This document shows, piece after piece, positions 1-32,000 of a DNA stretch of 32,000 nt. The DNA is taken from positions 404,017-436,016 of the forward strand of contig DIRZ01000003.1 in the NCBI GenBank assembly GCA_002421785.1, read 5' to 3'. Under the pieces are notes generated by a model that did no database searches, was not told the origin of the DNA, and saw only the letters and a program-made list of their open reading frames with translations. The translations under genes and the position numbers were made by a program. The stretch comes from Candidatus Saccharimonadota bacterium. Lineage in GTDB: Bacteria; Patescibacteriota; Saccharimonadia; Saccharimonadales; Saccharimonadaceae. The number at the start of each line of letters is the position of its first letter. Position 1 is the stretch's first letter.

Positions 1-1884
1 CCCTCGCTCACCATGCCTTCGTGCATACTCCCCGCCGCCAATCATCATCAACGCGTTAACCGCCGTCAATACGATAATCGTCGTATTGGTCGCCCAGTGA
101 TAATGTTGTCCCAAACTAGCAAGCACTGCGAGCACTGCCGCGTTGCCAAAAACAATCATTATGTCCACGCGCTCGCGAATCACGATAAAGTAACAGGTTG
201 CAGCAAGGATAATCCACCAGGCTGCACCCCACAGGCCACCAAGTAGCGGCGCCATTACTCCCATTATCATCAGCCAAACGCCGACATATGAATATATGAC
301 CGCAGCCTCACCCACGTGGCCGGGGCGCATAACACGGACTCCAAACAGTGCGATGAGCATCAGGACATAGGTGATGAATAGCTGCTGGGTTTCAATGACA
401 GGGCTGGCGACAAACTTACCAACCAGAAGCGGCAATACTGTCAGGCCTAGCAGAAGCGGTATCCCAAACTCGAATCGCCGTAGACGAATTAAGGCATACA
501 TCGCCACTAGTACGATTGCGACGTATTCAACAGTCATAATAAACGCATTCCCAGGATTCGTAACATCTAGTACCATGCCCGTTGCCAAAAGCGCGACGCC
601 GAAACCTATCCACTGCATAATTTCGTGATGACTATCGCCAGCCCGCAAGCGGGGCGCAAGGAAAGCAGTCGACGATACCGCATTCACGAGGCCTGCAGCA
701 GCAAGTGCATAGCTCATCATCACCCAGGAGTTGTCGGTGAGTGCCGCAACGAATGATACCGCCGCGATAATCATAATACAGCGTGCAACAACCCAGTACG
801 TGGTTCGTAATGCAGTAGTACTCGCAATGACTGCCTGCGCCACATAATACAGCGCAGCGACACTAAATACAGCCGCATATTCACCGGCTGTCATTGTCCA
901 AAATGAAAATACCGCTCCGGTCAAAGCTACAGGTACGGCCACAGGGCTGGTTTTGACGATTGGCTCTGCAAATTCCTGGGGTATCCACGCGTATTTATAG
1001 TGCGCCAAAAGCGTCAGGAACGAACCGAACGCGATCATCACCACGTAATACCACATAATCTGCGCATGGCCGACTGCTGGCAGTGTGCACGAGAAGATAA
1101 AAAGCGATAAGATGGACACATACGCAAGCAGCTGGCTTTTCATAGCCATGGTCGCGTGAATATACATAGCAGATCCAATGAGTGACGTCACGAGCCAACA
1201 GGTTGCAGCGTCTTTAGTGACAAGGTAATACATCGTGATGCCAGCGATTGGCACCGCTGCAAGCGCCGTGCCAATAAAAGCAACTGCGGCAGGCTTAAGA
1301 ATTGGCACGTGCCGATTGATGACAAAGCCAGCCACATAGAATACGAATATCATGAGCCAAACGATGGCGAACTTCACCCCATTGCCAAGGCCGATGGTTT
1401 GTGCGAGCAGAATAATACCCGACACCAGCAATAGACTCGCCACATACAACGCAATGTTGATGGTGTGACTTCGGTTTCGCTCACGGCGCTCATCGTTCGT
1501 AATGGCAGTAGGGGCGAACGGCTGGCCAATATAGGTAGTATCGGCATTTGGACTGTCAAGTGTCGTCACATACCCATAGGGACTCATTTGTAATGGGACA
1601 TCAACATAATTGAGGGATGGGTCGGCTACCGCGGCTTCTGCCGGTGCGGCATAGTCCCCTGCTGCATATGTCGCAGGCATGGCAGGCTCAGGACTAATCG
1701 CAGGCTCTGGCTTAGGAGGCTCGGGTGAAATACCGTGCTTCTGCTCAGTCGCCCTTACGCCATCCCAGTAGCCCTGCCGGTACGATATGCTGTAATAATC
1801 CAGCGTATCAGGCTGCTTGCCACTACGCGATACTAGCGCAATTACCAGTACGATAACCACAATAAATAGCAAAAATTCTAACAC
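1..1884 (-). CDS. Polytopic membrane protein of unknown family (partial; C-terminus lies beyond the left window edge)
   Basis: Absent from the ORF track because it runs off the window. My translation of the minus strand from GTG (complement of 1882-1884) stays open for all 628 codons down to position 1. It begins VLEFLLFIVVIVLVIALVS, continues with a Pro/Ala-rich linker (SPEPPKPEPAISPEPAMPA), then more than 10 hydrophobic helices. An AAGGGGTGA Shine-Dalgarno-like run and TATAAT (complement of 1900-1905) lie upstream. No family recognised. Confidence 0.6.
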   Translation of the reverse strand, partial: MLEFLLFIVVIVLVIALVSRSGKQPDTLDYYSISYRQGYWDGVRATEQKHGISPEPPKPEPAISPEPAMPATYAAGDYAAPAEAAVADPSLNYVDVPLQMSPYGYVTTLDSPNADTTYIGQPFAPTAITNDERRERNRSHTINIALYVASLLLVSGIILLAQTIGLGNGVKFAIVWLMIFVFYVAGFVINRHVPILKPAAVAFIGTALAAVPIAGITMYYLVTKDAATCWLVTSLIGSAMYIHATMAMKSQLLAYVSILSLFIFSCTLPAVGHAQIMWYYVVMIAFGSFLTLLAHYKYAWIPQEFAEPIVKTSPVAVPVALTGAVFSFWTMTAGEYAAVFSVAALYYVAQAVIASTTALRTTYWVVARCIMIIAAVSFVAALTDNSWVMMSYALAAAGLVNAVSSTAFLAPRLRAGDSHHEIMQWIGFGVALLATGMVLDVTNPGNAFIMTVEYVAIVLVAMYALIRLRRFEFGIPLLLGLTVLPLLVGKFVASPVIETQQLFITYVLMLIALFGVRVMRPGHVGEAAVIYSYVGVWLMIMGVMAPLLGGLWGAAWWIILAATCYFIVIRERVDIMIVFGNAAVLAVLASLGQHYHWATNTTIIVLTAVNALMMIGGGEYARRHGERG

Positions 1885-1943
1885 CCCTGGTCACCCCTTA
1901 TTATAGCCATAATGGTTATAGTATATCAGTTATGAAGGAGTTT

Positions 1944-3050
1944 TTATGAAAACAGGCTATGCTTTTTTGCAGAATCAAACTGCTCGAGTAAATCACGCTG
2001 TTTTTTACTCAATTTAGTGGGTGTGTCCACTACAATACTCACAATGTGTGCACCGCGCGCTTCGCCGCGTAAATGCGGTACGCCATGGCCACTCAGCTTA
2101 AAGTCAGTGCCGCTTTGTGTACCCGCGGGAACCTTCATCGTCACTGTACCATCAACGGTCTCGACATCAATTTCCGTCCCGAGTGCCGCTGCAACCATAT
2201 CAACATGCTCTTCGCTGAGCACTAAGTAACCTTCACGCGTAAACTTCTTGTGGGCTTTGACCCGTATATGAACGTACAAATCGCCCTTGGCTCCGCCGCC
2301 GATTGCCTCGCCGCGCTCACGCAAGCGAATCGTCGCGCCATCATCGATGCCGGCGGGTATTTTAACCGTCACACTCACCGTCCGGCGCTCCGTTCCCTTG
2401 CCGCGACACACACTGCACACAACTTCTGGCACTTTGCCTTTGCCTTTACAGGTTTCGCAGGTTACAGCCTGTTGAATTTGTCCGAACATCGTATTCATCA
2501 GTCGCACCTGTTGTCCGGCACCCTTACAGGCCTCACACGTCTTTAAGCTATGGCCTGGTTCGACTGTTGTCCCATGGCAGTGGCTACACTCGTCGTCCAA
2601 ATTCATAGACAGCTTTTCTTCTTTTCCAAATACCGCCTCTTCAAATGTCAGGGTGACGCTCGTCTCTACGTCACGGCCCCTCGTGGGGCCGTAGGGCTGT
2701 TGGGCCCCGCCGCCAAAGAACTGGCTAAAGATATCTCCAAAGCCGCCCGCGCCATTGAAGTCAAAGTGAACGTCTTGCCCGTTGAAGTTAAAGCCTTCGA
2801 ACGGATTGCCACCCGCACCACCACCGGCGCCACCGCCCACACCCGCGTGACCAAACTGATCATAACGCTGGCGTTTTTGCTGGTCTTTCAAGACCTCATA
2901 GGCCTCGTTGATTTCCTTGAACTTAGCTTCATCGCCACCCTCTTTGTCAGGGTGGTGTTTCACGGCAGCTTTGCGAAACGCCTTCTTAATTTCATCTGCA
3001 CTGGCTGTTTTTGACACACCAAGCACTTCGTAATAATCACGTTTAGTCAT
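1944..3050 (-). CDS. dnaJ: Molecular chaperone DnaJ (Hsp40)
   Basis: J-domain with HPD (DYYEVLGV...HHPDK), a Gly/Phe-rich linker, and four CxxCxGxG zinc-finger repeats ([32 protein letters not shown]). C-terminal client-binding domains follow. Confidence 0.96.
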
Positions 3051-3060
3051 ATCTGTTATA

Positions 3061-3089
3061 AGTATAGTAAACTAGCACTCGAAATACAA
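3061..3089 (-). promoter_or_regulatory. Putative dnaJ promoter embedded in CIRCE
   Basis: Read on the minus strand: TTGTAT (complement of 3084-3089, inside the CIRCE spacer), exactly 17 nt, then TATACT (complement of 3061-3066), then 10 nt to the ATG at 3050. No Shine-Dalgarno in between. Confidence 0.45.
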
Positions 3090-3098
3090 GAGTGCTAA
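3072..3098 (-). promoter_or_regulatory. CIRCE operator (HrcA binding site) upstream of dnaJ
   Basis: CTAGCACTC-N9-GAGTGCTAA matches 17 of 18 positions of the CIRCE consensus TTAGCACTC-N9-GAGTGCTAA. It lies 22 nt upstream of the dnaJ ATG and 1 nt from the stop of the upstream gene. Confidence 0.88.
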
Positions 3099-3099
3099 C

Positions 3100-4746
3100 C
3101 TAAAAATGCTGACGGATGTGATTGAAGCTATATTCCCACGTTGCATCGGTTTTCTTGTGCGGGTTGAAGATGTTAAGTGGATCATACAGTTGCTTTATCT
3201 CTTTCATATAGCCAAGAACGTTCGGGCTATACATCGCCGAAAGCCATGGGCCACGAATCATGCCGTCGTTATGTTCCCCACTCACGCTCCCTCCATATTT
3301 TATGACCAGGGTGTTCACTTCTTTCATGGCAGGTTCGAACTTGGCGCGTTCCGCCGGGTCTTCAATTTTCATGAGCGGTATAACATGGAAATTTCCATCG
3401 CCAAGATGGCCAGCAATCGTTGCGAGCAACTTGTACTTTTTCACAATCTCACGCAGCTGCGGCAAGAACTCGCTCAGGCGTGCCGGTGGCACAATCAAGT
3501 CATCAATAAATGGCGCAGTGTGCTTGTCCTTCACCTTACTGCGCAGCAAGTTAAAGCTTTCGCGTCGCATCAACCAAAATTTACGTCCGGCCGCCTCTGT
3601 GGCATCTTCTTCCATATAGCTAAAGTTATGGCCTGCCAAGTGCTGTTTTGCCGTATGAATCTTCACTTTTACCTCATCTGCGCTGTTGCCAGTAAATTCG
3701 ATGAGCAAAATGAGCTTTGGCACTCCACGAAACAATGCCAGACCATCTGGAATCAGCTGCAGACACATTACCATCCACGTTACAAAACCCAGTCGCTTAA
3801 TAAATGCAAAGATAAATTTAAAGCTGAGCCACAAGGTATTGTCGTCAAAACATTCAAACGTCGCAGGTTTTTCTGCGAGCACTGCTGGAATGACTTCCCC
3901 CAGGTTATCAATCGATTTCATGTAGCAAACGAGCGTGCCGCTGTGGCTCGGCTTGGGAACCAGCGAAAGCGTTGACTCTGTGGTAATTCCCAGCGTTCCC
4001 TGCGCGCCAACAAACAATTTTGTTAAGTCAAAAATACCCGTATCTCGGTTCCAAATGTTCCATAGGTGATAACCGGTAGAATCTTTGCTGACCTTTGGGG
4101 CTGCGGCTCTAATTTCATCATAATGGCCGTCCAGTAGTTCGAACGTTCGTCGATACAAATTGCCTTCAAATGTGTCTTGTCCCATCTTGGCGTTCAACTC
4201 ATCGCGCGTGAGTGGCTTCACCTCATACTCATTGCCATCGCTCAAAACAACGCGCAGATGAGTCACGAAGTTGTCGGTCTTACCAAACTGGAGCGACTTT
4301 TCGCCACCGCTGTTATTATTCACGATTCCACCCATGCCCGCGAGCTCACGGCTTGCGGGGTAGCTAGGCAATATGCTGCCATGCTTCAGCGTTTCAACTT
4401 CGAAATCTTTATACATCGCCCCTGGCTGTGTCGTTGCGGATTCAGCGGAAACATTCGTGACGGCGGTCATATGACGACTGGTATCGACAATAATCGAATC
4501 GTTGATTGCCGCCCCTGACATATCCGTTCCGCGCGAGCGTGCCGTGAGGCTTAGGTTGGGGACGTCTTTTTTATGCTCAGCAACAAATGCTACCAGTGCT
4601 TTAATGTCATCGCCACTTTTAGGGAATACCACGACCTGAGGCTTTAACTCAAATAAGCTTGCGTCATGACTGTAGAATTCTCTGGTTTCATCACTTGCGT
4701 CAACGTCGCCTTGAAGAATCTTGCTTAGCTCACCCGGTAGATCCAT
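3100..4746 (-). CDS. FAD-linked oxidase/dehydrogenase (GlcD / D-lactate dehydrogenase-like)
   Basis: N-terminal FAD_binding_4-like features (VVFPKSGDDIKALVAFV, ARSRGTDMSGAAI). C-terminal FAD-oxidase signature (GGSVSGEHNDGMIRGPW). 548 aa with an ATG start. Confidence 0.75.
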   Translation of the reverse strand: MDLPGELSKILQGDVDASDETREFYSHDASLFELKPQVVVFPKSGDDIKALVAFVAEHKKDVPNLSLTARSRGTDMSGAAINDSIIVDTSRHMTAVTNVSAESATTQPGAMYKDFEVETLKHGSILPSYPASRELAGMGGIVNNNSGGEKSLQFGKTDNFVTHLRVVLSDGNEYEVKPLTRDELNAKMGQDTFEGNLYRRTFELLDGHYDEIRAAAPKVSKDSTGYHLWNIWNRDTGIFDLTKLFVGAQGTLGITTESTLSLVPKPSHSGTLVCYMKSIDNLGEVIPAVLAEKPATFECFDDNTLWLSFKFIFAFIKRLGFVTWMVMCLQLIPDGLALFRGVPKLILLIEFTGNSADEVKVKIHTAKQHLAGHNFSYMEEDATEAAGRKFWLMRRESFNLLRSKVKDKHTAPFIDDLIVPPARLSEFLPQLREIVKKYKLLATIAGHLGDGNFHVIPLMKIEDPAERAKFEPAMKEVNTLVIKYGGSVSGEHNDGMIRGPWLSAMYSPNVLGYMKEIKQLYDPLNIFNPHKKTDATWEYSFNHIRQHF

Positions 4747-4807
4747 ATATCTTTATGGTACCCGCTCGCTAGCAAAAGCACAAGCATTATCGTACCCTTG
4801 CTGCAGA

Positions 4808-4816
4808 TGCTATACT
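4808..4816 (+). promoter_or_regulatory. Extended -10 element (TGCTATACT) 6 nt upstream of the FKBP start codon; leaderless-type promoter
   Basis: TGn-TATACT at 4808-4816, then ACAGCT, then the ATG at 4823. There is no purine-rich SD. Confidence 0.45.
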
Positions 4817-4822
4817 ACAGCT

Positions 4823-5197
4823 ATGGCATATGAAGGAACAAAACTAGCAGATTTCGCGCCCCTCGACCGAGTAAGCGAACTACAAATCATTGATATCGAG
4901 GAAGGCACTGGCGCTGTCGTGCAACCAGGCGCAACCATCACCGCCCACTATACGGGCGCACTCTGTAAAAACGGTATTATTTTCCAAAGTAGTCACGACT
5001 TTGGCAAACCGATTTCGTTCGGGCTCAACCAGGTGATTCGCGGATGGACCGACGGCGTACCGGGCATGAAGGTGGGTGGCATGCGACGACTCATTATCCC
5101 AAGTGACATGGCCTACGGTTCAGCGCGCGCGGCCAGTAACATTCCGCCAAACAGCGATCTGGTCTTTGATATCGAGCTCGTGGATATTGCAGGCTAA
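4823..5197 (+). CDS. FKBP-type peptidyl-prolyl cis-trans isomerase
   Basis: The track ORF starts at a TTG (4721) that overlaps the divergent gene, so I prefer the ATG at 4823 (MAYEGTKL...). FKBP_C signature: ITAHYTGAL..G..F.SS...GKPISFGLNQVIRGWTDGVPGMKVGGMRRLIIPSDMAYG...IPPNSDLVFDIELVDI. Confidence 0.85.
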   Translation: MAYEGTKLADFAPLDRVSELQIIDIEEGTGAVVQPGATITAHYTGALCKNGIIFQSSHDFGKPISFGLNQVIRGWTDGVPGMKVGGMRRLIIPSDMAYGSARAASNIPPNSDLVFDIELVDIAG

Positions 5198-5199
5198 TA

Positions 5200-5976
5200 A
5201 TGGACGCGCCAACGCCTCATCAGCCTCACGGGCAGCCACATATACCTACCGCAGTCGTGCCCGCCCCTTATACCGATAGCTACGGTATTGCGAGCATCGT
5301 CCTAGCGCTATTCGCGTTCACCATTCCGGGCCTTGTCGTCGGCCTAATTGGCGCGAGCAAAGCCAAACGCATGCGTGTTTCTCCAGCCGTCTCGCGCGTG
5401 GGCTGGATACTAAACCTCGTCTTCCTAGTCATCTCTACCGTCATTCTTATTGCCGTCATTGCGTTCGTCGTTTCACATCCCGAAGAAATCAAGTCTGAGC
5501 TCTCATCGCTCAAAGATGCCTCCCGAACAACTGTTGCAGCCGGGGGTGCACGACTACTGGTGCCTATTTCTTTCGAGTCTATCGCAGAAGATTACCCTGA
5601 CGCCGATATTGCCCAGGGTGATTTATTTAGCGAAGCCTATGTCATTACGTACCGTGAGTCGAGCGCTGACATTGCATCAAACACAACAGTGAGTGACCAC
5701 GCAAACCTGTCGTATCAGCAATTTATAGCTGACCCCGGATATAGCGAACAGTCCCGCACGCAGCTTACTGCCGGGAAGGTGGCCAATCCTTACGGCTACG
5801 AAATTGCTGACTATCGTATTGACGCAACCTATGAAGGACACAAGTATGTCTACGTCATACGTTATGTACGAACCGCCCAAAGCTATTACACAGTAATGAG
5901 CTGGACCATGCCAAGCCACCTTGACGACAACCAGACAACGCTCTACAACATCTTGGGGTCTTTCCAGGAACTATAG
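5200..5976 (+). CDS. Membrane-anchored protein with DUF4190-like N-terminal helices and an unknown extracytoplasmic domain
   Basis: The ATG lies 2 nt after the FKBP stop. The N-terminus YGIASIVLALFAFTIPGLVVGLIGASKAKRM plus a second TM helix resembles DUF4190. The remainder (about 150 aa) is unrecognised. Confidence 0.6.
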   Translation: MDAPTPHQPHGQPHIPTAVVPAPYTDSYGIASIVLALFAFTIPGLVVGLIGASKAKRMRVSPAVSRVGWILNLVFLVISTVILIAVIAFVVSHPEEIKSELSSLKDASRTTVAAGGARLLVPISFESIAEDYPDADIAQGDLFSEAYVITYRESSADIASNTTVSDHANLSYQQFIADPGYSEQSRTQLTAGKVANPYGYEIADYRIDATYEGHKYVYVIRYVRTAQSYYTVMSWTMPSHLDDNQTTLYNILGSFQEL

Positions 5977-6013
5977 TCCGCGTCTTATTGTGGTAATGTT
6001 TTACCCAGCGCGC

Positions 6014-6019
6014 TATACT
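6014..6019 (+). promoter_or_regulatory. -10 hexamer TATACT 7 nt upstream of the ATG at 6027 (leaderless-type)
   Basis: GCGCTATACT-AGCTGCA-ATG with no SD. Confidence 0.4.
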
Positions 6020-6026
6020 AGCTGCA

Positions 6027-7124
6027 ATGGAACCCTTCTTTCGTACTACTGGCGTCATACTCGGTACACTTCGTGCCGAGTATCGCCAACTCGCAAATCG
6101 CTACTTTGGTACCGTGGAACGCCTACCTGGCGACGCGCGAGCCATTTGTCAGCAAACGGTTGATCGACTTTGGGAAGGTGATTTCTATCGAACCAGTCTG
6201 GGGCACTTTGATTTCTTTTGGATGCGAGATTTTGGCACCGTCGCACAATCTCTCGTGCGGCTAGGCGAAACAAAGCGCGTCCACCACACTCTGCAATTTG
6301 CCCTTCGTCACTATCGACGGGCAGGTGCGGTCACACTATGTATCGACTCGGTCGGCAACTGTTTTGATGCTCCGGGCAAAAGCATTGATGCGCTCCCATG
6401 GCTGCTTCACAGCCTTCATGTCAGCGGCTACGAACTCAACAAGTCAGACATAACGTTCCTACACAGGGAGCTTCGTCGCTACCGGAAAAAGTATCTCGAC
6501 GATAATGGCCACATACGAAGTATGAAGTATGCCGAGATGCGTGACGCCGTGATACACGACCGTAGCGCCTACTCCGTGGCACTGGTGGCGCGGCTGGCCT
6601 ACTGTAGCGAGCAACTCCAGCTTGAATTTCCTTACAAAATGAGCCAATACCGTGAAAAGTTAATAGCTCATTACTGGAACGGACACTACTTTAATGCAGC
6701 CTATCGAAACACCGCATTTAGCGCCGAGTGCGCGCTCTTCCCGTTTTTCCTGGGCATCGTGGATGACGCAACAATGGCCGGCCAAACATTCGATTACATT
6801 AATCAGCAGCGTCTCAATGAGCCCTACCCACTCATTTACACCAACACGCCAGAAAAGTTTCGCTACAACTGGTGGATGACCGGACCTTGGATGCCAAATT
6901 ATCAAGGAGATACCATATGGAGCTGGCACGGGGAATACTACCTCCATTTACTCAAGCGATACAAGCGCCCTGAATACAAGCGAGAGTATAAAAAATTCTC
7001 TGAAATGATTGAATTACACGGAAGTTTTCCAGAAATGCTTAACCTCGATGGAAGCTGGTATAACGCACCAGTATACAAGGGCGATCCTGGCATGGTCTGG
7101 GCAGCATTATTTCTGGAGCTCTAG
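6027..7124 (+). CDS. Six-hairpin (alpha/alpha)6 glycosidase-like protein (GDE_C/GH15/GH63-like), paralogue 1
   Basis: FDFFWMRDFG motif typical of (alpha/alpha)6-barrel glycosidases. The C-terminus has DTIWSWHGEYYLHLL and GSFPEMLNLDG. It shares these blocks with the 11134-12603 product. The family call rests on motif memory only. Confidence 0.55.
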   Translation: MEPFFRTTGVILGTLRAEYRQLANRYFGTVERLPGDARAICQQTVDRLWEGDFYRTSLGHFDFFWMRDFGTVAQSLVRLGETKRVHHTLQFALRHYRRAGAVTLCIDSVGNCFDAPGKSIDALPWLLHSLHVSGYELNKSDITFLHRELRRYRKKYLDDNGHIRSMKYAEMRDAVIHDRSAYSVALVARLAYCSEQLQLEFPYKMSQYREKLIAHYWNGHYFNAAYRNTAFSAECALFPFFLGIVDDATMAGQTFDYINQQRLNEPYPLIYTNTPEKFRYNWWMTGPWMPNYQGDTIWSWHGEYYLHLLKRYKRPEYKREYKKFSEMIELHGSFPEMLNLDGSWYNAPVYKGDPGMVWAALFLEL

Positions 7125-7166
7125 CATCGACCGGCCGCAGGGCCTGAATATTTACTCTAAGTAGGC

Positions 7167-7172
7167 TATAAT
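7167..7172 (+). promoter_or_regulatory. -10 hexamer TATAAT 6 nt upstream of the ATG at 7179 (leaderless-type)
   Basis: GGCTATAAT-TTTACT-ATG with no SD. Confidence 0.45.
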
Positions 7173-7178
7173 TTTACT

Positions 7179-8384
7179 ATGCGCATTGCAATCTTTACCG
7201 ATGTTTACCTTCCCCTCCGTGGCGGTACCCAAACATCAATCCACAACCAAAAACTCATGCTTGAACAGGCGGGACATTCTGTCACTATTTTCACGACACC
7301 CCATCCTGATGCTGAAGGACGAGCCGACATTGTGACAGTACAAGGCGTTAACTTCACTACCAAACGTGGCGAACAGCTCCAGCTCACAATGCCCACCCCT
7401 ACCAGACAAATCCGTAACGAGTTATTAAGCCGTCAGATAGAACTCGTTCACGTCCAGACAGATTTCGGTATTGGTATTAGTGGAGCGGCGGCTGCCAAAA
7501 AACTGAATCTGCCGCTTGTCTACACATTTCACACTCTCCTTTGGGAGCAGATTGAAACACGGCCTCGCGGCGAGCAGCTTGCCGTCCACTTGTTCGAAGC
7601 TCCGATGCAAAAGACACTTACCGTACCCGAGAACTTCCATGTCGAACGTTTGCCCGGCGAACGCTCATACGCCTACAAATTCCGCCGACACGTTTGCCTT
7701 CTTGCCAGTCAAGCAGATGTCGTTATATCGCCATCACCACACATGGCAGAAAAATTCAAAGCATGGCTTCCTGCGGGAACTATCGTCACATCGCCCAATA
7801 CCGTCACCACGCCGCCGCACCAACAAACACTGCCCGCGGTTCCCACGTTCCTATGGATGGGGCGCATGATGCCCGAAAAGCGCGTACTCGATTTTTGTCA
7901 CGCCATTCAACTCATTAGCAAGTACACAGACGGGGCATTCCACGCCGTCATTGTGGGCGATGGCAGCGACCTAGAGGAAGCCAGTGAGTTGCTGCGAGAA
8001 ACACCTCAAGCGACACTCGCTGGATCAATCCCCAACGAACACATTAACTCGTACATTGACAACGCAAGCGCGCTTGTCATGACATCCCAGGGATTCGATA
8101 ACCAACCAATGGTTATCACTGAAACAATTGTCGGAGGACGCGGTTTTGTGAGTATGGATAACGACCTCGTACAAGATGTCGCGCCTGGTGTGGGCGTGTT
8201 TCCTGGCGGCACTACACCTGACGACCTAGCGCGTTGCCTCGCCGAACTCATTGACAAGCCTCACCTCCTCCAACAAATGTCTGATACCGCTGCAGCTATC
8301 GCGCCCCACTACAACGCAGCGCAAGGGCTGGAGCGCCAACTAAACGCGTATCAACAAGCGCTACAGCACTTCCACCAAGCCTAA
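7179..8384 (+). CDS. GT-B fold glycosyltransferase, family 4-like
   Basis: The N-terminus MRIAIFTDVYLPLRGGTQTS is typical of the Glyco_transf_4 domain. The C-terminal half has a Glycos_transf_1-like core (FLWMGRMMPEKR..., SQGFDNQPMVITETIVGGRG). Confidence 0.8.
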   Translation: MRIAIFTDVYLPLRGGTQTSIHNQKLMLEQAGHSVTIFTTPHPDAEGRADIVTVQGVNFTTKRGEQLQLTMPTPTRQIRNELLSRQIELVHVQTDFGIGISGAAAAKKLNLPLVYTFHTLLWEQIETRPRGEQLAVHLFEAPMQKTLTVPENFHVERLPGERSYAYKFRRHVCLLASQADVVISPSPHMAEKFKAWLPAGTIVTSPNTVTTPPHQQTLPAVPTFLWMGRMMPEKRVLDFCHAIQLISKYTDGAFHAVIVGDGSDLEEASELLRETPQATLAGSIPNEHINSYIDNASALVMTSQGFDNQPMVITETIVGGRGFVSMDNDLVQDVAPGVGVFPGGTTPDDLARCLAELIDKPHLLQQMSDTAAAIAPHYNAAQGLERQLNAYQQALQHFHQA

Positions 8385-8418
8385 ACTTTCCTCGGCTGCA
8401 TTGCTCCAGAGCGAATCC

Positions 8419-8943
8419 CTAGGACCCCATGCAATAGTCGCCACCACTTTCAAGCCCGACAACAATGCGATATGCCCTTGCACTTTCAGTGCCATCACAG
8501 TTTACACCAGGAGTATAAACAGCAATGGTTGATGACGGCACCCCGCCGCCGGATACGGTGTCAATAACCGAGTAATCAAGCCCGTCTAGCCAACTTGCTT
8601 CCGGTAGCTCGCCCCGATAATTTGTCATGAAGTCCACTACCTCTGTACTCGCCAGGCTCACGTCTGCTTTGCGGCCAGTGTCGCGTTGACTGCGCTGGAG
8701 CGCAGGGATACCGATAAAGATCATCGCGAATATCAATATGCCCAGTAGCAACCCCAAGATTCCCGTGGCAAGCCCCGCAATTGCCATTCCGCGGCGAGCA
8801 GATTTCAGTGCAATAATACCAAAAATGATAGCAAGAATCGCCAGGATAGCCGACAAAAAAGGAACAAAACATAGCACAATCGAGATAATCCCCAAGACGA
8901 GCGCCGCAACTGCAAGGCCATTATTGTTGTTCTGTGGTGCCAT
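8419..8943 (-). CDS. DUF4190-type membrane protein with small extracytoplasmic C-terminal domain
   Basis: NGLAVAALVLGIISIVLCFVPFLSAILAILAIIFGIIALKSARRG plus further TM helices. A strong SD (AAAGGAGA) lies 8 nt upstream of the ATG at 8943. Confidence 0.7.
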   Translation of the reverse strand: MAPQNNNNGLAVAALVLGIISIVLCFVPFLSAILAILAIIFGIIALKSARRGMAIAGLATGILGLLLGILIFAMIFIGIPALQRSQRDTGRKADVSLASTEVVDFMTNYRGELPEASWLDGLDYSVIDTVSGGGVPSSTIAVYTPGVNCDGTESARAYRIVVGLESGGDYCMGS

Positions 8944-9013
8944 TACTGATATCTCCTTTGTTATTACTCTTCACTATACCGAAGTAACCCGCTAATCCCA
9001 AGCTTTCCCACGT

Positions 9014-9043
9014 AAAAAGAGTACGCAGATGCGTACTCTTTTT
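9014..9043 (-). terminator. Rho-independent terminator after dnaK
   Basis: AAAAAGAGTACGC-AGAT-GCGTACTCTTTTT forms a 13-nt perfect inverted repeat with a 4-nt loop, with U-runs on both strands. It lies 15 nt downstream of the dnaK stop. Confidence 0.75.
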
Positions 9044-9057
9044 CGTAAACGAGCTTC

Positions 9058-10956
9058 CTACTTCTCGTCGACTACTTCGCCTTCTACGGCATCGTCATCT
9101 TTTTTTGTTTTCTTCTTATCCGCATCGTCACCCTCAACTGGCGCTTCTGCCTCTGCTGATTGCTGATACATCTTGGCACCGATTGGCATAATTGCTTCGT
9201 TAAGCGCTTTTACCGCCGCCTCGAGTTCATCCTTGTCGGTTGCATCTTTATGCTTTTCCGCTTCGGCGACTGCGTCTTCAATGGCTTTTTTATCGTCGTC
9301 ACTGATTTTATCTTTGTACTCATCAGGCATTTTCTTGGCCTGGTAAATAGCATTTTCTAGTTGGTTTTTAGCATCAACTGCTTCACGCTTTTTCTTGTCA
9401 TCATCAGCATGGAGCTCGGCCTCTTTTTGCGCCTTCTCGATGTCTTCTTTGCTCATGTTGCCTGATTCCTGAATGGTAATTGACTGTTCTTTACCGGTAC
9501 CCTTGTCTTTGGCGGTAACATTCAGCAGACCATTCGCGTCAAGATTAAAGGTAACCTCAATCTGTGGAACACCGCGTGGGGCGGGAGCAATTCCATCAAG
9601 CACAAACTTACCGAGCGACTTGTTATCGGCAGCAAACTCACGCTCGCCTTGCAGTACATGAATTTCAACTTGCGGCTGGTTATCACTTGCCGTACTAAAC
9701 GTTTCTGACTTACTCGTCGGAATCGTGGTATTGCGCTCAATCAATTTCGTACTCACACCACCCATCGTTTCAATACCGAGGCTCAGTGGAGTCACGTCAA
9801 GTAGCAACACGTCTTTTACGTCACCGCTCAGCACCCCACCCTGAATAGCTGCACCGATTGCGACCACTTCGTCAGGGTTAACGCCCTGCATTGGGTCTTT
9901 ACCAAACAGCTTTTTAACTCGCTCAACAACAGCTGGCATACGGGTCATACCGCCGACGAGTACAACTTCGTCAATATCACCCTTCGAAAGTTTCGCATCT
10001 TTCAGTGCCTTTTCAACTGGGCCGTCCAAACGATTAAGCAAATCCGCTACCAGGCTTTCAAGCTTCGCACGAGTAAGTTTTAGCTCGAAGTGCTTCGGGC
10101 CATCAGCGTCAGCCGTAATAAACGGAATGTTTACTTCGTACTCTGTCGTGGTCGAAAGCTCTTTCTTCGCTTTTTCGGCTTCGTCCTTCAGACGTTGCAT
10201 CGCTGCATTATCTTTTTTCAGGTCAATGCCATCAGTCTTCTTAAACTCATCGATAAAGTGGTTCACAATCGCGTTGTCGAAGTCTTCACCACCCAGGTGC
10301 GTGTCACCGTTTGTGCTTTTTACTTCGAACACTCCATCACCGAGCTCCAGGATTGATACGTCGAATGTACCACCACCAAGATCGAAGACAACAATTTTTT
10401 CTTCTTTACCCTTGTCGAGGCCATACGCGAGCGCAGCGGCAGTTGGCTCATTAATGATACGCTTGACTTCGAGTCCGGCAATTTTACCGGCGTCCTTTGT
10501 TGCCTGGCGCTGAGAATCGTCAAAGTACGCAGGTACAGTAATGACTGCTTCTGTTACTTTTTCACCCAGGAAGGCTTCAGCATCGGCTTTAATTTTACTC
10601 AGAATCATTGCTGAAACTTCTTCAGGCGTATAATCCTTGTCACCCATTGTCACCGCAACGCCTGTTGCGTGTTTCACAATAGCAAACGGCATAATGTCGA
10701 TATCTTTTTGAACTTCTTTGTCGCTAAATTTACGACCGATAAGTCGTTTAATACCATAAATAGTGTTTTTGGCGTTGGTCACACGCTGACGCTGTGCAAC
10801 CTGACCGACAAGTCGCTCGCCACTTTTATTTACCGCAACGACACTTGGTGTCGTACGGTTACCCTCTGCATTCGCAATAACCTCTGGTTTACCGGCCACC
10901 AAATAGGCAAAGGCGCTGTTCGTTGTGCCGAGGTCAATTCCAATGATTTTACCCAT
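9058..10956 (-). CDS. dnaK: Molecular chaperone DnaK (Hsp70)
   Basis: Hsp70 signatures [21 protein letters not shown] and [10 protein letters not shown]. 632 aa with an acidic C-terminal tail. SD AAGGAGAAG upstream. Confidence 0.97.
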
Positions 10957-11006
10957 ATTCTTCTCCTTGTTTTCTTATGAATTCTCTGTTGCACGTTGTG
11001 TGCGGT

Positions 11007-11033
11007 TTAGCACTCCTCGCAGGATAGTGCCAA
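11007..11033 (-). promoter_or_regulatory. Second, imperfect CIRCE in the dnaK leader
   Basis: TTAGCACTC-N9-TAGTGCCAA matches 16 of 18 consensus positions. It lies downstream of the predicted dnaK -10 and therefore within the 5' leader. Confidence 0.55.
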
Positions 11034-11043
11034 ATCTGTTTCT

Positions 11044-11072
11044 ATGATAGGTGATTAGCACTCTCATGTCAA
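11044..11072 (-). promoter_or_regulatory. Putative sigma-70-type dnaK promoter interlocked with CIRCE
   Basis: Read on the minus strand: TTGACA (complement of 11067-11072, inside the CIRCE spacer), 17 nt, then TATCAT (complement of 11044-11049). Confidence 0.55.
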
Positions 11073-11081
11073 GAGTGCTAA
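11055..11081 (-). promoter_or_regulatory. CIRCE operator, perfect consensus, upstream of dnaK
   Basis: TTAGCACTC-TCATGTCAA-GAGTGCTAA matches 18 of 18 positions of the canonical CIRCE consensus. Confidence 0.92.
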
Positions 11082-11121
11082 TGTGTTATTTTTAACATCA
11101 CCCTTCTCTGTTTCTGCATAG

Positions 11122-11127
11122 TAAAAT
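11122..11127 (+). promoter_or_regulatory. -10-like hexamer TAAAAT 6 nt upstream of the ATG at 11134 (leaderless-type)
   Basis: GTAAAAT-AGGTAA-ATG. This is divergent from the dnaK promoter. Confidence 0.35.
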
Positions 11128-11133
11128 AGGTAA

Positions 11134-12603
11134 ATGCACTTTATTTATAGTCTTATAGGGATTATCGGCTTTGCTTCCCTTATGGCAGTACTCACCAACC
11201 CCTTTAGCCGTCTCACTATTGTTCGTCGTCCTTATATTTCCGAGATGAAGCAAGATGCCATTGAAGCAGTCAACAACAACCATAAACTTATCGTACGCAG
11301 TAGCCTCCCGTATCGACTATTCGGTATCTTCAAGAACGGTTTTCATATTATCGCCAGCCGCTATACTCGTCGTCCGCATGCAGATAACGCCGAGACCGTT
11401 GATGAGATCATCAATCAAATCTATCATCTTCGATTTGATCCAAAAAAGCTACTCCTGACTTCAGGAGATCATTTTAGCTCACTTTTCGTCCGGAACCTCG
11501 GCGTTTTTTACTACCCCACGCTTGACACGCAGCTTGCCACTACCGAACAGCACTGGCATAATCGACAGCTCGTTTACCTACAAACACTTGCCTATGCACT
11601 CGGCGTTTTTGACAAAACAACCGATCTCGCCACCACTATTGTGCCGACTGGCCGGTGGCAAGCAACGTGCGTCGACTTCCATTCCTATCCTTCTGACACC
11701 CTCTACGGGATGCTCTACGCACTTGCCGCACTAATGGGCAAAGAATCTGCTCGCCCTGCCAGCTACAACCGCGATGTCTGGAAACTTAGTACCGTCGATG
11801 CTGCTAAGTTGTTGCGCAAAACGTACGCGGGGAGCCTGGCCCGCCACTACCAGCGCTACCGTGAACGAGCTTTCGATGAGACATTGGGACTCATTAACCC
11901 CTCGGTGACAATGTCCGGAGCAAAAGACATTACCAAACGCCAGTCCTCGTTCTACGACAATGTCGTGTTCTGGAAAACAACACAGCTCGCCATGGACTTA
12001 GGAATCGTCAAAAGCGACTCAGGCTTCCTGGCCGCGCTCAAAGAGCGCATCATCACAACATTTTGGCTAGAAGATGAAGGATATTTCCTTGAAGACCTCT
12101 CAGCAGCAGGCAAACAACATAAATACTACTCATCTGATTGGCTTATCGTGCTCGCAACACATTTTCTTGATCCAGAAGACAGCATAGAGCGAGACTATTT
12201 TGAACGTTCGATCGCCTATATTCGTAAGCAAAAAATCGCTAAACCTTTTGCGATAAAATACCAGCACGAAACGCGCGCCCACCGTCAATTTGCTATCGTA
12301 CGCCTTGCCGTCGCTAGCTATGGCGGCGACTCCATTTGGAGTTTCTGGGGAATGGAATACATCAAGACGCTGATACTCCTCTACCGTGCGACGAATAACA
12401 ACAACTACCTCGAAGAAGCAGACTACCACATAGACAAGTACGAGCACGCCATGAAACGAGATCGGGGGTTCCCGGAAGTTTATGATGCTAAAGGAGCGCT
12501 ACTTCAAACGCCGCTCTACCGCAGCATCCGAATGACGGGCTGGGTAATCGGGTTTGATCAAGTGCGCGCCATGCGTCGCGCAATCACTAGCAGCGAAGAC
12601 TAA
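11134..12603 (+). CDS. Six-hairpin glycosidase-like protein, paralogue 2 (longer, with N-terminal TM/signal helix)
   Basis: It shares collinear blocks with the 6027-7124 product: GDHFSSLFVRNLG vs GHFDFFWMRDFG, DSIWSFWGMEYIKTLI vs DTIWSWHGEYYLHLL, and RGFPEVYDAKG vs GSFPEMLNLDG. The N-terminus LIGIIGFASLMAVL is hydrophobic. Confidence 0.55.
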   Translation: MHFIYSLIGIIGFASLMAVLTNPFSRLTIVRRPYISEMKQDAIEAVNNNHKLIVRSSLPYRLFGIFKNGFHIIASRYTRRPHADNAETVDEIINQIYHLRFDPKKLLLTSGDHFSSLFVRNLGVFYYPTLDTQLATTEQHWHNRQLVYLQTLAYALGVFDKTTDLATTIVPTGRWQATCVDFHSYPSDTLYGMLYALAALMGKESARPASYNRDVWKLSTVDAAKLLRKTYAGSLARHYQRYRERAFDETLGLINPSVTMSGAKDITKRQSSFYDNVVFWKTTQLAMDLGIVKSDSGFLAALKERIITTFWLEDEGYFLEDLSAAGKQHKYYSSDWLIVLATHFLDPEDSIERDYFERSIAYIRKQKIAKPFAIKYQHETRAHRQFAIVRLAVASYGGDSIWSFWGMEYIKTLILLYRATNNNNYLEEADYHIDKYEHAMKRDRGFPEVYDAKGALLQTPLYRSIRMTGWVIGFDQVRAMRRAITSSED

Positions 12604-13064
12604 CGACGAGTCACTTTAACCATTGCATGCCGAAGTGGCGTACCATTCAACAGGTAGCCCGCTTGTAGCTCCTCGTCAATCACTTCATGCTCACCCACTG
12701 CGTCTTCATCGAACTGAACAGCCTGATGAAGTTCAGGATTGAACGGCGTCCCTGGCGTCGCTTCAATACGTACTACTTGCATTGCGGCAAGCGACTTTTC
12801 GAGCTGTTTACCAAGACCCATCACACCCTGCACCCAAGGATTCTTTGCTAAATCGGCAGGCGCATGAGCAATCGCGCGCTCAAGCGTATCAATGACGGGC
12901 AATAATTTCATAATCGATTTCATCTCACCCATACTGCCGGCATTCGTCTTTTCTTGTTCGACACGCTTACGGTAATTTTCGAAGTCTGCACGTACACGCT
13001 GCAAATCAGCGGTCAATTCGGCAATTTGCTGGGTATGTTCATCGCGTTGTTTTTTCGCTGGCAT
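12600..13064 (-). CDS. grpE: Nucleotide exchange factor GrpE (short form, 154 aa)
   Basis: N-terminal coiled coil (LTADLQRVRADFENYRKRVEQE) and C-terminal beta domain (FNPELHQAV...GYLLNGTPLRHAMVKV). Its ATG overlaps the hrcA stop (TAATG). Confidence 0.9.
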   Translation of the reverse strand: MPAKKQRDEHTQQIAELTADLQRVRADFENYRKRVEQEKTNAGSMGEMKSIMKLLPVIDTLERAIAHAPADLAKNPWVQGVMGLGKQLEKSLAAMQVVRIEATPGTPFNPELHQAVQFDEDAVGEHEVIDEELQAGYLLNGTPLRHAMVKVTRR

Positions 13065-13780
13065 TATAAGACCTCCTCTAACATTGCGCCGGTTCGCCTG
13101 ACGAGCTGCATGGTGCGTGCATAATTCTGACGTGTTGGGCCAAGCACACCAATATAGCTTTTGTCACTGTATGGCGATCGAAACCGACTAATAATTAATG
13201 TCGCGCCACTGCTTTTACCAATGGGATTTTCACTCCCGATAAATACATTGAGTGGCTCATTTGGTGCGGCTTCACGCAGCCAAGGCTCCAGGTTATCCAG
13301 CAATCGCGCGACAGCTTGGATGTGCGTCCCGCTCACGTATTCTGGCTGACTAAACAAATTGCTAATGCCATTCATATACAGCTCGCTCCCAATCGTCGCG
13401 ATGCCAAGGTTGCCGGTCAATTCGACCAGACCATCGACTGCGCTACGGATAGCACGGTCAGCTGCATCCTTATGCGAATGAACGTGCGCCTCGATAGTCC
13501 TGGCGCTCCTGTCCACTCCAGTGGAAAGCTCCGTCATTTGCGCATCCGTAATGTCGTTTACATACAGGCGATAGCCCTTGTCTGTGGGAATGCGGCCAGC
13601 ACTCGTGTGAGGGGCTTCAATCAATCCCATGTCTTCTAGGCGAGCCATCTCGCTTCGAATTGTCGCGCTACTCACACCGAACAGCTTGGCAAGCGTGACA
13701 CTCCCTACTGGTACAGCGATCTCTGCGTACTGCTCAATAATCGCAGCAAGAATCTTAGCTTGACGTGAAGTAATTTCCAT
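13064..13780 (-). CDS. hrcA: Heat-inducible transcription repressor HrcA (short form, 238 aa)
   Basis: The N-terminal winged-helix region matches HrcA (RQAKILAAIIEQYAEIAVPVGSVTLAKLFGVSSATIRSEMARLEDMGLIEAPHTSAGRIPTDKGYRLYV). It sits upstream of grpE and has its own CIRCE. Confidence 0.85.
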   Translation of the reverse strand: MEITSRQAKILAAIIEQYAEIAVPVGSVTLAKLFGVSSATIRSEMARLEDMGLIEAPHTSAGRIPTDKGYRLYVNDITDAQMTELSTGVDRSARTIEAHVHSHKDAADRAIRSAVDGLVELTGNLGIATIGSELYMNGISNLFSQPEYVSGTHIQAVARLLDNLEPWLREAAPNEPLNVFIGSENPIGKSSGATLIISRFRSPYSDKSYIGVLGPTRQNYARTMQLVRRTGAMLEEVL

Positions 13781-13787
13781 ACCGTAT

Positions 13788-13816
13788 ATTATAGCAAATG
13801 GCTAGCACTCAAGCAA
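13788..13816 (-). promoter_or_regulatory. Putative hrcA promoter embedded in CIRCE, leaderless-type
   Basis: Read on the minus strand: TTGCTT (complement of 13811-13816, in the CIRCE spacer), 17 nt, TATAAT (complement of 13788-13793), then 7 nt to the ATG at 13780. Confidence 0.5.
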
Positions 13817-13828
13817 TACGAGTGCTAG
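13802..13828 (-). promoter_or_regulatory. CIRCE operator upstream of hrcA-grpE
   Basis: CTAGCACTC-AAGCAATAC-GAGTGCTAG is a perfect 9-bp palindrome and matches 16 of 18 consensus positions. It overlaps the stop codon of the upstream kinase gene. Confidence 0.88.
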
Positions 13829-14544
13829 TTCTCGTAGCGTTCACGAATTTCATTCAAAATATCACGTGCCACAAGGCGTTTCTCGTCGTCCTTGCGGTAA
13901 AACTTGTCGTTACTCCCCACAATTTGCAAGCAGGCATCAACTGCTTCACTCAGTGAATCATTGATCACAAAGTGGTAATACGGTTTTTCGAGCGCGGCTT
14001 CGAGTTCGTGAATTGCGCTGGTGCGTCGATTGGGCCAATCAGCGTGGAACTCCTCAATGCTCGGATAGCGTTTTTGGACCCGGCGCTGCCACTCATCATA
14101 GTTGGGCGGCAATAGGAATATTGCCACGACGTTGTCTGACAAGCTTTTATATTTATCGACGCCTTCCACAGTAACGTCAGCAATCGCAATCTTGCCAATG
14201 TCATGGGCGCGGCGTACTTCGCTAACCGTCACGCCATAAATTCGGTTATGAACCATGCTGACTTCCACGTATTCACCAGCGTCTATCGCTGCCAGTGCTT
14301 GGTCCTCAGTCAAAAAATGATAGTCCACGCCGTCTTGCTCAGGAACGCCGTTGTTTGACCGTGGCTGCCGCGTCACGCTTGTTACGAGATCGTGATAATT
14401 GCCCGTCTTTACCATTTCGTTCAGAACGCTGTTTTTACCTGCGCCTGTTATGCCTACGAGTAACGCGACTTTTGTGTCCCGAAGTAGCTGAACGCCCTCT
14501 TGGTTCGGTGTTGCTGATTCGACTTTTGAGGCTAATGATTCCAT
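13825..14544 (-). CDS. Guanylate kinase-family P-loop kinase
   Basis: P-loop GITGAGKNS and a Gmk-like core (VTSVTRQPR...DGVDYHFLTEDQ...GEYVEVSMVHNRIYG). The track ORF starts at a GTG (14586). I prefer the ATG at 14544 (MESLASK), which has AAAGGA 7 nt upstream. Confidence 0.7.
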   Translation of the reverse strand: MESLASKVESATPNQEGVQLLRDTKVALLVGITGAGKNSVLNEMVKTGNYHDLVTSVTRQPRSNNGVPEQDGVDYHFLTEDQALAAIDAGEYVEVSMVHNRIYGVTVSEVRRAHDIGKIAIADVTVEGVDKYKSLSDNVVAIFLLPPNYDEWQRRVQKRYPSIEEFHADWPNRRTSAIHELEAALEKPYYHFVINDSLSEAVDACLQIVGSNDKFYRKDDEKRLVARDILNEIRERYEN

Positions 14545-14613
14545 AGTTATCCTTTCAGTATAATCGTAAAACCCATATATAACCACCCATCTATAAGGTA
14601 TGACGGCTAGTGC

Positions 14614-16392
14614 TTAGTCTCGCTTGAGCATTACCGTAAAGGCTTCTGATGGTATATCAACCTTACCAAAGCGTTTCATGCGCTTTTTACCACGCGCTTG
14701 CTTAGCAAGCAGTTTCTTTTTACGACTCACGTCGCCACCGTATAGATAACCCGTCACATCTTTACGGTACGCACCAATGTCTTCACGGGCAATAAACTTC
14801 CCACCGATAGCAGCCTGCAAGCTTACTTCAAAACTCTGGCGCGGCACGACTTCTTTGAGTTTTTTGGTAATCATGCGGCCGAGTGCCATACTTTCGCTAC
14901 GGTGGCACATGATGCTCAGCGCATCAACCATCTCCCCACCAACATAAAAGTCTACGCGCACCAAGTCTTCGGCACGGTATTCGTCTAGCTCGTAGTTGAA
15001 ACTACCATACCCGCTGGTGACACTTTTGAGCTGGTCGTAAAAATCCGTCAGCAAGTTAGCGAGCGGGGCTTCGAAACTAATCAGCGCGCGCTCATCGATA
15101 TAACTTAGGTTATTCTGCAGCCCGCGTTTTGCGATAATCAACTGAATCACCGCGCCAATATAGTCCTGCGGCACCACGATTTCACCCTTAATCCATGGCT
15201 CCCTGATCTCTTTAATTTTCGTCACCAGCGGCAAATCACTGGCACTTTTAATGTCCAGCTCCTCGCCGTCATTCATGCTAATCTGATAGTCCGTGCTAGG
15301 GTTGGTAACGACCAAATCCAGATTGTATTCTCGCTCCAACCGCTCGCGAACAATATCCATGTGCAGTAGGCCCAAAAATCCGATGCGGACCCCAAACCCA
15401 AGTACTGGTGAGTTCTCTGGCTCAAACTGCAACGCGCTGTCGCTCAGGCTGAGTTTTTCGACTGCATCTTTGAGATCGTTATAGTCTTCGTTGCTTACAG
15501 GGAAAAAGCCAGCGTATACAAATGGCTGCACGTTTTGATAACCAGGGAGTGGTTGGTCGCTATGGCTGCGGCGAACCGTCACCGTGTCGCCCACTTTGGC
15601 ATCGCGAGTCGTTTTGAGGTTGGTGACAATGTAGCCGATTTCACCTGGCTCAATGCTCGGCTCTTCTTTCATAGCAGGGCTCAACGCTCCCACTTCGAGT
15701 GCGATTCCATGCGCACCCGTTGCGAGCATTTCAATCGTATCGCCCTTTTTAATGGCACCATCCACAACGCGGGTGTATAAAATCACGCCACGATAATCGT
15801 CATAGTAACTGTCAAAAATCAGTGCCCGTGTTGGCTGATTTGCATCGCCCTGCGGGGTAGTCACGCGCTCCACAATCGCATCCAATACTTCCGTCACGCC
15901 TTCGCCAGTCTTCGCGCTAATTTTTAAGATGTCATCTTCGCTACATCCCAGCAGATTAATAATTTCCGCGCTCACTCGTGGAACGTCCGCCGCGGGTAAA
16001 TCGATTTTGTTAAGTACGGGGATAATTGTCAGGTCAGCCGCGAGCGCTAAGTACACGTTGGCGAGTGTCTGGGCCTGAATCCCCTGACTGGCGTCAACTA
16101 CGAGCACTGCGCCCTCGCAGGCTTCTAAGCTACGGCTTACCTCGTAACTAAAGTCCACGTGGCCGGGCGTATCAATTAAGTTCAGGTCAATTCCCTTGTA
16201 GTGCATGCGGACAGGCGCTAGTTTAATCGTGATGCCTTTTTCGCGTTCCAGGTCCATACTGTCGAGCAACTGACTTTTCATGTCACGTTTTTCAACGGTG
16301 TGTGTTAGCTCCATCATACGATCAGCAAGCGTCGACTTGCCGTGATCGATATGCGCGATGATGCAAAAATTACGGATATTACTCTGACTCAT
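14614..16392 (-). CDS. lepA: Translation elongation factor 4 (LepA)
   Basis: IRNFCIIAHIDHGKSTLADR and DTPGHVDF GTPase motifs, and a LepA-specific C-terminal domain (...YGGDVSRKKKLL.KQ..GKKRMK..G.V.IP.EAF). SD GAGGAGA upstream. Confidence 0.96.
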   Translation of the reverse strand: MSQSNIRNFCIIAHIDHGKSTLADRMMELTHTVEKRDMKSQLLDSMDLEREKGITIKLAPVRMHYKGIDLNLIDTPGHVDFSYEVSRSLEACEGAVLVVDASQGIQAQTLANVYLALAADLTIIPVLNKIDLPAADVPRVSAEIINLLGCSEDDILKISAKTGEGVTEVLDAIVERVTTPQGDANQPTRALIFDSYYDDYRGVILYTRVVDGAIKKGDTIEMLATGAHGIALEVGALSPAMKEEPSIEPGEIGYIVTNLKTTRDAKVGDTVTVRRSHSDQPLPGYQNVQPFVYAGFFPVSNEDYNDLKDAVEKLSLSDSALQFEPENSPVLGFGVRIGFLGLLHMDIVRERLEREYNLDLVVTNPSTDYQISMNDGEELDIKSASDLPLVTKIKEIREPWIKGEIVVPQDYIGAVIQLIIAKRGLQNNLSYIDERALISFEAPLANLLTDFYDQLKSVTSGYGSFNYELDEYRAEDLVRVDFYVGGEMVDALSIMCHRSESMALGRMITKKLKEVVPRQSFEVSLQAAIGGKFIAREDIGAYRKDVTGYLYGGDVSRKKKLLAKQARGKKRMKRFGKVDIPSEAFTVMLKRD

Positions 16393-16395
16393 ACG

Positions 16396-18024
16396 TTATC
16401 TCCTCGAAAATAAAATTGCTTTCATTCGCGCGAGAATAGGCTTCGGCTCACTCAAATGGAAGAGTGTCGAAACCCATATATACACCGCAAAACTAACAAG
16501 CGTGATAATACCAAACTTTGGGAAGGTTGAAAGAAAACTCATGTCATCGCTTTGGAGCTGGAACAGTTGAACTGTAATGTACGTCGCCAGCCCCATGATG
16601 CCACTCGCTCCAACCATCCGCATGACCGCATGCAGAAAAATCGTATTAAACAGTTTTGGAATTCGCGCCGAAAGAATCACGAACAAAATTGCAACTTCTA
16701 CCACTGCCACGATTGACTGCGCCCACGCCAGTCCATACACGCCCCAGCCAAATGCGCTCGTAAAGACGACTGCCAGCAAAATATTAAGCCCGATTGAAAA
16801 AATAGAAATATATAGCGGCGTCTTAGTGTCTTGCTTGGCATAAAATACCCGAGCAGCAATGTGATAAATCGTGCGGAACAATATCGAAATCACCAGAGCA
16901 CCCAGTAGCCCTGCAATCAGCGCGTTACCACCGTTTTTAATAAATGTCACGATGAAACCACGGGTAAAGAACGTAATGGTTGCAATCGGCAGTGCCAGCC
17001 AAATAATCCACCGTAGAATCGTCCGTAGCTCGCGGCGGAACAGGTCATCTTCACCATCGCTCAGGCGCTGCGTCATACGAGGAAACGCGGCGTTACTAAT
17101 TGCGACACCGATCAAGCTCACGGGCATCAACGACAGCGACGACGCCTGTTGATAGGCACGGATCGTTCCGTCTGCCATGTGCGAAGCAATGTTGGTTTCC
17201 ACCAGCCCGTTAAAGTAATCGATACCCTGGTCCAACGAACGAGCGGGGAGGAGCCTGAGCACCTGACGGAAGCCTTTATTCTTCCAGCTAATGCGCATCT
17301 GGTAATCAAAGCCGAGCCCTAATAGCCCAATCGAACTAACGACAAGCTGCATCATGGAACCAAGCACCACACCGAGAGCAACGCCCATTATACCGCCTTC
17401 GAATATCTTCCATCCAAACAGTTCGATACCGTTGGTGAAGAACTGCGCGCCAATAATGATTCCGATGTTGTAAATCGTGGGCGCAAGTGCGTAGAACGTG
17501 AAGCGACCCACCGCCTGCTGCATGCTCGCGATAACCGTAGCAACTGCAAACAAGAACGGGTTGACGGCAATGATGCGCATCATGCTGATGGCCAGCGCCC
17601 TACCTGATTCGTCGAGCCCCGGCCCAACTACATAGCGTACCAGCGGGTCGGCGAATATGATAATGAGTACACTTGCGATGAGCGTGACGAGCGCCATAAA
17701 GTTCACCATGCTTGAGCTAAGCTCCCATGCAGATTTACGGTTTCCCTTCGCCAATCGCTTGTTGAATACTGGGATGAACGTTACGCTCAGCGCGCCCGAT
17801 ACCAAAATGAAGAACATGAAATCAGGAATAGTGAAGGCAACCGTGTATGCGTCGATACCGACCGGGTAACTATCGAGGTATAAACTGTTCAGCAAGCGGT
17901 CACGGTAAATGCCCAGTAGCGAAGCAATCAGGGTCGAGCCGGACAGCAAAATTGCCGCCCACTGGACGGACAATTTGCTGTTAGCGAGCGCTACAACCGA
18001 TCGAACTCGACTCTGTGTTGCCAT
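16396..18024 (-). CDS. murJ: Lipid II flippase MurJ (MviN family)
   Basis: 542 aa with about 14 TM helices. MOP-superfamily MurJ-like N-terminus (LLGIYRDRLLNS...IDAYTVAFTIPDFMF). It lies in an envelope and housekeeping context. Confidence 0.82.
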   Translation of the reverse strand: MATQSRVRSVVALANSKLSVQWAAILLSGSTLIASLLGIYRDRLLNSLYLDSYPVGIDAYTVAFTIPDFMFFILVSGALSVTFIPVFNKRLAKGNRKSAWELSSSMVNFMALVTLIASVLIIIFADPLVRYVVGPGLDESGRALAISMMRIIAVNPFLFAVATVIASMQQAVGRFTFYALAPTIYNIGIIIGAQFFTNGIELFGWKIFEGGIMGVALGVVLGSMMQLVVSSIGLLGLGFDYQMRISWKNKGFRQVLRLLPARSLDQGIDYFNGLVETNIASHMADGTIRAYQQASSLSLMPVSLIGVAISNAAFPRMTQRLSDGEDDLFRRELRTILRWIIWLALPIATITFFTRGFIVTFIKNGGNALIAGLLGALVISILFRTIYHIAARVFYAKQDTKTPLYISIFSIGLNILLAVVFTSAFGWGVYGLAWAQSIVAVVEVAILFVILSARIPKLFNTIFLHAVMRMVGASGIMGLATYITVQLFQLQSDDMSFLSTFPKFGIITLVSFAVYIWVSTLFHLSEPKPILARMKAILFSRR

Positions 18025-18038
18025 AGTTGGTGCCGCTT

Positions 18039-19895
18039 CTAGTGAAGCATCGCCTCCGCTGGAAGCTTCGCGCTTTCCATAACTTTATGTGCTTGATCTT
18101 CTTCGAGTGTTTCTTCCTTCAGGAGTGCGTCCTTGAGCCGTTCGAGCACATCGCGGTTAGCAGTCAGAACCGCTTCGGCGCGCTTACCGGCTTCTTTAAT
18201 GAGCGCTTCGACTTCCCCGTCAATTTGCTGTGCCGTTGCATCGCTGTACGGACGCTCATGAGTCATGCGGTCAAAGACCATTCCGCCGTTGTCTTCGTGG
18301 AATACTTGGTCACGAAGTTCGGTCCCCATACCTTGCTCGATAATCATATCGCGCGCGATTTCAGTTGCTTTGCGAAGGTCGCTTCCTGCGCCGGTCGTGA
18401 TGCCATCAGCACCGTAAATGATTTTTTCAGCAATGCGGCCACCCATCGCGCGAGCGAGGATATCTTTGAACTCATACACGTTGGTGTAGCTTTTGTCTTC
18501 TGGTGGCAAGAACCACGTCACGCCGCCAGTTCCACCGCGGGGAATAATGGTTACCTTGTGAACAGGATCGCTATCCGGGAGCACGTGCCCCACGATTGCG
18601 TGACCGGCTTCATGATACGCAGTCATCTCCTTTTCTTGCTCACTCATCACTTTGGTCTTACGCTCAGGACCAATGGCAACCTTTTCAAAGGCCTCAGTCA
18701 GGTCTTTGTTGGTAATGCGCTTCGCATTGCGACGCGCAGCGATGATGGCGGCTTCGTTGGCAATATTTGCCAGGTCAGCCCCAGAACTTCCCGCGGTCTT
18801 CGCAGCGAGCTTATCCAAATTGACCGTGTCATCGGTCGGCTTGTTCTTGAAGTGCACTTTCAAAATTGCTTCACGGTCTTTGCGCTCAGGAAGCGTAATG
18901 TTAGTTCGGCGGTCAAAGCGACCGGGACGTAGCAGCGCTGGGTCAAGCACGTCGGCGCGGTTTGTCGCCGCCAGAACGATTACGTTTGTGCCCGTTTCGA
19001 ATCCATCCATTTCCACCAGAATCTGGTTCAGTGTCTGCTCACGCTCGTCGTGGCCACCGCCCATGCCGCTACCACGCTTTCGTCCAACCGCGTCAATCTC
19101 ATCAATAAAGATGATGGCAGGAGCGTTCTTTTTGGCTTTGGCGAACAAATCACGCACACGACTTGCACCGACACCAACAAACATTTCTACAAACTCTGAA
19201 CCGGAAATGCTGAAGAAGGGAACATTCGCTTCACCGGCAACCGCGCGCGCCAGCATGGTCTTACCTGTACCAGGGTTACCAACAAGCAACACGCCCTTTG
19301 GAATTTTAGCGCCCAGTGTTTCGTACTTTTTAGGATGCTTCAGGAAGTCAACGACTTCTTCAAGGTCTTGCTTGGCGCTATCGTTACCCGCGATATCGGT
19401 GAACGTCACGCGCTCTTTGTCGAGCCCATACAACTTCGCCTTACTCTTACCAAAGCCCATGGCCTGGTTATTCTGGCCTTGCGCCTGGCGCATCATAAAC
19501 ATGAAAAACGCGGCAATCAGGACAACTGGAATAATAATTGAAGCTATGTTCCAAATTGCGCTTCCCGTTTCAGAAGCAGCCGTATCAATTACCTGGGTTT
19601 TTGTGGTATCGATTTTGTTGTCTTTAATCAGGGTACCCACGCCGCCAGCAATATAGGATTTTTGGGTGGCCTTTTCTTGGCCTTTTGGCGTGATTTGCAG
19701 CTCATTACCAGAACCCTGAATCTTCGTTATCTTGCCTTCGTTTGATTGCTGAATTACTTCGCTAATCGGCACGTCTTTTAGCTGCTCTTGCGGCAACGTA
19801 ATAGCTAGCACTGCGAGTGTCGAAACAACGAGGATTGCCCAGAAAAGCCCGAGCCGCAGCGAGTTACTAATGTTGCCTTTTGGTAGTTTCACCAT
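18039..19895 (-). CDS. ftsH: ATP-dependent zinc metalloprotease FtsH
   Basis: Two N-terminal TM helices, AAA+ Walker A GNPGTGKT, Walker [10 protein letters not shown], an SRH region, and HEAGHA zinc-binding protease motif. Confidence 0.96.
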
Positions 19896-19951
19896 GAATG
19901 TTTATCCTTCCTGTCTATATAGTCAGTCTTATCGCAAAATTACTCTAGTAA

Positions 19952-20791
19952 TTATACTACGACTACCGTGAATTTTCGAGCCGTGAAATGAAGTTCGATA
20001 CCTGAGCCAACTTGAAATGATGTTCCCGGCTTGGCGGTTTTTACCGCATGGAGGGCGCGCACCAGCTGTGGCCGAGTCGGGCGTGCCACTCCCGCTTGCT
20101 CAACCATATACCCGAGCAGCTCCAGTGCAGTCCCATCATCAATCTGCGTCAGGAAGTGGCGCGAGCCTATGTGCGCCGCCAACACATGCGCAGATTCGCG
20201 CGCAATATCACGCCGCAACTGCAACTGCCGTGCCCGTAGTGCCATCACCTGCTCTGCCGCGCTCGCGGCCAGCAGGGAAGTCAGCTTGCGCCGAAGTCGG
20301 TTACGGTGGTATGCATCGCTCTGGTTCGTGCTATCTTCTACCCACTCTAGCCGCTCCCTATTTGCATAATCCCGAAGCTGGGATTTTGTAAAAGAGAGTA
20401 GGGGACGATGGATTTCTTCCCTGCCCAACACCGCCAGGCCGCGCCAGCCAGTGCCTCGGGAAATATTAATAGCCACCGTCTCTACTGCGTCGCCGGTATG
20501 ATGCGCTGTCGCAATCGTGGCACCATATTTCGCTGCTTGCTCAGTCAAAAATCCGTATCGCGCTTCCCTAGCCCGTTCCTCACTTGCCCCCGCCCCCAGC
20601 TCAAACCGAGTTGTCACAAAGGGCAGCCGGTAGCGCTTCGCCAATGCTGCCACAAACCGCGCGTCGGCCGCGCTATCTTCCCGAATACCATGGTCGACAT
20701 GCGCCACGACCAACTGGTGGTCGCTTTTGCTCAGCATATCGAGCAGCACCACGCTATCCACCCCGCCACTCACCGCTACGAGGTACTTCAT
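19952..20791 (-). CDS. tilS: tRNA(Ile)-lysidine synthase TilS (short form, 279 aa)
   Basis: PP-loop VAVSGGVDSVVL and N-type ATP-pyrophosphatase core (VAHVDHGIR...ATAHHTGDAVETV). The long C-terminal domain of the E. coli-type enzyme is absent. Confidence 0.85.
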   Translation of the reverse strand: MKYLVAVSGGVDSVVLLDMLSKSDHQLVVAHVDHGIREDSAADARFVAALAKRYRLPFVTTRFELGAGASEERAREARYGFLTEQAAKYGATIATAHHTGDAVETVAINISRGTGWRGLAVLGREEIHRPLLSFTKSQLRDYANRERLEWVEDSTNQSDAYHRNRLRRKLTSLLAASAAEQVMALRARQLQLRRDIARESAHVLAAHIGSRHFLTQIDDGTALELLGYMVEQAGVARPTRPQLVRALHAVKTAKPGTSFQVGSGIELHFTARKFTVVVV

Positions 20792-20965
20792 TTAGCTCAG
20801 TCGCTTACTTACCTTGACGCCTGCCCAAATGCCCAGAGCGCCGCCAACAAGTCCGCCCAAGATTGCCCAACCACTCATCAAATCGTGGTCACCAACCATC
20901 CATGGCAGCAGGCCGCCAAGCGTCATTCCGATACTCATAAAAATCATAATGACTGTTTTATTCAT
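20792..20965 (-). CDS. Small glycine-zipper two-TM membrane protein (57 aa)
   Basis: The track ORF starts at a TTG (21007) that overlaps dinB, so I prefer the ATG at 20965 (MNKTVIMIFMSIGMTLGGLLPW...GWAILGGLVGGALGIWAG). Its stop abuts the tilS ATG. It may be GlsB/YeaQ/YmgE-like, which I cannot verify. Confidence 0.5.
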   Translation of the reverse strand: MNKTVIMIFMSIGMTLGGLLPWMVGDHDLMSGWAILGGLVGGALGIWAGVKVSKRLS

Positions 20966-20971
20966 GTTTTT

Positions 20972-20977
20972 AGTATA
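20972..20977 (-). promoter_or_regulatory. -10 hexamer TATACT 6 nt upstream of the ATG at 20965 (leaderless-type)
   Basis: Minus strand reads GCGCTATACT-AAAAAC-ATG with no SD. Confidence 0.4.
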
Positions 20978-20984
20978 GCGCACC

Positions 20985-22262
20985 CTAGAGGTACCGAGTA
21001 CTGCCAAACGGAATCTTCTGCTTCACATACACGCCCGTTCCCAAGGTGTCGGCACTATGAATCGTCCGATTGCCGTAGCGCTGGTTAATCTCATCAAGCG
21101 CCGTCGTCACCTGCTGCTCACGAACCAGCTCATTACCAAACAGCGAAAGCTGATTACCCATATCATCAGTCAAATGGTAGCAGTGAACCCCAATCTCACG
21201 AATACCACCCGGGGGTACATGAGCAAACAACCGACGCGCGATTGCCCAAATGGCCGCATCGCTATAAAAGGGCAGGGGAGCCAGATATTTTTCGTGCCAA
21301 TAATTCCCCTTGCGTCCCCATCGCCCATTACTTGCACTTCCCTCGGCGTCACCGTACAGGCGAACGTAGATGCCGACGCCTCGAGCGCACTTTTGCTGCG
21401 AACGCAGCTTACTACCCACCGATTCCACCAAATGGTGCAGGCGCTGCGATACCTGCGCTCGGGTCAGCTGACGGCTCTCCAGCACATACTGTCGCCCACA
21501 GGTTTTCAAGTCATATACCACATCGTCGACTTCCCAACCCCGCAGCCGCTGGTGCCACTGGTCACCACAGATGCTTTTGAATACTACGGTGCGAAGGGAA
21601 TACGCGTCCGCATCCAGGAACTGTAGCGGCGTCATGATACCTACCTGCGTAAGGCGATGTTCGTTGCGGCTCGCGATACCCGTCAGGTCTTGCAGCTTAA
21701 GCCGGCCCAGTACCTCGCGTAAATTAGTGTGGTCAATCACATTGAGTCCGTCTGGTTTGTTCAAGCCTGCTGCGGTTTTTGCCAAAAATCGATTTGGTGC
21801 GATGCCAATGTTGCAGCGCATGGCACAACCAATTTCGGTGCGCAGCCGATGCTTAATCTCCTGTGCCACTTCTACCATGTCCCGGTCACGAATCGCCGCC
21901 GAACTTTGGGCAAAATCAATCACTCCTTCGTCGATGCTTTTCATCGTGAAACTAGGGGAGTAGTCCCGCATAATCTCCATGAGCTTGTGGTACACATAGC
22001 GGTATTTTGGCGGATCGCTTTCCAGCCCCACTAGCTGCGGACACAGCCGCTTCGCTTCCTTAAAGCTCATCCCTAGCCTTACGCCCATCGCCTTGGCTTC
22101 ATAACTACACGTAATAATCATGGTATGTTCAGTGCGCCGATTTAAAATCGCCACCGGCCGGTCGCGCAGCATGGGCCGGGCCTGCTGCTCTACTGTTGCA
22201 AAGCAGCTATTCAGGTCAATGTGCATCACCAGTGGGCGAGTGGGGTTGTAGTCTTCCCTCAT
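20985..22262 (-). CDS. dinB: Y-family DNA polymerase (DinB/Pol IV-like)
   Basis: IMS-family N-terminus MHIDLNSCFATVEQ, the catalytic SIDE motif (MKSIDEGVIDF), and palm, fingers and little-finger length consistent at 425 aa. Confidence 0.85.
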   Translation of the reverse strand: MREDYNPTRPLVMHIDLNSCFATVEQQARPMLRDRPVAILNRRTEHTMIITCSYEAKAMGVRLGMSFKEAKRLCPQLVGLESDPPKYRYVYHKLMEIMRDYSPSFTMKSIDEGVIDFAQSSAAIRDRDMVEVAQEIKHRLRTEIGCAMRCNIGIAPNRFLAKTAAGLNKPDGLNVIDHTNLREVLGRLKLQDLTGIASRNEHRLTQVGIMTPLQFLDADAYSLRTVVFKSICGDQWHQRLRGWEVDDVVYDLKTCGRQYVLESRQLTRAQVSQRLHHLVESVGSKLRSQQKCARGVGIYVRLYGDAEGSASNGRWGRKGNYWHEKYLAPLPFYSDAAIWAIARRLFAHVPPGGIREIGVHCYHLTDDMGNQLSLFGNELVREQQVTTALDEINQRYGNRTIHSADTLGTGVYVKQKIPFGSTRYL

Positions 22263-22522
22263 ACCCTATCCGCCTCGAGCGTCAGCAACCAGGTGAGTCG
22301 CTCGCTATCAAATTCCAACCGGTAGTCCGCCCCGCCATCTGTCACATCAAACATGTGGACCATGCGTCGGCCAGCAGTAGTAGGGTGGCACAGCCCAATT
22401 TCGGTAATGTCGACTTCCCTGCCGCTGGCGCGCCTAAATTTCACTGGTTTACACGGGTTCAGCCCCTCGCTAAACACCGCGACTACTTCAACCCGTTCGT
22501 TTAAAAAAAGTTCATCATTCAT
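22259..22522 (-). CDS. Small hypothetical protein (87 aa) translationally coupled to dinB
   Basis: Its stop overlaps the dinB start in ATGA (22259-22262). The track ORF begins at a TTG (22600). The ATG at 22522 (MNDELFLNERVEVV...) has GGGGA 9 nt upstream. No family recognised. Confidence 0.5.
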   Translation of the reverse strand: MNDELFLNERVEVVAVFSEGLNPCKPVKFRRASGREVDITEIGLCHPTTAGRRMVHMFDVTDGGADYRLEFDSERLTWLLTLEADRV

Positions 22523-22702
22523 TTCAAAATATCCCCAACTAAGTATTAGAGAAACGGTTGATTGAAATGTGTTGCCCGTCCCCTTGCCCGTTTCTAGCAA
22601 TTCGTCCGTAAAACAACTGATGATCCACTAGCGAGGGACGCTTGCTCGCGAGGCGAGTAGTGAGTATCACTGGGAGTTATGTATAGTATATACCAATGCG
22701 CG

Positions 22703-23290
22703 TTAACGCTCTACGGGCTCAGCGTGAATACCAATCATTGAAAGCATTTCAGCCAGTACAGTAGTTGTCAAACCTACAACAGTGTCGTAACGACCGCTAT
22801 AGCCCGCAATCAAAGGCGCGGCGCCGCTCTGGATACCGTAGGCCCCCGCTTTGTCCATACAGTCGCCCGTCGCCACATAGTCGCGAATTGCCTGCTCGTC
22901 GTACGGATTGAAGGTCACTTTGGTTGTGTCGCTATCGACAAGATGAATCCCCTCATCCAGACAGATGACTGCAATACCTGTGGTAACTTCGTGAGTTTTG
23001 CCAGCCAAAAGTGTCAGCATTTCGACTGCATTTTCAGGTGAAGTAGGCTTTTCGAGCTGCTTGCCGTCTATGCTCACAATCGTATCCGCCCCTATCACCG
23101 TCGCCGCGGGAAATTCACGGGCGATCGCCATCGCCTTGCCAGCGGCCAGTTCTTCAGCCACGTCAGCCGGCTCGCGTGCATTATTGAGTTGCTCGTCAAA
23201 ATTGCTCGGCATTACGTCGAACACGATGCCCATTTCGGTCAAAAGTTCTTGCCTACGAGGGGACTGGCTTGCCAGAATAATTTTTGCCAT
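22703..23290 (-). CDS. maf: Maf-like nucleoside triphosphate pyrophosphatase
   Basis: IILASQSPRRQELL, GADTIV and DKAGAYGIQ motifs. 195 aa. Confidence 0.88.
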   Translation of the reverse strand: MAKIILASQSPRRQELLTEMGIVFDVMPSNFDEQLNNAREPADVAEELAAGKAMAIAREFPAATVIGADTIVSIDGKQLEKPTSPENAVEMLTLLAGKTHEVTTGIAVICLDEGIHLVDSDTTKVTFNPYDEQAIRDYVATGDCMDKAGAYGIQSGAAPLIAGYSGRYDTVVGLTTTVLAEMLSMIGIHAEPVER

Positions 23291-23366
23291 GCACCCATTC
23301 TATCAAATGACAGGCCCGCCCCTCTAGAAATTGCCACCCGCCTCTGCTATAATTGCGTAGTTATAT

Positions 23367-23443
23367 GGCACCGTAGCTCAGCTGGTTAGAGCGCAGGACT
23401 CATAAGCCTGAGGTCACAAGTTCAATCCTTGTCGGTGCTACCA
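23367..23443 (+). tRNA. tRNA with CAU anticodon (elongator Met, or Ile2 if lysidinylated)
   Basis: 77-nt cloverleaf folded by hand:
- Acceptor GGCACCG/CGGTGCT (G1:U72).
- D arm GCTC-AGCTGGTTA-GAGC.
- Anticodon loop CTCATAA.
- Variable loop AGGTC.
- T arm ACAAG-TTCAATC-CTTGT.
- Discriminator A and an encoded CCA.
There is no C1:A72 mismatch or GGG/CCC anticodon stem, so it is not an initiator. TATAAT lies at 23348-23353 upstream. Confidence 0.85.
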
Positions 23444-23451
23444 CGAAAGAA

Positions 23452-23474
23452 CCCCACCTAGCGTGGGGCTTTTT
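23452..23474 (+). terminator. Bidirectional hairpin terminator after the tRNA, shared with the convergent 23458-24549 gene
   Basis: CCCCAC-CTAGC-GTGGGG followed by CTTTTT. The stop codon of the convergent minus-strand gene sits in the loop. Confidence 0.6.
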
Positions 23475-24549
23475 CGTGGCTTGGGGTACGATTGCGGCGC
23501 ACTAGCCACCAAATTAGCAGACAAATCCCGACAAGCACACTACTCCCCACTACGAACACCATGAATAACACCACCAGTCCCACGAGCAATGTGGGCAGGC
23601 CGTCGTCAGGCACCTCTTGGCCTGGATTATCAGGCACCACGGTGCTTTGGGGTTCGGGCGCCAACTCTGCCTGCGCAACGCCGGAATGAATTTTCGCAAA
23701 ATATTCATCATCCATTTGTGGCACCACGGCGCGAATCACCTGTTTGTAATACGCCAGTTTGTTGGCAAGTATCACATCGGTTTTTGCCCACTCTGCAAGC
23801 TGGGCGTACCCAGCAGTCGTAAACATGTAGCCGTATAGCTCGGCTTTGTCCTCCTCCATCCCAGAGGTAGCATAGCCCGTGACAAACCCAGGCGTCGGGT
23901 GCACGCCCGTCAGGCAGGTATTCCCCTCCTCATAACACGTTCCGCCGCCGCCGCCATAGCTAAACTCTGCAGGATTAAGCGCGGCCCAGCGAGCGTCGTG
24001 GTGATACACGTCACCGTAGTACGACGCTTCAAAATAATGAGCATACTCATGGTGAATCACGTGTCGCATATAGGCTTCATCGTAACTATACGAAATATCA
24101 TAAATCATGGCGCGCAAGTAGTTCATGGGAGCGGCGGCTCGTGCCTGCGACGTGCCGTTATAGCGGTACTCATACTTGTTTATCAGGTTAATCGTTTGCA
24201 GGTCTGTTGCCCTGGTCCACTCTGGTGGATACTTGGCCCACTCTTCTACAAACATCACCGCCATGCGCTTATACGTCGGCAGGTCACCCGGCACAATACT
24301 TTGGCAGGTAAACGCGGCGTCCTGCATGCACGTCGTCGTGAGTTTCAGCGAATATTGGTCAAGCAACGACTGTACGCTGCTCGTGACTTCCTGTACGGTA
24401 GTCGCCTGGTTGATACCAGCGGTCAACTGCTGGACATCTGCCAACCGATAAATCGGCGGCGTCGACATAGCCAACGCGGGCATCGTAAAACCAGCTAGGC
24501 AGCATAACGCCGATAGGAACAAACCAGTGAAGCCACGATAAAACTGCAT
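23458..24549 (-). CDS. Exported zincin-like metallopeptidase with C-terminal membrane anchor
   Basis: N-terminal signal peptide (FLSALCCLAGFTMPALA). HExxH motif (HHEYAH) with a downstream Glu-rich helix (MEEDKAELYGY), as in gluzincins. A C-terminal TM helix is followed by a basic tail (LIWWLVRRNR). Confidence 0.65.
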   Translation of the reverse strand: MQFYRGFTGLFLSALCCLAGFTMPALAMSTPPIYRLADVQQLTAGINQATTVQEVTSSVQSLLDQYSLKLTTTCMQDAAFTCQSIVPGDLPTYKRMAVMFVEEWAKYPPEWTRATDLQTINLINKYEYRYNGTSQARAAAPMNYLRAMIYDISYSYDEAYMRHVIHHEYAHYFEASYYGDVYHHDARWAALNPAEFSYGGGGGTCYEEGNTCLTGVHPTPGFVTGYATSGMEEDKAELYGYMFTTAGYAQLAEWAKTDVILANKLAYYKQVIRAVVPQMDDEYFAKIHSGVAQAELAPEPQSTVVPDNPGQEVPDDGLPTLLVGLVVLFMVFVVGSSVLVGICLLIWWLVRRNRTPSHEKAPR

Positions 24550-24593
24550 CTGCTATCAGTGTAGCAGATGCAGTAATGACGGTAGAGAGTGGT

Positions 24594-24989
24594 CTACACG
24601 TCGCGGGCGCTATTGAGCGTAAAAAGCTTAGAAACACCCCAGCCAATCAACGCATACACGGCGACTGCAACGAGCGAGCTAACTTCCAACACTGATTGCC
24701 CATAGGCGGGCTGGTAGCTAAAGATGCCATAGAATGGCCATGCGAATACACCGCTCAGGGCATATACGAAGCCGACGAACGCGTTGTTGTCGTTCGCACC
24801 GAGCAGCAGCAAGACCAGGCGCAGCACGAGCAGCACAATGATAAATCCGACGATGTACCACACCACGCGGCTGGCGACAACGCGACCATCAGCCTGAGTC
24901 GTCTGGGCAACCGTTTGTCGCTGAACATTCGTGGCGCCTTCTTGCACATTTGTTTCACGAACTTCAGTTGTTTGTCGTTCTTGGTCCAT
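24594..24989 (-). CDS. YggT-like small membrane protein
   Basis: An N-terminal polar region is followed by VVWYIVGFIIVLLVLRLVLLLLGAN...FVYALSGVFAWPFYGIF and a second helix, a pattern typical of the YGGT family. SD TAGGAGA upstream. Confidence 0.5.
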   Translation of the reverse strand: MDQERQTTEVRETNVQEGATNVQRQTVAQTTQADGRVVASRVVWYIVGFIIVLLVLRLVLLLLGANDNNAFVGFVYALSGVFAWPFYGIFSYQPAYGQSVLEVSSLVAVAVYALIGWGVSKLFTLNSARDV

Positions 24990-25081
24990 ATCAGTGAATC
25001 TCCTATTGATTTAGTGAATATCCTCAGTATAGGAGCGCTGCGTGAGCGGTGATGGGATAATTATCACAGTTTCACTGGGTT

Positions 25082-25222
25082 CTAGAGGTCAAATTCTTCA
25101 ACATCAAGTGCTTCGTCGTGTCGGTTCACAAAAGCACGCAACTCAACGGTTGATCGGGGACGGCTCCAGGTAGCGAGTGTCAAAGAATCATTGAGTGTGT
25201 TTTGTTCGGCGATGGCTTCCAT
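25082..25222 (-). CDS. Possible small ORF (46 aa), unknown function
   Basis: Below the ORF-track threshold. My translation is MEAIAEQNTLNDSLTLATWSRPRSTVELRAFVNRHDEALDVEEFDL. AAGGA lies 9 nt upstream of the ATG. Otherwise this would be a roughly 400-nt gap without a gene. No homology recognised. Confidence 0.25.
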   Translation of the reverse strand: MEAIAEQNTLNDSLTLATWSRPRSTVELRAFVNRHDEALDVEEFDL

Positions 25223-25328
25223 TTTTTTGTGTCCTTGTTTGCATTTTTTTGTTTTTATGAACTTATGTACTTAATATAGCATATGTTTGCATAAAAAGCA
25301 ATAGCTTTATGTAAGATTGCTTTCCTTT

Positions 25329-25359
25329 TTGACATTTTTGAGCCGCTTATGGTATAAAT
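25329..25359 (+). promoter_or_regulatory. Strong sigma-70-type promoter for the 25387 operon
   Basis: TTGACA (25329-25334), an 18-nt spacer ending in TGG (extended -10 TGn), then TATAAAT (25353-25359). Confidence 0.55.
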
Positions 25360-25386
25360 AACAGCAGAGGATAGCAAAACATAAAC

Positions 25387-26112
25387 ATGGACTACCCCAC
25401 TATATTCGGGATTATCGGACTGGCCGCACTGATTCATGCCAGCTTTCAGCTGAGCATCAGCATGGTAACACTTCTCAGCGGCCATAGCCTCGGCAGCAAA
25501 GCCAAGGCAAGCCGCGCGCTTCACTTAGCGGGCGCTTTTTTTGCTGGCGTCGTCGTCATGACCATGCTGTTCGTTTCGTTCCTGGCGTACCTTGCTACAC
25601 AACTGTTCCCTCACTCCGTACCCGCGCTTGCATGGTCAGCAGTGGCAGGTATCTCCATCGGTCTCGGCGTCGCAGTGTGGGCATTTTACTACCGCCGCAC
25701 CAAAGTTGGAACGACCCTGTGGATACCACGGCCAATGGCCAGGTTCCTGAGTGAGCGCACGAAAGCCACGACGTTTGGCGCAGAAAGCTTCAGCCTTGGG
25801 CTGGTAAGCGTCATCGCCGAGGGAATCTTTATCATCGCGCCTGCCAGCGCGGCCGCACTTGCCCTCACCCAGCTGCCCGCCCCCCTGCAACTTGTAGGTA
25901 TCGCCCTGTATACCGGTGTCGCGTCACTCGGCATCCTGGTGGTCATCATGCTCATTGGTGGCGGGCACAAGCTCAGCCGTATTCAAAAATGGCGCGAAGA
26001 CAACAAACGATTCATGCAATTCGCTGCCGGAAGCGCCCTACTGGTGCTCGGGTTTTACATGTATGTCAATGAAGTAGTGGCAGCCGTGACTACTGTTACC
26101 GGGGGCCTATAG
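25387..26112 (+). CDS. Six-TM integral membrane protein, family not recognised
   Basis: 241 aa with about six hydrophobic helices. It is the first gene of a plus-strand block, and its stop overlaps the next start by 1 nt. Confidence 0.6.
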   Translation: MDYPTIFGIIGLAALIHASFQLSISMVTLLSGHSLGSKAKASRALHLAGAFFAGVVVMTMLFVSFLAYLATQLFPHSVPALAWSAVAGISIGLGVAVWAFYYRRTKVGTTLWIPRPMARFLSERTKATTFGAESFSLGLVSVIAEGIFIIAPASAAALALTQLPAPLQLVGIALYTGVASLGILVVIMLIGGGHKLSRIQKWREDNKRFMQFAAGSALLVLGFYMYVNEVVAAVTTVTGGL

Positions 26113-26399
26113 TGACCACGAAAGCTATTGACGTCGTCAAGCGCCGGGGCAAGCGCGCCACCGAGCCGTTTGACCGCGATAAACTACACGCCAGCGTGTA
26201 TGCCGCTTGCCTGAGTGTCCGAAGCCCCGAGGGCCACGCCCGCCAAACTGCCGAACACGTATGTAATGTCGTGGAAGCCTGGAGCGCCAACAAACACGTC
26301 ATTACTAGCGAAGATATCCGCCGCCAAGCCGCCAAAGCACTTGCCCCCCACCATCCGGAAGCCGCGTATTTATACCAACATCACCGAGTGATTTTATAA
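26112..26399 (+). CDS. ATP-cone domain protein
   Basis: GTG start. VVKRRGKRATEPFDRDKLHASVYAA fits the ATP-cone pattern (V.KRdG..e.Fd..Ki..si). 95 aa, stand-alone domain. Confidence 0.65.
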   Translation: MTTKAIDVVKRRGKRATEPFDRDKLHASVYAACLSVRSPEGHARQTAEHVCNVVEAWSANKHVITSEDIRRQAAKALAPHHPEAAYLYQHHRVIL

Positions 26400-26411
26400 G
26401 GAGAACAAACC

Positions 26412-27788
26412 ATGGCCAAGAAACCACAATTCGACTACGACCTGATTATTATCGGTAGTGGTGCCGGTGGATCGGCTGCCGCCACCATTGCAGCGCGTGA
26501 AGGCAAAAAAGTCGCCATCATCGAGTCCGAAACCTTTGGCGGCGATTCACCCAACTGGAGTGATGTGCCTACTAAGGCACTGTTGCACGCTGCTCAGCTA
26601 TACGACGAAGCACGCCACGGCGCCAGGTTTGGCCTGCGCAGCAACACGCTGGGCTACAACTACCCGAGCCTGCGCACCTGGAAAGAACTCGCCGTCAAGC
26701 GAACGGGCGCAGCTGGCAACAAGAAATTCTACGAATCACAAGGTATCGACGCATTCCTGGGCAATGCACACTTTTTGTCACCCCATGAAGTGACCGTCAA
26801 CCGCCGGCACATAACCGCCGCGCATTTTTTGGTGGCTACAGGGTCACACTGGGTCGCCCCTGACATTCAGGGCCTGGCCGATATTCATTACCTGACACCG
26901 CGCACCATCCTGGAATCGATTCGCCCCCCAAAGAGCCTGTACATTATTGGTGGCGGCACCATTGGCGTGGAGCTAGCGCAACTAATGGCAATTTTTGGCA
27001 CAAAGGTTTACCTAGCCGAAGTGGCCGCACGCATCCTGCCTAAAGAAGACGAAGAAGTCGGCGAGCTGATTGAACGGCTGCTGCTGGAAAACAAAGGCGT
27101 CACGACACTCACGCAAACTCGCACCCTCAGCATCATCAAAGATGGGCTCGGCGCGCGCGTCACGTTCCTGCGTGGCGGCGTAGAAAAATCAGTCCGCGTG
27201 GACGAAATTCTGATTGCCACTGGCCGCACACCAAGTGTTGATTTGGGCCTCGAAAATGCCTCGATTCAATACACTCCTGCCGGCATCGAGGTGAACGAAC
27301 ACCTGCAAACGAGCGCTCGACACATTTATGCTGCCGGGGACGTGCTTGGCCATAGTCGTCACACGCACACCGCACTGCACGAAAGCCGCGTCGCCGCGCA
27401 CAACATCCTCATGAAAACACGTGTTGCGCCAGACTATACCGCCTCACCACGCCTGACGTTTACGTTCCCTGGCGTCGCATCAGTCGGGCTGAGCGAAGAT
27501 GATTGCCTGAAGCGCGACCTGCCCATCAACAAAGCAACGGCCCCTCTCGGTATCATCGCCCGCAGTAATACGAGTGATTTCCATGACGGCTTCGTGAAGG
27601 TCATCACCGACAAAAAAGGCGTTATCCTCGGCGCGACCGTCGTTGCCCCCCACGCCGCCGAAATCGTACACGAACTGGCCCTTGCGGTGAAGTACGGCCT
27701 GACCGCCAGTCAAGTCGCCGCCACGCCGCACGCGTTCCTAAGCTGGAGTGAAGGAGTTCGCGTCGCATGCGGCAAGCTCGCCCGATAG
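26412..27788 (+). CDS. Class I pyridine nucleotide-disulfide oxidoreductase homologue (Lpd/GR-like) lacking the redox-active cysteine pair
   Basis: FAD-binding motif DLIIIGSGAGGSAAA, NAD-binding motif YIIGGGTIGVELA, GR-type GRTP and AAGD motifs, and a C-terminal dimerisation domain with PHAFLSWSE. The position of the usual GGTCLNVGCIPSK reads GGDSPNWSDVPTK. SD AAGGAGAA upstream. Confidence 0.8.
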   Translation: MAKKPQFDYDLIIIGSGAGGSAAATIAAREGKKVAIIESETFGGDSPNWSDVPTKALLHAAQLYDEARHGARFGLRSNTLGYNYPSLRTWKELAVKRTGAAGNKKFYESQGIDAFLGNAHFLSPHEVTVNRRHITAAHFLVATGSHWVAPDIQGLADIHYLTPRTILESIRPPKSLYIIGGGTIGVELAQLMAIFGTKVYLAEVAARILPKEDEEVGELIERLLLENKGVTTLTQTRTLSIIKDGLGARVTFLRGGVEKSVRVDEILIATGRTPSVDLGLENASIQYTPAGIEVNEHLQTSARHIYAAGDVLGHSRHTHTALHESRVAAHNILMKTRVAPDYTASPRLTFTFPGVASVGLSEDDCLKRDLPINKATAPLGIIARSNTSDFHDGFVKVITDKKGVILGATVVAPHAAEIVHELALAVKYGLTASQVAATPHAFLSWSEGVRVACGKLAR

Positions 27789-28396
27789 ACCGTCCTCATC
27801 AATCATCAGGCTTTACAATCGTCGAGCTGCTCGTAGCGATTGTTGTGATTGCCATTCTCGCATCGATTACTGTTGTCGCATATAACGGTATGCAGGACCG
27901 AGCCTACGCGACCGACCTAATGAGTCGCATCAACACGTACAAAAAACTCTTGCAGCTTTACCACACTGAACACGGTCAGTTTCCCGACACAAATGACGCA
28001 TTTGCGCTCGGCTCCTACGGATCGTGCCTAGGCAAACTATCGGACTACCCCGCCGAAGATGGATGGCCAGCTGGCGTATGCATGCAATCAATTGGCAGCA
28101 CCAACTGGAATGAGTTCGCAAGCGATGACTTCACAAATGCCCTACAACCCTATAGCCGGTCCGCCCTCCCTAGCGGCAAAATACGTACTGCGACTGAAAT
28201 GTACGATGCAACACGAGGTACTCGCTATCGCGGCATCTACTTCGAAGGCGCTGGTGGCAATGGCAACAACGACTGGGCGTATATGGAATACGTTGCAAAA
28301 GGCAATGTTGCATGCCCACAGTCTGACTACAAACGATATAACGCAGCACCGCAAAACGTAACATTTTGCGGCTATCTCGTTAGGCAAGCCGACTAG
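27767..28396 (+). CDS. Type IV pilin / pseudopilin
   Basis: Class III signal: a short basic leader ending in G, then FTIVELLVAIVVIAILASITVVAY (N-methylation motif with Glu5). GAAGGAG lies 10 nt upstream. It overlaps the previous gene by 22 nt. Confidence 0.82.
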   Translation: MRQARPIDRPHQSSGFTIVELLVAIVVIAILASITVVAYNGMQDRAYATDLMSRINTYKKLLQLYHTEHGQFPDTNDAFALGSYGSCLGKLSDYPAEDGWPAGVCMQSIGSTNWNEFASDDFTNALQPYSRSALPSGKIRTATEMYDATRGTRYRGIYFEGAGGNGNNDWAYMEYVAKGNVACPQSDYKRYNAAPQNVTFCGYLVRQAD

Positions 28397-28458
28397 GGAG
28401 TGATTTACCGCATATCAATGTCGAGCGTACACCACGTCGAGCCCCTCAACATCGGAAT

Positions 28459-28480
28459 TTTCTTGGTTGCGGGGGCAGGA
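28459..28480. repeat. Direct repeat (att-like), distal copy of the tRNA 3' end
   Basis: TTTCTTGGTTGCGGGGGCAGGA is identical over 22 nt to 31964-31985. Further right, CTGCGACC is also shared (28493-28500 vs 31993-32000). In this copy the T-loop segment is replaced (ATTGGTCACATT vs TTTGAAC), so it is a non-functional tRNA 3' remnant. Confidence 0.8.
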
Positions 28481-28546
28481 ATTGGTCACATTCTGCGACC
28501 CCGAAACTTCACGATTGAAAACAAGTTTTCATCGGAAGGTTTCCTT

Positions 28547-28571
28547 GCGAACTGCCACCACGGCAGTTCGC
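28547..28571. other. Perfect 10-bp hairpin in the islet junction
   Basis: GCGAACTGCC-ACCAC-GGCAGTTCGC. It is flanked by smaller hairpins at 28517-28530 and 28534-28544. The whole group is enclosed by the 9-bp inverted repeat CTGCGACCC (28493-28501) / GGGTCGCAG (28586-28594). Confidence 0.6.
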
Positions 28572-28617
28572 ACCTACGACCTGACGGGTCGCAGCTTCAA
28601 CCAGCCTCATAACCAAG

Positions 28618-28639
28618 AAAAAAGCCCCACCAAGGTGGG
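28618..28639 (-). terminator. Putative rho-independent terminator of the islet operon
   Basis: Minus strand reads CCCACC-TT-GGTGGG followed by GCTTTTTT. It lies about 115 nt downstream of the stop at 28756. Confidence 0.5.
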
Positions 28640-28643
28640 ACTG

Positions 28644-28656
28644 TTTTCTTGGTTGC
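28644..28656. repeat. Third, partial copy (13 nt) of the att core
   Basis: TTTTCTTGGTTGC is identical to 28458-28470. Twelve of these nt (TTTCTTGGTTGC) also match 31964-31975. Confidence 0.4.
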
Positions 28657-28755
28657 CCAAGTGGCTCTGCATTGGAACCAGATCTGTTCCGAAATACTTG
28701 GATGGAGACTGTTAACAGAGGGATTACCGAAGTTATTTAACCCACCCATACGCTA

Positions 28756-30183
28756 TTAATCCCAGATCTTATTCTCTTCATCGTTTACTGGAAAGATGAA
28801 TGATGACTTTCGCTTATTTGTAGGTAAAGCGACATCATGCTCCATTTTACTAACATAGGGTATAAGTATATCTTCTATGGTCATAAATTCAGCACCTATA
28901 CGTGTAAACATTTCCATGCCTACTTTTGCTACAAATCCAGTGTCAATATTACTTAACGTAACTACAAGATCACGCTCAGAGGAGCCTCTGAATAGTTCAT
29001 TACCACCGTATCGAATATCTTCGTATGGCTTACGATCATCTGGAATATCTATATCCAGCTTCCAACCTTTAGTAGCTAGTTCGTGTTTGAGTTGAGTGAT
29101 AGATAACACTACATGTAGGTATAACCCACCCGTCATAAGGTCAATTCTATCTTCTGGTGAATATGGATAAATGGTGTATGGAGCTTTTCCTCTCATAACT
29201 AAGCTATCCATTTTCATTGCAAGGTAGTCATAATTGGAGAAAAATAAAGTCTCAGTATCATCACTAAATGGTTTTTCTCTCGAAGTTATCATTGAAAGGT
29301 CAATTTCCTTTTTTTTAAAATCAACAACTTCAATATCGATATAGCTTGCGGGTTGGGCGTGCCCCAACCCGCTTTTTCTAGCATCTTTTATACACTGACG
29401 CACATCATCATGAAAAGTAGATACAGGCTCCCTAATCCTTCTCACGCTGGCTGGATTATCATAATTACCAATTTGATCTTTCTCCATCAATAATTGAGCC
29501 TGAAATAATCTATATTCTTGGGCAGACAGCTTCATGGATTTATCAATTTTTTTAGAGATAGTACTAGGTGTGATTAACTTATTAGTCTTGATTTCCGCAA
29601 GGTGGGGTATATCACCAAACTTACGTACCATAGACAAATCACCAACAAGAAATTGGTTCGTTACGTCGTGCATTAGCACGAAGGCACCGTTATCCATAAC
29701 GTTGTGGGCATAATGGAACTCTGCAGCACGACCTATCTTTGGGCCATCAGGTGAGGATATAAAGCCTGGTGTATTCGCCTCTGCAAGTATCCTTAGCCTA
29801 GCCCTATCATATCCAAGTGTCCTCCATGCAAGTCCATCGGCAATTTCTCTGTAACCTACTGCAATCAGTTTATTACGATGTGCCTGCACGAGAAGACTCT
29901 TATCGCTAGACTCAGCTGCTAGCTTCCGCCCCTTTGTTATAAGTGGCTCTGACTGCTCAAGTGCGATATAGATTGCCTTTTGAATATCAAAATGTCCAAC
30001 AGGATCATTAATGAGTTCAGGATCCAAGCTCATTTTCATCATTAGCTTCATATGGTCTACAAACTCATAATAGTACTCATTACTAATGACTTTACTAACG
30101 TATCGTAATTTGCGTAAATGCTCACGTAAAGTCCTAGGGCTGTTGGAGCTTTTCTTTTTTCGTCTAGATACATTTGATCCCAT
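28756..30183 (-). CDS. Islet protein B: unknown 475-aa protein with basic N-terminus and a PD-(D/E)xK-like motif (candidate nuclease effector)
   Basis: The long ORF is open from 30309. I prefer the ATG at 30183 (MGSNVSRRKKK...), which lies 22 nt after the stop of gene A with AAGAG upstream. Alternatives are 30225 and 30309. The motif FLVGD-x14-EIK (29587-29640) follows a hydrophobic strand. AT-rich codon usage. No family recognised with certainty. Confidence 0.7.
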   Translation of the reverse strand: MGSNVSRRKKKSSNSPRTLREHLRKLRYVSKVISNEYYYEFVDHMKLMMKMSLDPELINDPVGHFDIQKAIYIALEQSEPLITKGRKLAAESSDKSLLVQAHRNKLIAVGYREIADGLAWRTLGYDRARLRILAEANTPGFISSPDGPKIGRAAEFHYAHNVMDNGAFVLMHDVTNQFLVGDLSMVRKFGDIPHLAEIKTNKLITPSTISKKIDKSMKLSAQEYRLFQAQLLMEKDQIGNYDNPASVRRIREPVSTFHDDVRQCIKDARKSGLGHAQPASYIDIEVVDFKKKEIDLSMITSREKPFSDDTETLFFSNYDYLAMKMDSLVMRGKAPYTIYPYSPEDRIDLMTGGLYLHVVLSITQLKHELATKGWKLDIDIPDDRKPYEDIRYGGNELFRGSSERDLVVTLSNIDTGFVAKVGMEMFTRIGAEFMTIEDILIPYVSKMEHDVALPTNKRKSSFIFPVNDEENKIWD

Positions 30184-30205
30184 ATACAATACTCTTAATC
30201 TCTTC

Positions 30206-31597
30206 TTAATTAAATGGCTCTGCATTCTGGATAAAGTCAGCAAGTTCACCTCTCCACTGACCTTTATGCCAAAACTGTCGACCAACTCGACTTCCCATAT
30301 CATCAACACAGTTTATAGCATATGCTATCTGAGGTGGTTGTGAGTCAAAGACTTTTCCTCGTGTGTCGGCATCGAGAACTATGTCTCGCATCATAGGCAT
30401 AATTCGAGTTTTTTCATAAAATCCAAATGAAGTGTAATAATCACTGTCATCACTACGCTTCATATGATCTACGATCATAAGACATGCTAGATAGTCAAAG
30501 CTAACAATATATGTACGACCCTGATCATCATCCCAACCCAATAGCTCCTTATACATTAAGTCCTGTCTAAATAGACGTGTAGTTGCAGCTAAGATGCTTC
30601 CGTCATCTTGCGGAGTGTAATTTTGCCTTGCCGACATTGTAAGTGCATGGCGATACCAGTTACTATAATACTCACCGTCAGCACCATTCACATTTTGCAG
30701 TGCAATCGACTTCACCAAGTCATACCTCTTCGCTTCAATGCAGGCACCCCCCAATAGCGGCAGTCTAACCAGAATGCTATACCACAGCTCCACTGGGTCA
30801 AATCCATTGTTTAATCTCCAGTTGCCACGAGAGTCAAAACCAAGACCGTATATATCATGTACTGTGGTGAGCGACAGATTGAATACTTTATCGTTCTCGT
30901 CATCGATTGCTTCGATACCAATGCGAATAATCTTATCAAGAGACACAACTATATCTGGTTCAGTTAGAGTTGCATCGTTAAGCTTTGATCGAATAAGACT
31001 TAGCTCCGCTTTAACCTCGGATTTTATATGGCGATAGTTTTCGGTACCGCTTGGCTCTAGGAAGCTAAGTTCTTTGATCCAAGTCGCCCTTTCTTTACTG
31101 ACCTGAGATGCGATGATTCGCCTAATATCGTGCTGCCGCCATCTTTCGCTCGCACTACCATGGCGTACAAAAACTTCACTCGATCTGAATATGAGTTTGA
31201 TTTTACCATTTTTTTCGTATTGACCATCTGCTTTTAATACTACAAAGCCATCCCTGTAACCCTCGCATTCGATTAGTACGAAATTATGACCATCAAATTT
31301 GACACTTGAAACATGTACATCGAAAGGCTCATCGATATACTTTTTAAGCTTTGCTCTTAAAGTTGTTTCGTCGAATTTGTCGTATAGCCCATCAGTAAAC
31401 CTTGTCCCGAACCCACCATTGTCATCGGCACCAATCAGCAAAGAACCGCCGCCGCTTGAGAGCATTGCAGCGATATCTTTTGTTATTTCAATAAGGTCTG
31501 CCTTATCATCTATATCAAGTGATTGTTTGTAATCAAGTCTCTCATGCTCAGATCCTTGACCTAACAAAGCTCTAATTTTCTGCTCTATGTCTAGCAT
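30206..31597 (-). CDS. Islet protein A: AlbA_2 (Schlafen-like) N-terminal domain fused to an unknown C-terminal domain of about 290 aa
   Basis: Residues 14-165 fit the AlbA_2 pattern: ERLDYKQS...ITKDIAAMLSSGGGSLLIGADDNGG...HNFVLIECE...EVFVRHGSASE. A strong SD (AAAGGAGAA) lies 8 nt upstream of the ATG, and TATACT lies further upstream. Confidence 0.75.
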   Translation of the reverse strand: MLDIEQKIRALLGQGSEHERLDYKQSLDIDDKADLIEITKDIAAMLSSGGGSLLIGADDNGGFGTRFTDGLYDKFDETTLRAKLKKYIDEPFDVHVSSVKFDGHNFVLIECEGYRDGFVVLKADGQYEKNGKIKLIFRSSEVFVRHGSASERWRQHDIRRIIASQVSKERATWIKELSFLEPSGTENYRHIKSEVKAELSLIRSKLNDATLTEPDIVVSLDKIIRIGIEAIDDENDKVFNLSLTTVHDIYGLGFDSRGNWRLNNGFDPVELWYSILVRLPLLGGACIEAKRYDLVKSIALQNVNGADGEYYSNWYRHALTMSARQNYTPQDDGSILAATTRLFRQDLMYKELLGWDDDQGRTYIVSFDYLACLMIVDHMKRSDDSDYYTSFGFYEKTRIMPMMRDIVLDADTRGKVFDSQPPQIAYAINCVDDMGSRVGRQFWHKGQWRGELADFIQNAEPFN

Positions 31598-31647
31598 AGT
31601 ATGGGTTCTCCTTTTGTAATTAAGTATACGGTAATATAGTAGGCACT

Positions 31648-32000
<353 letters not shown>

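Follow-up and report, generated by a model that had tools for sequence, protein, structure and literature searches.

A prokaryotic Schlafen protein and a neighboring unannotated protein family on an AT-rich islet at a tRNA-Met gene

Results

The window, i.e. the whole stretch of 32,000 nucleotides analyzed here, ends in an AT-rich islet of foreign composition (∼3.5 kb, 40% GC) that holds two minus-strand genes, hereafter A and B. GC content drops from ∼0.55 to 0.40 from about position 28500 up to the window end. A repeat search showed that the islet is bordered by a pair of 26-nt direct repeats (25/26 identical), the distal copy at 28459-28484 marking the far border and the proximal, att-like copy (GGTCGCAGGTTCAAATCCTGCCCCCGCAACCA) lying at 31964-31989. 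The proximal copy overlaps the 3' end of a tRNA-Met(CAT) gene on the minus strand, which extends from about 31968 to beyond 32000 and whose 3' part is legible at 32000-31968. Neither ARAGORN nor Rfam detected this tRNA-Met in the window, because the gene is cut by the window end; it is complete on the source contig (L001, 9552-9629; L numbers designate the loci compared in this study). Next to it, tblastn revealed the remnant of a serine recombinase (31725..32000, plus strand), corresponding to the last ∼92 aa encoded by a large gene. Residues 261-352 of the recombinase in the related locus L063 match it with 65% identity (E=6e-41), and its homologues are a full-length protein of 524 aa in L064 and a 355-aa form in L063. 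This fragment, now a pseudogene, is presumed to be the former mobility gene of the island. The direct repeat, the tRNA-Met gene, the recombinase remnant, and the drop to 0.40 GC are all features of a tRNA-integrated island, which bears out the initial annotation of a foreign islet at a tRNA hotspot. The recombinase remnant shows, however, that A and B are not the sole cargo of the islet, contrary to what had been proposed.

Genes A and B are co-oriented and, as first described, separated by only 22 nt (30184..30205, minus strand). Terminator scanning of this spacer found no terminator, so the two genes are likely to be co-transcribed. A consensus scan identified a promoter-like site upstream of gene A (TTCATA-18-TATACT, 31623..31652, minus strand), after which come AAGGAG and the start codon (ATG) of this gene. 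At the other end, 101 nt past the stop codon of gene B, terminator scan and inverted repeat analysis agree on a bidirectional terminator hairpin (28611..28654), with a core at 28642-28623 on the minus strand that can be extended to 21-nt arms with 90% complementarity. The signals previously ascribed to the gene pair are present, but shuffled sequence yields sites of the TTCATA/TATACT type at least as often. In relatives, where it lies directly ahead of gene B, the stretch 31632-31715 shows 89-90% conservation.

Gene A (30206..31597, minus strand), a 463-aa entry in the ORF list, encodes a prokaryotic Schlafen (pSlfn) by domain, catalytic motif, and fold. We applied the published definition of a pSlfn, which is a Schlafen/AlbA_2 domain of >100 aa scoring above the Pfam threshold (PMC13056530). 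Residues 17-151 match PF04326 (AlbA_2/Schlafen) with E=1e-10 and a score of 42.6 bits (cut-off, 25.3), in agreement with the AlbA_2 domain that had been recognized by eye at the start of the protein. The AF2 model (pLDDT 88.6) was matched by Foldseek to DIP2311, the tRNase domain of SAMD9 (9o0d), and the N-domains of SLFN5/11/13/14, with probabilities of about 1.0 and E values of 3e-4 to 2e-2. This domain contains an intact Ex4(E/D)xK motif, E17-H-E-R-L-D22-Y-K24 (31526..31549, minus strand), which was aligned to CbCash, a CRISPR-associated Schlafen tRNase in which the catalytic triad E17/D22/K24 was proven by mutagenesis (PMC13462974). The gene A profile aligns onto the three CbCash residues one for one, although over ∼50 residues only and with E=0.18. 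Within the family of gene A, each of the residues E17, D22, and K24 is present in 26/28 members; the exceptions are P0046, which has a differing N terminus, and P0047, in which it is missing. With this intact motif, gene A is therefore likely to be a nuclease effector, and by analogy its substrate would be tRNA.

The remainder of gene A, which had been left unassigned, forms an all-α C-terminal domain (residues 188-463; 30209..31036, minus strand), as delineated by AF2 secondary structure and alignment. It is retained over its full length in 48 GTDB species and displays five invariant residues (W314, R316, H317, D368, and Y388). Searches against Pfam and PDB sequences returned no match to a known family, and the only other match, to PDC-S65, is weak and was seen for one homologue only (E=0.008). 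Weak PADLOC matches to Csm6 and ApeA led us to consider a HEPN domain, which was ruled out since these matches span residues 365-422 rather than the invariant R316-H317, and there is no Rx4-6H motif. Most likely, this is a sensor/regulatory domain. Sequence features thus suggest that gene A is probably an effector nuclease with its own fused sensor rather than a passive binder.

Gene B (28756..30183, minus strand) encodes a 475-aa protein belonging to a family without annotation, which we delineated by homologue searches and modeled with AF2. Its ORF spans 28756-30309 (minus strand) and would encode 517 aa if counted from GTG. Sequence comparison places the true start at ATG 30183, since homologues start at MGSN(I/V)SRR, and the corresponding upstream sequences in L063 and L014 are unrelated to gene A. 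There are 17 close homologues, and a profile search retrieved 701 representative clusters (50% identity) at E<=1e-3. Source databases yielded no name for the family. No Pfam, NCBIfam, or PADLOC model matches gene B, and a survey of 56 family members gave nothing consistent. Profiles of the full-length protein and of its core alone, when compared with PDB sequences, yielded only designed helical proteins and a spurious match to an ABC-ATPase H-loop. No relatives were found in GTDB species genomes, in phage records, or in IMG/VR (including for a distant subfamily); JGI metagenome contigs contain only two loci, and plasmids only three, all from Streptomyces. A word-index search with a broad B profile added no further relatives.

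The most conspicuous feature of gene B is a conserved core comprising D173, D182, E197-x-K199, and Q222 (29518..29667, minus strand), defined by family alignment. D173, D182, K199, and Q222 are invariant in the 56 members, which share about 20% identity, and position 197 is a Glu in 53/56 and an Asp in 3/56. The D...E-I-K motif pointed out earlier (FLVGDLSMVRKFGDIPHLAEIK) is thus genuinely present, with invariant Asp and Lys and a nearly invariant Glu, whereas the Lys/Arg-rich N terminus highlighted alongside it is not conserved among homologues. This core suggests a putative metal-dependent nuclease site of the PD-(D/E)xK type. Matches to PHROG families annotated as endonuclease are weak and restricted to 2/56 members, that of gene B itself (residues 162-228) having E=0.022, and 18/56 members match phrog_14906, a phage family whose function is not annotated. 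The AF2 model has a pTM of 0.83 and a pLDDT of 77, with low confidence across the motif, and is unreliable at residues 185-203. Foldseek found no match for this model in PDB or BFVD.

The distribution of the two genes argues that they are neighbors rather than an obligate pair. The A-B pair was found in three closely related lineages only, the window, L064, and L068. In the latter two the gap is 20 nt, with identities to the window pair of 80% (A) and 89% (B) in L064, and 72% (A) and 89% (B) in L068. Outside this clade, no ORF of the B family lies beside A homologues at any of 52 non-redundant loci (within about 6 kb, E<=1e-3), which correspond to 48 GTDB species, L011, L012, L069, and the Saccharibacteria relative of L015. 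In fact, A homologues have no conserved neighbor at all. Conversely, B usually occurs without A, in at least seven distinct contexts. It is solitary in L008-L010 and on plasmid pSV2, whereas elsewhere it lies downstream of unrelated genes encoding a 314-aa protein, a 153-aa protein, or an AAA ATPase; the 314-aa and 153-aa genes overlap the start of B. A search for kinship among the alternative partners of B (314, 153, 369, and 73 aa) showed that they resemble neither A nor one another. In L063 and L014, which occupy the same tRNA-Met hotspot, A is absent and its upstream region joins the ATG of B directly, B being 88-90% identical. Gene A is therefore seen, at the sequence level, as a clean presence/absence cassette ahead of B. 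Because the B family is mostly found without A, the two are better described as neighbors than as a fixed two-part system. Some functional coupling within this clade is nevertheless possible, considering that the gap has stayed at 20-22 nt and free of a terminator in all three lineages, while A diverged to 72-80%.

Candidate defense systems accompany these genes at a few loci, on which the association with a defense context is based. The island in L064 contains an intact recombinase and PDC-M04A/B in addition to A-B, and HEC-01A/B adjoins the A homologue in L012. The setting of B in L008, a copper ATPase operon, is not defense-like. The defense-like surroundings originally proposed are thus supported at these loci, but the two-gene system inferred from them is not, as A and B homologues are not together outside one narrow clade.

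Discussion

We consider the best explanation, to which we assign a probability of roughly 0.6, to be that gene A is a self-sufficient Schlafen tRNase defense gene and that gene B is a separate module, co-transcribed with it on a decayed island. The islet would be what is left of an island borne by a serine recombinase and inserted at the 3' end of the tRNA-Met gene, having retained the two genes together with a single promoter and a single terminator. The N-terminal Schlafen/AlbA_2 domain of gene A would act through E17/D22/K24, the triad that cuts tRNA in characterized relatives, and its helical C-terminal domain would most likely keep the nuclease inactive as long as no phage cue is perceived. 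Once active, gene A would deplete tRNA and stop translation, an abortive infection-type defense for which no second gene would be needed. Gene B, for which a PD-(D/E)xK-type metal-dependent nuclease is suggested, would be able to work without A, as it presumably does in other genomes. Gene A may have been slotted between the promoter and B in this lineage, or lost from there in relatives; in either case, the two would be co-transcribed neighbors at a hotspot and not an obligate sensor-effector pair. In this picture, the domain identity, catalytic motif, and fold of gene A, the anatomy of the island, and the distribution of both genes are observed, whereas tRNase activity, sensing by the C-terminal domain, the nuclease chemistry of B, and a defense phenotype are predictions.

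Much of this picture is familiar from published work. The Ex4(E/D)xK motif defines 5,930 pSlfns, of which 97% carry a putative sensor domain as fusion partner and 17% an unannotated one, and single-gene pSlfns gave E. coli protection against phages (PMC13056530). A Schlafen from E. lactis with an uncharacterized C terminus is a validated single-gene Abi defense (PMC13552941). Gene A shares with these defense nucleases (RorSlfn5, EcoSlfn7, and the E. lactis Schlafen; Perez Taboada et al. 2026, PMC13056530; PMC13552941) the PF04326 domain and the Ex4(E/D)xK motif, a second fused domain presumed to sense phage, a single-gene organization, and a location on mobile defense islands beside a serine recombinase. 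It differs in its C-terminal domain, which is all-α, about 275 aa long, with an invariant W-x-R-H, and is not Ig-like, DUF262, histidine kinase, or another annotated type. In addition, gene A would share its transcript with an unrelated downstream gene, and, judging by the nearest relatives, it probably resides in a member of the Saccharibacteria (CPR) with a reduced genome. CbCash (PDB 9ylu; Weickert et al. 2026, PMC13462974) has a matching N-terminal Schlafen domain and matching triad positions, but has a Csx15 cA4 sensor as its fusion partner and is linked with type III CRISPR, whereas gene A lacks both a Rossmann-like sensor and a neighboring CRISPR. The nuclease core fold is also that of the SAMD9 tRNase domain and of mammalian SLFN11/13/14 (Foldseek probability 1.0), and gene A may share the effect presumed for these, a block of translation through tRNA cleavage. 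However, the eukaryotic proteins have two lobes and a much greater size, contain helicase or other domains, and are only 11-17% identical to it.

For gene B, the resemblance is to the PD-(D/E)xK nucleases, in that GD182 ends a hydrophobic stretch and E197-x-K199 follows 15 residues on. The likewise invariant D173 and Q222 resemble the additional acidic motif and the Q motif of RecB/Cas4-type proteins, which is a lead only. On the other hand, neither profiles nor structures of this superfamily match gene B, the α-β-β-β-α-β core is not discernible in the low-confidence model, and no analogue is known for its long helical bundle at the N terminus and its C-terminal α/β domain.

The same observations bear on whether A and B might instead be a true, interdependent two-gene defense system in this clade, with, for example, a tRNA-cutting A and a DNA-cutting B, or a B that regulates or licenses A. 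The 20-22-nt gaps, the single promoter and terminator, and the retention of the pair in the window, L064, and L068 would all fit, as would the frequent presence of a tightly coupled but variable gene upstream of B, which hints at a constant partner of exchangeable modules. We nonetheless regard this as unlikely, considering that no B relative is found at the 52 more distant A loci, that the same promoter precedes B without A in L063 and L014, that B is solitary in at least four other contexts, and that characterized pSlfns are self-sufficient (PMC13056530; PMC13552941). A bolder version, equally tentative, makes B a new, fairly widespread defense or mobile-element family with a novel D-D-ExK-Q nuclease core, serving as a constant module for exchangeable partners (the Schlafen tRNase, the AAA ATPase, and the 314-aa and 153-aa proteins); A-B would then be an undescribed dual RNA- and DNA-targeting system.

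The division of labor originally proposed, in which gene A is a non-catalytic sensor of phage DNA or RNA that activates B as PD-(D/E)xK effector, appears very improbable. AlbA_2 domains do bind nucleic acids in SAMD9 and SLFNs, and the D...ExK motif of B is invariant, with weak PHROG endonuclease matches in 2/56 members. However, gene A holds a complete Schlafen catalytic triad, which is not expected of a passive binder, the two genes do not co-occur outside one clade, and the fold of B finds no confirmation in the model or by Foldseek. It is also quite doubtful that neither gene is defensive, A being a nucleic acid-binding regulator or RNA-processing enzyme, B a gene for mobile-element maintenance or replication, and both hitch-hiking. 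There are also proteins with AlbA_2 domains for which no immune role is known, about 30% of pSlfns lie away from recognized defense genes (PMC13056530), and B is found on Streptomyces plasmids, in a copper ATPase operon (L008), and with matches to phrog_14906 in 18/56 members. Against this stand the defense candidates PDC-M04 and HEC-01 on the same islands, the patchy, hotspot-restricted, and cassette-like distribution typical of defense cargo, and the conserved catalytic motif of gene A. We therefore retain the reading of A as a self-sufficient defense gene with B as a separate neighbor.

Schlafen-plus-sensor fusions are already known as single-gene phage defense, and gene A adds one such protein. 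Its uncharacterized neighbor, gene B, belongs to a family without annotation and is an inexpensive candidate that merits testing, as it has clear invariant charged residues and rides defense hotspots. The polymorphism between promoter-A-B and promoter-B arrangements represents a natural experiment on the shuffling of defense cargo at one tRNA hotspot. Should gene A prove active, immunity by tRNA cleavage of the Schlafen type would reach the reduced-genome, episymbiotic Saccharibacteria, and the Schlafen sensors would be joined by a new, well-conserved helical domain with a regulatory role that occurs in 48 species from at least six phyla.

Results

Two minus-strand genes occupy the AT-rich islet at the far end of the window, in the arrangement described by the initial annotation: gene A (30206-31597, 463 aa) and gene B, whose ORF as listed opens at a GTG (28756-30309). 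We place the true start of gene B at ATG 30183, which yields a 475-aa protein, because its homologues open with MGSN(I/V)SRR and because the DNA 5' of this ATG is unrelated to gene A in two related loci (L063 and L014). Counted from this start, the genes are 22 nt apart, as previously claimed, and GC content drops across the islet region (from ~0.55 to 0.40). As for the expression signals ascribed to the pair, there is a strong hairpin terminator downstream of gene B (21-nt arms, 28611-28654), and gene A is preceded by AAGGAG and a promoter-like TTCATA-18-TATACT. Such promoter-like matches are no more frequent in the region than in shuffled sequence, so the weight of this one comes from its conservation in relatives alone. 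A and B are likely to form one transcription unit. A perfect GC-rich hairpin followed by TTTTT (GCGGGTTGGG-CGTGC-CCCAACCCGC, 29348-29372, plus strand) runs antisense to gene B within its AT-rich sequence, where the encoded protein is poorly conserved.

The AlbA_2 assignment of gene A was upheld by PF04326, which matches residues 17-151 above threshold. An AF2 model (28 homologues, pLDDT 88.6) displays an AlbA_2/Schlafen α/β fold, a long helix, and an all-helical domain (188-456), and Foldseek matched it to DIP2311, the SAMD9 tRNase domain, and the N-domains of SLFN5, 11, 13, and 14. The domain opens with E17-HERL-D22-Y-K24, matching the Ex4(E/D)xK motif, the defining signature of Schlafens with catalytic competence (PMC13056530). 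In the A-family profile, this triad, retained in 26/28 members, aligns position by position with its CbCash counterpart, E17/D22/K24; CbCash is a CRISPR-associated Schlafen tRNase of known structure in which these residues coordinate Mg2+ at the scissile phosphate and their mutation abolishes tRNA cleavage (PMC13462974). By domain, fold, and motif, gene A is thus predicted to encode a prokaryotic Schlafen (pSlfn) nuclease and, given the triad and published pSlfn precedent, is more likely an effector than the sensor-like binder initially proposed.

The C-terminal domain of A, in which W314, R316, H317, D368, and Y388 are invariant, is without match in Pfam or PDB sequences. Presumed sensor domains are fused to 97% of pSlfns, 17% of these domains being unannotated, and phage protection by single pSlfn genes is on record (PMC13056530), one example being an E. 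lactis Schlafen whose C terminus has no known domain (PMC13552941). Gene A, likewise a Schlafen with a conserved extra domain, therefore fits an established kind, and its host is probably unusual. A full-length A-family gene (L037 6001-7323) is found in a Micrarchaeaceae (DPANN) archaeon, another reduced-genome episymbiont, which suggests transfer across domains of life. When gene A is aligned (A2) with its closest homologues, P0019 and P0021, the Schlafen domain is 68-69% identical and the C-terminal domain 85% (P0019) and 73% (P0021), a pattern opposite to that of distant homologues, suggesting inter-domain recombination or a fast-evolving nuclease domain.

Gene B has 17 close homologues, and a profile search with a cut-off of E<=1e-3 retrieved 701 representative clusters (319 when the cut-off is tightened to <=1e-10), with proteins of 420-480 aa in nearly all. 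None of 56 diverse members matched Pfam, NCBIfam, or PADLOC models, and 18 matched the functionally uncharacterised phage family phrog_14906. Across these 56 proteins (~20% identity), D116, R121, D173, D182, K199, Q222, and P335 are invariant and E197 is nearly so; the D...ExK motif noted previously is real and conserved family-wide, whereas the Lys/Arg-rich N terminus is not kept among homologues. The AF2 model of B (pTM 0.83) is unreliable exactly at residues 138-148 and 185-203; it had no Foldseek match in PDB or BFVD, B profiles found no relative among solved structures, and the B-family searches returned two isolated weak PHROG "endonuclease" matches. The most likely chemistry for B, at roughly even odds, is that of a putative PD-(D/E)xK-like nuclease.

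The initial annotation proposed an undescribed two-gene defence module and named A-B co-occurrence as its own refutation test. We sampled 52 A-family loci outside the A-B clade (48 GTDB species and several metagenomic contigs), from Saccharibacteria, Chloroflexota, Actinomycetota, Acidobacteriota, Gemmatimonadota, and one Micrarchaeaceae archaeon. A broad B-family HMM found a B relative within ~6 kb of A at 0/52 loci, and no conserved neighbour of any kind was found. Gene B is solitary elsewhere (L008-L010, Streptomyces plasmid pSV2), or is preceded by unrelated genes: an AAA ATPase, a 314-aa gene (L006 7057-8001), or a 153-aa gene (L065 5540-6001). The latter two each overlap the start of the B homologue by one base, and neither product matches any family; an NSYKHG stretch occurs in the 314-aa one. 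The A-B pair was seen in no more than three lineages, all close relatives of one another: L064 (A 80%, B 89% identical to the window), L068 (A 72%, B 89%), and the window itself, with a gap of 20-22 nt in each. A conserved two-gene system is hence unsupported.

Junctions were compared between window 30192-31631, L063 7774-7900, and L014 5906-6030. L063 and L014 share the window's tRNA-Met hotspot, and their B is 88-90% identical to that of the window. The 84-nt stretch that precedes A in the window is 89-90% identical there and runs straight into the ATG of B, giving promoter-B instead of promoter-A-B. A is thus a clean presence/absence cassette, inserted or deleted as a unit, and these junctions, together with the distribution of both families, imply that each gene functions without the other. 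A TATAAT lies 7 nt ahead of the ATG at this junction, so near that B there may be translated from a leaderless or near-leaderless mRNA. Between B and the shared terminator region, both loci carry a 73-aa and a 369-aa gene (L063 9341-10655; L014 7673-8782) that are missing from the window; the former product is hydrophobic, the latter ends in CxxC...CxxC, and both are unrelated to A and without family match. The L014 B homologue (5893-7424, 88% identical) is divided between two ORFs (230 and 259 aa), reflecting pseudogenisation by frameshift or else a fault in the assembly.

The claim that the islet is tRNA-integrated is borne out by the tRNA-Met 3' end and a 26-nt direct repeat (25/26 identical), which lies over that end and again at 28459-28484, bounding 3.5 kb. 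The tRNA 3' part is readable in the window, where the tRNA call is missing because the gene is cut by the window end; the complete tRNA-Met(CAT) is on the source contig (L001). A serine recombinase remnant (31725-32000, plus strand, C-terminal ~92 aa) overlaps the tRNA 3' end, and a 355-aa, N-terminally shortened recombinase adjoins the same tRNA in L063. L064 holds the island in full: an intact large serine recombinase (3-1574, minus strand, 524 aa), the candidate defence pair PDC-M04A (DUF3800 protein) and PDC-M04B (2916-4175, complete, E=9e-75 and 2e-26), then promoter-A-B-terminator. In L012, a different serine-recombinase island, the A homologue adjoins another complete candidate pair, HEC-01A (AAA_15 ATPase) and HEC-01B (DUF4276) (7901-9688), and L011 and L015 have A without B at the same tRNA-Met site. 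From this gene content, the locus behaves like a defence hotspot with exchangeable cargo, and the window islet is a pared-down, probably immobile version of the island. Three tRNA-Met(CAT) genes lie within ~10 kb (L001 8851-8926, 9552-9629, and 18155-18231, the third being window 23367-23443), and only the middle one is the attachment site. A degenerate tRNA-Met 3' copy (GGTCGCAGCTTCAA..., 13/14 vs the tRNA; 28587-28624, plus strand), inverted just inside the distal repeat and merging into the terminator hairpin, may be a relic of earlier integration.

Discussion

Both A and B are mobile cargo. We favour, with a probability of about 0.6, a picture in which A is a Schlafen tRNase with its own sensor, B is independent, and the two are stacked defences. 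The C-terminal domain of A would keep the protein switched off until a cue from the phage lifts the block, and released A would cut tRNA, causing translation arrest. B would separately attack nucleic acid via its D173/D182/E197/K199 site, and co-transcription would merely stack the two defences.

That A and B form a true two-gene system inside this clade is unlikely: the near-constant spacing in three lineages speaks for it, but the absence of B within ~6 kb at the 52 outside A loci sampled and the promoter-B junctions without A speak against it, and A-B coupling is unnecessary for explaining the data. Non-defence roles for both genes are more doubtful still, and least probable of all is the initial model in which A senses and B is the nuclease, since gene A itself has the Schlafen catalytic triad. 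Gene A is best viewed as an already-known kind of protein, but with an uncharacterised sensor domain, and gene B as a member of an unannotated family that merits testing.
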